Assembly (NCBI GenBank): GCA_963832165.1 | Contig: CAWHTE010000011.1 | Span: 32,001-96,000 of the forward strand | Reading direction: 5' to 3' | DNA length: 64,000 nt | Source of the DNA: an uncultured delta proteobacterium | GTDB taxonomy: Bacteria; Myxococcota_A; UBA9160; SMWR01 | Notes under the pieces: model-generated | The model's database searches: none | Told to the model about the DNA's origin: nothing | Seen by the model: only the letters and a program-made list of their open reading frames with translations | Made by a program: the position numbers and the translations under genes | Shown here: positions 1 to 64,000 of the stretch, one piece after another | How positions within the stretch are numbered: the first letter of the stretch is position 1 | Layout of the letters: the number at the start of each line of letters is the position of its first letter

Positions 1-18
1 CGGCCTACATTCGGCGAC

Positions 19-873
19 ATGGCGACATACCACGGGAGCTGTCTGTGCGGCGAGGTCGCGTACGAGATCGACGGCCCGCTCGAGCACGCACACCACTGCG
101 ACTGCTCGTACTGCCGCAAGTTCCACGGGACGCCCTATGCGAGCTATGCGATGGCGCCGGTCGCGGGGCGTCGCTGGCTGCGCGGCGAGCGCAGCATCGC
201 GCGCTACGAGTCGTCGCCGGGCTTCCACCGCTGCTTCTGCGCGCGCTGCGGCTCCGCGGTGCCCGGCGATCCGTTCGAGCAGTCGACGTTCGTCCCGCTC
301 GGGAATCTCGACGGCGATCTGGGCGTGCGACCCGAGTTCCATATTTTCGCCGCGGCGCGTGCACCCTGGTACGACTTCCGCGACGGGCTGCCCGCGTTCG
401 ACGGGTTCCCGCCCGGCATCGATGCGCCGATCGCCGCGGATCTCGCGCCGCGCGATCCGGCCGGCACGCCGCGCGGGAGCTGTCTGTGCGGCGCGGTCGC
501 GTTCCGCCTCGAGGCGAAGCCGCGCGTCGCGCGGAACTGCCACTGCGGGCGTTGTCGCAAGGCGCGCGTCGCTCCGCACGCGACGAACATGGTCGTGCCG
601 ATCGACGGCGTGCGCTTCACGCGCGGCGAGGGCGAGCTCGCGAGCTTCAAGATCCCCGAGGCGAAGTTCTACCGGCAGGTGTTCTGCTCGACGTGCGGAG
701 GCAAGCTGCCGCGTCTGGACCCCGCTCGCGAGCTCGCGATCGTGCCGATGGGATCGCTCGACGACGATCCCGGCATCCGTCCGAGCCAGCACATCTGGGT
801 CGGATCGATGGCGACCTGGGACGAGATCTCCGACGACCTGCCGCGCTACGACGAGGGTCCGCCGCCGGCGTAG
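19..873 (+). CDS. Tandem GFA/CENP-V family protein (two GFA domains)
   Basis: Two copies of GSCLCG...CxCxxCRK...FCxxCG...PxxHIF/HIW; TACATT 7 nt before ATG. Confidence 0.9.
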   Translation: MATYHGSCLCGEVAYEIDGPLEHAHHCDCSYCRKFHGTPYASYAMAPVAGRRWLRGERSIARYESSPGFHRCFCARCGSAVPGDPFEQSTFVPLGNLDGDLGVRPEFHIFAAARAPWYDFRDGLPAFDGFPPGIDAPIAADLAPRDPAGTPRGSCLCGAVAFRLEAKPRVARNCHCGRCRKARVAPHATNMVVPIDGVRFTRGEGELASFKIPEAKFYRQVFCSTCGGKLPRLDPARELAIVPMGSLDDDPGIRPSQHIWVGSMATWDEISDDLPRYDEGPPPA

Positions 874-888
874 CGGCTGGAACAACGA

Positions 889-925
889 GGAAGGCGGGAT
901 CCGCCTTCGGCTCCTCCCGCCCTAC
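889..925 (-). repeat. GTAG-type REP palindrome (type A)
   Basis: Reverse complement GTAGGGCGGGAGGAGCCGAAGGCGGATCCCGCCTTCC is 36/37 identical to 15917-15953. Confidence 0.85.
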
Positions 926-942
926 GAGTTATTGTCGGCGCC

Positions 943-3018
943 GTGGAGTCCGGCAGCGAGCAGCGCGTGTCGATCGCCGCGCCGCCGCTCGCGGCGGTGG
1001 CGATGTTGCTCGTGCTCCTGTGCGCGGCCCTGTACACGAACCGCTGCGCGGGCGACTTCGTCGGCGCAGACGATTCGGAGATCGCCGCGGACGCGGGCGT
1101 GCGCTGGCACGAGCTCTCGCTCTCGAATCTCGAAGCCGCGCTCGTGCGAGAGCATCCCGTCGCGCAGCTCTCCTTCGGCCTCAACTACCGCTTCGGGCGG
1201 CTCGACGCGTACGGCTACCACGGGCTGAACATCGCGATCCACTTCGCGAACGCTCTGCTCGTGTACGCGCTCGCGCTCGCGCTGTTCCGGCGCACGAAGC
1301 TCTCCGACGAGGCGGTGCCCTGGGCCGCGTTGGCGGGCGCGGCGCTGTTCGCCGCGCATCCGCTCCAGACCGAAGCGGTGAGCTGGGCGGCGCAGCGCGG
1401 GAGCCTGCTCGCGGCGCTGTTCGGTCTCGCGGCCGTGCTCTGCTGGCTGCGCGGTCGCGCCGGCGAGGCGCGCGTGCGCGCCGCGTGGTGGAGCGCGGCC
1501 GGTGTGTGCTGGCTGCTCGCGGTTGGAGCGCGGGAGAGCGCGCTCGGGCTCCCGCTCGCGGTCTGGCTCTGCACATGGCTGTGGAGCGGCTCCGCGCGCC
1601 GGGTCCCGATCGCGCTCGCGCTCTGCGTTGCGGCGGCAGTCGTCTGGCTCGGGTCGGCGCCGGCGCTCACGCTTCACGAGAGCCTCGTGGTGTGGCCGCT
1701 GCCGGCGCGTTTGAGTCTGGTCCACGAGCTCGGTGTCTCGCGGCTCGCGCTCGGCGCCGCGCTCGCGCTCCAGGCGCTGCTGCTCGGTGCAGCGGTCGCG
1801 GGGGCGCAGCGCCATCGCGTCGTGTCGTTCGCGGTGCTCTGGTTCCTGCTCTTCCACGCGCTCGACGCGGCGCTCGTGCCCGGGCCGCTCGCGGCCGAGC
1901 ACCGCAACTATCTGGCGCTCGCGGGTCCCGCGCTCTGCGCCGGCTATGCGCTGTTCTCGGCGCTTCCGCGCCGGCTCGGGCTCGCCACCGCGCTCTGCGT
2001 GCTCGCCGTGACCGCGGAAAGTCTCGCGACCCACGCGCGGGGCGAGCTGTGGCGCAGCCCGCTCGCGCTCTGGGACGACGCGATCGCGAAGAGCCCGCGC
2101 TCGGAGCGCGCGCTCGTCGAGCGCGGAGAGCTGCTCGAACGGAAGGGGCGCGCCGACGAGGCGCTCGCCGACTTCGAGCGCGCCGTGCAGTCGGCGCCGG
2201 ACTCCGCGCATGCGCGCGCGCGTCTCGCCGCGAGCCTCGCCGGCTTCGGCCGCGAGCGCGAGGCGCTTCCGCACGCGCAGCAGGGCGTCGCGCTCGATCC
2301 CGAGAGCGCCTCCGCGTACGCACTGCTCGGCCGGATCCAGGCGTCGCTGGGCGAGCTCGAGCCGGCGGCGGTCGCCTACGAGCGCGCGCTCGCACTCGGA
2401 GGCGAGACGGGCCTCGAGCGGCGGCTCGGCGATGTGCTCGTGCGGCTGGGCCGGTTCGAGGACGCGCTTCCCCACTACCGCGCCGCCATCGAGAGCGACC
2501 CCGGCGACGACGAAGCGCGCACGGGCGCCGGCGCGGCGCTCGTCGAGCTGCACCGCGAGCGCGACGCGCTCGCCTATCTCGAGCCGGCCGTCGAGAGCCA
2601 GCCGAATCCGCACTACCTCGTGCATTTCGCCGACGCGCTCTGGCAGCTCGGCGATGCGAACGGCGCGATCGACGCCGTTACGGTCGCGGTGCGCGTCGCA
2701 CCCGAGTGGCCCGGCGCGACCAGCCGGCTCGCGTGGATGCTTTCGGTGACGCGCGACGAAAAGCGCCGCGATCCCGCGCGCGCGCTGCGCATCGCCGATA
2801 CCGCGCTCGCGCGGGCGCCGAACGCGCTCGTGCTCGACGCGCGCGCGGCTGCGCTCGCGGCCGCCGGCCGCTTCGCGGACGCGCGCGCCGACGCCGAGCG
2901 CGCGGCATCGCTCGCGGGCGACGCGGCGCTCGCGGCGCGCATTCGCGTGCACGCCGAGTCCTATGCGCGGCACGAGCTCGTGCGCGAGCCCCCACGCCCC
3001 TTCGATCCGGGCTCGTGA
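943..3018 (+). CDS. TMTC-like multi-pass membrane protein (putative GT-C glycosyltransferase) with C-terminal TPRs
   Basis: N-terminal DD motif, HPLQTEAVSW, EHRNYL, many TM helices, then TPR-like repeats. Confidence 0.75.
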   Translation: MESGSEQRVSIAAPPLAAVAMLLVLLCAALYTNRCAGDFVGADDSEIAADAGVRWHELSLSNLEAALVREHPVAQLSFGLNYRFGRLDAYGYHGLNIAIHFANALLVYALALALFRRTKLSDEAVPWAALAGAALFAAHPLQTEAVSWAAQRGSLLAALFGLAAVLCWLRGRAGEARVRAAWWSAAGVCWLLAVGARESALGLPLAVWLCTWLWSGSARRVPIALALCVAAAVVWLGSAPALTLHESLVVWPLPARLSLVHELGVSRLALGAALALQALLLGAAVAGAQRHRVVSFAVLWFLLFHALDAALVPGPLAAEHRNYLALAGPALCAGYALFSALPRRLGLATALCVLAVTAESLATHARGELWRSPLALWDDAIAKSPRSERALVERGELLERKGRADEALADFERAVQSAPDSAHARARLAASLAGFGREREALPHAQQGVALDPESASAYALLGRIQASLGELEPAAVAYERALALGGETGLERRLGDVLVRLGRFEDALPHYRAAIESDPGDDEARTGAGAALVELHRERDALAYLEPAVESQPNPHYLVHFADALWQLGDANGAIDAVTVAVRVAPEWPGATSRLAWMLSVTRDEKRRDPARALRIADTALARAPNALVLDARAAALAAAGRFADARADAERAASLAGDAALAARIRVHAESYARHELVREPPRPFDPGS

Positions 3019-3828
<810 letters not shown>

Positions 3829-3832
3829 GCGC

Positions 3833-4567
3833 TCAGCGTACCGCGGCGAGCTCCCGTTCGTACGCGGCCACCTCCGAGAGCCCGACTTGCTCGAGCAGCT
3901 CGGCGCGCTGCGCGCGTGCCGCTGAATCCTCGGGCGTCGCGGCGATGCGGGACGAGAGCGCGCGGATCGCGTCGTACCAGAGTCCGCTCTGAGCGTAGAC
4001 GGAAGCCTCGTTCGCTCCGCCGGCGGACAGACGCGCACCCAGTGTCTCGTCGGCGGCACGTCGTTCGATCCATGCTCCCGACGTGAAGTCGCGTGAGCGG
4101 CGTTCGGGGCTGGACACGAGCGAGACGAACCAGAGATACCGCGTACCGGTCTGGAGCTTCACTCCTAGATCCGCGAGACGCACGGCTTGGATGCCCGCCC
4201 GCGCGGGCGCCGGCAGGGCTACCTCGACGAGCGGCTCGATCGACGTCTCGTCGCGGATCGTGAACTCGATCTGCGTGGATGTGGGCTCGGCCAGATACCA
4301 GAACAAGGTGGGCTGATCCGAGGTGGTGTAGCCGAGGTGATCGGGCGCGAGGATCTGGACCCCGCTGAAGCGGCCCATGCCGCGAATCCCCGCGCCGATC
4401 CGCCGCGCCGGGAAGTCGGCCGGCGGGGCGACGTAGGTGAGGGTGGGCTTGCTCGCCGCGTTCGGCGATGGCTGCTCGCAGCCGGACCGGCTCGGCGCCA
4501 ACACCGACGATGCGATGACCAGGCCGACCGCGAACAGCAGTACGCGCGATCGATGTGTGGTGCTCAT
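3833..4567 (-). CDS. Secreted DUF928 domain protein
   Basis: Signal peptide; PTLFWYL, YLWFVSLV, YAQSGLWYDA, LLEQVGL motifs; ATG at 4567. Confidence 0.8.
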   Translation of the reverse strand: MSTTHRSRVLLFAVGLVIASSVLAPSRSGCEQPSPNAASKPTLTYVAPPADFPARRIGAGIRGMGRFSGVQILAPDHLGYTTSDQPTLFWYLAEPTSTQIEFTIRDETSIEPLVEVALPAPARAGIQAVRLADLGVKLQTGTRYLWFVSLVSSPERRSRDFTSGAWIERRAADETLGARLSAGGANEASVYAQSGLWYDAIRALSSRIAATPEDSAARAQRAELLEQVGLSEVAAYERELAAVR

Positions 4568-4890
4568 ATGCGCCTCACCCACCGCCCGTGGCTCGGTATA
4601 CCGCGCCTCGCTCCGACTGGCTCCTGAATACCGCCCCGCATCCGAGGCGGCGCGAGCCGGCCGCAGGCGCGCTCCTCGCCGCGGTCTCTCGCGCGGAGGG
4701 ATCCTCCTCGGTATTGGAAACAGTGGGACCACCTTCTTTTCTGTCAGGGAGGTCGTGACGCCGCGGCCTGCCTAGCGCGGCGGCCGCACGCGGAACTCCT
4801 GCGTTACTGGCGCAGCGGGTTGGAAGCGTGAGTCGCCCGGCTGGGACGCCGTCACGCGGCAGATGCCGACACCGCGTTTTGTCACAAGCC

Positions 4891-5874
4891 TCACGAGTGA
4901 AGACCTCGCTTCCGGGATGAGCGCAGCATTGCCAAGGCGACGATTCCCACGCCGAGCAGCGCCCCCGCGCCGGGCTCGGGAATGAAGGCGAGCCCGCGCG
5001 GACCATCGAGGCCGCCTCCGACGGCAAAGGAATCGATGAATGCGCCGGTGGTTCCGTCGTAGCGCAGCACCCGATCATTCTGGAAGTCGCTTAGGTACAG
5101 GTGGGCATCGGGATCGGGTCCAAATGCCAGGAAGCCGTTGGGATCTCCCGGGTGAGGATCTACCGGCAGGAGGAACGAGCCGAGTGGTGCGCCGGTCGTG
5201 CCGTCGAAACGCAGGACGTCGCCTTGGACAAACGCCAACAGATCTCCGTTCGGTGCAAAGATCACGTCACCGATATTGATGCCGGGTGCCGTCGTCGCGA
5301 AGACACCGAGATACGCGCCGCTCGTTCCGTCGAAGCGCAAGACCTGGAAGGTGTTCCAGCTGCCCACGTAGAGATTCCCGTCGCTTCCGAAGGCGAGACC
5401 GGCGGGGCCGTCCAAAGGCGATCCTGCGCCGATGGTTCCAAGCAACGTTCCAGTAGCGACATCGACGCGGAACACGTGGTCGTTGCTGAAGACGGACCCG
5501 TAGAGGTCGCCATCGGGGCCGAAGAGGATGTCGTTGATTTGGGGCGGGTAACCCGAAGTGACGACGTCGATGAAGGCCCCGGTGCTCCCGTCGAAGCGCT
5601 TGACGCTTGGGTTCGAGCCTCCGCCGCCCACGTAGAGGTTGCCGTCGGGCCCGAAAGTCAAGCCGCGGGGGGCCGCCTGAGCGGAGGCACCACTGACGAA
5701 ATTGCCGATGTACGCCCCGGTCGTTCCGTCATAGCGCTTCACCTCGTTGGTGAGATCGCTGTTGACCAGCAGATCGATCGGCGCTGCCTCCGCGGCACGG
5801 ACGACTCCGCCGACGCCGACCAGCACGGCCACCGCGACGACCCGTGACCTCCAGTTGGAATTCATTCGCGACAT
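4891..5874 (-). CDS. Beta-propeller (NHL/Vgb-like) protein with PEP-CTERM sorting signal
   Basis: Repeated FGPDGNLYV / RYDGTTGAF units; C-terminal IPEP + TM helix + basic tail. Confidence 0.85.
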   Translation of the reverse strand: MSRMNSNWRSRVVAVAVLVGVGGVVRAAEAAPIDLLVNSDLTNEVKRYDGTTGAYIGNFVSGASAQAAPRGLTFGPDGNLYVGGGGSNPSVKRFDGSTGAFIDVVTSGYPPQINDILFGPDGDLYGSVFSNDHVFRVDVATGTLLGTIGAGSPLDGPAGLAFGSDGNLYVGSWNTFQVLRFDGTSGAYLGVFATTAPGINIGDVIFAPNGDLLAFVQGDVLRFDGTTGAPLGSFLLPVDPHPGDPNGFLAFGPDPDAHLYLSDFQNDRVLRYDGTTGAFIDSFAVGGGLDGPRGLAFIPEPGAGALLGVGIVALAMLRSSRKRGLHS

Positions 5875-5932
5875 GGTTCCCTCCTCTGCAAGGAGGTCGT
5901 GGCTTCTCCGCGATCTGGATCAGCAGATCGCG

Positions 5933-8900
5933 CTACGGACACCCGGCAGACGCGAGCATCGGACCGGGCACCCCGGCGATCGGCGCCGCGGCCGCGACCA
6001 CGGGCGCCGGCAGCCACCCGTCGGGCTCGGCAGGAATCCCGCCCGCGCCGCGCATCGCGAACGTGCCCGCGCGTTCGCCACCGCGTGTGGCGCAGCGCTG
6101 CTGCATCTGCGACGCGGCGTCGAGGACCGAAGAGGGCAGGGGTGTAAGCGATCCCGCGAGATCGGCATCGGGGCTCGCGATCTCGACCGTGCCCGAGAGC
6201 TCCGGATTGCCGGAGGACGCGCTCACGATGCTGCCCGGGAATGCGAAGAAGTGGTCCGCGGCGATCCGGATGTGGCCGCCGGATCCCTCACCGGCCTGCG
6301 CCGTGATCCGGCTTCCGTTCTGGAGGATCACGACCTCGGGGTCGATCGCGATGTTGCCGCCGGTGCCTCCGGTCACGGAGGCGGTGATCGAGCCGTCGTC
6401 GAGGTGGACCCGGTTCTTCGCCTGAACCGTGATGTCACCTCCGTCCGCACTCACGGCGCTGGTCGCGATCGCGCCACCCACGACTCGGAGGGTGTCGCTC
6501 ACGAGCGTTACCCTTCCCGCGTCTCCGGTGGGGACTTCGGGAGGTTCCGCGAGGTAGCCGCGGAAGAAGTCGACCCACACGTCCAGCTCGCCGAAGCCCT
6601 GGGCGCTCTCCGCCGACACCGCGCCGCCGTCCGCGATCTCGATGTGCGGCGCGCGCAACGTCACGTCTCCGCCCGCTCCGTCGGCGCCGGTTCGGCTCGT
6701 GATGACGGAGTGCTCGCCTTCGACGCGGATCCGCTCGCCGGCCTCGATGTCGACGCTGCCCCCGTGCCCCGAGCCCAAGGTGCTCGCGGAGACCGCGCCC
6801 GCGCCGCGCACGATCACCTGGCCACCGGCGCTAGGAGCGATCAGTGTGACCTCGCCCGCTGCGCCCCCCCTTCCACCCTCGATCAGCGCTGCGGCTCCCG
6901 AGTTCACCGATCCACCGTCGATCAGGATGCGCGGCGCTGACAAGGTCACATGCCCCGCCGGTCCCTCGTTCGTGGTGTTCGAGCTCACTGCGCTCACGTC
7001 GCCGAAGCGCGAGTGCCCGACGACCTCGATCGACTCGCGGGCGTCGAGCGTGACCGCACCACCTTGTGCCGGCGTGAACATGGTGACGCCGGACACGACA
7101 CCGCCCGAGGCGATGCGGATGCGATCGCCCCGCAGCAGGATCGAGCCCCCGTCGCTCCCTCGGACCGTCGCCGAGGTCACCCAGGCGCCTTCTTCGACGG
7201 TAATCTCCGGGGCGTACAGCTCGATCGATCCGCCAAAGCCGCCGCGGGTTCCCGAGCCGATCCCCGTCAAGAGCACGGGCTCGTCCCGAAGGAGCGGGGT
7301 CCAGTCGAAGCGCGGGCCGTTCTCATCGGTGATCCGGATCGACTGTGATGCGTCGATCAGGACATTTCCGGCGTTTCCGGATCCGATGGCGGTCACGAAG
7401 ATTCCGGCCCCTTCCTCGCCGTCTTCGCGACCGGGACCGATCTGCACCGTGTCCGCACGGATGAGAACGTCCCCACCGTCACCCCCCGCCCCGAAGTTTG
7501 AACGAGCCACGATCTGGCCGCCGTCGCGGAGCTCGAGTGCACCCGCGTCGATCGTGATCGACCCGCGTGGGCCTGGACCGTTGTTGGCGGTGCTGATCGA
7601 GCCGTCGCGAACGGTCACCGTACCCTCGGTGCGGATAGCGATCGCGCCCGCGCCGCCCTGCGTGCCGGAATCGGCGCTGATCGTTCCGCCATCGACGCGG
7701 AGAGAGCCGGCATCGATCGCGATCGTGCCCGCGTCGCCGACGGAAGCGCGCGCACCGATGGAGGCGGAGTTCACGAGCTCGATCTCACCCAGGGCGCCGA
7801 TCGAGATCGCGCCGGCATCGCCAGTCCCCCCGGATTCGACGCCGATCGCGCCGTTCTCGACGCGCACGGAACCGGCATCGATCGCGATGCTGCCGCCCCG
7901 GCCTTCCCCGCCCGATATCGCGCTGATCGACGCGTTGTGGAGGCGGACGGAGTCCGCATCGACGGTGATCGTGCCGGCATCGCCCGATCGCCCCGACCGC
8001 GCGCTGACCGACCCAACGTCGATCGAGAGCGCGCCCGTGTCGATCGCGATCACACCGCCATCGCCGGATCCGCCGCCTCCCGCACTGATCGTGCCGTTTC
8101 TGAGCTCGAGCGAGCCGGCTTCGACTGCGATCGTGCCCGCATCGCCCAGTCGAGAATCGGCGAGGAGCAATCCCCGGTTCACGAGCTCGATCGGGCCGCC
8201 GCTCACGATTTCGATCGCTCCCGCGCTGCCCGCTGCCGAGCTGCTCACGGAGACCCGGCTGCTGTCGAAGCGCAGGGAATCGTTCGCGTCGATCTCGAGG
8301 CGCCCTGGGGTGGCGGAGTCGATGTTCTCCGCGAGCACCTGTGAGTGATCGATCACGATCTGGCCGCCGCGGATCGCGATCGTCCCTGCCGGCGCGCCGA
8401 GCGTGGTGCCGGTCAGCGCGATGTCGCCGCCGGCGAGCTCCAGTGTCTTTCCGGGCAGAACCGACAGCGCGCTGCCCGTCACATCGATGGGGGCCGCCAC
8501 AATCGTCTCGGGCAGGAAGCCGAACGCCGACGGTCGTGCTGTCGAGAGCACGCTCGAGAGCTGGAGCCTGGCGTCGAATCGGTCACCGCCCTCCTCGAAG
8601 CCGAGGTAGTCGGCGGTCGCAGCGTGGAACGAGCCCGGCACTTCGAGCCGGGCGCCCTCGCCGAATACGATGCCGCGCGGATTGAGCAGCCAGATGTCGG
8701 CGTCGGGCATCGTCGAGCGCAGCGTGCCGTCGATGTTGGACGGATCGCCTCCCGTGACGCGCGAGATCACGTTCTTGACGTGGTCGGGCCCCGTGAAGCT
8801 GGCGATCTCGCCGGTGCCGATCCCGAAGCGCGCGAAGCTGTGGAAGAGATTGTCTCCGCGCAGTGAGCCGAGGTCGTCGCTGATCAGGTAGTCGACCGTC

Positions 8901-9046
8901 TGGCCGGTCGGATCGATCCCCACGCCCACGTCGACGGCCGCACCGCCGAGCGATCCGTCGGTGGCGATCGCGTTCTGGGCTTCCGCCGGCGGCGATGCCA
9001 GGCCTACTACCCCAAACAACGCGAGCGATCGCGAGACGAGCTTCAT
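5933..9046 (-). CDS. TpsA-like filamentous haemagglutinin-domain exoprotein
   Basis: Signal peptide, NLFHSF, NVISRVTGG, LLNPRGIVFG TPS domain, GDAGTI beta-helix repeats, C-terminal GGIPAEP. Confidence 0.88.
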   Translation of the reverse strand: MKLVSRSLALFGVVGLASPPAEAQNAIATDGSLGGAAVDVGVGIDPTGQTVDYLISDDLGSLRGDNLFHSFARFGIGTGEIASFTGPDHVKNVISRVTGGDPSNIDGTLRSTMPDADIWLLNPRGIVFGEGARLEVPGSFHAATADYLGFEEGGDRFDARLQLSSVLSTARPSAFGFLPETIVAAPIDVTGSALSVLPGKTLELAGGDIALTGTTLGAPAGTIAIRGGQIVIDHSQVLAENIDSATPGRLEIDANDSLRFDSSRVSVSSSAAGSAGAIEIVSGGPIELVNRGLLLADSRLGDAGTIAVEAGSLELRNGTISAGGGGSGDGGVIAIDTGALSIDVGSVSARSGRSGDAGTITVDADSVRLHNASISAISGGEGRGGSIAIDAGSVRVENGAIGVESGGTGDAGAISIGALGEIELVNSASIGARASVGDAGTIAIDAGSLRVDGGTISADSGTQGGAGAIAIRTEGTVTVRDGSISTANNGPGPRGSITIDAGALELRDGGQIVARSNFGAGGDGGDVLIRADTVQIGPGREDGEEGAGIFVTAIGSGNAGNVLIDASQSIRITDENGPRFDWTPLLRDEPVLLTGIGSGTRGGFGGSIELYAPEITVEEGAWVTSATVRGSDGGSILLRGDRIRIASGGVVSGVTMFTPAQGGAVTLDARESIEVVGHSRFGDVSAVSSNTTNEGPAGHVTLSAPRILIDGGSVNSGAAALIEGGRGGAAGEVTLIAPSAGGQVIVRGAGAVSASTLGSGHGGSVDIEAGERIRVEGEHSVITSRTGADGAGGDVTLRAPHIEIADGGAVSAESAQGFGELDVWVDFFRGYLAEPPEVPTGDAGRVTLVSDTLRVVGGAIATSAVSADGGDITVQAKNRVHLDDGSITASVTGGTGGNIAIDPEVVILQNGSRITAQAGEGSGGHIRIAADHFFAFPGSIVSASSGNPELSGTVEIASPDADLAGSLTPLPSSVLDAASQMQQRCATRGGERAGTFAMRGAGGIPAEPDGWLPAPVVAAAAPIAGVPGPMLASAGCP

Positions 9047-9208
9047 CCACGAATCCTGGTGGCGCCATTCTAAACCGGGTCGGTTGCAAAGAGATCCCTT
9101 GAAAAGGTCGTTAAATCTCGACGATTCGGATCACGCGCCTGACTCCGCATCATCCGTAATTCTTGACCGGCCGGATTTCGCGGCCTTAGCATGCTCGGGG
9201 GTTGCTCG

Positions 9209-11362
9209 ATGCATCGAATTGGCCCGCTCGCGGCCGCCTTCTGCCTGCTCGCCGGGATGAATGCCGCTGGCGCGGACGGCGAGCCCACACGAGAGGTGTC
9301 GCCGCTGATCCGCGAGGCCGAAGCCCTGCAGGCGCTCGGCCGCTATGCGGATTCACTCGACAAGCTCGCGGAGGCCGACGCGGCCGCAGGCGCGAAGGCC
9401 GACCCCGCTCAGCGAGCCGCGATCGAAGGCGCGATCGGCAACGCCTACATCGCACTGGGCCCACCTGCGGCGGCGCGCGAGCACCTGACGAAGGCGCTCG
9501 ATCTGGCGCGCCGCGCCGCGGCCGAGCCGCTTGCCGCGGCGCTGCTCGTCAACCTCGGAAACCTCGACGCGTCGCAGGGGTCGTACGCCGAAGCGGCGCG
9601 CGGCTACACCGAAGCCGCAGCGCTGGCCGAGAAGTCGGGCGACCGCGCCCTCGCCGCGCGCGCCCATGCGAACCGAGCGCAGGCCGCGCAGCGCGGCGGA
9701 GCGCGGGACGGCGAGGTGCGCACGGCGCTCTCCCGCGCGACCGAGCTCGCAGACAACCTGCCCGAGTCGTCGGCGAAGGCCGATGTGTTGATCAACGCCG
9801 GCCGGACCTACGCCCGGCTCGGCGACCTGGAGCCGGCGCATGCAACGCTGCGTCGTGCGCAGAGTGCCGCTGAGGCGATCGACGACACGCGCACGCAATC
9901 GTACGCACTCGGATACCTCGGGGCCCTCTACTACGACCAGGGCAGGCTCGAGGAAGCGCTCGATCTCTCCCGCCGCGCGCTCTTCCTCGCGCAGCGCGCG
10001 AATGCACCCGAGTCGCTCTATCGCTGGCACTGGCAGGTGGGCCGGATCCTCGCCCGTCAACGCAAGCCCGCAGAGGCGATCGCGTCCTATCAGCAGGCGC
10101 TGACGGTGCTATCGACGATCCGCTTCGACATGGCACACGGCTACGCGACCGGCGGCGCGTCGTTCCGCGAGACGGTCGGGCCGGTCTTCTTCGAGCTCGT
10201 GGACCTGCTGCTCGCGACGGCACCGAGCAGCGAGAAGACCGACGCCTATCAGGCGCGTCTGCACGAGGTGCGCGACACGCTCGAGCGGCTCAAGGCCGCG
10301 GAGCTGCGCGACTACTTCGGCGACGAGTGCGTCGACGCGCTCCAGGCGAAGGTCGAGAGCCTCGATCGGGTCGCGCGCGCCGAGGTCGTGATCTACCCGG
10401 TCGTACTGCCGGACCGGCTCGAGCTCCTGCTCACGTTCCCGAACGGCATACGGCGCGCGACCGTGCCGGTCGGCGCCGAGACGCTCTCGGCGGAAGTGCG
10501 GACGCTGCGCCGCCTCCTCGAGAAGCGCACAACGCTGCAATTCCTTCCGCACGCCCAGAAGGTCTACGACTGGCTCGTGCGTCCCTTCGCATCCGATCTC
10601 GAGAGCGTTTCCACCAGCACGCTCGTCTTCGTTCCGGACGGTCCGCTTCGCACGATCCCGATCGGCGCGCTGCACGACGGGAAGCGCTTCCTGATCGAGA
10701 CATACGCCGTTGCCACGTCGCCGGGGCTCAGCCTCACCGATCCACGACCGCTCGAACGGCACGAGCTGAGCGCGCTCCTGATAGGCCTGAGTCGATCGGT
10801 GCAGGGTTTCCCGCCGCTCGCGCACGTGCCCGATGAGCTCGACTCGATTCGCGCGCTCTACGGCGGCGAGGTACTGCTGAATCAGCAGTTCCTGATCCCG
10901 CGTGTCGAGGCGGAGCTCAGCGGGCGTGAGTTCAGCGTGGTCCACGTGGCCACGCACGGCGAATTTTCGGAGGACGCCGAGCGCTCGTTCCTGCTCGCCT
11001 GGGACGGCCGGATCAGCATGGATCGCCTGGGCGAGGTGATCGGAGCGGGCCGCTTTCGCGATCGGCCGATCGAGCTGCTCACGCTATCGGCCTGCGAGAC
11101 GGCGGAGGGCAGCGAGCGCGCCGCGCTCGGCCTGGCGGGTGTGACGGTCCGCGCCGGCGCGCGCAGCGCGGTCGGGACGCTCTGGAGCGTGAACGACGCC
11201 GCGGCAGCCGACCTGATCGGCGAGTTCTATGGGCAGCTGCATTCGAGCCCGGTCTCGAAGGCGGTGGCGCTGCAGCGTGCGCAGCAGAAGGTATTGCGCG
11301 ACGTGAACCACGCGCATCCGTACTACTGGGCGCCGTTCTTGTTGATCGGGAACTGGTTGTGA
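9209..11362 (+). CDS. Exported TPR-CHAT (caspase-like) protease
   Basis: Signal-peptide-like N-terminus, TPRs, FVPDGPL, VHVATHG (His), LSACETA (Cys), HPYYWAPF; alternative ATG at 9191. Confidence 0.9.
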   Translation: MHRIGPLAAAFCLLAGMNAAGADGEPTREVSPLIREAEALQALGRYADSLDKLAEADAAAGAKADPAQRAAIEGAIGNAYIALGPPAAAREHLTKALDLARRAAAEPLAAALLVNLGNLDASQGSYAEAARGYTEAAALAEKSGDRALAARAHANRAQAAQRGGARDGEVRTALSRATELADNLPESSAKADVLINAGRTYARLGDLEPAHATLRRAQSAAEAIDDTRTQSYALGYLGALYYDQGRLEEALDLSRRALFLAQRANAPESLYRWHWQVGRILARQRKPAEAIASYQQALTVLSTIRFDMAHGYATGGASFRETVGPVFFELVDLLLATAPSSEKTDAYQARLHEVRDTLERLKAAELRDYFGDECVDALQAKVESLDRVARAEVVIYPVVLPDRLELLLTFPNGIRRATVPVGAETLSAEVRTLRRLLEKRTTLQFLPHAQKVYDWLVRPFASDLESVSTSTLVFVPDGPLRTIPIGALHDGKRFLIETYAVATSPGLSLTDPRPLERHELSALLIGLSRSVQGFPPLAHVPDELDSIRALYGGEVLLNQQFLIPRVEAELSGREFSVVHVATHGEFSEDAERSFLLAWDGRISMDRLGEVIGAGRFRDRPIELLTLSACETAEGSERAALGLAGVTVRAGARSAVGTLWSVNDAAAADLIGEFYGQLHSSPVSKAVALQRAQQKVLRDVNHAHPYYWAPFLLIGNWL

Positions 11363-11369
11363 AGCTGCA

Positions 11370-11401
11370 ATGGCGGGATGCGCTTCGCTTTCCCGCCCTA
11401 C
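11370..11401 (-). repeat. GTAG-type REP palindrome (type B) between convergent genes
   Basis: ATGGCGGGATGCGCTTCGCTTTCCCGCCCTAC, 29/32 identical to 15968-15999. Confidence 0.8.
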
Positions 11402-11405
11402 GAGA

Positions 11406-12701
11406 TCAACGACTTCGCTCGAACGCCGCCGCGTCGGTAAGGCCGACCTGGTCGAGCAATGCCGCCCTGTGCGCGTGAAGCCGCGCCGCTTCGGGCTCGG
11501 CGGTGATCCAGCTGCACAGCTGATCGAACGCATCGTACCAGTAGCCCGACTCGGCATAGAGATGTGCGGCGCTCCCCGGAGCGGGCGCCGAGAGGCGCGC
11601 GGCGATCTCACCGGTGGGCGGCGCATAGCGGATCGCCCCCCCCGACACCACATCCTGCGAACGTCGCTCGGGGTTGCGCACGAGCGCGACGAACCATCGA
11701 TAGTCGACGCCCGATCGCAGCTGGACCGCGCGCGCAGCCAGGTCCAAACGGTGCACACCGGCCTCGTGCGGCCCGGGCAGCATCGCTTCCAGCAGCGGCT
11801 CCGACGCACTCGGGTCGACGATCGTCACCTCGACCGACAGCGGTGTCGGATCCGACAGGAACCAGTAGAGGGATGGAGATCCGTGCGAGGTCGCTCCTAC
11901 CTGCGCGGGGCTCAATGCCAGGGGAGGCGCGATCTCGGCTGCGGCGTTCCGCGTGGCATCCCCGACGCGAACGGAGGGTCCAGCCGCGAGCGCGCCGGGC
12001 GCGTAGAGCGGAGGTTCCGCGGGGACCAGCGCGGCGATCTGGATCGCGCCAGGCGGCTCGGCCGGCTCCGTCGTCTCCTCCGCGACGACCGCGGGCGCGG
12101 GGCGGGCCGGCAGGGCAGGCAGCTGTGGCGGCGCGGGTAGCGTCGTTAGTTCGGGTTCGGGTGGTGCTGGAGAGGGCGCTACCTCGGGCGGTGCTGCCGG
12201 CGGGCCGGGCTCGACCTTCGCCACGGGCGCAGGGGAAACCGGCGGAGTCTCGCGCGCCGGGCGCGAGAGCAGCACGGCCACCGGGATCGCGATCACCGCG
12301 ATGACGGCGGCCGCGAGTGCAGGCCACCACCGCGCCGTGGCGCGCCTATCGCGCGCGCGTGGGCGCGCCGCGGAAACCGCGGCGAAGTCGAAGCGCTGCA
12401 ACACGGCGAGCTCGGTGCGGCAGGCCGGGCAATTCGCGAGATGCGTTTCGAGCCGCGCACGTTCGTTCGGGGCCAGATGCGACGACGGCGATGCCAACGC
12501 GATGAGCTCGGCCTCGGATGCATGCGCCGCGCCCGCGCCGTCGGGCGATCCCAGGGCCGCCTTCAACGCCGCGAAGTCGCCTACCGCGCGCGAGCAGTCC
12601 GGGCAGATCGGATAGTGATCGCGGAATTCCGTCCACGCCGCCGCGTGCGGGTCGACGGCGAACTCAGCGAGATCGATGTCCCGAGCCCTGGTGCAGCGCA
12701 C
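11406..12701 (-). CDS. Anti-sigma factor (two zf-HC2-like motifs, TM helix, Pro-rich linker) fused to DUF928
   Basis: HYPICPDC and HLANCPAC; one TM; C-terminal PSLYWFL...YAESGYWYDA; lies downstream of an ECF sigma. Confidence 0.8.
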   Translation of the reverse strand: MRCTRARDIDLAEFAVDPHAAAWTEFRDHYPICPDCSRAVGDFAALKAALGSPDGAGAAHASEAELIALASPSSHLAPNERARLETHLANCPACRTELAVLQRFDFAAVSAARPRARDRRATARWWPALAAAVIAVIAIPVAVLLSRPARETPPVSPAPVAKVEPGPPAAPPEVAPSPAPPEPELTTLPAPPQLPALPARPAPAVVAEETTEPAEPPGAIQIAALVPAEPPLYAPGALAAGPSVRVGDATRNAAAEIAPPLALSPAQVGATSHGSPSLYWFLSDPTPLSVEVTIVDPSASEPLLEAMLPGPHEAGVHRLDLAARAVQLRSGVDYRWFVALVRNPERRSQDVVSGGAIRYAPPTGEIAARLSAPAPGSAAHLYAESGYWYDAFDQLCSWITAEPEAARLHAHRAALLDQVGLTDAAAFERSR

Positions 12702-12774
12702 CCGGCCCCCTCCCCATCACTCGGATGCAGTGTCGTTTCCACCCATGGAGGCCGTGGGCGGCGGCCGAATCAGA

Positions 12775-13329
12775 TCACTTTTCATCGCGGTGCTCCCGGA
12801 GAGCCTCCCGGAGCTCCGCGAGGCCATCCCGCAGGTACCGCTTGAGCGTCCCCAGCGGGATGCCGTTCGCCAGGGCCGCCTCCTCATAGGTCTGGCCTGC
12901 CCCATAGACGGCCACCACGAGATCGCGCTTCTTGTCGGAAATCTTTGCGAGCGCGCGCCGGAGGTCTTCGCGCGCTTCGGCTTCGAGCTGAACGGCGCGC
13001 GGGCTCTCGTCGCTGGCGATCACCTCTTCCCATGCGAGGTCCTTGCGTTGATTCAGCACGATTCTGAGTCGGTCTAAATACTTGAATCGTGCCGTCGTCT
13101 TGAGGAAGGCGACGATCGCCTGCGGGTCTCGCAGTCTGCCCGCGCGCACCGCCAAGGCTGCGGCGGCAATCACCTCTTGCACGACGTCCTCCCATTCGTC
13201 GCGAAAGTCGTAGGCGTTCCAGCGCACGAGGAAACCGTTCACGAGGCGGCTCGTCTGCGCGAGAGCCAGTCGATCGCCGGCGATCACCCGGTTCACCACC
13301 GCGATCCAGTCCCGCTCCTGCACCGACAC
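12775..13329 (-). CDS. ECF RNA polymerase sigma factor
   Basis: EDVVQEV region 2; TYEEAA...GIPLGTLKRYLRDG region 4; 184 aa. Confidence 0.9.
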   Translation of the reverse strand: MSVQERDWIAVVNRVIAGDRLALAQTSRLVNGFLVRWNAYDFRDEWEDVVQEVIAAAALAVRAGRLRDPQAIVAFLKTTARFKYLDRLRIVLNQRKDLAWEEVIASDESPRAVQLEAEAREDLRRALAKISDKKRDLVVAVYGAGQTYEEAALANGIPLGTLKRYLRDGLAELREALREHRDEK

Positions 13330-13390
13330 CCGGCCAGCCTATCAAAAGGCCTTGCCGGACCGAGGATCGATCGTGTGATAATGCGGCTTC

Positions 13391-15124
13391 GTGTCCGCGG
13401 CGTGGCACAGGCGTCGATCCACGTGCGTGTCGGCGCTGTTCGCGGCGGCGTTCGCGTCGACGCCGGCCCGGGGACAGGTACCTCGCATCCCGTTCGAGCG
13501 CCCGGGAGATGTCCGACCCGAGGCCGAGTTACGGACACCCGAAGAGCGGCCGCACTTCACGCTTCCTCCAGTACCGCCGCCGACCGGCGAGGGGCCTCTT
13601 TCGGAGCACGCGCGCGTGGTCGCGCGCCAGTTCGTGGTGATCGGCAGCACGGTCTTCTCGGATCAAGAGCTCGCCGCCGTCACGGCGCCATACATCGGGC
13701 GTCCCCTGGCGGCCGAAGACCTCGAACATCTCCGCCAGCAGCTGACATTGCTCTACGTGAACGAGGGCTACCTGAATTCCGGAGCGCTGCTTCCCGATCA
13801 GCAGATCGAGGACGGGGTGATCCGATATCAGATCGTCGAGGGTCGGCTCACCGACGCCACCATCGAGGGGAACCGCCGGTTCCGCGATCGCTATCTCGAA
13901 AGTCGCATCCTGCGCGGCGCCGACACACCGCTCGACGTCTCGAAGCTCGCGGAACAGCTCGAGCTGCTCCAGCAGGACGCGCGCATCCGCCACATCGAGG
14001 CGGAGCTCTTGCCCGGCGAGCGCCCCGGCGAAGCGCGTCTGCGGACGACCTTCGAAGAGGAGTCTCCGCTGTTCGCTGCGCTGGAATTCAGCAACCACGA
14101 CTCACCGAGCGTCGGCCAGACCCGAATGCAAATTGACCTGGGCAATCACAACCTGACGGGCTGGGGCGACGCGCTTCGCGCCATGGGGGCGTGGAACCTG
14201 GGGCTGTGGGAGGGAGAGGTCGAATACGAGATCCCGATTACGCGGTGGGACACGAAGATCGGCGCGCGATTCCACTACGGCTCGAGCGAAGTCGTCGAGG
14301 AGCCTTTCGACGCGATCGACATCACGAGTCGGGAGCGCACGATCGCGATCGACGTGAGCCAGCCCCTGTACGAATCCGTGCGAAACCGGCTCGGCATCGG
14401 GCTCACTGCCGAATATCGCGAGACCAAGACCTATCTGCTGGACGAACTGTTTCCATTCGAGGAAGGAACCGACGACGGCCAGGTCGTCGTGAGCGTGATT
14501 CGCGCGAGCCAGGTATGGCTCTATCGCGACCTCAGACAGGTGATTTCCGCGCGGTCACAATTCAGCCTGGGCGTCGACGCGCTCGGTGCGACCACCGATC
14601 GGTGCGCATTCGATCTGAGCGGCGTGTGCACGAAGCGCGCTGGCATCCCGGATGCACACTTTCTCGCGTGGCTCGGCCAACTCCAGCTCGTGCGCCGCTT
14701 CGATCCATGGGGAATCGAGCCGGTCTTCCGCACCGATGTCCAGCTCGCAACGGAGCCGCTCTTCTCGCTCGAGCAATACGCCGTGGGTGGTCATCACACC
14801 GTTCGCGGCTACCGCGAGAACCAGCTCGTGCGCGACAACGGGCTTACGTCGTCGCTCGAGGTGCGCATTCCCGTCTGGACCGATGCCGCGCGCGAGCTGA
14901 CCGTGCAGCTCGCCCCGTTCTGCGACGCCGGCCGCTCGTGGAACCGCAAACGCGACGAGGTCAGCCCGCGCACGCTCGCGAGCGTGGGCGTCGGACTGCG
15001 CACGTCCTGGCGGCGCCTGCACGGAGAGCTCTTCTGGGGGCATCGCATCGAGCGAGTCGACAAGCCCGACGATCACACCCTCCACGACGAGGGCGTGCAC
15101 TTCGCGATCGCGGCGCGCTTCTGA
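13391..15124 (+). CDS. TpsB (ShlB/FhaC/HecB) outer-membrane transporter
   Basis: POTRA (LYVNEGY), VRGYREN loop motif, C-terminal Phe. Confidence 0.9.
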   Translation: MSAAWHRRRSTCVSALFAAAFASTPARGQVPRIPFERPGDVRPEAELRTPEERPHFTLPPVPPPTGEGPLSEHARVVARQFVVIGSTVFSDQELAAVTAPYIGRPLAAEDLEHLRQQLTLLYVNEGYLNSGALLPDQQIEDGVIRYQIVEGRLTDATIEGNRRFRDRYLESRILRGADTPLDVSKLAEQLELLQQDARIRHIEAELLPGERPGEARLRTTFEEESPLFAALEFSNHDSPSVGQTRMQIDLGNHNLTGWGDALRAMGAWNLGLWEGEVEYEIPITRWDTKIGARFHYGSSEVVEEPFDAIDITSRERTIAIDVSQPLYESVRNRLGIGLTAEYRETKTYLLDELFPFEEGTDDGQVVVSVIRASQVWLYRDLRQVISARSQFSLGVDALGATTDRCAFDLSGVCTKRAGIPDAHFLAWLGQLQLVRRFDPWGIEPVFRTDVQLATEPLFSLEQYAVGGHHTVRGYRENQLVRDNGLTSSLEVRIPVWTDAARELTVQLAPFCDAGRSWNRKRDEVSPRTLASVGVGLRTSWRRLHGELFWGHRIERVDKPDDHTLHDEGVHFAIAARF

Positions 15125-15234
15125 GGCAGCCGCCGTCGCGTTTTCCAAAACATTGCTGACGCAATGACCGGATCTGTCACACGCGCCTGCGATCTTCGTT
15201 TTGCGCTCACCCACTCGGTCCCGACGAGGTCGGT

Positions 15235-16965
15235 GTGGAAGCACTCGCGGTGGTCCGGGCGTTCGACGCGCCCGATGCAGAGGATCGCCTCATCGAGCTG
15301 GCGCGCTCGGGAGCGCCGCTGCGCAGAGTGCTCGCGGCATTGGCCGGGCGGCTCGCCGCGACGCGCGCGTGGGATCGGCTCGGCTACGTGCGGCTGCGCG
15401 ACTACGCGGTCGAGCGGCTCGGTCTGTCAGCCCGCCAGGTGCAGGATCTCGCGCACGTCGATCGCGAGCTGCGTGGGCTGTCCGGCATCGACGCCGAGTT
15501 CGTCGCCGGACGGATCACGTGGACGAAGGCGCGGCTCCTGTGCCGGGTCGCGACGCCCGAGGACGAGGAGGCGTGGCTGGATCTGGCCCAGCGCCTGACC
15601 GCGCGCGCTCTCGCACGCGAGGTGCGCGCGGTGGATGCGCGGTCACTCGAAGCGGGCGGGTTGCTCGACAGCGACGAGGACGGCGTCGAAGACGTGCCGC
15701 GCGAGACGATCTGGCTATCCGTGACTCCGCGCGTGCGCGCGCGCTGGAGTCGCGCGCGGCTGCTCGCGCGCCGGGTCGCTGGGGAGGCGCTGTCGCAAGC
15801 CGCGGTGGCCGAGGTGATTTCTGCGGAAGTGATCTCGGCGATCGGCGTCGATGGGGATCCCAGGCTCGCCACGCCGCTTTACCTTTCGCGACCTGCAGTT
15901 CCGGGGCACGGTAGTCGTAGGGCGGGAGGAGCGGAAGGCGGATCCCGCCTTCCGCGGCTGGTACCTGATGACGGGATGCGCTGCGCTTTCCCGCCTTACG
16001 AGCTGCCGGCATTCCTCGCACCGCTCGTCGAGGGCCTCGAGTCCTGCGACGCGATCGAACTCGACGCGCGGCTGCGGCGGGCGCTGCGGATCGAACAGCG
16101 GTGGCTCGCGGAGATCGGCCCGCTGCTGCGCGAGGTCGCGCGCACGCGGAGCTACCGGTTCCGCGGCAGTCCGAATCTGGCGGTGTTCGCACGCGAGCGG
16201 CTCGGCGTGTCTCCGCGCAAGGCGCAGGCGCTGCTGCGGCTCGAGCGAGCCTGCGCGAATTCGCCGGAGCTGCGCGCCGCGTTCTCGAGCGGTCGCCTGT
16301 CCTGGGTACAGGCCCACGCGTTGATACCGATCGTCGTGCTCGAGCACGCCGAGCCGTGGCGCGCGGCGTGGGTGGCACACGCTGAGTCGGTCTCGGTGCG
16401 CCGCCTCGAGGAGGACGTGGAGCGCGCGATCGTCACCGGCGATCTCGAGGTGCAAACGGGTGCGCACTCCACGGTCGAAAAATCACAAGAGGAGTGCCTC
16501 GCGAATCAGAAAGGCATGGCCAGCCTGTTCTTTGCCGCATCCGCCGACGGGGCGCGCCTGTTCAAGGCGGTCCTCGCGACCGCACAGCGGCGGATCGAGC
16601 GGCGGAACGGCCGCACGGCGAGCGAGAGCGAGGCGCTCGACGCGATGCTCGAGCACTGCTTCGAGACCTGGACGCTGCCGAACGCAAAGGTGCAGCGCGA
16701 GCATCGCGTGTTCGAGCGCGACGGCTGGCGCTGCACGGTGCCAGGTTGCTCGTCCTTCCGGAACCTGCACGACCACCACGTCCAGTTCCGATCGGCGGGT
16801 GGCTCCAACGAGCTCTGGAATCGCACCACGCTTTGCGCGGCGCACCATCAGCGCAGCGTGCACGCGGGAATCGGGCGGATTCGCATCCGCGGCCGCGCGC
16901 CCGACGGGCTGCGCTTCGAGCTGCCGCTCCTAACTTATGGCCCGGGAGAACGGATTCTCCGCTGA
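15235..16965 (+). CDS. HNH endonuclease with duplicated DUF222-like helical domains
   Basis: Two ERLG(L/V)S...GR(I/L)xW repeats; C-terminal RDGWRCTVPGC...HHV...GGSN...NRTTLCAAHH. Confidence 0.85.
   Translation: MEALAVVRAFDAPDAEDRLIELARSGAPLRRVLAALAGRLAATRAWDRLGYVRLRDYAVERLGLSARQVQDLAHVDRELRGLSGIDAEFVAGRITWTKARLLCRVATPEDEEAWLDLAQRLTARALAREVRAVDARSLEAGGLLDSDEDGVEDVPRETIWLSVTPRVRARWSRARLLARRVAGEALSQAAVAEVISAEVISAIGVDGDPRLATPLYLSRPAVPGHGSRRAGGAEGGSRLPRLVPDDGMRCAFPPYELPAFLAPLVEGLESCDAIELDARLRRALRIEQRWLAEIGPLLREVARTRSYRFRGSPNLAVFARERLGVSPRKAQALLRLERACANSPELRAAFSSGRLSWVQAHALIPIVVLEHAEPWRAAWVAHAESVSVRRLEEDVERAIVTGDLEVQTGAHSTVEKSQEECLANQKGMASLFFAASADGARLFKAVLATAQRRIERRNGRTASESEALDAMLEHCFETWTLPNAKVQREHRVFERDGWRCTVPGCSSFRNLHDHHVQFRSAGGSNELWNRTTLCAAHHQRSVHAGIGRIRIRGRAPDGLRFELPLLTYGPGERILR
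15917..15999. repeat. Inverted REP doublet (REPIN-like) embedded in-frame in the HNH gene
   Basis: Type A copy at 15917-15953 and type B copy at 15968-15999 match the intergenic copies at 889 and 11370. Confidence 0.82.
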
Positions 16966-16974
16966 GGGGCTCCG

Positions 16975-18876
16975 CTACTCGTCGCGCGACAGGTAGGTGT
17001 ACTCCTGGAGCCCCTGGTCGTAGCGCTTGACCAGCCGAGCGCTCTCCTCCGAGGTCATCTCGCCCTTGCGCAGCGCCTGCTCGATCGTGCGGCGCACCTT
17101 CTCGACGAGCGCGCGGCGGTCGTACTGGACGTAGGCGAGCACCTCGTCGACCCCGTCGCCCTCGACCACGTGCTCCACCGTGTAGCCGCCCTCCTCGGAG
17201 AGCCGCACGTGCACGGCGTCGGTGTCGCCGAACAGGTTGTGCAGGTCGCCCAGGATCTCCTGATAGGCGCCGACCAGGAACATGCCGATGTAGTACGGCT
17301 GCCCATTCCAGCTGTGCAGCTCGAGCACGTCCTTGACGTCGTGGAGGTCGATGAACTGGTCGATCTTGCCGTCGCTGTCGCAGGTCAGGTCGGCGAACAC
17401 GCCGCGCCGGGTCGGCTTCTCGTCGAGCCGGTGGATCGGCAGGATCGGGAACAGCTGCTTCACGGCCCAGTGGTCGGGCGCCGACTGGAACACCGAGAGG
17501 TTGGCGTAGTAGGTGTCGGCCAGGCTCTTCTCGAGATCCTCGAGCTCTTCGGGCACCTCGGGCAGCTCGCGCAGGATGCGCAGGATCTTCGCGCAGCAGC
17601 AGTAGAACAGCCGCTCCACGCTCGCGCGCGCGCGCAGGTCGAGGTAGCCGAGCGCGAACAGCGTCGCGGCCTCCTCCTTGAGCTGGAGCGCGTCGTGGTA
17701 GGCCTCGGGCAGGTTCTTCTTGGTGATCGAATCCATCACCTCGCCGAGGTTCTTGACCACCCTGTGGTCGGCGTCGGTGACCGGCGGCGGCGCTTGGCTC
17801 GACAGCACCTCGTTCACACCGAGCACGTCGAATACGAGCACCGAGTGGTGCGCCACCATCGCGCGCCCGGCCTCGGTCACGATGTCGGGGTGCGGCACGC
17901 GCGCGGCGTCGCACGCCTCCTGGATCACCGCCACCACGTCGTTCGCGTACTCCTGGGTGGAGTAGTTCTTCGAGGAGTGGAAGTTGGTGCGCGAGCCGTC
18001 GTAGTCGACGCCGAGCCCGCCGCCGACGTCGAGGATGGTCGGGCGCGCGCCGAGCTGGTGCAGGCCCACGAAGATCCGGCTCGCCTCGGCGAGCGCGTCC
18101 TTGTGGGCGCGGATCGCGGTGATCTGCGAGCCGATGTGGAAGTGCAGCAGCTCCAGGCAGTCGAGCATGTCCTCGTCGCGCAGCCGGTCGACCGCCTCGA
18201 CGATCTCGAGCGCGGACAGGCCGAACTTCGAGCGGTCTCCCGTCGAATCCACCCACTTGCCCGCGCCCTTCGCGGTGAGCCGAGCCCGCACGCCGATGTG
18301 CGGGCGGATGCCGAGCTCGCGCGAGGTCTTGATCAGGAGGTCGATCTCGTGGAAGCGGTCGATCACGATGATCGGAGTGCGGCCGATCCGCTGGGCCAGG
18401 AGCGCCGTCTCGATGTAGGCGCGGTCCTTGTAACCGTTGCAGACGATCAGTGCGCCGGGCGTGTCGAGCAGCGCGAGCGCGATCAGGAGCTCGGGCTTGC
18501 TGCCGGCCTCGAGGCCGACCCGGCCCTCCGCCCCGTACTGCACGATCTCCTCGACCACGTGCCGCTGCTGGTTCACCTTGATCGGGTAGACGCCGCGGAA
18601 CGCGCCCCGGTAGCCGTACTCGCGGATCGCGTTGCCGAACGCGTGCGAGATGCCGCGCACGCGCGCGGAGAGGATGTCGGAGAAGCGGATCAAGAGCGGT
18701 GCGCGCAGGCCGCGCTGCTCGAGGTCGCGCACGAGGTCGAGCAGGTCGATGCCGCCGTTCGCGGGGCCCTGCGGGCGCACTTCCACGTGACCGCGATCGT
18801 TCACGGTGAAGAAGCCCGCGCCCCAGGCCTCGAGGTTGTAGAGCTCGAGGCTGTCGCGGTGGGTCCAACCATGCAT
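16975..18876 (-). CDS. speA: Biosynthetic arginine decarboxylase
   Basis: YPIKVNQ, EAGSKPEL, HFHIGSQI, DVGGGLGVDYDG, TCDSDG, GAYQEILGDLHNLFGD. Confidence 0.96.
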   Translation of the reverse strand: MHGWTHRDSLELYNLEAWGAGFFTVNDRGHVEVRPQGPANGGIDLLDLVRDLEQRGLRAPLLIRFSDILSARVRGISHAFGNAIREYGYRGAFRGVYPIKVNQQRHVVEEIVQYGAEGRVGLEAGSKPELLIALALLDTPGALIVCNGYKDRAYIETALLAQRIGRTPIIVIDRFHEIDLLIKTSRELGIRPHIGVRARLTAKGAGKWVDSTGDRSKFGLSALEIVEAVDRLRDEDMLDCLELLHFHIGSQITAIRAHKDALAEASRIFVGLHQLGARPTILDVGGGLGVDYDGSRTNFHSSKNYSTQEYANDVVAVIQEACDAARVPHPDIVTEAGRAMVAHHSVLVFDVLGVNEVLSSQAPPPVTDADHRVVKNLGEVMDSITKKNLPEAYHDALQLKEEAATLFALGYLDLRARASVERLFYCCCAKILRILRELPEVPEELEDLEKSLADTYYANLSVFQSAPDHWAVKQLFPILPIHRLDEKPTRRGVFADLTCDSDGKIDQFIDLHDVKDVLELHSWNGQPYYIGMFLVGAYQEILGDLHNLFGDTDAVHVRLSEEGGYTVEHVVEGDGVDEVLAYVQYDRRALVEKVRRTIEQALRKGEMTSEESARLVKRYDQGLQEYTYLSRDE

Positions 18877-18959
18877 GGGCGACGCTCCCCTGGTCAGAAT
18901 CGCGCGCATTGTAGGGACAAACAACCGCTTCGCGTCAGCGAAAATCGTGCCGAGTCCCT

Positions 18960-20264
18960 TCAGTCGGTCGGCAGCGGCTCCTCGCTCTGTTCGCCGCTGG
19001 CCAGATCGCGGACGAGCACGACGCCTCGCGCGAGCTCTTCCGGACCCAGCAGATAGATGAACCGTGCGCCCGCGCGATCGGCATCGGCGAGCGCGCGCTT
19101 GAGCTTCATCGGCGCGAGCACGAGCTCCGCGGACCGTCCGCCCGCGCGCAGGCGCTGCGCCACCCGGATCGCCGCGGGTCGTTCTGCCTCAGTGAACGGG
19201 AACACCACGGCGTCCAACGCGCGCGCGCACGCGGGCCGCACGCCCTCGTCGCGGAGCAGCTCTTCGATCACCGCGTCGCCGAAGCCGAACCCCACCGCGG
19301 GCATCGCGGGGCCGCCGAGCGCCTCGAGCAGGCGGTCGTAGCGTCCGCCGCCGCAGATCGCGCGCAGCTTGCGGCCCGCGTCGAACGCCTCGAACACGAT
19401 CCCGGTGTAGTACGCGAGGCCGCGCACGATCGAGGCGTCGAACTCCACGCGGTCGGAGAGGCCGTAGGCGTCGAGCAGCTCGAACAGGCGCAGCAGGTCG
19501 CGGCGCGCGGCCGAGTCCGCGGGCAGCCCCGCGGCCGCGGTCTGCACATCGCGCACCGCGAGCCACTCGACCACCTCGCGCGCGGACGCCGCGGAGAGCC
19601 GGATCGCGCCGTTCGGGTCCGTGAGCTGCTCCTGGACTGCGTCGGCTCCGATCTTGTCGATCTTGTCGATCGCGATGCAGAGCGCCGGGAACGCCTCGCC
19701 GCGGCCGCGCAGCGCGCCCGCGGAGAGCGTCTCTTCGAGCAGCGCGCGGCTGCTGATCCCGATCCGCACCGCACCCCGCGCGAGCCCGAGCCGGTCGATC
19801 AGCGCGAACACCGAAGCGATCAGCTCGGCCTCGGCCGCGACCCCGGGCTCGCCCCAGATGTCCATGTTCCACTGGTAGTGCTCGCGGCGACGCCCGCGCG
19901 TCATGCGCTCGTAGCGCCAGCACTGCGCGATCGTCGTCCAGCGCAGTGGCAGCCGCAGGCTGCCCGCTCGCGCCATCACCATGCGCGCGAGCGAGGGCGT
20001 GAACTCCGGGCGCAGCGCATAGCGGCGTTCGTGCAGCTCGAAGTGGAACAGCTGCTCCGTGATCTCCTCGCCGGCCTTGCGCGTGAACAGCTCTGCGAAC
20101 TCGAGCACGGGCGCGTCGACGCCCTCGAAGCCGAACTCGCGCGAGACCGCGCGAAAGTGCTCGAACAGCCAGTCGCGGAAGCGCAGGTCTTCGGGGTAGA
20201 AGTCGCGCGTACCGCGCGGCGGCTGCAGGGGAGATCCGCTCTTCTCGCTCACGGCGCGTTCCAT
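18960..20264 (-). CDS. hisS: Histidine--tRNA ligase
   Basis: PRGTRDF, LRPEFT, WRYER, RGLAYYTG, GGGRYD; start could be GTG at 20252. Confidence 0.95.
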   Translation of the reverse strand: MERAVSEKSGSPLQPPRGTRDFYPEDLRFRDWLFEHFRAVSREFGFEGVDAPVLEFAELFTRKAGEEITEQLFHFELHERRYALRPEFTPSLARMVMARAGSLRLPLRWTTIAQCWRYERMTRGRRREHYQWNMDIWGEPGVAAEAELIASVFALIDRLGLARGAVRIGISSRALLEETLSAGALRGRGEAFPALCIAIDKIDKIGADAVQEQLTDPNGAIRLSAASAREVVEWLAVRDVQTAAAGLPADSAARRDLLRLFELLDAYGLSDRVEFDASIVRGLAYYTGIVFEAFDAGRKLRAICGGGRYDRLLEALGGPAMPAVGFGFGDAVIEELLRDEGVRPACARALDAVVFPFTEAERPAAIRVAQRLRAGGRSAELVLAPMKLKRALADADRAGARFIYLLGPEELARGVVLVRDLASGEQSEEPLPTD

Positions 20265-20328
20265 ACCACAGGGCCCCCGTACGTGCCTTTTGCTAGACAA
20301 GCCCCGCTTGCGAATCCGCGGAGGAACC

Positions 20329-21621
20329 ATGACGGGCAGGAACGCGATCACAGCTCTCGGGGCCGCACTCGCGGCATGCGCGCTCGGCTGCGGGTCGGGC
20401 GAGGAGTCGAAGCCCGCCGCGGCGCAGGCGCCGCCGGCCGCGGCTCCGGCGCCGCGCGCGACGCCCGCCGACCTGCCCACGGGCCTCGTGCTCTCGCTCG
20501 CGCAGTTCGAGATGAAGGACGGCAAGTCGGTACCGGGCGCGGCGCGGCTCGAGTTTCTCGCGCGCAGCGGCGGCGCCTGGCGCATGACCGCGCTCGAGGA
20601 CCCGCAGAGCAACGTCTTCCACAAGGCGATGCTCTACCCGGCCGAGGACGGCGCGCGCCTGCTCACGCTCGGCGGCAGCGCCGCGATCGTGAAGGCTTGG
20701 AAGAAGACCGCAGCCGGCGCGCTCGAGGGCGCGGTCCTGTGGCAGAAGGACTTCGGCGGCAAGTTCAGCCGGATGCGCGACGCCGAGATCGCCGACCTGT
20801 ACGGCGACGGGAAGCAGGACATCGCGGTGGCCACGCACGACCAGGGCGTGGTCGCGGTGCTGCGCCCGAGCGAGTCCGGCTTCACTGCGGTGGAGCTCGA
20901 CCGCCAGAAGGACATCTTCGTGCACGAGGTCGAGGTCGGAGATCTCGATCGCGACGGGAAGCCCGAGGTGTACGCGACGCCGAGCGAGCCGAACCGGCTC
21001 ACCGCGGGTGCATCACAGGCCGGCCACGTGGTCCGCTACGTGCCCGCGGCGGACAAGAAGCGCGAAGTGGTCGCGGACCTCGGCGACCGCCACGCCAAGG
21101 AGATCCTGGTCGCCGACGTGGACGGCGATGGAACCGACGAGCTCTACGTCTCGGTCGAAGGGCACGTGAACGAGGCGAAGGAGCTCGTGAACGCGGTAGA
21201 GATCCGGCGCTACGACGCGGGCACGCCGCCGGACGCGGGCGCGCTGATCGCGACGATCGACGATCGACTGTCGCGCTTCCTCACCGCCGGCGACGTGGAC
21301 GGCGACGGCAAGAAGGAGCTCGTGGCAGCCGCGTTCAGCAGCGGGCTCTGGCTGCTCCGGCCCGGAGCCGACGCGAAGGCGCGCTGGTCGGTCGAGTCGA
21401 TCGATCGCGACTCCGCGGGCTTCGAGCACGCGTCGATCCTGTGCGACCTCGACGGCGACGGAACCGACGAGCTCTACGTGGCGAGCGACAAGCACAAGCA
21501 GGTGCGGCGCTACGCCTGGGACGGCCGCAAGCTCGCGCGCGAAGTGATCTATTCGCGTCCCGACGACCGCCCCATCTTTACATGGAACGTCATGCCGATC
21601 CCGCGGGAACTGATCCCGTAG
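20329..21621 (+). CDS. FG-GAP/VCBS repeat lipoprotein
   Basis: Lipobox ALGC; repeated GDxDGDGxxE motifs; RBS GAGGA. Confidence 0.82.
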   Translation: MTGRNAITALGAALAACALGCGSGEESKPAAAQAPPAAAPAPRATPADLPTGLVLSLAQFEMKDGKSVPGAARLEFLARSGGAWRMTALEDPQSNVFHKAMLYPAEDGARLLTLGGSAAIVKAWKKTAAGALEGAVLWQKDFGGKFSRMRDAEIADLYGDGKQDIAVATHDQGVVAVLRPSESGFTAVELDRQKDIFVHEVEVGDLDRDGKPEVYATPSEPNRLTAGASQAGHVVRYVPAADKKREVVADLGDRHAKEILVADVDGDGTDELYVSVEGHVNEAKELVNAVEIRRYDAGTPPDAGALIATIDDRLSRFLTAGDVDGDGKKELVAAAFSSGLWLLRPGADAKARWSVESIDRDSAGFEHASILCDLDGDGTDELYVASDKHKQVRRYAWDGRKLAREVIYSRPDDRPIFTWNVMPIPRELIP

Positions 21622-21791
21622 GCCACGCCGCGATCCCCCCGACATCCACAGGTTGGCTCAAGTTCTGCACAGGTTTCCCCGACCCCGATGGCCGCGCCTC
21701 GGACGGCTGCGGTTGTCAGGGTCCCATGGCTTGGGCTAATCCGGGGGGTCTCCGAAACCGGGCCCCAGGGCCCCGGGGGTAGACGAGGCAG

Positions 21792-24548
<2,757 letters not shown>

Positions 24549-24571
24549 TTGCCAGCGCGCGTTCGAGCTTG

Positions 24572-25738
24572 CTAGTTGGAGCGCCGCGACGCCCAGTGGC
24601 AGCCCGCGAGGACTAGCAGCGCGGCGATCGCGCCCGCACTCGCCCCCGGCTCCGGCACCTCGAGCGTGACGATCCCGCGCCCCGCATTCCCCCCGAACAG
24701 CGAGCGCCGGCCCAGCGAGCCGGAGACGAGCTGGATCTTCCCGGCGCCCATCGCCGTGCGCTTGTCGTAGCCGGTGAGCATGTACGACTCGATTCCGGCC
24801 ACGGTGTTGACCTTGACCGTCAGCATGCCCTGCGTCCATGGCCCGCCGAAGGTCGCGGTCGTGCGGTTCGAAAGCGCTTTGGGTTGGACCACGTTACCGA
24901 CCTTGTTGATGACCCCGCACACGTTGTGGATGGCGGATCGGAGAGGTCCTTTTCCAGCGTTATGCTGGGAGTACCAGCCGAACTCCATCCCCTGGGCCAG
25001 GTTGGGCGGCGAGATCGCATTCGGAAAGAACACAAAGCCGGGGACCGTAGCCGCAACCGCGACCGCGAACTTCCCCTGATTCGTCACGCTGCCGGCACCA
25101 CCGAGCATCTTTCCGGTCCGCGTGTACTTCATGAATCCGGGGATCACGGCCATCTGGGTTCCCGGTCCCGGACACGGATTCGGGGAGGAGAAGCAGCTCG
25201 GGACCGTCACGAAGCCGCTTCCAGCGCATCCTGGGTTCAGCCCCATCGTCACCGTCGAGGTAGAGCCCGGGCAAAACGAGACGACGTCGGGGCCGGTGCG
25301 GCCCTTGCCGCCGCCGCCGCCGGGCACCTTCCCGGAGCCGGGCTTGATCGTCCAGCCCGGCTTCGCAGGGACTTGGACGATCAAGTTCGTGTAGACCTGC
25401 CGCAGAATCGGCGCTTGCGAAAGGGAACCGCGAACCTGGGGAAGCTGCGGGTTGCCGGGGCCGCGCAACGTGAACTGGCTGGCCGGAATCATGATCGACC
25501 CGCCGACCCCGCTGGTGGTGGTGATCATCGCGCCGGCCACCGCCTTGATCCCGTCGATGCCACCGTTCGGGACGCACGCCTTCGTACCCGGTTGGATCGG
25601 CATCCCGATGTCCTGCCGCCCGGCGATGTCGAACTGAACCTTGCCCGACAGCGAACGGGTCACCTGAGCCTGCGCGGAGCCCGAACCGGCCACCCACGCC
25701 AGCACGCATACGCACACGAGCGATCGCCTGTGCACCAT
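24572..25738 (-). CDS. Secreted Gly/Pro-rich PEP-CTERM protein
   Basis: Signal peptide; C-terminal VPEPG + TM + RR. Confidence 0.8.
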   Translation of the reverse strand: MVHRRSLVCVCVLAWVAGSGSAQAQVTRSLSGKVQFDIAGRQDIGMPIQPGTKACVPNGGIDGIKAVAGAMITTTSGVGGSIMIPASQFTLRGPGNPQLPQVRGSLSQAPILRQVYTNLIVQVPAKPGWTIKPGSGKVPGGGGGKGRTGPDVVSFCPGSTSTVTMGLNPGCAGSGFVTVPSCFSSPNPCPGPGTQMAVIPGFMKYTRTGKMLGGAGSVTNQGKFAVAVAATVPGFVFFPNAISPPNLAQGMEFGWYSQHNAGKGPLRSAIHNVCGVINKVGNVVQPKALSNRTTATFGGPWTQGMLTVKVNTVAGIESYMLTGYDKRTAMGAGKIQLVSGSLGRRSLFGGNAGRGIVTLEVPEPGASAGAIAALLVLAGCHWASRRSN

Positions 25739-25993
25739 GGCTGCGACCTCGAAGCGGCCACCCACCCTATCACCGTCCCGAGACGTTGGGGCAATAATCC
25801 CGATCGAAGGGCGAGGGATGACCTCGCGCCCACCCGGGGGTATAAAGGTCCCAGCAACGGACCCCCCGTTGGGTAACGGCAACTGCTGCGTGCCAGGGGA
25901 TTCGTTCGAGGGCTCCGACAGCCCGGTGCGGCCGGTCGGCGGCGCGCGTCTGCGCCGCACGGATCGCTTCGCGCCGCGGGGCTCTCGCTCGCG

Positions 25994-28900
25994 TTGGGCA
26001 TGCTCGCGGCGCCGGGTGCGCGCGCCGTCGACGCGCTCGACGGCCGCGTGGAGCTGCACGGCCACGTCGAGACCCAGATGCGCGGGATCAGCGAGAAGTT
26101 CTCGCAGGAGCTCGACCTCGCGCAGTGGTACAACATCCTCGAGCTCGAGATCGACGCCCACGTGCTGCCGGACGGTTGGGGCCCGATCAACGTGATGAGC
26201 GCGCACGTGCGCGCCGAGGGTCGCTACGACGCGATCTACTCCGAGGGCTTCCGGATGTTCCCGAGCATCAACACCTACGGGAACCACGCGCGCCGGCTGC
26301 CCAAGCGGCTGCGCGACGCGAAGGACCCCGACCTCGCGGGCGTGACGCAGGGCCCGGAGGGCAGCGCTGCGCGGATCGCGGACGAGAAGCCGGCGCCGCT
26401 CGCGCCGGTCGGCGAGCGCCGCGGCATCCCCGACTACGACATCTTCTTCCGCCAGGCCGGCGGCGACGACGTGATCGGCACCGCCGACGATCCGGCGCGT
26501 TATGCGAACGCGCGCATCCTCGACTACCGCTATGCGCTCACCGACGTGCACGGACCGGGCGGACCCGGCAGCACGCGCGTGCTCGGTCCCTGGCTGCCCA
26601 AGAACATCCTCGTGGCCTCGGCGCTCGGGCTCGACCGGGCCAATCCGCTGCGCGGCCGGATTCCCGCCGTGGCGATCCCGTCGGGGTGGACCGGCAGCGC
26701 GGGCGGCGAGTTCAGCGATCCGGCCGCGGTGCGCTTCTACGCGGGCGATCCCCAGCTCGCGGGGTTCTCCGCCGGAGAGCTCGCGGGCTTCTCGATCGAC
26801 GCGCTCGATCCGAGCAGCGCGGTCGCGATCGCGCTGTTCGCGCCCGACACCGTGATCAGCGATCTATCGCGCAGCAAGTGCGAGCGCGCCGGCATCGCGA
26901 ACTGCACGGTCGGCACGGCCTTCACCGATCCGGACACAGGTCGCCTTTACACGGTGAGAGCACTCAACGGCTTTGCGGCGACGCCGGTCGCGGGTGCGGG
27001 CGACTTCTCGCGGGGCACCTCGACCGACCTCGACGGCAACTTCGTGCCCGCGTTCGCGTTCGGCGGCGACTCCAGCGGGGTCGTGCCCTGCGTCGATCCG
27101 GCCGATCCCGAGCTCGCACCAGCCCAGCGCGGCGGGCTCGCCGAGAACACGGGCTGTCTGCCGGGCTCGCTCGAGACGGTGACCGAGGGCGGTGTCACGC
27201 GCTACGGCGAGCGCGTGACGAGCCCGCAGAACCTGCGCCTGATCGGCGGCCGCGGCGAGGCGCCGTTCCGCCCCGCGCCGGACCTCGCGAGCACCGCGCT
27301 CGGCAACGCGGCGCTGCTCGACGCGCAGGGGCTCTACCTGCCGAGCGTCGGGCTGCGCCACACGCTGCGCTCGGGCGATCTCGACCCGCTGATGTTCAAC
27401 TTCAGCGAGTCCGAGCGCGCGTGGAACCGCGGCGCGAGCCAGCAGCGCACCAAGGAGCTCAAGGAGGCCTATCTCGACTTCGAGACGCTCGACCACCGGC
27501 TCTGGATGCGGCTCGGGCTGCAGAACATCGTGTGGGGCAAGACCGAGATCTTCCGCACCACCGATCAGTGGAATCCTCAGGATCTCGCACTCTCGTCGCT
27601 GCCCACGCTCGAGGAGTCGCGCATCGCGCTCTGGTCGGCGCGCGCGATCTACTCGCTCTACGACGTGGGTCCGCTCCAGGACGTGCGGCTCGAGGTCGCG
27701 GCGAATCTCGACAAGTTCGAGCCGGCCGACCTCGGCGCGTGCGGCGAGCCCTACGCAGCCGACACCGTGTGCGCGCTCACGTACGCGATCGCGACGCACT
27801 CGTATCTGGGCGTCGGGATCGCGGGCGTCGACCGGCCCGAGAGCCCGTGGAAGGAGCCCTCCGACCTCGAGATCGGCGGGAGGATCGAGTGGCGCTGGGA
27901 TCGCTTCACGTTCGCGCTCACCGACTTCTGGGGCCACGGCGATCTCCCGTACGCGGATGCGATCTTCTTCTACGACCGCGGCGTCGACGTCGCGACCGGG
28001 CGACCCGTGGTGGCGCGCCTGCCAGGCCAGGCGCTCGGCACCTGCGCGCGCGGCGGACAGATCGCTCCCGATCCCCTGAACAAGCCGACCCCGACGTCAC
28101 CCGGGCTCGCGTACAGCACCGCGTTCGCGTCGCATCCCTACTCGGTGACGACCGCGCAGAAGCCGTACGCGCTCTCGGGCGCGGGTACCGACGCGCTTCC
28201 CAACGGAGGGGGACCGCTCGACGGAACGACCGCGATCCGCGGCGGCATCGGCAGCGATCCGGACTGCCTGCGGCCCGGCGGCGCGCCCGGCTTCGCAAAC
28301 GCGTTCTCGCTCGATCCGACCGCGCTCGTCGCGGTCACCAACGCACTGCAGTTCCAGTCGTCGAATCAGCAGCTGTTCGCGTGGACGTGCCTCGCGACGG
28401 TCGGGATCGCGGCCGCGCTCGAGCCCGGCGCGTGCGCGTGGACGTTCTTCGCGAGCGGCGACAATCTGCGCAGCGCGGGAGTGCCCGCCGGCGAGGCGTT
28501 CGCGACGATCTTCGCGGGCGATCCCGACGGACCGACCACCGTGCGCCGGATGCAGGTCGTGCACAACTTCCAGAAGGACCCGGCGCGCAACGGTCCGCTG
28601 ATCGCGTTTCCGGTCGCATCGATCAACCGGCTCGCGAACGACCCGCAGGCGCCGTTCGACCGGAACGGCGACGGCGTCGTCGACGACGGTGCGGGCTGCG
28701 CCGATGACGATCCGGCCACGCCGTGCGACCTCGGCGGCTTCGACGGCTTCGACACGCGCACGATCCGCGCGCGCGCGCAGGACGCGGGTGCGCCCACGCT
28801 CGACAGCTCGCTCACGAACGAGCAGCGCGCGCTGCTGGGCTGCGGGCCGTTCTACGGCGTGCGCTGCGACAGCGCGGTACGCGAGACCACCACGCTGCAG

Positions 28901-30631
28901 TTCCCGCAGTCGGGTCCGTTCGGCGGCCTCGACTTCCTGAACACGGAAGCGTCGGTGCTCGTGCAGTCGTGGCTCGGCGTCGAGGGCACGCTGCCCGGGC
29001 AGACGCTCTCCGACAACCTGCCGCAGCCGGGCACGATCGGACCGCTCGGCCCCGCGCAGGCGCTCGGCGGGGGCTCGTCGCTGCGCACCAACGTGCCGTT
29101 CCTGGGCGGACCGGCCTGCACGCGCTTCGTCGCGAGTGCCGGGCTCGTGAAGCTGCCGGGCTGTCGCGGGATCGAGGCGCTGTCGGTGGTGTACGCCGAT
29201 CCGAACGGGATCCCCGGCGACGGCGACGACGTTCCGACGCGCGTGCAGGTCGCGTTCGAGGCCGGCTATCTGCCCTCGATCGACGGCTGCATCCTCGGCG
29301 ATGTGATCCGCCAGCGCGGCGCCGGCGCGCCGAGCGTGCCCGTGACCGCGGTGGGCGCGTCGGCCGACCTCGCGCGCGAGCTCGCGCTGTGCAGCGGCGC
29401 GACCGCGCGGCGCGCGGTTCCCGCCACGGTGATCACCGGCTTCGACGCAAACCAGAATCCGATCCAGGCCCCGAATCCGGATCCGACCTGCATCCCCCGC
29501 AACCTGGGCGGCGCCTTCATCACCGAGAACGGCGCCACGCGCAACGTGTTCGTGTGTCGCTCGCAGCAGGTCACGCTGGCCGACCTGCCCCTGATCCACC
29601 CGACCGCGGGCTGCATCGACTCGCCGACCAACCCGCGCGGCGTGCCGAGCTGCTTCGAGTGGGCGAATCGCGACCTCGTCGCGGAGCTGTTCGCGGGCAC
29701 CGCCCAGCTGTTCCAGAACGAGCTCGCCGCGTTCTCGTACAACTTCCTCACCTTCCTCGCGATCTCGTCGTGCGATCTGCACACGAAGGATCTCGACGGC
29801 AAGGACCACGACGCCGATGGCGCACTCGCGGCCGATCCCGAGTGCTTCCTGCCCACGGCGCCCTATCAGCCCGGGCGCTGCTCGCTGTCCACGCCGCAGC
29901 TGTGCGCGAACGTGAAGAACTTCCTCGCCGCGGTCGGCGTCACGCGCAACACCGTGCGCGCGGCGGGCAACGAGCGCTTCGGGCGCCGCACCTTCATCTG
30001 GCACAGCGGCGGAGAGGTGGTGCTGCGCTACGACCAGCACAACGTGCTCGGCTTCGCGACCGACTTCGCGGAGGACCGCACGCAGACGAGCTGGGGCCTC
30101 GAGTTCACGTGGGTCGAGGGGGTGCCCTACTCCGACGCCGACGAGCCGAGTGGACTCAGCGACACGGACGAGCTCAACTTCGCTCTCTCGGTCGACCGGC
30201 CCACCTTCGTGCGCTTCTTGAACGCGAACCGCGCCGTGCTGTTCAACACGCAGTGGTTCCTCCGCTACCTGCCCGAATATCGCGATGGCTTCACCGTGAA
30301 CGGTCCCGTGAACGTGTTCTTCAGCTTTGCGGTCTCGACGGGCTACTACCAGGATCGCGTGATCCCCGAGCTGCTCACCGTCTACGAGTTCGCGTCGCGC
30401 TCCGGCGGTGTGCTTCCCTCGGTGCAGTACCGCTTCACCGACTCGCTCTCGGTCACGTTCGGCGTGCTCTACTTCTTCGGGCGCACCGAGCTCTCCGACA
30501 TGGCGGTGCAGGAGGTCTCGCCCGTGATCAACCGGGCTCCGCCCCACGCCTATCGCCAGCCGGTCGAGAACGGCTTCTCGGACATCCGCAAGCGCGACGA
30601 GGTGTTCGTGAAGCTGCGCTGGACGTTCTGA
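25994..30631 (+). CDS. Very large DUF1302-like outer-membrane protein with Cys-rich insertions
   Basis: ELKEAYLD, LGLQNIVWGKT, WNPQD motifs, C-terminal beta-signal LRWTF; true start may lie near 25926. Confidence 0.72.
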   Translation: MGMLAAPGARAVDALDGRVELHGHVETQMRGISEKFSQELDLAQWYNILELEIDAHVLPDGWGPINVMSAHVRAEGRYDAIYSEGFRMFPSINTYGNHARRLPKRLRDAKDPDLAGVTQGPEGSAARIADEKPAPLAPVGERRGIPDYDIFFRQAGGDDVIGTADDPARYANARILDYRYALTDVHGPGGPGSTRVLGPWLPKNILVASALGLDRANPLRGRIPAVAIPSGWTGSAGGEFSDPAAVRFYAGDPQLAGFSAGELAGFSIDALDPSSAVAIALFAPDTVISDLSRSKCERAGIANCTVGTAFTDPDTGRLYTVRALNGFAATPVAGAGDFSRGTSTDLDGNFVPAFAFGGDSSGVVPCVDPADPELAPAQRGGLAENTGCLPGSLETVTEGGVTRYGERVTSPQNLRLIGGRGEAPFRPAPDLASTALGNAALLDAQGLYLPSVGLRHTLRSGDLDPLMFNFSESERAWNRGASQQRTKELKEAYLDFETLDHRLWMRLGLQNIVWGKTEIFRTTDQWNPQDLALSSLPTLEESRIALWSARAIYSLYDVGPLQDVRLEVAANLDKFEPADLGACGEPYAADTVCALTYAIATHSYLGVGIAGVDRPESPWKEPSDLEIGGRIEWRWDRFTFALTDFWGHGDLPYADAIFFYDRGVDVATGRPVVARLPGQALGTCARGGQIAPDPLNKPTPTSPGLAYSTAFASHPYSVTTAQKPYALSGAGTDALPNGGGPLDGTTAIRGGIGSDPDCLRPGGAPGFANAFSLDPTALVAVTNALQFQSSNQQLFAWTCLATVGIAAALEPGACAWTFFASGDNLRSAGVPAGEAFATIFAGDPDGPTTVRRMQVVHNFQKDPARNGPLIAFPVASINRLANDPQAPFDRNGDGVVDDGAGCADDDPATPCDLGGFDGFDTRTIRARAQDAGAPTLDSSLTNEQRALLGCGPFYGVRCDSAVRETTTLQFPQSGPFGGLDFLNTEASVLVQSWLGVEGTLPGQTLSDNLPQPGTIGPLGPAQALGGGSSLRTNVPFLGGPACTRFVASAGLVKLPGCRGIEALSVVYADPNGIPGDGDDVPTRVQVAFEAGYLPSIDGCILGDVIRQRGAGAPSVPVTAVGASADLARELALCSGATARRAVPATVITGFDANQNPIQAPNPDPTCIPRNLGGAFITENGATRNVFVCRSQQVTLADLPLIHPTAGCIDSPTNPRGVPSCFEWANRDLVAELFAGTAQLFQNELAAFSYNFLTFLAISSCDLHTKDLDGKDHDADGALAADPECFLPTAPYQPGRCSLSTPQLCANVKNFLAAVGVTRNTVRAAGNERFGRRTFIWHSGGEVVLRYDQHNVLGFATDFAEDRTQTSWGLEFTWVEGVPYSDADEPSGLSDTDELNFALSVDRPTFVRFLNANRAVLFNTQWFLRYLPEYRDGFTVNGPVNVFFSFAVSTGYYQDRVIPELLTVYEFASRSGGVLPSVQYRFTDSLSVTFGVLYFFGRTELSDMAVQEVSPVINRAPPHAYRQPVENGFSDIRKRDEVFVKLRWTF

Positions 30632-30695
30632 CGGAGCGCTCGAAGCTACTCGGTCCCATTAGAAGACCGGTGTCGTGCGGGCGCGGGTTTTGGCT

Positions 30696-30756
30696 TTGAG
30701 GGATGTGATGGATTCGATTCCTTCCCTCAATGCCCAACAGCGGGCCGATCGGGCAT
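30696..30756. other. Two hairpins downstream of the Y1 transposase (terminator or HUH end)
   Basis: TTGAGGGA/TCCCTCAA (30696-30703, 30723-30730) and ATGCCC/GGGCAT (30730-30735, 30751-30756). Confidence 0.45.
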
Positions 30757-30772
30757 CGAGCGCCGTGTTGTA

Positions 30773-31447
30773 CTACGCGCTCCCCGGCACCTCCGCGGGA
30801 TCCACCAGCCCCCGCCGTCGCCATCCTTCCCTCAAGAGCCAGAACCGCGGCCGCGCCACTGGCGATGAGCCCTGTGGGCCCGCGATCGGTGGCGGCCGCT
30901 TCCATCCGTCGAACCAGGCGCCGGACGAAGCGATGTCGAGCACCACTGGCGGGGCGATCCCATTCCGCTGGCGCCAGTGCTTTCGCGCGTTCAGAAGCAC
31001 GTACGCCAGCGCATTCCGCACTTCGCGGGGGGTCCGCAGCACGCGCAGGTGGTAACGACCGAATAGAACAGGGCCTACGCCTCCGAACACCCGGTTCACC
31101 GTCCGCGCGAGCCGGATTCCCACCGACTTCATGCCGCGCCCCAGGGCCTCCTTGCCGGCGGCCTCGACCACGAAGTGCACGTGGTCGCGCTGGATCGAGT
31201 ACTGGCAGACGCGGAACTCGCCGCGCTCGCAGCCGACGCGCATTCGCGACTGAAAGTCGCGGAGAAAGCGGCGGCTGCGCAGCGACGGAACATCCTGCCG
31301 CACACGCAGCGTGACGTGCGCCGGGCTGCCCTTGGGCACTTTCGGCCGCCGGACGTGATGAACGGGCGGCCGCGCTGACGCTGGTTTCCGCCCCGCGCCT
31401 TCGCGCTTGCCACCGTGGCCGCGAAACTTCATTTCGAGCTGAGCCAT
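30773..31447 (-). mobile_element. Stand-alone Y1 HUH transposase (IS200/RAYT-like)
   Basis: HVTLR, DHVHFVVE (HUH), RYH, NALAYVLLN (catalytic Tyr). Confidence 0.85.
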
Positions 31448-31454
31448 CAACTTG

Positions 31455-31483
31455 AATATAGCTATATATTAATGTTAGGTCAA
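31455..31483 (-). promoter_or_regulatory. Sigma70-type leaderless promoter of the Y1 transposase
   Basis: TTGACC-N17-TATATT-N7-ATG; AT-rich near-palindrome AATATAGCTATATATT. Confidence 0.8.
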
Positions 31484-31678
31484 TGCGCGTGAGGCGGGAA
31501 GATCAAAGAAACGAGAAGTGAAGGCGCCGGGCGGCCTCGCCGCTGACGTAGAACCGCGCCGGCCCCTTCCCTAAAAGTGCAAAACAGCGTTCCGGGTCCG
31601 GCTCCGAGAGCGGGAGAAGGACTGACGTCAAAATCTCTGGCATGAGCCTTGCGCCCCTCTCATTCAGCGGGGCGTCTG

Positions 31679-32229
31679 CTAACGCCGAGGCACGATTAGT
31701 ACTTCGCAACCTTCGGTTATGGACTTGTAGTGCCCATCGGAAAGCCTTTGGGTCTCGACACCGCACCAATAAGCATTCTCAATCGAGGCCGGATAGCCGG
31801 GGTCTGGGTCTTTGTTGAAGCGCAGATAGTGGCCGTGCACCTCCCAAGCCCTGAGGCGAGGGACATACTCCTCACCTTCCCGATCCTGTTCGAGATGAGT
31901 GCAACAGCGGCAGCCACCTTCGGTGACGGTCTTGCCGTCCTCATCCACAACCCGGAATGACCCTTCCCGAATTGCCCCAACCCTTCGGAGGAACTGACAT
32001 TCATTCGTGTGGTCGAGGAGCAGGTCGAACTCGGTGGTCTTGATCTGTCTTTCTCGATCTCGACGTAGAGAACCCGCTTCTTAGCTGCGTCCATCTGCTC
32101 CATAGCGCGCTGGATCATTCGCTGCTCTGCCTCAGCACACCCATCGGAAGGGTCTGACGCGCAACTCGCGTCAATCGGAGCCGGTACAAGAGCCGCAATG
32201 ACTACGAGAAGCAAGAGAGGCGCACGCAC
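31679..32229 (-). pseudogene. Low-GC secreted Cys-rich orphan protein split by a frameshift near 32045
   Basis: Signal peptide MRAPLLLLVVIAAL in one frame; continuation IKTTEFDLLLDH...CRCC...LIVPRR in the adjacent frame. Confidence 0.5.
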
Positions 32230-32429
32230 GGGGACTACCTCATTCACACGGATCGGAAGCAAGTGGCGAGTTGAGGTGCTTCGCGCTCGGGCGATCGTCT
32301 CTCCTGCGCGCTCCAGCGGGGCACAGGCGCTCGAACCTCCACCGCGACCCGGGCACGATCGCGGGGCTGTACTCGATCATCGTGACGTTGCCGCTGCCGT
32401 CGAGCACGCGGATGTAGTGCGCAGGCCGA

Positions 32430-32924
32430 TCAGCGCTGGCGCGCGATCGCGCGTTCGATCGCGGCGCGGATCAGCTTGTCGTTGTCCTTCGAGATGAAGC
32501 GGTGCACGTAGCGCTCGAGGAAGAAGCGCAGGATCGGGTTGAATGCGTGGTAGGTCTCGCGGAAGTGGACGCGGGTGCGGCCGCCGCCGATGTCTTCGAG
32601 CCGGTGCCAGCCCTCCGCGCGCGACCAGAGCGGCTTGCCGATCGCCTCGTAGTGCGACGACACGTTCGGCACCACCTGGGTGACCCATTCCCACGACTGG
32701 CCCACGCCACTCGAGAGCAGCAGCTTCGGCACGCGGAAATAGCAGTGGCGGATCAGTCCGTCGCCGTGGTCGTCGCCCTCGTGCAGCACCTCGATCCGCA
32801 CGTCGCCGTGTTCGATGACGCGCGGCTTGCCGGGCGTGGCGGGGTTCCGCACCGGCGGGTGCAGCGCTGCCCACACCAGTTCGGGCTTCGCCTCGATCTC
32901 GAACGAGAACCTGTGGTCCTGCAT
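32430..32924 (-). CDS. SRPBCC/START-fold family protein
   Basis: FEIEAKPELVWAAL start; GGRTRVHFRETY. Confidence 0.7.
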   Translation of the reverse strand: MQDHRFSFEIEAKPELVWAALHPPVRNPATPGKPRVIEHGDVRIEVLHEGDDHGDGLIRHCYFRVPKLLLSSGVGQSWEWVTQVVPNVSSHYEAIGKPLWSRAEGWHRLEDIGGGRTRVHFRETYHAFNPILRFFLERYVHRFISKDNDKLIRAAIERAIARQR

Positions 32925-32958
32925 GCGCGAACTCTCGTCGCAAGGTAGCGTGGCGCGC

Positions 32959-33354
32959 GTGGATCGCGTGGTATCGGCGCTCTACCTGTTCGCGGCCGCG
33001 GGCAATCTCCTGCCCGCGATCGGGATCTCCTCGGCGGCTCGGCTCGAGGCGTTGTACGGCATCGCGATCGCGGACCCGAACCTGATCGTGCTGCTGCGTC
33101 ACCGCGCCGTGCTGCTCGGCATCGTCGGCGCGCTGCTCGCGGCTGCGGCGTTCCGGCCCGCGCTGCGCACGGCTGCGATCGCCGCGGGCTTCGTCAGCAT
33201 GATCTCGTTCATGGTGCTCGCATGGGGCGCGAGCGAGAGCAACGCTGCGCTGCGCCGCGTGGCGAGCGTCGACGTCGCTCTGTGCGCGGCGCTCGCAGGC
33301 GCGGCCGTGCTCGGGTCGACTAACGCGCGCGCTCGAGGAACGCCGATGAAGTGA
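32959..33354 (+). CDS. Small four-TM membrane protein
   Basis: LEALYGI...LLRHRAVLLG and hydrophobic helices; TAGCGT 7 nt before GTG. Confidence 0.7.
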   Translation: MDRVVSALYLFAAAGNLLPAIGISSAARLEALYGIAIADPNLIVLLRHRAVLLGIVGALLAAAAFRPALRTAAIAAGFVSMISFMVLAWGASESNAALRRVASVDVALCAALAGAAVLGSTNARARGTPMK

Positions 33355-34687
33355 GGTGGCGCAGCTCGTCGGCCGTGAGCGGCATCGAACGCGCGTCGTA
33401 CGATTCGCGGCGCCAGCCGCTGCCGTCGCGCTCGTCGAAGAACACCGCGGCGGCCGGGTCGAATACCGCGGCCGGCTCGCCGTCGGGCCACGCGGGGTAG
33501 CCCGGGAGGTCGCCGCTCCAGCGGTGGAGCAGAACGCCCACTCCCGCGCGCCGGTCGCCGCGGCGCTCGGTGATCCAGTACAGCGGCTGCTGGGTCTGCG
33601 TGTCGATGTAGAGCGTGAGCCAGTCGTGCTCGCGGCCGCGGTCGCGCAGCGCGCCCTGGATCGCGATCGCCTGACGCACGTCCCAGCGGTCGTCGCCGAG
33701 CGAGAGGCCGCTCGGCCCGAAGCTGCGCGCGGGATCGCCCGGGAAGCCGCTGCGCGCCGCATTCAGTGGCGCCAGCACTTCGCGCACGCCCAACACGCGC
33801 CAGACATAGGCATTGGGCCGGATCGAGAGACCCGCGAAGCCGCGCGGCTCCGCGACCGGGATCGCGCCGCCGCGCTCCCCGGTCGCGCTCGGCACGAACA
33901 GCCCGTCGACCCACGCGTTCGCGGCCCGCCGCACCGCGCGCAGCTTCGGCACGAACACGAACACGTCGTCGGGCAGCGCATACTGCTGCGCGGCCGCGCG
34001 CGCGCGCGTCTGCTGCCACGCGAGCCCGCGCGCGTCGGCGGGCTCCGCGAAGCGGCCGCCCGCGATCCACGCCGCCGGCCCCGCGTCCGCGACGCGGTAC
34101 TCCGGCGCGAGATCGGCGCGGTGTGCGAGCTGGAGCTGGAACCAGGTGCCGAGCGAGATTCGCCCCTGCTCCGCGCGCGACTGGTCGGTGATCCGGAACT
34201 GCCCGCTGGGTCCCGCACCGCGGTGGCGCCGCTCGAAGTTCCAGGCCCAGCGCGCGCCCGCATCGGCCGCGCCGGGATCGATGGCCTCGGCCGGGAAGGG
34301 CAGGCCCGCGGTGTAGTCCCCGAGGTTTCCGTCGCCGTCGAGCCGCGCACTCCCCGCGAAGCGTTCGGTCGCGCTCCGGTAGGAGCGCGGCGGCGGATAT
34401 CGGCGGTGACACGCTCCGATCACGAGCTTCATGCCGTCGTGGAAGAACAGATCGCGGTGACGCCACACCTCGGGCGGCAGGAGCGGCGCGAGGCGCAGCA
34501 CGTCGGCGCGCGCGAGCGCCATTCCCTCCTGGAGGCGTGTGGGCGCGGCGGGTGTTCCAGGCTCCGCCTCCGGAGGGGCCGCGAGCGCCGGGCACTCGTG
34601 CTCGCGCGGGAGCTCGCCTGCGCCCGCGCCCACGGCCGCGAGAGCGGCGGCGAGCCACGGGAGGACCCGAGTGCGGCATCGGACCAC
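33320..34687 (-). CDS. DUF1329-like periplasmic protein
   Basis: Signal peptide; ATERF..., YTAGLPFP, WAWNF, VFVPKLRAVRR, LYIDTQT. Confidence 0.72.
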   Translation of the reverse strand: MVRCRTRVLPWLAAALAAVGAGAGELPREHECPALAAPPEAEPGTPAAPTRLQEGMALARADVLRLAPLLPPEVWRHRDLFFHDGMKLVIGACHRRYPPPRSYRSATERFAGSARLDGDGNLGDYTAGLPFPAEAIDPGAADAGARWAWNFERRHRGAGPSGQFRITDQSRAEQGRISLGTWFQLQLAHRADLAPEYRVADAGPAAWIAGGRFAEPADARGLAWQQTRARAAAQQYALPDDVFVFVPKLRAVRRAANAWVDGLFVPSATGERGGAIPVAEPRGFAGLSIRPNAYVWRVLGVREVLAPLNAARSGFPGDPARSFGPSGLSLGDDRWDVRQAIAIQGALRDRGREHDWLTLYIDTQTQQPLYWITERRGDRRAGVGVLLHRWSGDLPGYPAWPDGEPAAVFDPAAAVFFDERDGSGWRRESYDARSMPLTADELRHLTSSAFLERAR

Positions 34688-34760
34688 GCGCGGGCCCACC
34701 TCCCGCGGAGATTCTAACCCGCGGCGCCCGGGGCTACCCTTGCGACGAGGAGACGCGATC

Positions 34761-35690
34761 GTGCGGCGTTCCGTCGGCATTCCGCTCGCGCTCGGGATCG
34801 GCCTCACGATCCTGGTGCTCGTGCTCGCGGTCGGCTGGCAGATCCTCGTGCTCGACGATCCGCGGCAGCTCGCGCAGGGCCTGTCCACGCGCAACTGGAT
34901 CATGCTGATCCTGGGCACGGTCTTCTTCGTGCTCGTGCTCGCGGGCCTCGTCGCGCTCTCGACCTGGCTCGTGCGCGAGATGCGCCTGAATCAGCGCCAG
35001 CGCGCATTCCTCGATGCCGTCAGCCACGAGATGCGCACGCCGCTCGCGTCGCTGCGGCTCTATCTCGATACGCTCGGCCGCCACGACCCCGATCCGGAGC
35101 AGCGCCGCGCCTTCCTCGGGCGCATGCAGCGCGACGTCGACCGGCTCGACCACACGGTCGAGCAGGTGCTGCACGCGGCGCGCGCGGAGGAGCACCGGCG
35201 CGTGCTGCCGAACGAGGAGGTGATGCTCGTGCCGCTGCTCGACGAGTGCATCGAGGAGCTGCGCACGCGGCACGAGCTGCCCGCGTCGGCGGTACAGCTC
35301 GACGCACATGCGCCCGCCGCGGTGCGCGGAAACCGCACCGAGCTCGCCGTGGTGTTCCGCAACCTGCTCGAGAACGCCGCCAAGTACTCGGCCGCGCCGG
35401 TCGAGATCCGCGTGCGCGTGTCGCCGAAGGGCGACGACCGGATCGACGTCGCGATCTCGGACCGCGGGATCGGGATCCCCGCGCGCGAGCTGCGCAAGAT
35501 CTTCCAGCGCTTCTACCGCGCGGGCCGCGACGTACAGCGCACCGCGGCCGGGCTCGGGCTCGGCCTGTTCATCGTGCGCAACCTCGTGCGCCGCCAGGGC
35601 GGGCGCGTGGTCGCGCGCAGCCAGGGGTCGGGGACGGGCAGCCGGTTCGTCGTCACGCTGCGCGCCGTCGCGTCGCCGGAGGGTGCGTGA
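34761..35690 (+). CDS. Sensor histidine kinase
   Basis: Two TM, SHEMRTPL, NLLENAAKY, DRGIGI, GLGLGL; RBS GAGGAG. Confidence 0.93.
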   Translation: MRRSVGIPLALGIGLTILVLVLAVGWQILVLDDPRQLAQGLSTRNWIMLILGTVFFVLVLAGLVALSTWLVREMRLNQRQRAFLDAVSHEMRTPLASLRLYLDTLGRHDPDPEQRRAFLGRMQRDVDRLDHTVEQVLHAARAEEHRRVLPNEEVMLVPLLDECIEELRTRHELPASAVQLDAHAPAAVRGNRTELAVVFRNLLENAAKYSAAPVEIRVRVSPKGDDRIDVAISDRGIGIPARELRKIFQRFYRAGRDVQRTAAGLGLGLFIVRNLVRRQGGRVVARSQGSGTGSRFVVTLRAVASPEGA

Positions 35691-36385
35691 CGCGCATCCT
35701 CGTCGTCGAAGACGAGGAGCACCTCGCCGAGGGATTGCGCTTCAATCTCGAGGCCGAGGACTACGAGGTGGCGGTCGCACCCGATGGAGTCCGCGCGATC
35801 GAGCTGCTCTCGGCGCGCGAGCGCAGCGTCGATCTCGTGATCCTCGACTTGATGCTGCCCGGTCTCTCGGGCTTCGAGGTGCTGCGGCGCACGCGCGCGG
35901 CGGGCGACTTCGTGCCCGTGCTGATCCTCACCGCGAAGGACTCGATCGAGGACCGCGTGCGCGGGCTCGAGGAGGGCGCCGACGATTATCTCGGCAAGCC
36001 GTTCCGACTCGACGAGCTGCTCGCACGCGTGCGCGGTCTCTTGCGCCGGCGGCGCTGGGATGGCGCCACGGACGGTGCGCTGCCCGAGCCCGTGACGATC
36101 GGCGCCGTGACGCTCCACTTCGATCGCTTCGAGCTCGAGACGCCCGCGGGTGTGGTGAGCCTCACCACGCGCGAGATGGGTCTCTTGCGCGCGCTCGTGG
36201 ACCGCGACGGCGAGGCCGTTACGCGCGGCGAGCTGCTGGAGAGCGTCTGGGGGCTGCGTCCGGACACGCAGACGCGCGTCGTCGACAGCTTCGTCGTGCG
36301 CCTGCGCCGCTATCTCGAGCCCGATCCGGCACGGCCTCGCCATCTGCTCTCGGTGCGCGGGCGCGGCTATCGGCTCGTGAGATAG
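35687..36385 (+). CDS. OmpR-family response regulator
   Basis: ILVVEDE, LDLMLP, GADDYLGKPF, winged helix VRGRGY; GTGA overlap with the kinase. Confidence 0.93.
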   Translation: MTRILVVEDEEHLAEGLRFNLEAEDYEVAVAPDGVRAIELLSARERSVDLVILDLMLPGLSGFEVLRRTRAAGDFVPVLILTAKDSIEDRVRGLEEGADDYLGKPFRLDELLARVRGLLRRRRWDGATDGALPEPVTIGAVTLHFDRFELETPAGVVSLTTREMGLLRALVDRDGEAVTRGELLESVWGLRPDTQTRVVDSFVVRLRRYLEPDPARPRHLLSVRGRGYRLVR

Positions 36386-36429
36386 CCGCCCCTTGAGAAC
36401 AGTGGGGCGACTTGCGAAGCTCACCGTCG

Positions 36430-37209
36430 GTGAGAGACGCGCTCACGTTCTTCGTCGAGCCGGTATTCGAGAATGCGACGCTGGTCGCCGCGTTCGAGGG
36501 TTGGAACGACGCGGGCGAGGCCGCAACCGGCGCGGCGCGCTACGTCGCAGAGGCGATCCATGCGGTGCCTCTGGCCGAGATCGACGGCGAGGACTTTCTC
36601 GACTTCACCGTGCACCGCCCGTGGGCGCGCGCAGCCGAGGACGGCACGCGCACGATCGAATGGCCCGTCACGCGCGTGAGCTACGGCGAGTGCGGCGTGG
36701 GGCAGGAGCTCGTGGTGGCGCTTGGCGTCGAGCCGCACCTGCGCTGGCGCGCCTACTGCGATCTGTTCCTCTCGCTCGTGAGTCGATTGCGCGTTCGACG
36801 CGTGGTGCTCCTGGGCGCCTACGTCGCCGACGTGGTCTACTCGCGCCCCGTCGACGTGACGGGCTTCGCGAGCGATGAGGATCGCCTCGAGGCGATCGGC
36901 GTCGCGCCCTCGCGCTACGAAGGGCCGACCGGGATCGTCGGCGTGCTCGGCGAGCTGCTTCGCGCAGAGGGCGTACAAGTGCTCTCGCTCTGGGCGGGGT
37001 TGCCGCACTACATCAGCGCGTCGCCGAACCCGCGCGGATCGCTCGCGCTCGTGCAGAAGCTCGTGTCCGACCTGCCGCTCGCGATCGACGAGAAGCCGCT
37101 GCGCGACGAGGCGGCCGCGTTCGAGCAGAAGATCTCCGCGCTCGTGTCCGGCGATCCCGAGCTCACCGAGTACGTGCGGCTGCTCAAGAAACGCGAATTC
37201 GCGCAATGA
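36430..37209 (+). CDS. PAC2 (proteasome assembly chaperone) family protein
   Basis: AFEGWNDAGEAAT, EPHLRW, YEGPTGIVGVL, SLWAGLPHY. Confidence 0.85.
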   Translation: MRDALTFFVEPVFENATLVAAFEGWNDAGEAATGAARYVAEAIHAVPLAEIDGEDFLDFTVHRPWARAAEDGTRTIEWPVTRVSYGECGVGQELVVALGVEPHLRWRAYCDLFLSLVSRLRVRRVVLLGAYVADVVYSRPVDVTGFASDEDRLEAIGVAPSRYEGPTGIVGVLGELLRAEGVQVLSLWAGLPHYISASPNPRGSLALVQKLVSDLPLAIDEKPLRDEAAAFEQKISALVSGDPELTEYVRLLKKREFAQ

Positions 37210-37211
37210 TC

Positions 37212-37290
37212 GGCGGATTACGGCCTTCGGCCTAATCCGCCCTACGAGAAGGCGGTAGGGCGGATTAGCCCAACGGGCGTAATCCGCCAT
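37212..37290. repeat. Inverted REP doublet between convergent genes
   Basis: GGCGGATTAC..TAATCCGCCCTAC (37212-37245) and GTAGGGCGGATTAG..TAATCCGCC (37255-37288). Confidence 0.85.
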
Positions 37291-37302
37291 TGTCGAGTCG
37301 CG

Positions 37303-37551
37303 TCAGAGCTCGATCGACTCGTCGATCAGCATCACCGGGATGCCGTCGTCGACCGGGTAGAGGATGCGCCCGTCCTGGCGGATCAGCCCTTCGCCGATCC
37401 GGTTCTTGACGGTCTCACCCCCGCGGTTGCGCAGCCGCCCCGCGTCGATCTCGGCGTTCACGCGCGAGAGCACATCGGGGCCCGCGAGCCCCACGGGCTG
37501 CTTGGTCTCCGGACACACCAGGATCTCGAGTAGCTCCGGGCTTACGGTCAT
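37303..37551 (-). CDS. Trm112-like protein
   Basis: LLEILVCPET...YPVDDGIPVMLIDE; RBS GGAGGA. Confidence 0.88.
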   Translation of the reverse strand: MTVSPELLEILVCPETKQPVGLAGPDVLSRVNAEIDAGRLRNRGGETVKNRIGEGLIRQDGRILYPVDDGIPVMLIDESIEL

Positions 37552-37788
37552 GATCTCCTCCACGCGGACGCGCGATCATAGCGGCGCGAAATCGCTTGCG
37601 AAATCGACGGTGCTTCGCGAGCTCTCGCGCGCGCGCGAATTCGCGCCAATTCGCCTTGACGCGAAGCGGCTTACGGGATATCACACCGCGCGTTTCGAGG
37701 GGCGCGCTGCTCCGCGTCGTCGTCCTGCCACGGGCTTTCCCGTTCTCTCACCCCGTTCGTCTGAGGACCAGGAGTCCCAAGCTCCCTC

Positions 37789-38520
37789 ATGCGAGACCGC
37801 GCCGCCCGTCCGTCGCTCCTCGTCGGGGTCCTGCTCGCAGCCGTCGCGGCCTGGATTGCCGCGACGGGCCTGGGCGGCGCCACGCCCGTGCACGCGAAAG
37901 ACGCCGTGCGCGTGGCCACGAGCGTGTGCGACGCGCACGAGCTGCGCGCGCTCCAGAAGAAGGATCCCGATCTCAAGATCGATACCACGCAGTTCGAGTC
38001 GCCCTGGCCGACCCGCGAGGCGTGCCTCTCGCACGCCGCGGCCGAAGACCCCGACGCGCCGGGTCCGATCCAGCCGATCCAGTTCAGCCACAAGCACCAC
38101 TCGGGCCTGTATCAGATCGACTGCCAGTACTGTCACTCGGGCACCGATCGCTCGCCCTCCGCGGGCGTTCCCGCGGTCGAGGTGTGCATGGGCTGCCATG
38201 CGCAGTTCCCGACGAGCTACGACGAGCTCGAGGGCATCAGGACGCTCAAGGATCACTGGGCCAAGAAGCAGCCGATCGAATGGGTGCAGATCCACCGCGT
38301 GCCCGAGTACGTGCAGTTCCAGCACCGCGCCCACGTTCAGAAGGGCTTCACGTGCCAGGAGTGCCACGGCGCCGTCGAGACCATGGACAAGGTGTCGATG
38401 ACGGAGGACACGGTCTGGTGGCCGTGGCTGCTGCCCGCCGCGAAGCTCGAGATGGGCTGGTGCATCGATTGTCACCGACGGAACAACGCGACACAGGATT
38501 GTGCCGCCTGTCATTACTAG
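37789..38520 (+). CDS. actA: Alternative complex III pentaheme cytochrome c
   Basis: Five CxxCH motifs, QPIQFSHKHH, MGWCIDCH. Confidence 0.88.
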   Translation: MRDRAARPSLLVGVLLAAVAAWIAATGLGGATPVHAKDAVRVATSVCDAHELRALQKKDPDLKIDTTQFESPWPTREACLSHAAAEDPDAPGPIQPIQFSHKHHSGLYQIDCQYCHSGTDRSPSAGVPAVEVCMGCHAQFPTSYDELEGIRTLKDHWAKKQPIEWVQIHRVPEYVQFQHRAHVQKGFTCQECHGAVETMDKVSMTEDTVWWPWLLPAAKLEMGWCIDCHRRNNATQDCAACHY

Positions 38521-38553
38521 GCGGACCGCCAGCGCGCGGAAAACTGGAAACGA

Positions 38554-41675
<3,122 letters not shown>

Positions 41676-41679
<4 letters not shown>

Positions 41680-43047
41680 CGCCGCCGCCCGCAGAAGCCG
41701 TTGCCGCGATGATCCGGCCCGCGCCGAAGCGCGTGGATTCGAAGGTGAACCGCGACCTCCTGCGCGTGATGGAGGGCGCGTCGCTCAACTACTGGCTCCT
41801 CCTGCACCTGGCCGTGGGCTTCATGCTCGCCGCGGGCGGCGTGTGGATCTTCCAGGTCTACAAGGGTCTCGGCATCGCGGGCTACCGGCACCCGGTGTTC
41901 TGGGGCGCCTACATCGTCACGTTCGTGTTCTGGGTGGGCATCGCCCACGCGGGCACGCTGATCTCGGCGATCCTCTATCTGTTCCGCGCGAAGTGGCGCA
42001 ACGCCATCAACCGCAGCGCCGAGGCGATGACCGTGTTCGCGGTGCTCACCGCGGCACAGTTCCTGGGCATCCACGTCGGCCGGATCTGGAAGTCCTATTT
42101 CATCCTGCCGTATCCGAATCAGCGCGCGCTGTGGGTGAACTTCAAGAGCCCGCTGCTTGTGGGACACCTTCGCGATCACCACCTATGCCACGACCTCGAT
42201 CCTGTTCCTGTACGTGGGTCTGATTCCCGATCTCGCGATCGCGCGCGACCGCTCGACCGGCTGGCGTCGCGTGCTCTACGCCGTGCTCTCGCTGGGCTGG
42301 CAGGGCACCTCGAAGCAGTGGAAGTCGCACAACCGCGCGGTGCTCCACCTGTCGGGGCTCGCCACACCGCTCGTGCTCTCGGTGCACAGCGTCGTGTCCT
42401 GGGACTTCGCAATGGCGATCGTGCCCGGCTGGCACGCGACGATCTTCGCGCCCTACTTCGTGGCCGGTGCGATCTTCTCGGGCTTCGCGATGGTGCTCAC
42501 GATGATGATCCCGGTGCGCCGGATCTTCGCCCTCGAGGAGTACATCACCGACTATCACTTCGAGAACATGTCGCGCTTCATCCTGCTGACGTCGCTGATC
42601 GTCGGCTACGCGTACCTCTCGGAGTACTTCATCGCGTGGTACAGCGGGGTCGAGGCCGAGCAGACGTCGTTCTTCATGCGCGCGTTCGGGCCGTACTGGA
42701 TGTCGACCTGGACGATGATCATCTGCAACGCGGTCGTGCCACAGATCCTGTGGTTCAAGTGGGCGCGCACCAACGTGCCGACGCTGTTCATCGTCTCCGT
42801 GCTGATCAACATCGGCATGTGGTTCGAGCGCTACGTCATCATCATCGGCGGACTCTCGCGCGAGTACGACCCGGCGGTATGGGGCGTCTACACGCCGAGC
42901 TGGCCCGAGCTGGTGGTCGTGGCGGGCAGCTTCGGCTTCTTCTGCCAGTTCTTCCTGATCTTCCTGAAGCTGTTCCCGGTAGTGGCGATCGCCGAGGTCA
43001 AGGAGATCGAGATCCACAGCAAGATGCACGGCCAGGTGGGACACTGA
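41676..43047 (+). CDS. actC: Alternative complex III NrfD-family subunit; +1 frameshift near 42158
   Basis: [43 protein letters not shown] across two frames. Confidence 0.9.
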
Positions 43048-43550
43048 TGCCGACCCTGCTGGGCGTATTCGAGCAACCGGACCAGATCGCTGCGGCGGCG
43101 AGCCAGCTGCGCGCGCGCGGCTATGACGATCTCGAGACCTATTCGCCCGCGCCGTTCGCGGAGGTGGACGACGCCGTGATCGAGAAGCCGAGCACGGTGC
43201 GTCTGTTCACGCTGATCGGCGGGCTCACGGGTGTGGTGACGGGCTACGCGCTCACGCTCTGGATGGCGAACAACTGGCCGATCATCGTCGGCGGCAAGCC
43301 GTACTCTTCCGTGACGCCGTTCACGATCATCGCGTTCGAGCTCACGATCCTGTTCGGCGTGCTGATGACGGTGCTCGGCGTGTTCGTGTTCGGGAAGCTG
43401 CCCAAGTTCAAGCTCGACGCGGCGTACAGCCCGCGCTTCTCGGCCGAGGACTTCGGGCTCGCGGTGCGCTGCAAGGACCGCGACGTCGCCGAGATCGACG
43501 GCCTGCTGCGCGCCCACCACGCTGTCGAGGTCTCGATTGTCGAAGCTTAG
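43047..43550 (+). CDS. actD: Alternative complex III subunit D (DUF3341)
   Basis: [26 protein letters not shown]. Confidence 0.9.
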
Positions 43551-44181
43551 CCACCCGATTGGCCTTCGCTCGGCTTCGCCTCGCTGCGCGCGCGCTTCGC
43601 GCGCTCGCGCTCTCCGTCTCTCGCGGAGCTTCTTCGCGGGCACCGCGCTCCTGCTGACCACCACGGTGGGCTGCTGGGAGCAGTGGTCGGACACGTGGTT
43701 TCCGCAGATGAAGCGGCAGAAGGCGGTGCAGGCGTTCGAGGAGGTCGGCTTCGGCGGCCGCGTGGAGGCGTTCACGCCGCCCGAGGGCACCGTGCCCGTC
43801 GCCACCGCGATGCCGCCCGAGATGGATCCGAACGACGTGGCCGCGCAGGACGCGCTCCAGAACCCGCGCCCGGTGACGCTCGCGTCGCTCGAGAACGGCC
43901 GCACCCAGTACATGCGCTACTGCGCCACCTGCCACGGCGAAAAGGGCGTGGGCGACGGGCCGGTCAGCATGATGAGCAAGCAGCGCGGGCCGTTCGGCGG
44001 CGTGCTCGCGATCGCGGGGCCCGCGAGCATCGCGAAGATCCGCACCGACGGGCACATCTATTCGACGATCCGCTACGGGCGGCGGCGCATGCCGTCCTAC
44101 CACCGGATCCCGTCGGACGACCGCTGGGACATCGTGAATTTCGTCCGGTACCTGGGCGATCAGAAGGAAATTGCGAAGTGA
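43537..44181 (+). CDS. actE: Alternative complex III monoheme cytochrome c lipoprotein
   Basis: Lipobox VGC, PPEGTVP, CATCHG, MPSY, DRWDIV. Confidence 0.85.
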
Positions 44182-45452
44182 GCAGCAACTACGCGGCGAG
44201 TCCCCGCGATCTTCCGCGCGCGCTCGTGTTCGCGTGTGTGGTGCTGATAGTCGTGGGCGCGATTGCGTTCGCCTCGGGTCTCATGCGCGACCCCGGCAGC
44301 GCCTGGCGCGCGTTTCACGTGAACTACCTCTTCTTCGGCATCATGGCGCAGGGCGCGCTCTGCCTCGCGTGCGCGTTCGTGATCATCGATACGAAGTGGA
44401 CCGGACCGATCCGCCACGTCTCCGAGGCGCTCGCCTCCTGGGTGCCGATCTCGTTCGTGCTGTTCCTGGTCGGGAACTGGTTCGGCCGCGAGTACATCCA
44501 CACCAACTGGCTCCACGGTGCACCGCCGGGCAAGGAGGGTTGGCTCAGCTTCGGGCGCGTCTATACCACCGACGCGTTCGTGCTCGGCGTGGGCGCGATC
44601 CTCACGTTCGTGTTCCTGCGCACGTCGTTCCGGCCCGCGCTCGCGGGCGCGGCCGACCGCGCGACGCGCGCGAAGGGCATGTTCCAGAGCTGGACCGCGG
44701 GCTGGCGCGGCGACGACGCGGAGTGGAAGGAGTCGCGTGCGCGCCTGCGCGTGCTCGCGCCGATCATCTGCCTCTGGTACGCGTTCGCGCACACGCTGAT
44801 CGCGTTCGATCAGGTGATGTCGCTCAACCCCACCTGGTTCTCGAACATCTTCGGCTGGTACTTCCTGTGGGGCGGGTTCCTGAACGGCGTGGCCGCGACC
44901 GCGCTCGCGTGCGTGCTCCTGCGCGCGACGACGCCGGGCTGGGACGTCGAGATCACGTCGAGCCGCATGCACGATCTCGGCAAGATGGTCTTCGCGTTCT
45001 CGATCTTCTGGATGTACCTGTTCTTCGCCCAGTACATCGTGATCTGGTACGGCAACCTGCCCGAGGAGACGCAGTTCTTCCAGGCGCGGCTCGGCCCGCA
45101 ATTCCTCCAGGACAGCTTCAAGCTGATCGACTGGAAGCTGCTCGATCTGCCGTACGTGAAGCTGTCGCTCGCGGCGTGGGTCGGCTGCTGGGTGACGCCG
45201 TTCTGGGTGCTGCTCGGTCAGCGCCCGAAGCGCACGCCCGCGATCCTCGGCGGTGTTGCGGCGATCTCGCTGCTGGGCTTCTGGCTCGAGCGCAACGCGC
45301 TGGTGTGGCCGTCGTTCGGGACCGAGAACGATCACCTGTGGGCGGGCCCGGCGCAGATCGCGATCGCGCTCGGCTTCCTCGGAGCGTTCGTGCTGAACTT
45401 CCTGATCTTCAGCCGGGTGTTTCCGACGCTGCCGCTGCCGAAGCGGCCGTAG
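44178..45452 (+). CDS. actF: Alternative complex III subunit F
   Basis: DQVMSLNPTWFSNIFG, HDLGK, QYIVIWYGNLPEE; GTGA overlap with actE. Confidence 0.9.
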   Translation: MSSNYAASPRDLPRALVFACVVLIVVGAIAFASGLMRDPGSAWRAFHVNYLFFGIMAQGALCLACAFVIIDTKWTGPIRHVSEALASWVPISFVLFLVGNWFGREYIHTNWLHGAPPGKEGWLSFGRVYTTDAFVLGVGAILTFVFLRTSFRPALAGAADRATRAKGMFQSWTAGWRGDDAEWKESRARLRVLAPIICLWYAFAHTLIAFDQVMSLNPTWFSNIFGWYFLWGGFLNGVAATALACVLLRATTPGWDVEITSSRMHDLGKMVFAFSIFWMYLFFAQYIVIWYGNLPEETQFFQARLGPQFLQDSFKLIDWKLLDLPYVKLSLAAWVGCWVTPFWVLLGQRPKRTPAILGGVAAISLLGFWLERNALVWPSFGTENDHLWAGPAQIAIALGFLGAFVLNFLIFSRVFPTLPLPKRP

Positions 45453-45476
45453 CGAAGGTTCGGCTAGCTTCGTCGG

Positions 45477-46865
45477 GTGGAGAGCGAACCCCCGATTGCC
45501 GCGACCACGACGTTCTCGCTGAAGGGCCGTCCGCGCGCGATCGCGCTCGAGGCAGAGGGGCTCCACCACCCGACCGGATCGCGCTGGGGCCGCGGACGCG
45601 TCTACACGGCCTACCGCGACGTCACGCACCTCGCGACTTCGTCGCGCGCGGTCTGGCTCGGCACGCGGCGCTCCGTATACGTGATCGCGCGCCGCACGTT
45701 CGTGGATCTGCACGGCCCCGAGCACCTCGTGCGCGCGCTGCTCGCCGAGATCGCGCGCCAGCCGCTCGGCTCTGCGCAGCTCGCGCGCATGGCCGAGATC
45801 GAAGAGACCGCGCGCGAGCGGTCGCCGCTGCGCGCGACCTGGGGTCTCGTGCTCCTGTGCACCGCGATCTATGCCGCGCAGGTGATCGGCGGAGACGACG
45901 TGCATGCCGTGGGCTACTTCACGGGCGTACTCGCGGGCGATGGCGACTGGTGGCGTGTCGTTACCGGCAATCTGCTGCACGCGAACGCACTGCACCTGAT
46001 CCTGAATCTGCTCGGGCTGATCGCGATCGGCTCGCTCGTGGAACGCGCGCTCGGCACTGCGCGCGCGATCTGCGTGATGGCGGCGTCGGGTTTCGGCGCG
46101 ATGGGCGCGAGCGCGTGGTGGAGCGACCTTCCCGTGGTGGGCGTCTCGGGGGTCGTATTCGGGTTGATCGCGGCGCTGCTCGTGCTGGAGCTCCGCTTCG
46201 CCGACCGGCTGCCCGCGTGGTGGCGTGTGCCGCGCAGCGCGCTGTTCGGGATGATCGCGATGAGCGCGCTGCTCTCGCTCCTGCCGTTCATCGCGGCCGC
46301 CGCGCACGCGGGCGGCTTCCTGGCCGGCGGCGCGGCCGCGATCGTGCTCGCGGGATCCGGGCTCTCGATGCGGCCGAGCGCGCTCCCCGTGCGCGCAGTG
46401 GCCGGCGCGAGCGCGGTGATCGCGCTGATCGCGGTCGGAGCGGCTGCCTACGAGCTCACGAGGCCGGGGGAGTTCGCTGCGCGCTACGTGGCGCGGCTCG
46501 CTCATCTGCCCGACGTCAGCGCGGAAGAGCTCAACAACGCGGCGTGGATGATCGCGGTCGACGAGCAGTCGTCGCCCGAGCTGCTCGAGGCCGCGCTCGA
46601 GCTCGCCGAGCGCGCCGTCGACGACACCGAGCATTCGCAGGCGCACATCCTGGACACGCTCGCGGAAGTGCACTTCCAGCTCGGCCATCGCGAGGAAGCG
46701 GTCACGGCAATCGAAGAGGCGATCCAGCGCGAGCCCTCCGAGGACTACTACCGCGAGCAACGCCGGCGCTTCCTCGGCGAGCGCGAACCCGAGGATCGCC
46801 CCTACCTCCCGCCGCAGCCCGCTGAGCCCGAAGGGGAGACGGACGAGGGCGGGTTCAGCGTCTAG
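45477..46865 (+). CDS. Rhomboid intramembrane serine protease with C-terminal TPR
   Basis: WWR, HxxxxHLxxN, GVSG, HAGG; NNAAW...LDTLAEV TPR. Confidence 0.88.
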   Translation: MESEPPIAATTTFSLKGRPRAIALEAEGLHHPTGSRWGRGRVYTAYRDVTHLATSSRAVWLGTRRSVYVIARRTFVDLHGPEHLVRALLAEIARQPLGSAQLARMAEIEETARERSPLRATWGLVLLCTAIYAAQVIGGDDVHAVGYFTGVLAGDGDWWRVVTGNLLHANALHLILNLLGLIAIGSLVERALGTARAICVMAASGFGAMGASAWWSDLPVVGVSGVVFGLIAALLVLELRFADRLPAWWRVPRSALFGMIAMSALLSLLPFIAAAAHAGGFLAGGAAAIVLAGSGLSMRPSALPVRAVAGASAVIALIAVGAAAYELTRPGEFAARYVARLAHLPDVSAEELNNAAWMIAVDEQSSPELLEAALELAERAVDDTEHSQAHILDTLAEVHFQLGHREEAVTAIEEAIQREPSEDYYREQRRRFLGEREPEDRPYLPPQPAEPEGETDEGGFSV

Positions 46866-46879
46866 GCCCGCGCAAGGTC

Positions 46880-48382
46880 GTGAAGCCGACGAAGCCGCCC
46901 GGATCCTGGAACGCTGCCTGTGCTCGCGCGGGAACGGCGGCGTGGCTCGTGCTTCCCGCGCCCGCGGCTGCGCATTCCTTCGGGCGCGTCTACAACCTGC
47001 CGGTCCCGTTCTGGCTCTACGGATTCGCAGCCGCTGCAGCGCTGCTCCTGTCCTTCCTGATCGTCGGATACTTCGTCGCGGTGCCGCGGTCTGCGTCGGC
47101 CGAGGGAGCGCGCGACATCGGGCAGCTCGGCTGGGTTCGCGCGCTGCGCCGCGTTCGTCTCGTGCCGGCGCTCGCAGTGATGAGCGTGCTCGGGCTGCTG
47201 CTCTGCATCCTCACGGGCTTCTTCGGCAGCCGCGATCCCTACCGGAATTTCAGCATGACCTTCTTCTGGGTCGTGTTCACGCTGGGATTCGCCTACTTCA
47301 CTGCTCTCGTCGGCAACCTGTACGACGCGATCAATCCCTGGCGTGTGATCACGCAGGCGCTCGCGCGGGTGTTTCCGCAGTTCGCGCGCGGGCGGGTGCA
47401 TTATCCGGATGCGCTCTCGTACTGGCCCGCGCTCGGTCTCTACATGGCGTTCATCTGGATCGAGCTCTTCGGTCGCACCACGCCGTTCTCGCTCGCCGCC
47501 TGTCTGCTCGCGTACACGTTCATCAACCTCGCCGGCGCGTGGTGGTTCGGATCGCCCGCATGGTTCCGATACGCCGAGTTCCTGAGCGTCTTCATGCGAC
47601 AGCTCGGGCGCATGGCGCCGCTCGAGTATCGGCTTGCGGTGCCCGACGGCACCGCAAGCCGATTGCGCTGGCGCGTCCCGTTCTCGGGCTTGCTGCAGGA
47701 ACGCGCCGAGAGCCTGAGCCTGGTCGTGTTCGGGCTGTTCATGCTCTCGTCCACGGCCTTTGACGGCCTGCGCACGACGGCGGTCTGGTTCAGGCTCTTC
47801 TGGGACGATCCCACGGGCCTCCTGTTCGCCTGGCAGGGACGCAACCCCATCTACGCGTTCGAGACGCTGCGGCCGTACTACCTCGCGTACGAGACGTTCT
47901 GGCTGGTGGCGTCTCCGTTCGTGTACCTGGCGATCTATCTCGGGTTCATCTGGCTCGCGCGGCTCGTCACGCGCAGCGTGCGGCCGATGCGCGAGCTCGC
48001 GCTCGACTTCGCCCATACGCTCTTGCCGATCGCCCTGGTCTACAACGTCACGCACTACTTCACGCTGATCCTGACCGAGGGCGCGAGGATCGTGAGCCTC
48101 TCGTCCGACCCCTTCGGCTGGGGATGGGATCTGCTGGGCACGGCGGGCGTGCTCCGCGCGCCGATCATCCCGGACATGAACTGGGTCTGGCACGCGCAGG
48201 TCGCGCTGATCCTGTTCGGCCACATCGCGAGCGTCTATTTCGCGCACGTCGTCGCGCTGCGCGTGTTCGCGACGCGACGCGCGGCGATGCTGAGTCAGCT
48301 GCCGATGCTGGGCCTGATGGTGCTCTTCACCGTCGCGGGGCTCTGGATCCTCGCGCAGCCGATCCAGTCGGGAGCGCGATAG
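46880..48382 (+). CDS. Conserved polytopic membrane protein
   Basis: HSFGRVYNLPVP start, INPW, YNVTHYF, SDPFGWGWDLLGT, about 10 TM helices. Confidence 0.75.
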   Translation: MKPTKPPGSWNAACARAGTAAWLVLPAPAAAHSFGRVYNLPVPFWLYGFAAAAALLLSFLIVGYFVAVPRSASAEGARDIGQLGWVRALRRVRLVPALAVMSVLGLLLCILTGFFGSRDPYRNFSMTFFWVVFTLGFAYFTALVGNLYDAINPWRVITQALARVFPQFARGRVHYPDALSYWPALGLYMAFIWIELFGRTTPFSLAACLLAYTFINLAGAWWFGSPAWFRYAEFLSVFMRQLGRMAPLEYRLAVPDGTASRLRWRVPFSGLLQERAESLSLVVFGLFMLSSTAFDGLRTTAVWFRLFWDDPTGLLFAWQGRNPIYAFETLRPYYLAYETFWLVASPFVYLAIYLGFIWLARLVTRSVRPMRELALDFAHTLLPIALVYNVTHYFTLILTEGARIVSLSSDPFGWGWDLLGTAGVLRAPIIPDMNWVWHAQVALILFGHIASVYFAHVVALRVFATRRAAMLSQLPMLGLMVLFTVAGLWILAQPIQSGAR

Positions 48383-50114
48383 CGCGCCGGCGCGCGAGCG
48401 CCGCGAGTACGGCGGCGCCCGCGGCGAGCGAGAGCGAGGTCCCGGACTCGGGCAGTGCGGTGAGCACGGCGGAGGTGCCCGGCGATCCGGGGTCGCCCAG
48501 CGGGATCTCGAGCGCGGGACGCCCGTGGGCGACGTTCTTGGCGTCGAGGGCCAGATGCTCGCGAAGCTTGCCCTCGAGCCGCACGACCCAGAAGCCGCCG
48601 CTCGCGGTCGAGAACCAGATCTCCCCGCGCTCGGCGTCGTAGTGGTTGTGCGCCCACGCCTGGTCGAGCTGCGTGGCCGCCGTCGGGTCGACGTCGCCCG
48701 GGTTGAAGTACGCGACTTCCGTCGGCCGCACCGGGTCGCGCACGTCGAACACGCGGATCCCGGCGTTCCACATCGACGCGATCGCGAAGGTGGTGTCCGT
48801 CGCGTCGTCGAAGTCGTGGTAATGCACCGACTGCGCGGTATTCGAGTCGTTCTGCGCCAGGCAGTTCTCGACCTGGTTGATCTCGAGGCCCATCTGCGAG
48901 GCGAGCACCGGAGCCGTGGGGTCGTCGATGTTGGTGAGCCACGGCTCCGCGGGCCCGAGGGCCGGGTTCAGGATCTCGGGAAGGCAACCGGTCGCGTCGC
49001 CGATGCTCTCCTCCGAGTGGATCACATAGCGCTTGCCGCCGATCGTGCCGGGACGCACCGAATGGCCGCGTCCGCTGCGCTGGCTGATGGCGCGCGGCAT
49101 CCCCTTCGGCGTGTTCGACGCGTCGCGCTCGAGCCACTCCGTGACGTCGAGGATCGTGAAGATCTCGAACACGGGGAGCTGCGAGCCGAGGTAGAGGATC
49201 TTGCTGTCCGCACTCCAGTCGATGTTGGTCGCGGCCTCGTGACTCGTGTAGAGCGGGTGCTGGATCTCGCGAATCTCGGGGGGCAGGAAGTCATCGACGT
49301 CGGCGTACGGTCCGGGCGCCAGCATCGGGCCTTCCATCACGTCGTGCAGGTTGCCGAGGTAGACGACGCCCGTCTGCGGATCGGAGTCCCACAGCCCGGA
49401 GATGTCGACCATCTGGAGCGGCTGCGTGGCAATGACGTATCGGCCGTCGGGCGAGATCGTCAGGTTGTGGATGTTGTCCGGCCAGAAGTACGTGGCCATG
49501 TGCTTCCACTTGCTGCAGTCCGGGTCCGAGACGTCGTAGATGTCCATCGGCCTCGGGTTCAGTTCCACTGGCAGGCTCAAGATGGTGTTGCCGTACTGGC
49601 CGGCCACGAGGATCGACCGGCCCGACGGTGTCGTGAGGGCATGAATCGTCTCGCCCACCGCGACCGAGCCGGGGTGGCGGAGCGTGGCGACGTGTTTCGG
49701 ATGTGCGCTGTCGGCGACGTCGACCACCGCCACTCCGCTGCCGGGCCCCACGCTCGGTAGGCCCGCCACCGTGAGGTTGTTGCCGACGTACGCGCAGTGG
49801 CCCGCGAACGCCGTGTTGGCGTTGCCCGTGGGCGTTCGACCGTCGAAGTCGAGCCGGGTGTGGCCAACGAGCGAGAGGCCGCAGTTGTAGCCGAGCTGCG
49901 CGCGCCCCGAGGTCTGATCCGGCCGCGGAACGTCTCCCTGGATGCCGGGCTCCGGAAGGTCGTTCGCACCGCACTGATGATCCTGTAACAGCACCGTTTC
50001 GAGGTTGTAGATGTCCGGATCCCAGTCGGCGGAGGCGAGGTAGGCGACGAGCGGGAGCCCGCACAGCGCACCACCGGCGGCCAGCGCGATCGTCGTCCTG
50101 CGGATGGACTTCAT
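48327..50114 (-). CDS. Secreted LVIVD-like repeat protein with variant PEP-CTERM (LPES) tail
   Basis: VAVVDV, GIRVFDVRDPVRPTEVAYF; LPESG + TM + RRR. Confidence 0.72.
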   Translation of the reverse strand: MKSIRRTTIALAAGGALCGLPLVAYLASADWDPDIYNLETVLLQDHQCGANDLPEPGIQGDVPRPDQTSGRAQLGYNCGLSLVGHTRLDFDGRTPTGNANTAFAGHCAYVGNNLTVAGLPSVGPGSGVAVVDVADSAHPKHVATLRHPGSVAVGETIHALTTPSGRSILVAGQYGNTILSLPVELNPRPMDIYDVSDPDCSKWKHMATYFWPDNIHNLTISPDGRYVIATQPLQMVDISGLWDSDPQTGVVYLGNLHDVMEGPMLAPGPYADVDDFLPPEIREIQHPLYTSHEAATNIDWSADSKILYLGSQLPVFEIFTILDVTEWLERDASNTPKGMPRAISQRSGRGHSVRPGTIGGKRYVIHSEESIGDATGCLPEILNPALGPAEPWLTNIDDPTAPVLASQMGLEINQVENCLAQNDSNTAQSVHYHDFDDATDTTFAIASMWNAGIRVFDVRDPVRPTEVAYFNPGDVDPTAATQLDQAWAHNHYDAERGEIWFSTASGGFWVVRLEGKLREHLALDAKNVAHGRPALEIPLGDPGSPGTSAVLTALPESGTSLSLAAGAAVLAALARRRAIALPTGSAARGSRAPRR

Positions 50115-50272
50115 GATGGCCTCCCAACCCCCCGCGGCCGTCGCAGCGACAGCGTTAGTTCTGGAGCGGGCATGATCGCATCTGGGCGCGCCGCGCGGCA
50201 ACCCAATCTCTCACTGGAAGAGCGCCGTTCCGCGCCCCGGGGGTCGCGCGCGTGGATTCGCTGCCGAGATGG

Positions 50273-51391
50273 TTAGGCGTTCGTACTACGTGCGCTCCGG
50301 CGGCGCAGCACCTTCGCGCGGAACGCGCGGATCACCGGGAGCCGATCGGTCCAGGCCGACGCGTCGAGCCGCGCGGGGTCGAGCTCGCTCGGGGCACCCG
50401 CAAAGCCTTCGGGAATCTGACTGTGGAGCGTGGGCGGGCGCGTCGACTCGTCGACATAACAGTACTCGTAGCCGGGCACACAGAGATCTTCGGCTGCGTG
50501 CACGTCGATCGAGCGGACCCCGAACGGCGTGATCTCGGTGGTGAGCGCCTGCGGAGGAATGATCCACGCGTGCCGCGGCGCCGCGACGAACTGGTACTGG
50601 ATCTGCCGGTTGCGCGACAGGATCCGGAACTTGCGGATCGCGCCGCCGTAGAAGCGGCTGTGCGAGCGGTGCATCTCGAGCACGCCGCGCGTGAAGTCGG
50701 GCTCGAAGCCCGCGGCGAAGCGCAGTGAGCCCGGGTCGTTCTTGCGCGTGAACCACGCGACGTCGCGACCGCGCCGGATCCGGTTGCGCAGGTTCGCGCG
50801 CGCGCGCCGGCGCGGCCCGGCGAAGTCCTCGTAGGGCTCGAGTCGGCGGTCGGGTGCGCGGCGCAACAGCCGCCCCACCGCGGCGGTGTCGCTGCGCGGC
50901 CGCGCGGAGCGGCGCGTCAGATCGTCGAGCGCCCCCTGGATCTCGAGCGGGAGGTTCGTGGTCTCCTCGAACGTGGCCAGGATCTCCTCGCCGTCCTGGA
51001 CCACCCAGCGCACGTCTCCCTTGCCCATCCAGTTCTCGTGCTCGGAGCGGATGAAGTGGCTCGGCGACCGCCACACGAGCGAGTAGTCCTTCGAGAACAG
51101 GTGCGGATAGATCCGCTGCGAATCGCTCGTGGGCAGGATCCACGCCACGAAGAAGCGCAGCGTTCCCTCCCAGCTGCGGTCCTCGCGCATGTCCGTCAGG
51201 TAGTAGGTCGTGTCGAACAGTCGAATCGCATGCTTCGGCAGATACGCGCGCACCAGCTGCATCGGGTTGGCGCGCGCGCTGCCCGACGGGCGGATCTGTA
51301 CGCCCCGTTCGAGGAGGTCGCGGAACTCGCGCGCGATCTTCCGCGCGTCGCTCTCGGCTTCCACGCCCTTTGTGATTCGCGTCTCGAGCAC
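50273..51391 (-). CDS. Hypothetical protein
   Basis: 372-aa ORF with genome-typical codon use and normal composition. Confidence 0.7.
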   Translation of the reverse strand: MLETRITKGVEAESDARKIAREFRDLLERGVQIRPSGSARANPMQLVRAYLPKHAIRLFDTTYYLTDMREDRSWEGTLRFFVAWILPTSDSQRIYPHLFSKDYSLVWRSPSHFIRSEHENWMGKGDVRWVVQDGEEILATFEETTNLPLEIQGALDDLTRRSARPRSDTAAVGRLLRRAPDRRLEPYEDFAGPRRRARANLRNRIRRGRDVAWFTRKNDPGSLRFAAGFEPDFTRGVLEMHRSHSRFYGGAIRKFRILSRNRQIQYQFVAAPRHAWIIPPQALTTEITPFGVRSIDVHAAEDLCVPGYEYCYVDESTRPPTLHSQIPEGFAGAPSELDPARLDASAWTDRLPVIRAFRAKVLRRRSARSTNA

Positions 51392-51399
51392 CGCACACC

Positions 51400-52365
51400 C
51401 TACGGCGTGAATTCGTCCCCGTCGTGCGCGACCGCGATCGGACCGTCGTACGAGTCATCGACGAGGCTCGTGATCTGCAGGTCGAGCACGGCGGGCTGTC
51501 GCATGCGGATCAGCACGAGCGCGCCGACCTGGGCGCGCCGCGCGATCGCGCCGACCTCCGCGAAGTCGGTGTAGATCGCGGCCTCGCGCTTCAGGCGCTC
51601 CGGGTCGACGGTCAGGTTCGCGGCCTCCGCCTCCTCGGGCGTCGGCACGTGATTGAGATCGTGGAACAGGAAGTCGGCGCGGCGCGCGAGCGCCTCGAGC
51701 GCGGGACCGTCCCAGCCGGTGCCGCCGATCACTGCGCTCTTGTTCTTTGCCTCGATCCGCCATGCGAGCGCGGGCAGGGGACCCCCCGCGAGCGCGCCCG
51801 CGCGCAGCGCGAGCGCGCCGAGCGTCTCCTCGGCGCCATCGCCGACCTCGCGCGCGTCGAGCGCGGGCGGCGCGGGGTCGTCGCCGAGCGCGCGCGAGCG
51901 CGCGACCACGCCCGCGGAGATCTGCGCGACCACGTGCTGCGCGAGATCCGCGGTGCCGGGCGGGCCGACCACGCGCAGCGGCGCGCGCCGTCCGGCGAAC
52001 CACGCCGCGGCGAGCAGGTCGTCGAGGCCGACCGTGTTCTCGGGCAGGAGGCTCGTGAGCACGACGAGGCCGGGCTGGCTCGGCGGGATCTTCGCCGCGC
52101 GCAGAGCCTCGGCGACGCCACGGCCCGCGTCCACGAGCAGGACCGAGTCCCCGAGACCCACCGCGATCGAGGTCCCGCGCCGGTTGTGATCCTCGCCGGC
52201 CGCAGCGGTGCCGAGCACCACCAGCATAAAGCGTTCGAATTCGCGCGGCGTGAGCGGCAGGAAGCCCGCCGAGACGCGGTCGAACTGCCACGCCGCGCAC
52301 GTGAGCACCCAGCTCATCACGCCCACCGCGAGCGCAAGCACGAGCCCGACGACGCGCAGGTTCAC
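51400..52365 (-). CDS. RNase Z/AtsA-like MBL-fold protein lacking metal ligands
   Basis: VLGT, LLVDAGRG, LRVVGPPGT; HxHxDH position reads SLLPEN; GTGA overlap with purU. Confidence 0.75.
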   Translation of the reverse strand: MNLRVVGLVLALAVGVMSWVLTCAAWQFDRVSAGFLPLTPREFERFMLVVLGTAAAGEDHNRRGTSIAVGLGDSVLLVDAGRGVAEALRAAKIPPSQPGLVVLTSLLPENTVGLDDLLAAAWFAGRRAPLRVVGPPGTADLAQHVVAQISAGVVARSRALGDDPAPPALDAREVGDGAEETLGALALRAGALAGGPLPALAWRIEAKNKSAVIGGTGWDGPALEALARRADFLFHDLNHVPTPEEAEAANLTVDPERLKREAAIYTDFAEVGAIARRAQVGALVLIRMRQPAVLDLQITSLVDDSYDGPIAVAHDGDEFTP

Positions 52366-53222
52366 GAGAAGACGACCGTCTTGTTTCCGTATACGAGCAC
52401 GCGGTCTTCGAGGTGCCAGCGAACCGCGCGCGAGAGCACGTTGCGCTCGACGTCGGCGCCCTTGCGAACCAGTTCGGCAGCGGTGTCCCGGTGCGAGGCG
52501 CGGATCACGTCCTGCTCGATGATCGGACCCTCGTCGAGGTCCTTGGTGGCGTAGTGCGCCGTAGCGCCGATCAGCTTCACGCCGCGCTCGTGCGCCTGCT
52601 GGTACGGGCGCCCGCCGCTGAACGAGGGCAGGAACGAGTGGTGGATGTTGATGATGCGATGGGCGAAGCGCTCGACGAACTCCGAGGAGAGGATCTGCAT
52701 GTAGCGCGCGAGCACGACCAGATCGATCCGCTCCGATTCGAGCAGCGCGATCTGCGCGGCCTCCGAAGCGGCCTTCGTCTCGGACTTCACGGGGATCACG
52801 CGGTACGGGATGCCGAACTGCGCCGCGACCGGTGCGAGCTGTTGGTGGTTGGAGACGATCAGCGGGAGATCGCACACGAGCTCGCCCGAGCGGTGGCGCA
52901 GCAGCAGATCCCAGAGGCAGTGATCGGTGCGCGAGACGAAGATCGCCACGCGCTTGCGGCACACGGAGTCGCACAGGCGCCAGGTCATGCGCAGGCGCTC
53001 GGCCACCTCGGCGATCGCGGCCTCGAGGCTCGTGCGATCGGTGCGCAGCTCCGCGGTGTCGAAGTGGATCCGCTGGAAGAAGATGCCCGCGGTCGTGTCG
53101 GTGTGCTGATCGGCGTCGAGGATGTTGGCGCCGTGCCCGTAGAGAAGCTGGGCGAGCGCCGCGACGATCCCGCGCTGGTCGGGGCAGGAGACGAGCAGCG
53201 TGGCAGTGGAGGAGTGGGGCAC
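52362..53222 (-). CDS. purU: Formyltetrahydrofolate deformylase
   Basis: CPDQRGIVA, LARYMQIL, INIHHSFLP, GATAHY, LDEGPIIEQ. Confidence 0.96.
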   Translation of the reverse strand: MPHSSTATLLVSCPDQRGIVAALAQLLYGHGANILDADQHTDTTAGIFFQRIHFDTAELRTDRTSLEAAIAEVAERLRMTWRLCDSVCRKRVAIFVSRTDHCLWDLLLRHRSGELVCDLPLIVSNHQQLAPVAAQFGIPYRVIPVKSETKAASEAAQIALLESERIDLVVLARYMQILSSEFVERFAHRIINIHHSFLPSFSGGRPYQQAHERGVKLIGATAHYATKDLDEGPIIEQDVIRASHRDTAAELVRKGADVERNVLSRAVRWHLEDRVLVYGNKTVVFS

Positions 53223-53254
53223 GCGCGCGAAGGTATCGGAATCGGAGTGCGGGC

Positions 53255-53330
53255 AAAAAAAGGCCCCGAGAGCAGGCGCCGGTGGTACCGGCAACCTTCG
53301 GAGCGGCTACGGCATCCGCGCTCTCGGGGC
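53255..53330 (-). terminator. Intrinsic terminator-like branched stem + U7
   Basis: GCCCCGAGAGC/GCTCTCGGGGC (53320-53330 with 53263-53273), A-run at 53255-53261. Confidence 0.65.
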
Positions 53331-53586
53331 GGTGGCGCTGGGAACCTGCGTCCCCTTTGCCGAGATTTGGAATTCGGCTCGTGGCGCTAGGACGCCGCCA
53401 CCTCACTCGCCGTAGTACTGCTTTGGTTCACCGAATCACCTCCGTCTCGGCGTGGGGTACATCCAGCGGGGCCCAGACCCCGCCTCCTGACCGGTTCCCA
53501 AGGTGGTCGCCGTTACCGCCCCTTTCCGGCCGCCCCACCCGGCCGACTTCGGCCGACTGGGACTTGGGGACGAGTGAGGTCCCCTG
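53255..53586 (-). ncRNA. Putative large structured non-coding RNA, family unrecognised
   Basis: TAAGTT -10 at 53598-53593, at least 9 helices, 10-bp long-range duplex, 11-bp terminal stem + U7. Confidence 0.65.
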
Positions 53587-53654
53587 CAACGCAACTTATC
53601 GGACGGCCGGCGGGATCACCAGACTCGTTCCCTTGAAAGCCAGGCAGGCAAACG

Positions 53655-55619
53655 TCAGGGCAGCGTGTAGGCGATCACGGCGTCGCCGATCGGCGAGCCG
53701 ACCCCGGCGTGTCCGCCCGGCGCGACGACGAGGAACTGCTTGTGGCCCGGCGCGAGCTTGTAGCTGATCGGGCCCGCGTGAAGGCCTGCGGGCAGGTCGA
53801 ACGTGGCGATCCGCGCGCCCGTGCCGACGTCGTGGACGCGCAGCACCGGAAAGCGCGTGCCGCCGTGGAACACGAGGCCGCTCGCGGTGACGAGCGCGGG
53901 TCCGTAGCCCGAAGTGCCCGGGTCGCTCTCCGCTGTGCTCGTCGACGCGCTCCACGCGATCGCGCCGCGCGCGAGGTCGACACCGACGAGCCGGCCCCAG
54001 GGCGGCCGATTGCACGGGACGTCATCGTGCTCGAACACGACGCGGCCGCCGAGCGGATTCACGCGGTAGCGGTCGCCGGTGCCGCTGCCCTTCCACAGCC
54101 AATAGAGGCTGCGGAAGGAGAACCCGCTGAGCGGGCGCACGTCGGCGCCGCCGCCGGTCGTGCGCTCGCCGACCTGCTCGAGTGTCACGATGTGCACGAG
54201 GTTCTGCACGGGCACCACGAGCATCGCGCGCTCGGGGTCGAAGCTCGCGCCCGACCAGTTCGCACCGCCGCCCGTGAACGGGTAGAGCACCGACCCGCGC
54301 AGGCTCGGCGGCGTGAATAGACCATCGTTGCGCAGCTGGGCCAGGCGCTCGCGGCACGCCGCGAGATGTGCCGGCGAGAGCCCGTAGAGATCGCCCTCGG
54401 CGAGGCGCTGCGGAACGATCGGCGGCGGCGCGCTGGGCACCGGCTGCGTGGGCCACGCGCGCTCGCCCGGCACGTCGCTCGCGGGCGCGGGCTGCTCCTC
54501 GACCGGAAAGAGCGGGCGTCCGGTCGCGCGGTCGAGCACGAACACGAACCCGTGCTTGGTCGCCTGCACGACGGCCTCCACCGACGTGCCTTCGCGCTCG
54601 AGTGTCACGAGCACGGGCGGCGCGGCGAGGTCGTAGTCCCAGAGGTCGTGGTGCACGGTCTGGAAGTGCCAGACCGGCCGGCCCGTCGCGGCGTCGAGCG
54701 CGACGACGGAGTCGCTGTACAGGTTCGCGCCGGGGCGATCGCCGCCGTAGAAGTCGGGGCTCGGCGTCGAGACGGGCAGGAACAGCCAGCCGCGCGCGAG
54801 ATCCGCCGTCATCGTCGACCACACGTTCGCGGCGCCCGCGAGCGCGATGTCGCCCTCCCAGGTCTCGTGCCCGGGCTCGCCCGCGTGCGGAATGGTGTGG
54901 AACGTCCAGCGCAGCGCGCCCGTGCGCACGTCGAACGCGCGCACGTCGCCCGGTGGCGCGTCGGGGCGCAGCGTATCGGCGATCGAGGAGCCCACGGCGA
55001 TCACGTCGCCGACCACGGTGCCGGGCGAGGTGAGGTTGTACTCGCGCGGGTCGTGGAGCGGCGCGATCCCATCGAGCAGGTTCACGCTGCCGCCGGCGCC
55101 GAAGTCGGCGCACGGCTGCCCCGTCGCGGCGTCGAGCGCGATCAGGCGCGCGTCGAGCGTGCCCAGGAATACGCGCGCGGCGCAGGGTCCGCTCGCATTC
55201 GGATCGCGCCAGTACGCGACGCCGCGGTTCTGCCACATGTTCGCGTAGATCCCGCCGCGCTCGAGCTTGGGGTCGAAGGTCCACAGCTCGCGGCCCGTCT
55301 CGGGCTCGAGCGCGATCACGCGGTTGGAGGGCGTGGTGAAGATGAGCCGACCGTCGACGACGATCGGCGTCGCCTCGAACGCGCTGCTGCGCTCCCTTTG
55401 CGGGGGCAGGGTCGCCTGCCACGAGTCGCCGTGGTGATAGGTCCAGGCCACGCGCAGCGCCGCCACGTTCGACGCGGTGATGTCGGTGAGCGGCGTGTAG
55501 CGGCCGCCGCCGGGCGCGCCCTCGGTGAAACGCCAGTCGGCGCTCTGGGGAGGCTCCGCGCTCGCCGCGTGCGCTGCGATCACGAGGCCTGCGAGCCACC
55601 GCGAGCTCACCCGGTACAT
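53655..55619 (-). CDS. PQQ-dependent glucose/quinate dehydrogenase-like quinoprotein (no N-terminal TM bundle)
   Basis: FEATPI, NRGVAYW, GAANVW, FQTVHHDLWDYD, GGANW, CNRPPWG; alternative ATG at 55628. Confidence 0.9.
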   Translation of the reverse strand: MYRVSSRWLAGLVIAAHAASAEPPQSADWRFTEGAPGGGRYTPLTDITASNVAALRVAWTYHHGDSWQATLPPQRERSSAFEATPIVVDGRLIFTTPSNRVIALEPETGRELWTFDPKLERGGIYANMWQNRGVAYWRDPNASGPCAARVFLGTLDARLIALDAATGQPCADFGAGGSVNLLDGIAPLHDPREYNLTSPGTVVGDVIAVGSSIADTLRPDAPPGDVRAFDVRTGALRWTFHTIPHAGEPGHETWEGDIALAGAANVWSTMTADLARGWLFLPVSTPSPDFYGGDRPGANLYSDSVVALDAATGRPVWHFQTVHHDLWDYDLAAPPVLVTLEREGTSVEAVVQATKHGFVFVLDRATGRPLFPVEEQPAPASDVPGERAWPTQPVPSAPPPIVPQRLAEGDLYGLSPAHLAACRERLAQLRNDGLFTPPSLRGSVLYPFTGGGANWSGASFDPERAMLVVPVQNLVHIVTLEQVGERTTGGGADVRPLSGFSFRSLYWLWKGSGTGDRYRVNPLGGRVVFEHDDVPCNRPPWGRLVGVDLARGAIAWSASTSTAESDPGTSGYGPALVTASGLVFHGGTRFPVLRVHDVGTGARIATFDLPAGLHAGPISYKLAPGHKQFLVVAPGGHAGVGSPIGDAVIAYTLP

Positions 55620-55626
55620 CGCCGAC

Positions 55627-55636
55627 ATAGTAGAAT
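55627..55636. promoter_or_regulatory. Overlapping bidirectional -10 elements
   Basis: TAGAAT (+, 55631-55636) and TACTAT (-, 55632-55627) between divergent ATGs at 55619 and 55647. Confidence 0.6.
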
Positions 55637-55646
55637 GTCGCCCGCC

Positions 55647-57264
55647 ATGAGAGAACTCCATCCGGCTCGCGATGAATTGACGCCGCTCGTGTTCCTCGAG
55701 CGCACCGTGCGTGTGTTTCCGAACAAGACCGCCGTGGTCTACGGCGACGTGCGGCGGACCTGGGCCGAGTTCGGCGAAGACGTCGGGCGCTTCGCGGGTG
55801 CGCTCGTGCGCGCGGGGGTGGCGCCGGGCGACCGCGTGGCCGTGCTGGCGCCGAACGTGCCCGCGCTGCTCGCGGCGCACTTCGCGGTACTGCTCGTGCG
55901 CGGCGCGCTCGTCGCGATCAACACGCGGCTCAACGAGGCGGAGGTCGGCTACATCCTCGACCACTCGGGCGCCAAGGTGGTGTTCGCCGACCCCGAGCTC
56001 GCGCCGCGGGTCGTGGATGCGCCGGGCGGCCTGCGCGCGCGGCCGCTGCTCGTGAACCTCGAGGATCCGGTCGCGGGCGCCACCGAGCGCGTGCTCGACG
56101 GTCCGAGCTTCGCGGAATTCCAGGGCGGCGCGCCCGTGCTGCCGATCACCGGCGGGATCGACGACGAGAACCGGATCACCTCGATCAACTACACCTCGGG
56201 CACGACGGGCCGCCCGAAGGGGGTCATGTACACGCACCGCGGCGCCGCGATCAACGCGCTCGGCGAGGTGATCGCGCACGGACTCGAGCGCGACTCGGTC
56301 TTTCTCTGGACGCTGCCGCTGTTCCATTGCAACGGCTGGTGCTTTCCGTGGGCCGTCACCGCGGTGGGCGGCACGCACGTGATGCTGCGCGCGCTCGATC
56401 CCGGCCGCGTGATCCGGATGATCGAGTCCGAGCGCGTCACGCACTTCAACGGCGCACCCACGGTGCTGCTCATGCTCGCCGAGGCGCCCGAGGCGAAGGG
56501 CGTGCGCTTCGACCCGCCAGGTCCGCGTCGCGACGGGCGGATCGCCGCCATCGCCGACGCTGCTCGCGCGGGTCGAGCAGATGGGCATCCGCGTGACGCA
56601 CCTCTACGGCCTCACCGAGACCTACGGGCCGCACGTCTACTGCGAGCTCCAGCCCGGCTGGGAGCAGCTCGACGTCGAGAAGCGCGCCGCGGTGATGGCG
56701 CGCCAGGGCGTGCCCTACCACGTCGCCACCCACCTGCGCGTGGTCGACGACGAGATGCGCGACGTCCCCGCCGACGCGCAGACGATGGGCGAGGTGGTGA
56801 TGCGCGGGAACAACGTGATGGCGGGTTATTTCGAGGATCCCGAGGCCACCGCGAAGGCGTTCGCGGGCGGCTGGTTCCACTCCGGCGATCTCGGCGTGAT
56901 GCACCCGGACGGCTACATCGAGCTGCGCGACCGCAAGAAGGACATCATCATCAGCGGCGGCGAGAACATCTCGACGATCGAGGTCGAGCACACGGTCGTG
57001 AAGCATCCGGCGGTGCTCGAGTGCGCGGTGGTCGCGATGCCGCACGAGAAGTGGGGTGAGGTGCCCAAGGCGTTCGTCGCACTGCGCCCGGGCCAGAACG
57101 CGAGCGAGCAGGAGCTGATCGAGTTCTGCCGCGAGCGTCTCGCGCACTTCAAGTGCCCCAAGGCGATCGAGTTCGGCGACCTGCCGAAGACGTCGACGGG
57201 CAAGATCCAGAAGTTCCGGCTGCGCGAGAAGGAGTGGGCGGGTCGCACGAGCCGGATCTCGTGA
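55647..57264 (+). CDS. Acyl-CoA synthetase (AMP-binding); +1 frameshift near 56520
   Basis: NYTSGTTGRPKG, FHCNGW, YGLTET, GWFHSGD, PKTSTGKIQK across two frames. Confidence 0.9.
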
Positions 57265-59351
57265 GGCTGCCGAGACCGGAGCGCGAGTCGAGGCGGTGGT
57301 CGCGCGCAGCTCTCTGGGGGCTCGTCGCGCCGGGTGTGTTCACGATCTTCGTGTATATCGCGGCTCCCTGGATCGATCCGCTGCTCACCGAGGCGGATCG
57401 GGCGCGTCTGGCCGTGGCGATCGGATTCGGAGCGGCATTCTGCTTCATCGGGATGATCGTCTTCGGCTCGCTTCGGCAGGCGCCGAGCGGAAGCGACGGC
57501 GCAGCGCGCCTCTCGCTGATGAGCGTGGCGACGTCGTTGATCGCGATCGGGCTCGGCGTCGCATTGCTCGGCACCTCCGGACCCGGCGGTCTTCTCGCGT
57601 CGGTGGGTTGGACGTTGCTCGTCGGTGGGGTCGCCATTCGCGTCGCAGCGCGCATCGGCGGTGCGATCTGGCGGCGCCGTCGGCGCCATCTCCCGGTGAT
57701 GATCTTCGCAGCGATGTGGCTCGGTGCGATCGCCCAGGTGTCGGACGCGCAGCCCGCTCCTCCCGACGACGCGGTGGCCGCGGCGATCCAGTCCCGGCTC
57801 GAGCGCGACTCCGACAGCGCGGCGCTCGCGGTCGAGGGCTCGCCGATTGCGTCGCAGGTCCTGCTGCCGCATTTCTACGAGCGCCGACACTTCCGGGCCG
57901 CGTGGTCGGACCCGGTGGACGTGGATGCGCTGCTCGGCGCGATCCGCGACAGCGAATCCCACGGGCTCGATCCGTCCGACTACCACCTCGCCGCGCTCGA
58001 GGCGCTGCGCCCGAAGCTCGCCGGCGAAGCAGCGCGCATCGCCGGCTTCGATCTGCTGTGCACCGACGCGCTGGTGCGACTGGCCTATCACCTCGAGTAC
58101 GGCAAGGTCGACCCCGCGAGCTACGACGCGGACTGGAACTTCGAGCAGCCGTTCCCCGACGAGGACCCGATCGCCGCGCTCCAGAGCGCACTCGATGCGC
58201 ACCGCGTGCGCGAGGCGGTCGAACAGCGCGCTCCGCAGAGCTGGATCTACGAGCGCATGCGCAGCAGGCTCGCGGAGCTGCGCAAAGTCGCGGCGGCGGG
58301 CGGTTGGCCGCAGGTCCCGGAGGGTCCCACGCTCCGCGCCGGAGACTCGGGTCCGCGCGTGGCGGCGCTGCGGATGCGGCTCGCCGCGGAGGGCGACCTC
58401 GCGCCGGCGGGTGGCGCCGAAGATGTTTTCGACGAGGCGCTCGCCGAAGCGCTGCGCCGCTTCCAGGCGCGCAGCGGGCTCGAGGCGGACGGTGTCGCAG
58501 GCGCGCGCACGGTGTCCGAGCTGAACGTCGCCGCCGCGTCGCGCGTCGATCAGCTGCGCGTCAACCTCGAGCGCACGCGCTGGGTATTGCAGGACCTCCC
58601 CGCGCGCTTCGTGCTCGCGAACGTCCCCTCTTTCGAGGTCTTCCTGTTCGAGGATCGCCAGCTCGTTTGGCGCGCGCGCGCGCAGGTGGGTCGCGAGGTG
58701 CGACGCACGCCGATCTTCCGCGCGGAGATGAAGTATCTCGTGTTGAATCCGACGTGGACGGTTCCGCCCGGGATCCTCGCCAACGACATCCTCTCGGCCG
58801 GTGCGAATGCCGGAGCCGTGGTGAGGCGCAAGGGGCTGCGCGTGATCGATGCCGGTGGCCGCGAGGTCGACCCGGGCAGCGTGAACTGGGGTCGTTATTC
58901 GGTGCGGAACTTCCCGTACCAGCTGCGCCAGGATCCCGGTCCGACCAATGCGCTCGGGCGCATCAAGTTCATGTTCCCGAATCCCCACCTCGTGTACCTG
59001 CACGACACGCCGTCCAAGGCGAAGTTCGAGGCGAGCGATCGCGCGCTGAGCTCGGGCTGCATCCGGATCGAAGACCCGTTCGGCCTGGCCGACGCACTGC
59101 TGCGCGGCTCGGACGGCTGGACGCGCGAGCGCATCGACGCTGTGGTCGCTTCCGAGAAGACCACCACCGTCTGGCTTCCCGAACCCGTGGCGGTGCTGCT
59201 CTTGTACTGGACCGCCCGACCGACACCGGACGGCGAGGTCCGCTTCTTCCGCGATCTCTACGGCCGCGATTCGAAAGTGCTCGCGGGGTTGGCGCGACCG
59301 TTCGAGTTCCGCCGCGCCGAGCGCGACGCGGCGCGGAGCCGCTTCGAGTGA
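57261..59351 (+). CDS. YcbB/LdtD-like L,D-transpeptidase with extra N-terminal membrane domain
   Basis: PG-binding RFQ..GLEADG, NPTWTVP, YLHDTP, SSGCIR. Confidence 0.88.
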   Translation: MRLPRPERESRRWSRAALWGLVAPGVFTIFVYIAAPWIDPLLTEADRARLAVAIGFGAAFCFIGMIVFGSLRQAPSGSDGAARLSLMSVATSLIAIGLGVALLGTSGPGGLLASVGWTLLVGGVAIRVAARIGGAIWRRRRRHLPVMIFAAMWLGAIAQVSDAQPAPPDDAVAAAIQSRLERDSDSAALAVEGSPIASQVLLPHFYERRHFRAAWSDPVDVDALLGAIRDSESHGLDPSDYHLAALEALRPKLAGEAARIAGFDLLCTDALVRLAYHLEYGKVDPASYDADWNFEQPFPDEDPIAALQSALDAHRVREAVEQRAPQSWIYERMRSRLAELRKVAAAGGWPQVPEGPTLRAGDSGPRVAALRMRLAAEGDLAPAGGAEDVFDEALAEALRRFQARSGLEADGVAGARTVSELNVAAASRVDQLRVNLERTRWVLQDLPARFVLANVPSFEVFLFEDRQLVWRARAQVGREVRRTPIFRAEMKYLVLNPTWTVPPGILANDILSAGANAGAVVRRKGLRVIDAGGREVDPGSVNWGRYSVRNFPYQLRQDPGPTNALGRIKFMFPNPHLVYLHDTPSKAKFEASDRALSSGCIRIEDPFGLADALLRGSDGWTRERIDAVVASEKTTTVWLPEPVAVLLLYWTARPTPDGEVRFFRDLYGRDSKVLAGLARPFEFRRAERDAARSRFE

Positions 59352-59382
59352 CCGAGCTTCGTCCCGAGAGGAGGACGCCTTC

Positions 59383-59832
59383 ATGAGACGAGTCGTGATC
59401 GCGCTCGTGCTCGTGGCGATCGTCGCCGGTTGCGAACCTCAGACACAAGAGCCGACAGAGGAGCCGATTGCAGAACCGAGAGGTGACATGCCGAGCGGGA
59501 TCTGGAACACCGCGTGGCGGCTCACGGACCTCGGCGGCGGCGGCGTGATCGACGGCGCTGAGGCGACGCTCGCGTTTCCCGAGGAGGGCAGGGCGGTCGG
59601 CCGCGGCACCTGCAATCGCTTCTTCGCGATCGTAGCCGTCTCGGGCGACTCGATGCGCTTCAGCGGAATCGGCTCGACGCGCATGGCCTGCGCGGAGCCG
59701 CTCTCGTCCCAGGAGACGAAATACCTGAAGGCGCTCGAGTCCGCCGAGCGGTTTGCGATCGAGGGCGGCGGGCTCGTGATCCATTCGAGCGCCCTGCCCG
59801 AGCCGCTGCGCTTCGCGCGCACGGGCCCGTAG
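59383..59832 (+). CDS. META-domain (HslJ-like) lipoprotein
   Basis: Lipobox VAGC, GTCNRF, STRMAC. Confidence 0.88.
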   Translation: MRRVVIALVLVAIVAGCEPQTQEPTEEPIAEPRGDMPSGIWNTAWRLTDLGGGGVIDGAEATLAFPEEGRAVGRGTCNRFFAIVAVSGDSMRFSGIGSTRMACAEPLSSQETKYLKALESAERFAIEGGGLVIHSSALPEPLRFARTGP

Positions 59833-59842
59833 CGACGCGCCG

Positions 59843-60701
59843 CTACTTGACCACCAGCGGATTGATCGGCGCGTCGAACACGCGGTCGCTGGGCAGGGGA
59901 GGGGCGACGAACAGGAACGCATAGCGCCCGTCCGCGGCGCAGGCCTCGGCGAGCCGGTCGAGGTGGAAGGTGTTGCCGAAGCGCACGCCCATGTCGCGCA
60001 CGGCCACCTGGTGGAGCGGCAGCACGCAGTCGTCCGTCTCGGCGGGATGGACCTCGACGCGCGCGGTGTCGGAGGCGATCGCGGCGATCTGTCGCTCGTG
60101 GAGCCAGCGCGCACAGCGCAGCGAGAGGCCGGGCGAGGGTCCTTCCGCATAGCCCCGCCACGAGCCCTCGGCGAAGCAGCGCGAGAGACGGCCCGTGCGC
60201 ACGAGCAGGATGTCGCCCGTGTCGACCGTCACGCCGCACTTCTCCGCGCACGCGTCGAGGTCGGCGGGCAGGATGCGCGTGCCGTCTTCGAGCCAGGGCC
60301 GCCCCGCGAAGAGCGGAAGGTCGAGCAGCACGCCGCGCCCCACCACGCCGTCCGCGAAGCGGTCGATCGCGGCCGCGCGTGCACCGGCCGCCGGCAGCGT
60401 CTCGGGGTCGCGGTCGTTGTAGGCGCGGCCGTCGCGCGCGACGTGCGCGAGCGACTCCCAGCGCGCGCCGCGCGGCGCGCCGCGCTCGTCGTGTGCACCG
60501 AACGGCAGCGCGCACGAGACGACGAGGCCGCTGCGCACGAGGCTCGCGGCCGCGAGCACGCGCGCGCGCGTGACGAAGTTCAGCGTGCCGAGCTCGTCCT
60601 CGGGGCCGAAGCGCTCCCAGTTCGAATAGCTGCCGCCCCCATTCGCGGACCGTGTGCGCGTCGAGCCGTTCCCCGCCCTGCGCGGATAGAGCGCGGCTCA
60701 T
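59843..60701 (-). CDS. Cyclase/kynurenine formamidase-family protein, degenerate; +1 frameshift near 60626
   Basis: SNWERFGPEDELGTLNF, GRGVLLD, GDILLVRTG, PINP; ATGA overlap with kdsB. Confidence 0.78.
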
Positions 60702-61423
60702 CGGGGTTCCCGGATGCGCGCCTCGACTACCGCGATGTCTCCGGGCACGTCCACCGCGGCGCTCGTCCAGCCCTCGATCACGGCGCAGCGGATCGCATGG
60801 CCGTGTTCGAGCGCGCGCAGCTGCTCGAGGCCCTCGGCGCGCTCGGCGGGCGTCGGCGTCAGCGCGGGGAAGCGGAGCAGGAACTCGCGGCGGTAGGCGT
60901 AGATCCCGACGTGCTGCCAGCAGCGCGGCTCGCCGTCGCGCGGGTAGGGGATCGCGCTGCGCGAGAAGTAGAGCGCGCGGCCGCGCCGATCGAGCACCAC
61001 CTTCACGCGGTTCGGATCGGCGAGTGCGTCGGACTCGGCCGCGTGCACGAGCGTGGCGATCGGCGCATCCAGGTCGTCCGCGAGCGCCTCCACGACGGCG
61101 TCCACGACGAAGCCCTCGATCAGCGGCTCGTCGCCCTGCACGTTCACGACCGCGTCGCAGTCGAGCTGCGCAGCGACTTCGGCGATCCGGTCGGTTCCGG
61201 TCGCGTGATCCGCACGCGTGAGCGCAACTTCCGCGCCGAAGCGCCTGCACGCCTCGGCGATGCGCTCGTCGTCGGTGGCGACGATCACGCGCGAGAGCGA
61301 TTTCGCGCTGCTCGCTCCGCGCCACACGCGCTCGATCATCGGCACGCCCGCGATCATCGCGAGCGGCTTGCCGGGAAAGCGCGAAGCCTGGTAACGCGCG
61401 GGAATTACGCCTACCGCTCGCAT
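60698..61423 (-). CDS. kdsB: 3-deoxy-manno-octulosonate cytidylyltransferase
   Basis: IPARYQASRFPGKPL, GTDR, NVQGDEP, LEQLRAL. Confidence 0.95.
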   Translation of the reverse strand: MRAVGVIPARYQASRFPGKPLAMIAGVPMIERVWRGASSAKSLSRVIVATDDERIAEACRRFGAEVALTRADHATGTDRIAEVAAQLDCDAVVNVQGDEPLIEGFVVDAVVEALADDLDAPIATLVHAAESDALADPNRVKVVLDRRGRALYFSRSAIPYPRDGEPRCWQHVGIYAYRREFLLRFPALTPTPAERAEGLEQLRALEHGHAIRCAVIEGWTSAAVDVPGDIAVVEARIREPR

Positions 61424-61458
61424 GACGCGATGCTAACCGAAGGGTACATTGTGCGCTG

Positions 61459-62400
61459 ATGAGCTCTTCTCCTGCCCGGCAGCGCGGTCCCGTCGTCACT
61501 GTTTCGTCGAACAAGGGCGGCGTGGGCAAGACGACGGTCGCGAGCAACCTCGCGATCTACACGCGCGCGCTGCGCGAGGATCTGCCGGTGCTCATCGTGG
61601 GCCTCGACGATCAGGGCACGCTCGACCGGATGTTCGCGATCCAGGACCGGCGCCCCTCCGATGGCAATCTCAAGCACGCCTGGGCAGAACGCAGTTTGGC
61701 GAGCGCCGCGCAGCTCGGGCAGTACGGCGTGCACTTCGTGCCGTCGCCGCCCGACGTGGCATTGCTCAAGGCGCGCGCGTCCGATCCGCGCACGCTCTCG
61801 CGGATCCTCGAGCAGACGGCGTGGCCGGGCCTCGTGATCCTCGACACGAAGAGCGATCTCGAGGCGCTCACCCAGAACGCCTATCACGCGGCCGACCGCA
61901 TCCTGGTGCCGGTCGCCGACTGGTCTTCGCTCGAAGAGGCCGAGAAGATCGTCGCGCTGCTCGAGCGATCGGGCGTGGGCGCCGCGCGGGCGCGGATCGT
62001 ATTCACGCTCGTCGACCGGCGCAGCCGGATCGGTGCAGAAGGGCCCACGCTGTTCGCGCGCCTGCGCGACGAGGTGCGCCGGCGCGGCTGGTCCTACTAC
62101 AAGACGGCGCTCTCGCGCAGCCCACGTGTCGAGACGCTCAACTCGGCCCAGCGCACGCCGCTGTCGATCCTGCACCACGCGAGGGGCACCGAAGTGCACT
62201 CGCAGTTCCGCGAGCTCACGCTCGAGGTGCTCGGCGATCTCGGGATCAGCGATCGGCTCGACCTCGCGCCCGCGCACGACGACGAGAGCGAGCTCTGGCA
62301 TGCGCCCGCGCCCCGCGCGAGCCCGAGAGCTCGGTCGCGAGCGGTGCGGTGCGCTGGGTGGCGCGCTGGCGGCGCTAGCGATAGGCGGAGAAAACGATGA
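61459..62400 (+). CDS. ParA/Soj family ATPase
   Basis: Deviant Walker A KGGVGKTT, ILDT, ADRILVPV. Confidence 0.85.
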   Translation: MSSSPARQRGPVVTVSSNKGGVGKTTVASNLAIYTRALREDLPVLIVGLDDQGTLDRMFAIQDRRPSDGNLKHAWAERSLASAAQLGQYGVHFVPSPPDVALLKARASDPRTLSRILEQTAWPGLVILDTKSDLEALTQNAYHAADRILVPVADWSSLEEAEKIVALLERSGVGAARARIVFTLVDRRSRIGAEGPTLFARLRDEVRRRGWSYYKTALSRSPRVETLNSAQRTPLSILHHARGTEVHSQFRELTLEVLGDLGISDRLDLAPAHDDESELWHAPAPRASPRARSRAVRCAGWRAGGASDRRRKR

Positions 62401-63623
62401 GCACGTTCGGCATCACCGTCGGGGGCGGCCCCGCGCCCGGGATCAACGGCGTGATCGGCGCCGCGGCCACGCGCGCGCTGCGCCGCGGCCACCGCGTGAT
62501 CGGGATCTACGACGGCTTCTCGCGGATCATGGAGGGCGACACGACCCGCGTGGTCGACCTCGATGTCGACGCGGTGGCTCGGATCCACCTCGAGGGCGGA
62601 TCGATCCTGCACACCTCGCGGGCCAACCCGACCAAGAAGCCCGAGCACCTCGCCAACGTCGTGAAGTCGCTGGGCGCGCTCGGCATCGATCACCTGATCA
62701 CGATCGGCGGCGACGACACCGCGTCGTCGTCGAGCCGCGTCGCCGAGCAGGCGGGTGGGAAGATCCGCGTCGCGCACGTGCCCAAGACGATCGACAACGA
62801 CCTGCCGCTGCCCGAAGGCGTGCCCACGTTCGGGTTCGAGACCGCGCGCGAGCACGGCACCACGGTGGTCGAGCGCCTGATCCTCGACATGCAGACCACG
62901 AACCGGTGGTTCTTCATCGTGATGATGGGCCGCTCGGCGGGGCACCTCGCGCTCGGCGCGGGCAAGTCCGCCGGAGCGCCGATCACGCTGATCCCCGAGG
63001 AGTTCCCGAATCCGCTCGCGATCGAGGACGTGGTTCGCACGCTCGAGGGCGCGATCGTGAAGCGGCTCGCCAACGGGCGCCCCGACGGCGTCGCGGTGAT
63101 CGCGGAGGGTGTGGCCTCGGCGATGGATCCGAACGATCCGCTGCTCGCGGATGCGCCGCGCGACGAGCACGGCCACGTTCGGCTCGCCGAGGTGCCGCTC
63201 GCTCGGGTGCTGCGCACGGCCGTCGCCGACGCGCTCGCGGCGCGCGGCGTCAAGGTGACGATCGGCGAGAAGGACGTCGGCTACGAGCTGCGCTGCGGCT
63301 ATCCGACCGCGTTCGATCGCGACTACACGCGCGACCTCGGCGTGGGCGCGGTCGATGCGCTGCTCGCGGGCCAATCGGGCGTACTGATCACGCGCCAGGC
63401 GGGCCGGATCGTGCCCGTGCCGTTCGGCGAGATCATCGATCCGAAGACGAAGAAGTCGCGCGTGCGCGGCGTCGACACGAGCTCGGACAGCTACCGCAAC
63501 GCGCTCGCGCTCCAGGATCGCGTCACCGCGGAAGACCTGGCCGACGCGAAGACGCTCGCCGCGATCGCGGCCGCAGCAGGCCTCACGCCCGAAGAGGCGC
63601 GCAAGCGGTACCAGCCGCTGTAG
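62397..63623 (+). CDS. pfp: 6-phosphofructokinase, PPi-dependent signature
   Basis: GGGPAPG, GGDDT, PKTIDND, MGR, GYELRC. Confidence 0.88.
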   Translation: MSTFGITVGGGPAPGINGVIGAAATRALRRGHRVIGIYDGFSRIMEGDTTRVVDLDVDAVARIHLEGGSILHTSRANPTKKPEHLANVVKSLGALGIDHLITIGGDDTASSSSRVAEQAGGKIRVAHVPKTIDNDLPLPEGVPTFGFETAREHGTTVVERLILDMQTTNRWFFIVMMGRSAGHLALGAGKSAGAPITLIPEEFPNPLAIEDVVRTLEGAIVKRLANGRPDGVAVIAEGVASAMDPNDPLLADAPRDEHGHVRLAEVPLARVLRTAVADALAARGVKVTIGEKDVGYELRCGYPTAFDRDYTRDLGVGAVDALLAGQSGVLITRQAGRIVPVPFGEIIDPKTKKSRVRGVDTSSDSYRNALALQDRVTAEDLADAKTLAAIAAAAGLTPEEARKRYQPL

Positions 63624-63642
63624 GGCGGGTGAAACCCGCCAT
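63620..63642 (+). repeat. Short GTAG REP overlapping the pfk stop codon
   Basis: GTAGGGCGGGTGAAACCCGCCAT. Confidence 0.72.
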
Positions 63643-64000
63643 CTTGCTCAGGCTGTTCCAAAGCGACGGACTCGGCGGCCCCCTTGAACCCTGCCGCGGC
63701 CGCGATCGCGCCCCCTGAGCGATCCTGGCGCGTCCCCGCAGGTGCGCACCGATCCGATGGCGTCCGTGCGCGAGCGCCGGCGGGGCACCCGAGGGGCTCG
63801 TCCTGACATTCCAGCTAACTCAGCGATTTCATTGAGGCCGGCTCGACCGGCGACGACACGGAGTCGGCCCGCTCGCGCGCGGCGGATCCGCCCGCGGGTC
63901 GACCGCGAACTGGATTCAAATCCAGTTCGCCAACCGCAACACTTCACCTTCCCCGCGCGCCGCTCGGATGGACTCGTCCGCGGGTCGGCGCGAACGCGGG

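Follow-up and report, generated by a model that had tools for sequence, protein, structure and literature searches.

The locus at positions 3833..15124 of the window (the full 64,000-nt stretch of DNA that was analysed) could quite plausibly encode an outside-in relay, in which the tail of the exoprotein TpsA activates a periplasmic TPR-CHAT protease, the protease cuts an anti-sigma factor after Arg251, and an ECF sigma factor is thereby freed. In such a relay, TpsA would pass through TpsB while its C-terminal tail remains periplasmic, held shut by a disulfide between C985 and C1036, much like HMW1/HxuA-type anchors. The tail would dock on TPR-CHAT, probably by disulfide exchange from C1036 to CHAT C380, and filament contact, pull, or export state would convert the protease to its active form. 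A cut at R251 would shed the folded DUF928 cap, after which, on the precedent of DdvA, RseP (a gene for which is present in the genome) may cut the uncapped transmembrane helix and the zinc-binding domain would let the sigma factor go. The pattern GATCC-N17-CGAC is found before tpsA, a surface-protein gene, and the anti-sigma gene, and reading of these sites by the sigma factor would yield more adhesin and surface cargo together with negative feedback; the CHAT, TpsB, and sigma genes are without this promoter.

The cassette and its distribution

The seven open reading frames that an earlier sequence-only reading had placed in the locus were all recovered with their proposed domains by profile matches (Table 1). 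Five of them (tpsA, tpsB, TPR-CHAT, ECF sigma, and anti-sigma-DUF928) form a conserved cassette of the Myxococcota-type class. TpsA has a signal peptide and a TPS domain and TpsB has POTRA/Omp85 domains, as in two-partner secretion (type Vb). The free DUF928 gene likely starts at the ATG at 4567 rather than the GTG at 4732. The PEP-CTERM match of the propeller is weak (E 0.008, below the cut-off), and an IPEP-hydrophobic-basic tail is evident in its sequence.

Table 1. Features of the locus in window coordinates.
Feature	Position	Strand	Basis or remark
Free DUF928, predicted secreted, 244 aa	3833..4567	-	Domain match; RRIGAGIRG motif in canonical form
Beta-propeller with PEP-CTERM-type sorting tail, predicted secreted	4891..5874	-	Domain matches
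ECF-type promoter-like site GATCC-N17-CGAC, before PEP-CTERM gene	5893..5922	-	Promoter matrix
TpsA beta-helix exoprotein, 1037 aa	5933..9046	-	PF05860 E 1e-30, TIGR01901
Conserved TpsA C-terminal tail, residues ~948-1037	5936..6205	-	Only two Cys of TpsA: C985, C1036
Promoter-like site of ECF type, 87 nt ahead of tpsA	9104..9133	-	Promoter matrix
TPR-CHAT cysteine protease, predicted signal peptide	9191..11362 (start 9191 or 9209)	+	PF12770 E 6e-56
Anti-sigma: zf-HC2, TM, Pro-rich linker, DUF928	11406..12701	-	Domain matches
R245-x5-R251-N252, candidate cut site before DUF928 core	11946..11969	-	Conservation
Weaker ECF-type site overlapping sigma stop codon, before anti-sigma gene	12748..12777	-	Score 14.0
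ECF sigma factor, 184 aa	12775..13329	-	TIGR02937
TpsB, ShlB/FhaC-type Omp85 transporter	13391..15124	+	PF03865, PF08479

The expectation that these genes keep company in other genomes was borne out widely. Among 23 anti-sigma-DUF928 loci with long flanks, an ECF sigma gene occurs in 23, TPR-CHAT and TpsA in 19 each, and TpsB in 14, although these counts overstate independence because many loci are from two genera; the CHAT count becomes 20/23 once L110 is extended. The sigma gene adjoins the anti-sigma-DUF928 gene in 44 of 46 loci. Since this genome has only two CHAT genes in 5.5 Mb, so regular a CHAT gene in homologous loci cannot be attributed to chance. Class-wide, DUF928 is present in 74/82 genomes with this CHAT subfamily versus 20/143 without it, as counted from listings. 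The organisms carrying the ECF cassette are uncultured.

The locus had been described as free of CRISPR and CHASE2. The window indeed contains no CRISPR-spaced repeat and the 89%-complete genome no Cas1. The absence of CHASE2 holds for the locus but not for the genome, which has two CHASE2-adenylate cyclases, one of them adjoining another DUF928 gene. CHASE2 is found in 0/46 anti-sigma-DUF928 loci, while free-DUF928 loci contain CHASE2/cyclase genes in 44/68 cases and an ECF gene in 1/68. The ECF/anti-sigma pair thus stands in for CHASE2, in agreement with the proposal that the output here is an ECF sigma factor. Elsewhere in bacteria, including Rhodoferax/Comamonadaceae and Nitrospira genomes, one of which carries a strain name (L061), the TpsA/TpsB/CHAT front end occurs with an unfused DUF928 and a CHASE2-adenylate cyclase. 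This exchange of outputs, ECF with fused loci and CHASE2 with free-DUF928 loci, suggests that DUF928 is a shared periplasmic adaptor.

The DUF928 model best matches the C-terminal Ig+TPR module of MtxA (Z 10.8, rmsd 4.0 Å, 152 aligned, 12% identity), the next structural match having Z 6.8. Foldseek returned this pair at E 1e-4 and TM 0.50, with an Atlas lead at 0.83, and a sequence-profile search of DUF928 against PDB chains found no match. MtxA is a secreted protein whose gene adjoins that of a CHASE2 cyclase (PMC4439547). The idea that the free DUF928 is a standing decoy fared poorly, as a second DUF928 gene occurs in just 1/46 other ECF loci. The motif of the free copy here takes the form usual among CHASE2-linked DUF928s, and we regard this copy as an accessory outside the conserved ECF cassette.

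Protease, candidate cut site, and TpsA tail

The His/Cys dyad of the TPR-CHAT protein, previously judged intact, consists of H589 and C635 and is invariant in 57/57 aligned relatives; with its caspase/separase fold and preceding TPRs, the protein has the features of a CHAT (clan CD) protease. An extra cysteine, C380, and D669 are likewise invariant (57/57 each). D669 may be the equivalent of the separase S1 Asp for P1-Arg specificity; Csx29 has no Asp at this position in a weak alignment (E 0.29). Separase itself requires a P1 Arg and an Asp (PMC10317155). The model of a CHAT homologue matches the folds of Csx29 (best), separase, and DdvA (E 1e-10). By hydropathy only, an N-terminal hydrophobic segment is present in 33/44 CHAT rows, the remaining 11 being two TpsA fusions and nine truncated or frameshifted ORFs. 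With this signal-like N-terminus, the protease appears exported rather than cytoplasmic, as had been supposed.

The anti-sigma factor comprises two zinc-binding HxxxCxxC units (a zf-HC2 match with invariant H/C residues), one transmembrane helix (residues ~128-146), a Pro-rich linker, and a predicted periplasmic DUF928. R251 is found in 46/46 anti-sigmas and 77/80 free DUF928s. The next residue is S/G/A in 44/46 anti-sigmas while the neighbours vary, the Asn found here being the sole such case among the 46. Tandem [ST]RG repeats occupy the place of R251 in L079 and L088, and R251 lies in the lowest-confidence block of the model (pLDDT 70 versus a mean of 95). By analogy, Arg plus a small residue before the DUF928 core is a candidate cut site resembling that of HetF, a bacterial CHAT that cuts PatU3 at R117/S118 and is proposed to free a sequestered regulator (PMC9457339).

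It is possible, though in our view rather unlikely, that R-x5-R is instead a docking element through which DUF928 binds CHAT (or CHASE2) and signals by binding in the manner of FecR, such that the site-1 protease is a different one or none and the true substrate of CHAT is something else. The Arg motif is fully retained in free DUF928s of genomes without this CHAT subfamily, and this persistence suggests that it may be a binding element: of five such genomes checked, four have other CHATs and one (G074, 93% complete) has none, and Peptidase_C14 was found in 0/5. R245 and the WYD/RxxLL surface also come close to R251 in conservation, the model gives the motif region fair confidence (pLDDT 86 and 70), the structural relative MtxA adjoins a CHASE2 cyclase, and cleavage by DdvA is unproven. 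The CHAT of DdvA showed no self-cleavage, and mutants of its dyad were indistinguishable from wild type in behaviour (PMC11506125). However, the anti-sigmas keep only the Arg and its small neighbour while the glycine-rich context drifts, tandem repeats are easier to square with redundant cut sites than with a fixed interface, and the CHAT dyad is invariant.

The TpsA tail, predicted to be both periplasmic anchor and CHAT contact, contains exactly two cysteines in 48/51 free TpsAs, C985 being invariant and C1036 the second. In eight loci, one of them in this genome, the tail is fused directly to TPR-CHAT, and the fusions require at least three label changes on the CHAT tree. All eight retain the tail Cys and the linker Cys, and the terminal Cys is missing. 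One invariant extra Cys in each partner suggests a disulfide link, and a connection between the TpsA C-terminus and CHAT is supported by the fusions and paired cysteines.

An improbable reading of the same tail follows LapG/CdrA logic: CHAT would cut the periplasmic tail and shed the adhesin, while the anti-sigma DUF928 would sense the fragment or hold the protease. The two-Cys tail does resemble the HMW1/HxuA anchor, many tails contain a GRxG stretch, and a periplasmic cysteine protease releases P. aeruginosa CdrA by cutting its tail (PMC5422565). However, the near-invariant Arg column is absent from the tail and present in DUF928, the fusions join tail to protease with loss of the anchor Cys, and an anti-sigma factor is an outside-in device, unlike LapD.

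Promoters and predicted targets

When window sites were kept out of the training set, the site before tpsA is the top match of the 5.5 Mb genome (23.0) and that before the PEP-CTERM gene ranks 5 (19.6); when only anti-sigma sites went into the matrix, they rank 7 (19.0) and 88 (11.8), respectively. At the position of the weaker site, 29/39 anti-sigma genes of relatives score at least 14, training sites being partly included. A matrix from 18 anti-sigma sites alone marked 10/60 cargo genes versus 1/146 control genes. The promoter was found upstream of CHAT in 0/25 and of tpsB in 0/23 cases, and at no position in three divergent ECF loci (L150, L153, and L154). It stands directly upstream of tpsA in only 3/29 loci, tpsA often lying behind promoter-bearing cargo genes, and at only 1/33 PEP-CTERM-like ORFs in the genome. 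The PEP-CTERM propeller, with an ECF-type site upstream, likely fills a variable cargo slot and is a sigma output rather than a signalling part. Relatives of the ECF sigma gene carry TAnnnT 5-9 nt before the start codon in 33/44 cases versus a shuffled mean of 2.5; judged from this pattern, the gene is apparently leaderless, with a housekeeping-type -10 box.

The motif-bearing genes encode the adhesin, the anti-sigma factor, and, among those with an annotation, secreted surface proteins (FG-GAP, propeller-esterase, and haloperoxidase-like). Together with the missing Cas1, these targets make it very unlikely that the locus raises an alarm against phages or predators in the way of DdvA/DdvS or Csx29/Csx30, TpsA serving as a decoy receptor and defence genes being induced by the sigma factor, even though the protease fold matches Csx29 and DdvA and a CBASS-CRISPR island is under DdvS control. 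Least likely of all is that the ECF pair merely transcribes tpsA and cargo on an unrelated cue while CHAT matures TpsA or cargo, so that clustering reflects co-regulation: pairs with no CHAT or TPS gene nearby exist (L105, L116, and L122, 3/23 long ECF loci, with CHATs elsewhere in their genomes) and gene order and orientation differ widely, but DUF928 accompanies CHAT under either output (42/68 free-DUF928 loci, 32/46 fused), CHAT lacks the ECF promoter, and neither CHAT nor TPS genes lie near same-group sigmas whose anti-sigma is without DUF928 (three long loci, L133-L135).

Related systems and wider meaning

We regard the system as a variant of the DdvA/DdvS type of anti-sigma control by a protease, in split form and coupled to an adhesin, that was not found in the literature searched. 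In DdvA/DdvS of Myxococcus xanthus (PMC11506125), which shares the phylum according to the NCBI names of relatives, an ECF sigma factor is likewise held by an adjacent zinc-binding single-pass anti-sigma, and a periplasmic TPR-CHAT with the fold matched above is the proposed site-1 protease ahead of RseP. However, CHAT is fused to the anti-sigma there and is a separate exported or TpsA-fused protein here, where the ectodomain is DUF928 rather than TPR-CHAT, two cytoplasmic zinc units are present, and a TPS pair is attached; the targets are CBASS/CRISPR there and predicted surface proteins here. In HetF/PatU3/HetZ of Anabaena (PMC9457339) a CHAT cuts an inhibitor between Arg and a small residue, as is proposed here, but HetF's CHAT domain and PatU3 are cytoplasmic at the divisome, with no TPS or DUF928. 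Both systems are judged nearer than Csx29/Csx30, the analogue chosen in the sequence-only reading. Type III-E Csx29/Csx30/CASP-sigma (PMC10028731) shares a TPR-CHAT that cuts an anti-sigma, allosteric activation (both only proposed here), the best fold match, and sigma sites inside its own locus. It is, however, cytoplasmic, RNA-triggered, and without Arg dependence, whereas here no Cas gene is seen in the locus, the window has no array, the genome no Cas1, and CHAT a signal-like N-terminus.

The TpsA/TpsB/CHAT/DUF928/CHASE2-cyclase cassettes share the front end and DUF928, but their output is cAMP via CHASE2 and their DUF928 is free; a CHASE2 receptor is found neither in the 46 ECF loci nor in the window. 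CHASE2 cyclases receive signals from an outer-membrane protein (PMC4439547; S. meliloti NsrA-CyaK, PMC13001267), and neither these cassettes, the MtxA-CHASE2 cyclase pair, nor NsrA-CyaK has a known CHAT-involving mechanism. In HMW1/HxuA and CdrA-LapG (PMC5422565) a Cys pair likewise lies in a C-terminal tail, which is periplasmic there and predicted to be so here, a likeness of layout rather than of compared tail sequence, and in CdrA-LapG a periplasmic cysteine protease acts at the tail, as is proposed here; LapG control differs in being inside-out via c-di-GMP and releasing the adhesin, with no sigma output. EACC2-caspase systems with ECF sigma and DUF1822 share computed caspase-like protease/CHASE2/ECF links but have a cytoplasmic caspase fused to the sensor, with no TPS or DUF928 described in the portion of the source used (PMC8195603). 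ECF54, for which CHAT neighbours were likewise found by computation, differs in being actinobacterial and without anti-sigma (PMC7826278 supplement). FecI/FecR/FecA-type signalling is not indicated, as no FecR or TBDR match occurs in the window or ECF loci and the outer-membrane partner here is TpsB.

More broadly, we tentatively suggest that a large family of TpsA filaments may act as sensors, in which a disulfide-swapping periplasmic tail would activate an Arg-specific caspase-like protease that cuts a DUF928/MtxA-type substrate, thereby uncapping an anti-sigma factor in this class or making a CHASE2 ligand in many other phyla. This bears on the activating signal of periplasmic TPR-CHAT proteases and the ligand of CHASE2 receptors. 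The candidate activator (a TpsA tail of about 70-90 residues with one invariant Cys), the candidate bond at R251 of the substrate, and the read-out, a defined ECF promoter, are small enough for purified proteins or a laboratory host. If true, the relay would join TonB-dependent transducers and OMP/DegS as a third trans-envelope signalling route, and DUF928, MtxA, and the CHASE2 input would all be assigned together.

Composition and conservation of the cassette

All seven genes named by the sequence-only reading are present and are annotated by Pfam and NCBIfam as it stated, namely DUF928, a propeller with a PEP-CTERM tail, TpsA, TPR-CHAT, zf-HC2 plus DUF928, an ECF sigma and TpsB. The start codon of the free DUF928 most likely lies at 4567. 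Of 72 protein matches to the zinc-domain/TM/DUF928 fusion, 36 are near-full-length relatives, and about 40 copies of the fusion occur in 225 genomes of the class. We gathered 46 fusion loci on match rank, without regard to their neighbours, leaving L096 (a duplicate of L026) out of all counts and two proteins without a zinc domain (P0063 and P0066) out of alignment A2. The expectation that these genes would recur together was borne out in the 23 fusion loci flanked by 7 kb or more on either side, where ECF occurs in 23, CHAT in 19, TpsA in 19 and TpsB in 14, although these loci counts are not independent, as many come from two genera. An additional CHAT lies just past the first cut of one locus (L110).

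CHASE2 is found in 0/46 fusion loci, whereas the 68 free-DUF928 loci, drawn from many phyla, contain CHASE2 or cyclase in 44, CHAT in 42, TpsB in 38, TpsA in 33 and ECF in one. The ECF/anti-sigma output and CHASE2 are thus mutually exclusive among the loci, and these neighbour counts indicate a common TpsA/TpsB/CHAT/DUF928 front end whose membrane output is either a CHASE2-cyclase or an anti-sigma/ECF pair. A second, free DUF928 accompanies the fusion in only one of the 46 loci, so the suggestion that it acts as a decoy was abandoned as a general feature. By our own count, 74 genomes of the class have both this CHAT subfamily and DUF928, eight CHAT alone, 20 DUF928 alone and 123 neither. In a quick tree that left out CHATs shorter than 480 aa or containing X, 30 CHATs of the class's ECF-type or fused loci separate from 31 others (99*), a split that also tracks taxonomy. 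Where same-group sigmas are paired with an anti-sigma lacking DUF928, neither CHAT nor TPS genes occur in 3/3 long loci; a fourth such locus (L067) has a neighbouring TPR-CHAT, and its anti-sigma has another ectodomain, with an LRAG stretch right behind the TM helix. By eye, the double-zinc anti-sigmas beside same-group ECF sigmas in L132-L135 and L067 carry small beta-rich or SnoaL-like ectodomains. A search for longer DUF928 proteins gave 42 matches, which bear only DUF928 labels with or without zf-HC2 in Pfam, a weak result judged from labels with part of the sequences read. Three Nitrospira-type loci (L049, L087 and L095) carry three tandem free DUF928 paralogues behind TPR-CHAT, with CHASE2 not detected in the locus DNA examined.

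Named relatives are Myxococcota MAGs. The source genome (5.5 Mb, 89% complete) has four DUF928, two CHAT, two CHASE2 and three TPS-domain matches, and encodes RseP and several exosortases. One CHASE2-adenylate cyclase adjoins a free DUF928 gene, a pair for which the window CHAT could work in trans; the other adjoins a FecR-TPR-TonB-receptor-like gene, an arrangement that recalls NsrA/CyaK. A frameshifted TpsA with the second CHAT joined to its end lies next to a TpsB. A CRISPR link was rejected, since Cas1 is absent from the 89%-complete genome and the window has no CRISPR-spaced repeats.

Coordinates of features in the window and in gathered loci (L numbers; G000 is the source genome)
Feature	Position	Strand	Observation
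Membrane protein	window 943-3018	+	multi-pass, C-terminal TPRs, two genes off the cassette; presumably like TMTC-type glycosyltransferases; might modify surface proteins
Free DUF928	window 3833-4567	-	
PEP-CTERM beta-propeller	window 4891-5874	-	cargo gene
TpsA	window 5933-9046	-	
Divergent intergenic regions	window 9046-9209 and 13329-13391		very short; housekeeping-type -10 boxes right before start codons, suggesting that sigma and tpsB transcripts are leaderless
TPR-CHAT	window 9191/9209-11362	+	
Anti-sigma	window 11406-12701	-	
ECF sigma	window 12775-13329	-	
TpsB	window 13391-15124	+	
576-aa protein	window 15235-16965	+	directly behind tpsB; C-terminal HNH-like motif (weak IscB-model match, residues 490-545); presumably like DUF222/HNH repeat proteins
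L012 pair	8864-11662 (G000:C7:307-310 kb)		CHASE2-adenylate cyclase, then directly secreted DUF928; neither CHAT nor TPS gene nearby
L013 remnant	7446-8285 (G000:C7:548.4-549.3 kb)		degenerate DUF928 without the motif's second Arg or an adjoining transducer
L014 second cassette	4820-13390 (G000:C7:772.8-781.4 kb)		tpsB, split PEP-CTERM-type gene, frameshifted TpsA-TPR-CHAT fusion, cyclophilin-PEP-CTERM gene; its 19 kb lack a DUF928, a sigma and an ECF promoter site
L015 pair	8119-14524 (G000:C1:711-717 kb)		CHASE2-adenylate cyclase facing a 1128-aa FecR-TPR-TonB-dependent-receptor-like protein (by eye)
L076 remnant			TM-DUF928 akin to that of L013, without zinc domain or motif
L079 DUF928	9073-10194		Desulfatirhabdium; up to seven tandem [ST]RG repeats replacing the single motif
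L088 DUF928	2221-3922		as L079

DUF928 and the candidate cut site

The AlphaFold model of DUF928 (residues 219-431, 91 rows, pLDDT 95) shows an Ig/FN3-like sandwich followed by TPR-like helices. Only one structure matches over the whole domain, the C-terminal portion of MtxA from Magnetospirillum (Z 10.8, rmsd 4.0 A over 152 residues at 12% identity), the next match reaching Z 6.8; Foldseek gives E 1e-4 and TM 0.50 for the same comparison, an MtxA-labelled Atlas cluster at 0.83 is a lead only, and the DUF928 profile found no sequence match among PDB chains. According to passages of PMC4439547, MtxA is secreted, its gene is followed by that of a CHASE2-adenylate cyclase, and deletion of mtxA gave no phenotype. 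These observations fit a view of DUF928 and MtxA as one kind of periplasmic adaptor, and homology is likely, though not proven.

An R-x5-R motif stands ahead of the folded core. R251 is present in 46/46 anti-sigma rows and 77/80 free DUF928 rows, and the residue after it is S, G or A in 44/46 and 75/77, respectively, being Asn in the window anti-sigma; the glycine motif around R251 drifts in the anti-sigmas. On the protease side, D669 of CHAT is invariant and may correspond to the pocket Asp of separase. Separase requires a P1 Arg together with this type of residue, a pocket Asp, according to passages of PMC10317155, and in those of PMC9457339 HetF cleaves PatU3 between R117 and S118, with those positions alone required. 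Free DUF928s of genomes that lack this CHAT subfamily also retain the whole motif, which counts against the cut-site reading; among five such genomes checked, four have other CHATs and one has none, with Peptidase_C14 in 0/5. Two seemingly CHAT-less genomes with the fusion (G147 and G039) carry a CHAT in the same locus, at the edge of the contig, and a third (G048) has a divergent CHAT nearby, while a CHAT search of G096 and G171, with fusions on short contigs, and of the DUF928-bearing G146 gave no match. We slightly favour the prediction that CHAT cuts the anti-sigma at R251.

The TpsA tail and the promoter motif

TpsA ends in a conserved tail of about 70 residues with one invariant Cys. This tail is joined directly to TPR-CHAT in eight loci, and the fused state changes at least three times on the quick tree. 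Free tails have exactly two Cys in 48/51, the second close to the C-terminus, and the whole window TpsA has no cysteines besides C985 and C1036. Of the free CHATs, 39/46 contain exactly two Cys, the catalytic C635 and C380, the latter invariant in 57/57. In the tail-CHAT fusions the tail Cys and C380 are kept and the terminal Cys is missing (8/8), with exactly three Cys in the six complete ones. The simplest reading of this pattern is that in fusions the tail Cys bonds with the equivalent of C380, and that in split systems it may swap from C1036 to C380. Alternatively, C380 and C635, the two cysteines of free CHATs, might form a latch opened by the TpsA tail. In the AlphaFold model of a natural fusion (L119), TPR-CHAT has a mean pLDDT of 85.5 and matches Csx29, separase and DdvA; tail residues 6-84 fall below 50, covered by 7/49 rows. 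A search of PDB with the CHAT sequence returned only TPR matches besides Csx29 at E 0.29. Among known adhesins, HMW1 and HxuA are anchored by disulfide-closed periplasmic tails and LapG cuts the CdrA tail, as described in part of PMC5422565. We consider a physical link between the TpsA tail and CHAT probable.

Gapped-word counting upstream of cargo genes yielded GATCC-N17-CGAC; a 4+4-word search upstream of the ECF, tpsA, tpsB and chat genes gave nothing above shuffles. The motif is intergenic and stands ahead of anti-sigma genes, often overlapping the TGA stop of the sigma gene, of cargo genes and of some tpsA and sigma genes. With a matrix of 29 non-window sites, the window tpsA site ranks first in the genome and the PEP-CTERM site fifth, with a weaker one before the anti-sigma. 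Scores of at least 14 occur at 29/39 anti-sigma, 13/60 cargo, 6/44 sigma and 3/29 tpsA genes, a partly circular count, and at 0/25 chat, 0/23 tpsB and 1/146 control genes. A matrix of 18 anti-sigma sites alone gives cargo 10/60 versus controls 1/146, and the window sites fall to ranks 7 (tpsA), 59 and 88 (PEP-CTERM). Few free-DUF928 loci contain the motif (2/68, one of them with a same-group sigma), and it accompanies same-group sigmas that have other anti-sigmas in 3/5 loci, as expected of a sigma-specific promoter. Genome-wide, 20 matches reach at least 16 against 2-14 in column-permuted controls; none of eight outside matches inspected precedes a surface-protein gene, most lying in or against other ORFs, and thus the regulon looks local. 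The sigma gene has a housekeeping -10 box giving an apparently leaderless start in 33/44, against 2.5 when shuffled. Cargo genes vary, encoding propeller-esterases, FG-GAP/ASPIC, haloperoxidase-like, thrombospondin-repeat and PEP-CTERM proteins. It is very probable that these genes form one functional system in which the sigma drives tpsA, cargo and anti-sigma.

Proposed mechanism and relation to known systems

Beyond the conserved parts, fusions, and residue and promoter patterns observed, we propose that the TpsA tail would be located in the periplasm and would contact CHAT, with a disulfide swap; CHAT would become activated and would cut at R251, an RseP step would follow, and the sigma would act specifically on GATCC-N17-CGAC promoters. 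We hold this whole chain tentatively, at somewhat less than an even chance. A natural guess for the inducing signal is surface or cell contact.

In the DdvA/DdvS system, a periplasmic TPR-CHAT is proposed in passages of PMC11506125 to uncap an anti-sigma for RseP; the window cassette would work alike, but it lacks the fusion that defines that family. Nor does it belong with the type III-E CRISPR CASP as described in part of PMC10028731. Kaur et al. connect caspases with CHASE2 and ECF sigmas, the relevant passages mentioning neither TPS nor DUF928 (PMC8195603), the portion of the ECF classification supplement consulted mentions CHAT solely for ECF54 (PMC7826278), and S. meliloti CHASE2 cyclases receive their signal via an outer-membrane protein, according to sections of PMC13001267. 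Our literature survey, which lay mostly outside subscription papers, returned nothing pairing DUF928 with CHAT and, among the matches listed, no paper that links TPS to CHAT or to an anti-sigma; for DUF928, a CHASE2 neighbour is all that is noted there.

The cassette is real and conserved and apparently undescribed, and it is a variant of protease-gated anti-sigma control, not a wholly new kind. What gives it value is the adhesin input, together with residues and a promoter that are open to testing.

Follow-up and report, generated by a model that had tools for sequence, protein, structure and literature searches.

A conserved RNA gene of about 330 bases was found on the minus strand of the window, a 64,000-nucleotide stretch of DNA from an uncultured delta proteobacterium. 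The gene is real and is not purely non-coding, since it carries a 14-codon open reading frame (ORF) with an exceptional Shine-Dalgarno (SD) sequence. Comparison of its homologues supports a stand-alone, structured and pseudoknotted RNA with its own promoter and end. We propose, with the case about evenly balanced, that it is a separately transcribed, translation-coupled sensor or ribosome-holding RNA that engages the ribosome and whose peptide is a by-product. Its most likely role would be under translation stress, either sensing the state of translation or holding ribosomes. Few large pseudoknotted bacterial RNAs lack an assigned function, and in the past such RNAs have mostly proved to do something basic.

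The RNA lies in the 432-bp gap between purU and a gene for a PQQ-dependent dehydrogenase (53655..55619), whose adjacency is rare among homologues. Both genes are neighbours outside the RNA, and every motif quoted in the original prediction was found in place within the gap. A DNA search of 61 relatives matched 57 genomes, 56 of them strongly (E of 2e-12 or better) and one over a weak 36-nt stretch, and most matches span 53585-53303. The RNA occupies a single place per genome in 56 of the 61 relatives, except for one copy split across contig ends, and the host genome holds one copy. A near-identical, 5'-truncated copy in a record labelled Alphaproteobacteria (L064:1270-1727) is fused to unrelated sequence and probably belongs to a chimeric contig.

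The position of purU raises the question of a cis-acting leader, attenuator or riboswitch. purU (52362..53235; above the TIGR00655 cut-off) lies 3' of the U-tract in this window and within about 1.5 kb of the RNA in 38 of 50 loci of the order, and a mini-ORF followed by a terminator is attenuator-like. This explanation was largely refuted and is now very improbable. At the same 50 loci, purU was divergent and upstream of the RNA in 27, downstream in only 11 and missing from the locus in 12. As had been predicted, purU has its own leaderless promoter (-10 box 53235-53230, GTG 53222), and a TAnnnT box was read by eye 6-7 nt before the start in most of the homologues shown, in both orientations. 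The Nitrospirota, Binatia and actinobacterial copies of the RNA have unrelated neighbours, often convergent, and no protein gene was conserved beside the RNA across phyla among the neighbours of these 34 loci. Rfam searches gave no riboswitch match, and the terminal stem must stay intact for pseudoknot C, which is described below. Since the orientation of purU and the identity of the neighbours vary, the RNA is its own gene, in agreement with the prediction of a stand-alone RNA and not a 5' UTR.

Other features were seen around the locus. An RNase Z-like metallo-hydrolase gene (51400-52290 of the window, minus strand), which scores below its family cut-off, accompanies both purU and the RNA, in either arrangement, at 90 of 130 non-actinobacterial loci (duplicates counted). 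In the segment 56500-56580 (plus strand), an acyl-CoA synthetase gene switches frame near 56510-56530, with the N-terminal part in one frame and the C-terminal 227 aa in another, pointing to an assembly error or a pseudogene. A secreted-looking protein of 594 aa (48327-50111, minus strand) had only a weak choice-of-anchor B match, and its C-terminus is presumably a PEP-CTERM-like sorting motif.

At the sequence level, transcription from the RNA's own promoter to the U-tract is strongly supported. A sigma70-type -10 box, TAAGTT (53593..53598, minus strand), places the predicted start at about 53586-53585. Of 86 long-form homologues, 85 have a TAnnnT box preceding this hairpin at the 5' end, which bears out the minus-strand box of the original prediction; in Nitrospirota it reads TGnTATAnT. 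The predicted 3' end is a U7 tract (53255..53261, minus strand), conserved as a U-rich tail with at least 6 T in the final 12 nt in 79 of 87 homologues. A generic promoter scan and a generic terminator scan found nothing at the locus, the latter because the terminal stem closes a branched domain. Four metatranscriptome runs gave a weak hint of expression, with contigs over 53250-53580 that are confined to the element, one of them 342 nt long at a depth of 104 and with 4 differences. These runs were represented by contigs only, had no DNA control and were picked for holding the element, so the missing flanks are no evidence. None of the 20 sequencing runs listed holds half of the element's words. 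The minus strand folds better than shuffled sequences (z of -3.3, with 0 of 100 as good), and the plus strand is nearly equal, at -3.05. Therefore, the strand is not given by folding energy alone, and it was assigned by the promoter, SD, ORF and U-tract.

The original prediction saw no credible ORF in the gap. This was mistaken, as a 14-codon ORF with a GTG start, (M)NQSSTTASEVAAS-stop, lies at 53387..53431 on the minus strand, preceded by the extended SD GGAGGTGATTC (53433..53443, minus strand). Paired with the 16S tail of the same genome, this SD has a computed duplex energy of -20.7 kcal/mol; 0 of 1,439 long ORFs reach this value, even if each is given the most favourable of six candidate starts. 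The complementarity in this window comes to 9 Watson-Crick pairs, or 14 counting G-U. Across the 50 loci of the order, the ORF was exactly 14 codons in 46, began one codon earlier in three and was longer in one; GTG, ATG and TTG starts and TAG, TGA and TAA stops were all used. Codons 2-5 are variable and unpaired, codons 6-14 are base-paired, and codons 7-14 are near-invariant at the base level.

A second SD-like hexamer, GAGGTG (53399..53404, minus strand), lies 9 nt before the stop and overlaps the P6 strand. It could pair with the anti-SD, with a computed duplex of -11.0 kcal/mol. A wide search pattern, which did not require a stop codon, matched at least 80 loci, and the ORF contains GAGGU(G/A)G in 72 of the 80 examined. 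In all 72 loci among the matches listed, the distance from GAGGUG to the stop was 7-10 nt (chance expectation, 3.3%), and the motif was read in the EVA frame in 55, as GGG-type in 10 and as RWL-type in 7. Because the distance is fixed across any of three frames, the position of the motif appears to matter, not the peptide. Another possible explanation is that helix P6 alone can account for the conservation of GAGGUG. Eight acidobacterial loci without GAGGUG were omitted from the 72 (L271, L278, L284, L302, L305, L310, L320 and L330, at about 600-660). They carry the same giant SD with a 6-codon ORF, VRYGLR or VRFGLR, and a terminator-like hairpin directly after it, and they may be a separate or reduced variant.

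These results bear on whether the RNA is simply a small mRNA that serves to make the 14-residue peptide (ending EVAAS), with the structure doing no more than limiting how much of it is made. The ribosome-binding site (RBS), start and stop are canonical, and the EVA frame prevails in the matches listed (above) and occurs in all 80 actinobacterial loci examined, which were selected for it. Hahn et al. interpret rreB, a small mRNA of Alphaproteobacteria, in this way (PMC5711450). However, residues 2-5 take 6-13 different amino acids each, and the constant residues coincide with paired bases and show almost no synonymous change. The same bases are read as RWL or GGG in 17 of the 72 loci among the matches listed. 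Also, the synthetic RreB and RreR peptides were unstructured (PMC5711450). A peptide product is therefore unlikely, and we favour the reading in which the RNA itself engages the ribosome.

The structure was examined with a 61-pair model on 59 aligned sequences. The pairs were formed in 96.5% of cases, and 34 of them changed on both sides, compared to 12.9 in shuffles and 7-13 in slid controls, a control that is favourable by construction because the model was drawn from the same 59 sequences. This alignment (A1) contains 59 of 87 distinct sequences, with L002 (mis-trimmed) and long or duplicate rows omitted. Two hairpins of the original prediction were clearly upheld: P1, the 5' hairpin (53566..53584, minus strand), has double changes in 5 of its 6 stem pairs, and P5, the GCGGGG hairpin (53466..53483, minus strand), has them in 6 of 6. 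Between them lie P2 (53532..53563, minus strand), a hairpin whose length varies and whose base is an invariant G-C/U-G (96.3% paired, three pairs with double changes), and the P3/P4 domain (53491..53529, minus strand), in which the P4 stem covaries by RNAalifold on A1 and P3 is poorly aligned. The predicted branched domain at the 3' end (53263..53330, minus strand) also held, including its 11-bp terminal stem, and the alignment helices of this domain were 99% paired. Two other predicted stems did not survive the comparison. CCCAAG/CUUGGG was complete in only 3 of 59 sequences, and GGGGAC/GUUCCC was 82.9% paired with one double change, its CCCAG strand fitting better into pseudoknot B.

Four pseudoknots were identified. 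In pseudoknot A, the P4 loop CGGCG (53512-53508) pairs with CGCCG just 5' of the SD; it was 100% paired, and a single sequence, L050, has both partners replaced at two of the pairs. Pseudoknot B joins the P5 loop CUGGG (53476-53472) to CCCAG (53342-53338), with 96.3% paired and one pair changed on both sides in two sequences. In pseudoknot C, the loop GCCGUAG (53313-53307) of the terminal domain pairs with CUACGGC of the ORF (53415-53409), with 98.3% paired and three pairs with double changes. Pseudoknot D joins the P1 loop (53578-53572) to GAGUGA of the ORF. The original prediction had proposed a ten-base-pair pseudoknot for this loop, CUCACUC; its 6-pair core stood (96.9% paired, and 2 of 59 sequences show a compensatory change at one pair), and the full 10 bp were found in 31 of 59. 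Pseudoknots A, B and D are thus each more than 96% paired, but with only one or two compensatory events each.

Four successive helices take up ORF nt 17-42, namely pseudoknot C, pseudoknot D, P6 (GGUGGCG/CGCCACC) and P7 (GCGUCC/GGACGC), of which two are pseudoknots. The 3' partners lie at 53331..53353 on the minus strand and were defined by the alignment helices: GGACGC, which pairs with the ORF end in P7, CCCAG of pseudoknot B, and CGCCACC of P6. The last of these (53331-37) had been predicted as one of two partners and was confirmed by comparison. RNAalifold on A1 favoured a CGCCG/CGGCG pairing within the ORF and missed P1, and the tool cannot show pseudoknots. The pairing inside the ORF, with zero double changes, is a possible alternative fold. 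For pseudoknot C, a test across phyla with a loose anchor gave 4.8-4.9 bp for a sequence's own helix compared to 4.1-4.5 for controls; this pseudoknot was tested statistically in actinobacteria and by eye in the other phyla. In L051, the ORF has gained 3 nt. This insertion displaces P6, which shows compensatory changes, and removes the stop at codon 15, making the frame longer, so that the structure is retained and the ORF length is not.

The strand just 5' of the SD (53445..53452, minus strand) has two partners, the P4 loop in pseudoknot A or the post-ORF sequence UCUCGGC (53365-53359). The second pairing was 86.8% paired, with three pairs with double changes. In folding, UCUCGGC is part of a post-stop hairpin (53359..53378, minus strand), whose strands can alternatively pair across the RBS to give a closed state. 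The RBS-closing helix had a z below -2 in 38 of 59 sequences and was missing in 21; most Nitrospirota and several marine lineages have it in weak form or lack it. Computation did not reproduce the open state, since the SD still came out mostly paired when the strands of the pseudoknots were blocked in the folding model.

The search for relatives was extended with sequence patterns. In the genome collection, the SD and ORF pattern matched 81 loci, of which 80 were examined; most are in UBA9160-type Myxococcota, and the others include Nitrospirota and Binatia. A pattern built on the consensus of Ms_IGR-5, a catalogued sRNA (RF02471), found more than 120 actinobacterial loci (80 examined). All 80 have the extended SD and a 12-codon ORF ending EVAA-x-stop, an ending that was part of the search pattern. 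The P6 partner, which lay outside the pattern, was present in 74 of the 80, and the equivalent of pseudoknot C covaries between GGAC/GUCC and GGAU/AUCC, with 72 of 74 concordant among kin that are not independent. The wide pattern (at least 80 loci) and a narrow one (19 loci) added Planctomycetota, Acidobacteriota, Eisenbacteria, Gemmatimonadota, Latescibacterota, Spirochaetota and Methylomirabilota/Rokubacteria, with phyla as labelled in the records. With E values up to 1 allowed, model R1 matched 40 of 79 distant loci, which is not independent proof since these loci were preselected for shared motifs. A looser, phylum-wide pattern matched 100 of 301 genomes, but its reversed control also matched outside the order and many families gave nothing. 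Judged by these shared motifs, related elements occur in about 10 phyla. They come in two forms, a short form with the promoter directly 5' of the SD and a long form with a 5' domain; this domain is absent from the actinobacterial and many other short forms.

The four pseudoknots and the invariant unpaired or wobble positions of the 5' domain exceed what a simple RBS switch would need. This could point to a protein-binding or catalytic RNA for which translation is only an on/off control, a widening of the Ms1/6S-like idea of the original prediction. The limited distribution of the 5' domain argues against it, as do the lack of a protein gene co-located across phyla and the lack of a 6S match: 6S RNA (RF00013) was found neither at the locus nor anywhere in the 89% complete genome. 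Binding to RNA polymerase in the manner of Ms1 or 6S gained no support, and the invariant features point to the ribosome. We regard a protein-binding or catalytic RNA as quite unlikely and return to the ribosome-engaging RNA proposed above.

The mechanism that we propose would begin with transcription from the RNA's own promoter to the U-tract. The extended SD would then dock a 30S subunit or 70S ribosome on the GUG, as shown for 30S docking on rreB (PMC5711450) and suggested by Ribo-seq for Ms_IGR-5 (PMC4974804). Five free codons would match the footprint of the initiating ribosome, and the four-helix core, which begins at ORF nt 17, would sit where the mRNA enters. This footprint extends to about +15, and we infer from this geometry that the ribosome could be held at or near initiation. 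Elongation would strip the ORF from the pseudoknots and helices. The second SD-like hexamer would meet the 16S tail as the stop codon enters the A site, and this could hold the ribosome again at termination; this step would not be general since rreB has no internal GAGGUG (0 of 80 rreB-like loci). The freed strands might then refold over the RBS or open the RNA to decay, so that its fold and lifetime would report translation activity. An analogy for this last step is the stabilisation of rreB by about 3.5-fold on loss of its start codon, from a half-life of 10 min to 37 min (PMC5711450). In the long form, the 5' domain would cap the ORF (pseudoknot D), capture the pre-SD strand (A) and clamp the 3' half (B), and it would thereby favour and stiffen the loadable state.

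The RNA might instead be a ribosome store, a counterpart of 6S that keeps ribosomes or 30S subunits protected and initiation-like in slow growth until translation of the mini-ORF releases them. It is present as a single copy across an order and in many slow-growing soil and sediment phyla, and the element-confined contigs described above, although weak evidence, reach a depth of 104 in one of four metatranscriptomes. In M. abscessus, Ms_IGR-5 gave 70 RPKM by RNA-seq and 3,737 by Ribo-seq, a ratio of 53, compared to at most 1.9 for 13 other non-coding RNA rows and at most about 4 for coding rows among the rows listed (PMC4974804). This high ribosome occupancy speaks for a store and equally for the mechanism proposed above. 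This ratio may be inflated if RNA-seq under-counts short structured RNAs, and the authors warned that Ribo-seq may recover merely co-sedimenting RNPs (PMC4974804). However, 70 RPKM in growing M. abscessus is low for a store. Also, rreB copies are far fewer than ribosomes and twenty-fold overproduction did not slow growth (PMC5711450), which by analogy argues against bulk sequestration. A ribosome store thus seems improbable to us, and a sensor or ribosome-holding RNA under translation stress is preferred. The rise of Ms_IGR-5 in M. abscessus by a log2 of 2.67 with erythromycin and 1.14 with kanamycin, observed in the same study (PMC4974804), also counts in favour of this preferred reading.

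A more ambitious and tentative reading, which has a minor share of our confidence, places Ms_IGR-5 and the long forms together in a single ancient class of ribosome-docking RNAs that spans many phyla and would be a counterpart of 6S at the level of translation. These RNAs would imitate the start of an mRNA and keep the ribosome in place by two anti-SD contacts together with a pseudoknot block where the mRNA enters, until they are released by translation. The four-pseudoknot scaffold of the 330-nt form may sense a ligand or protein and thereby gate the capture of ribosomes. The RNA ties Ms_IGR-5, an orphan actinobacterial sRNA, to elements in these many phyla, and its conserved core, a frame-indifferent mini-ORF threaded through pseudoknots, offers a mechanism testable in harmless bacteria that can be cultivated, among them M. 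smegmatis and Streptomyces. If it does hold or sense ribosomes, it would represent an unrecognised layer of translation control responsive to ribosome-targeting antibiotics. That the Ms_IGR-5 family is already catalogued limits the surprise.

Finally, the RNA was compared to known systems. At Rfam gathering thresholds, the whole window gave 0 matches, and the weak matches at the locus (eL15 leader, mir-9318 and others) were rejected as chance. RNase P, SRP and tmRNA were also rejected as identities since the genome's copies lie elsewhere, on contig C11; the SRP match in the genome is 185 nt against the large-SRP model. Like 6S and Ms1, the RNA is stand-alone and single-copy, with a size near that of Ms1 (about 300 nt), but it lacks the rod and central bubble of 6S and bears an SD and ORF. 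6S RNA is a decoy that is released by being read, and by analogy the same logic could possibly apply here. The RNA resembles tmRNA in having several pseudoknots around a short internal frame and a peptide end near Ala-Ala, but it has no tRNA-like domain and has its own SD and start codon.

The likeness to rreB, one of the rreB/rreR small mRNAs (PMC5711450), is closer. The rreB RNA is 165 nt long, has a 17-nt SD and 14 codons, binds 30S and is weakly translated (PMC5711450). Both are stand-alone genes with variable neighbours, an extended complement to the 16S 3' end that reaches the GUG, a 14-codon ORF with a predicted pairing between its end and the 3' part, and an RBS-closing structure. The Nitrospirota and Binatia relatives carry the same AAAGGAGGTG(A/G)TCCAGTG site as rre. 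In contrast, the window's RNA is twice as long and has no ORF sequence in common with rreB. The rre group is defined by at least 16 nt of 16S complementarity, and the 9 Watson-Crick pairs found here compare to 17 in rreB; with G-U counted, 15 of 15 Nitrospirota relatives reach 18-19. The Rfam family CC2171 (RF01867) gave no match at this locus. Separately, the rreB-like loci (L398-L477) scored 40-51 bits against CC2171, below its cut-off, in 12 of 12 tested, and the Caulobacter sRNA CC2171 is therefore probably an rre gene filed as non-coding.

The best Rfam E-value at the locus belonged to Ms_IGR-5 (RF02471), with 19.3 bits and an E of about 0.07 (0.068), below the gathering threshold of 45 bits. 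The locus is nevertheless the best RF02471 match in the entire genome. Scores rise through the Nitrospirota long forms (26.6-29.5 bits) and a Binatia locus (L078, 23.3 bits), and they exceed the cut-off in intermediate forms (L087, 55.2; L295, 46.7) and in 4 of 4 actinobacterial loci tested. The 3' half is distantly homologous to Ms_IGR-5, although it scores below the cut-off here. The original prediction of an undescribed non-coding RNA is thus correct in that no Rfam family reaches its cut-off, and it falls short in that this homologue and a conserved mini-ORF are present.

Ms_IGR-5 is known as IGR-5 or ncMSMEG15794c in M. smegmatis (PMC10454040), ncMab10731 in M. abscessus and SLIV_16488 in S. 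lividans. Its expression is reported in S. lividans (PMC8079986), and it forms a transcription unit in S. avermitilis (PMC8780764). In its accessible portions, the literature treats Ms_IGR-5 as a non-coding sRNA and describes no ORF or pseudoknot, and the RNA is not mentioned in the available text of PMC6429828, PMC5521070 and a TRIC-seq preprint. The long form, the ORF in Ms_IGR-5 and the pseudoknots were not found described in the literature searched, most of it non-subscription, and a motif-discovery supplement could contain such a description. The two RNAs share the extended SD, a mini-ORF ending E-V-A-A-x-stop (a feature seen in the members here and not stated in the papers), a GGUGGC helix closing just 5' of the terminal stem, and a pseudoknot from the ORF to the terminal loop. 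They differ in length (about 330 nt here compared to 165-200 nt), in the additional 5' domain of 140 nt, which carries pseudoknots A, B and D, in the ORF (14 codons compared to 12) and in SD spacing, which is closer in the window's RNA. The -10 box lies about 150 nt 5' of the SD here, with a conserved domain between them, and Ms_IGR-5 starts just before its SD. Formally a member of neither RF02471 nor rre, the RNA is a new, larger variant of the catalogued Ms_IGR-5, and the best reading by analogy is that it works like the 30S-binding rreB mRNA from outside that group.
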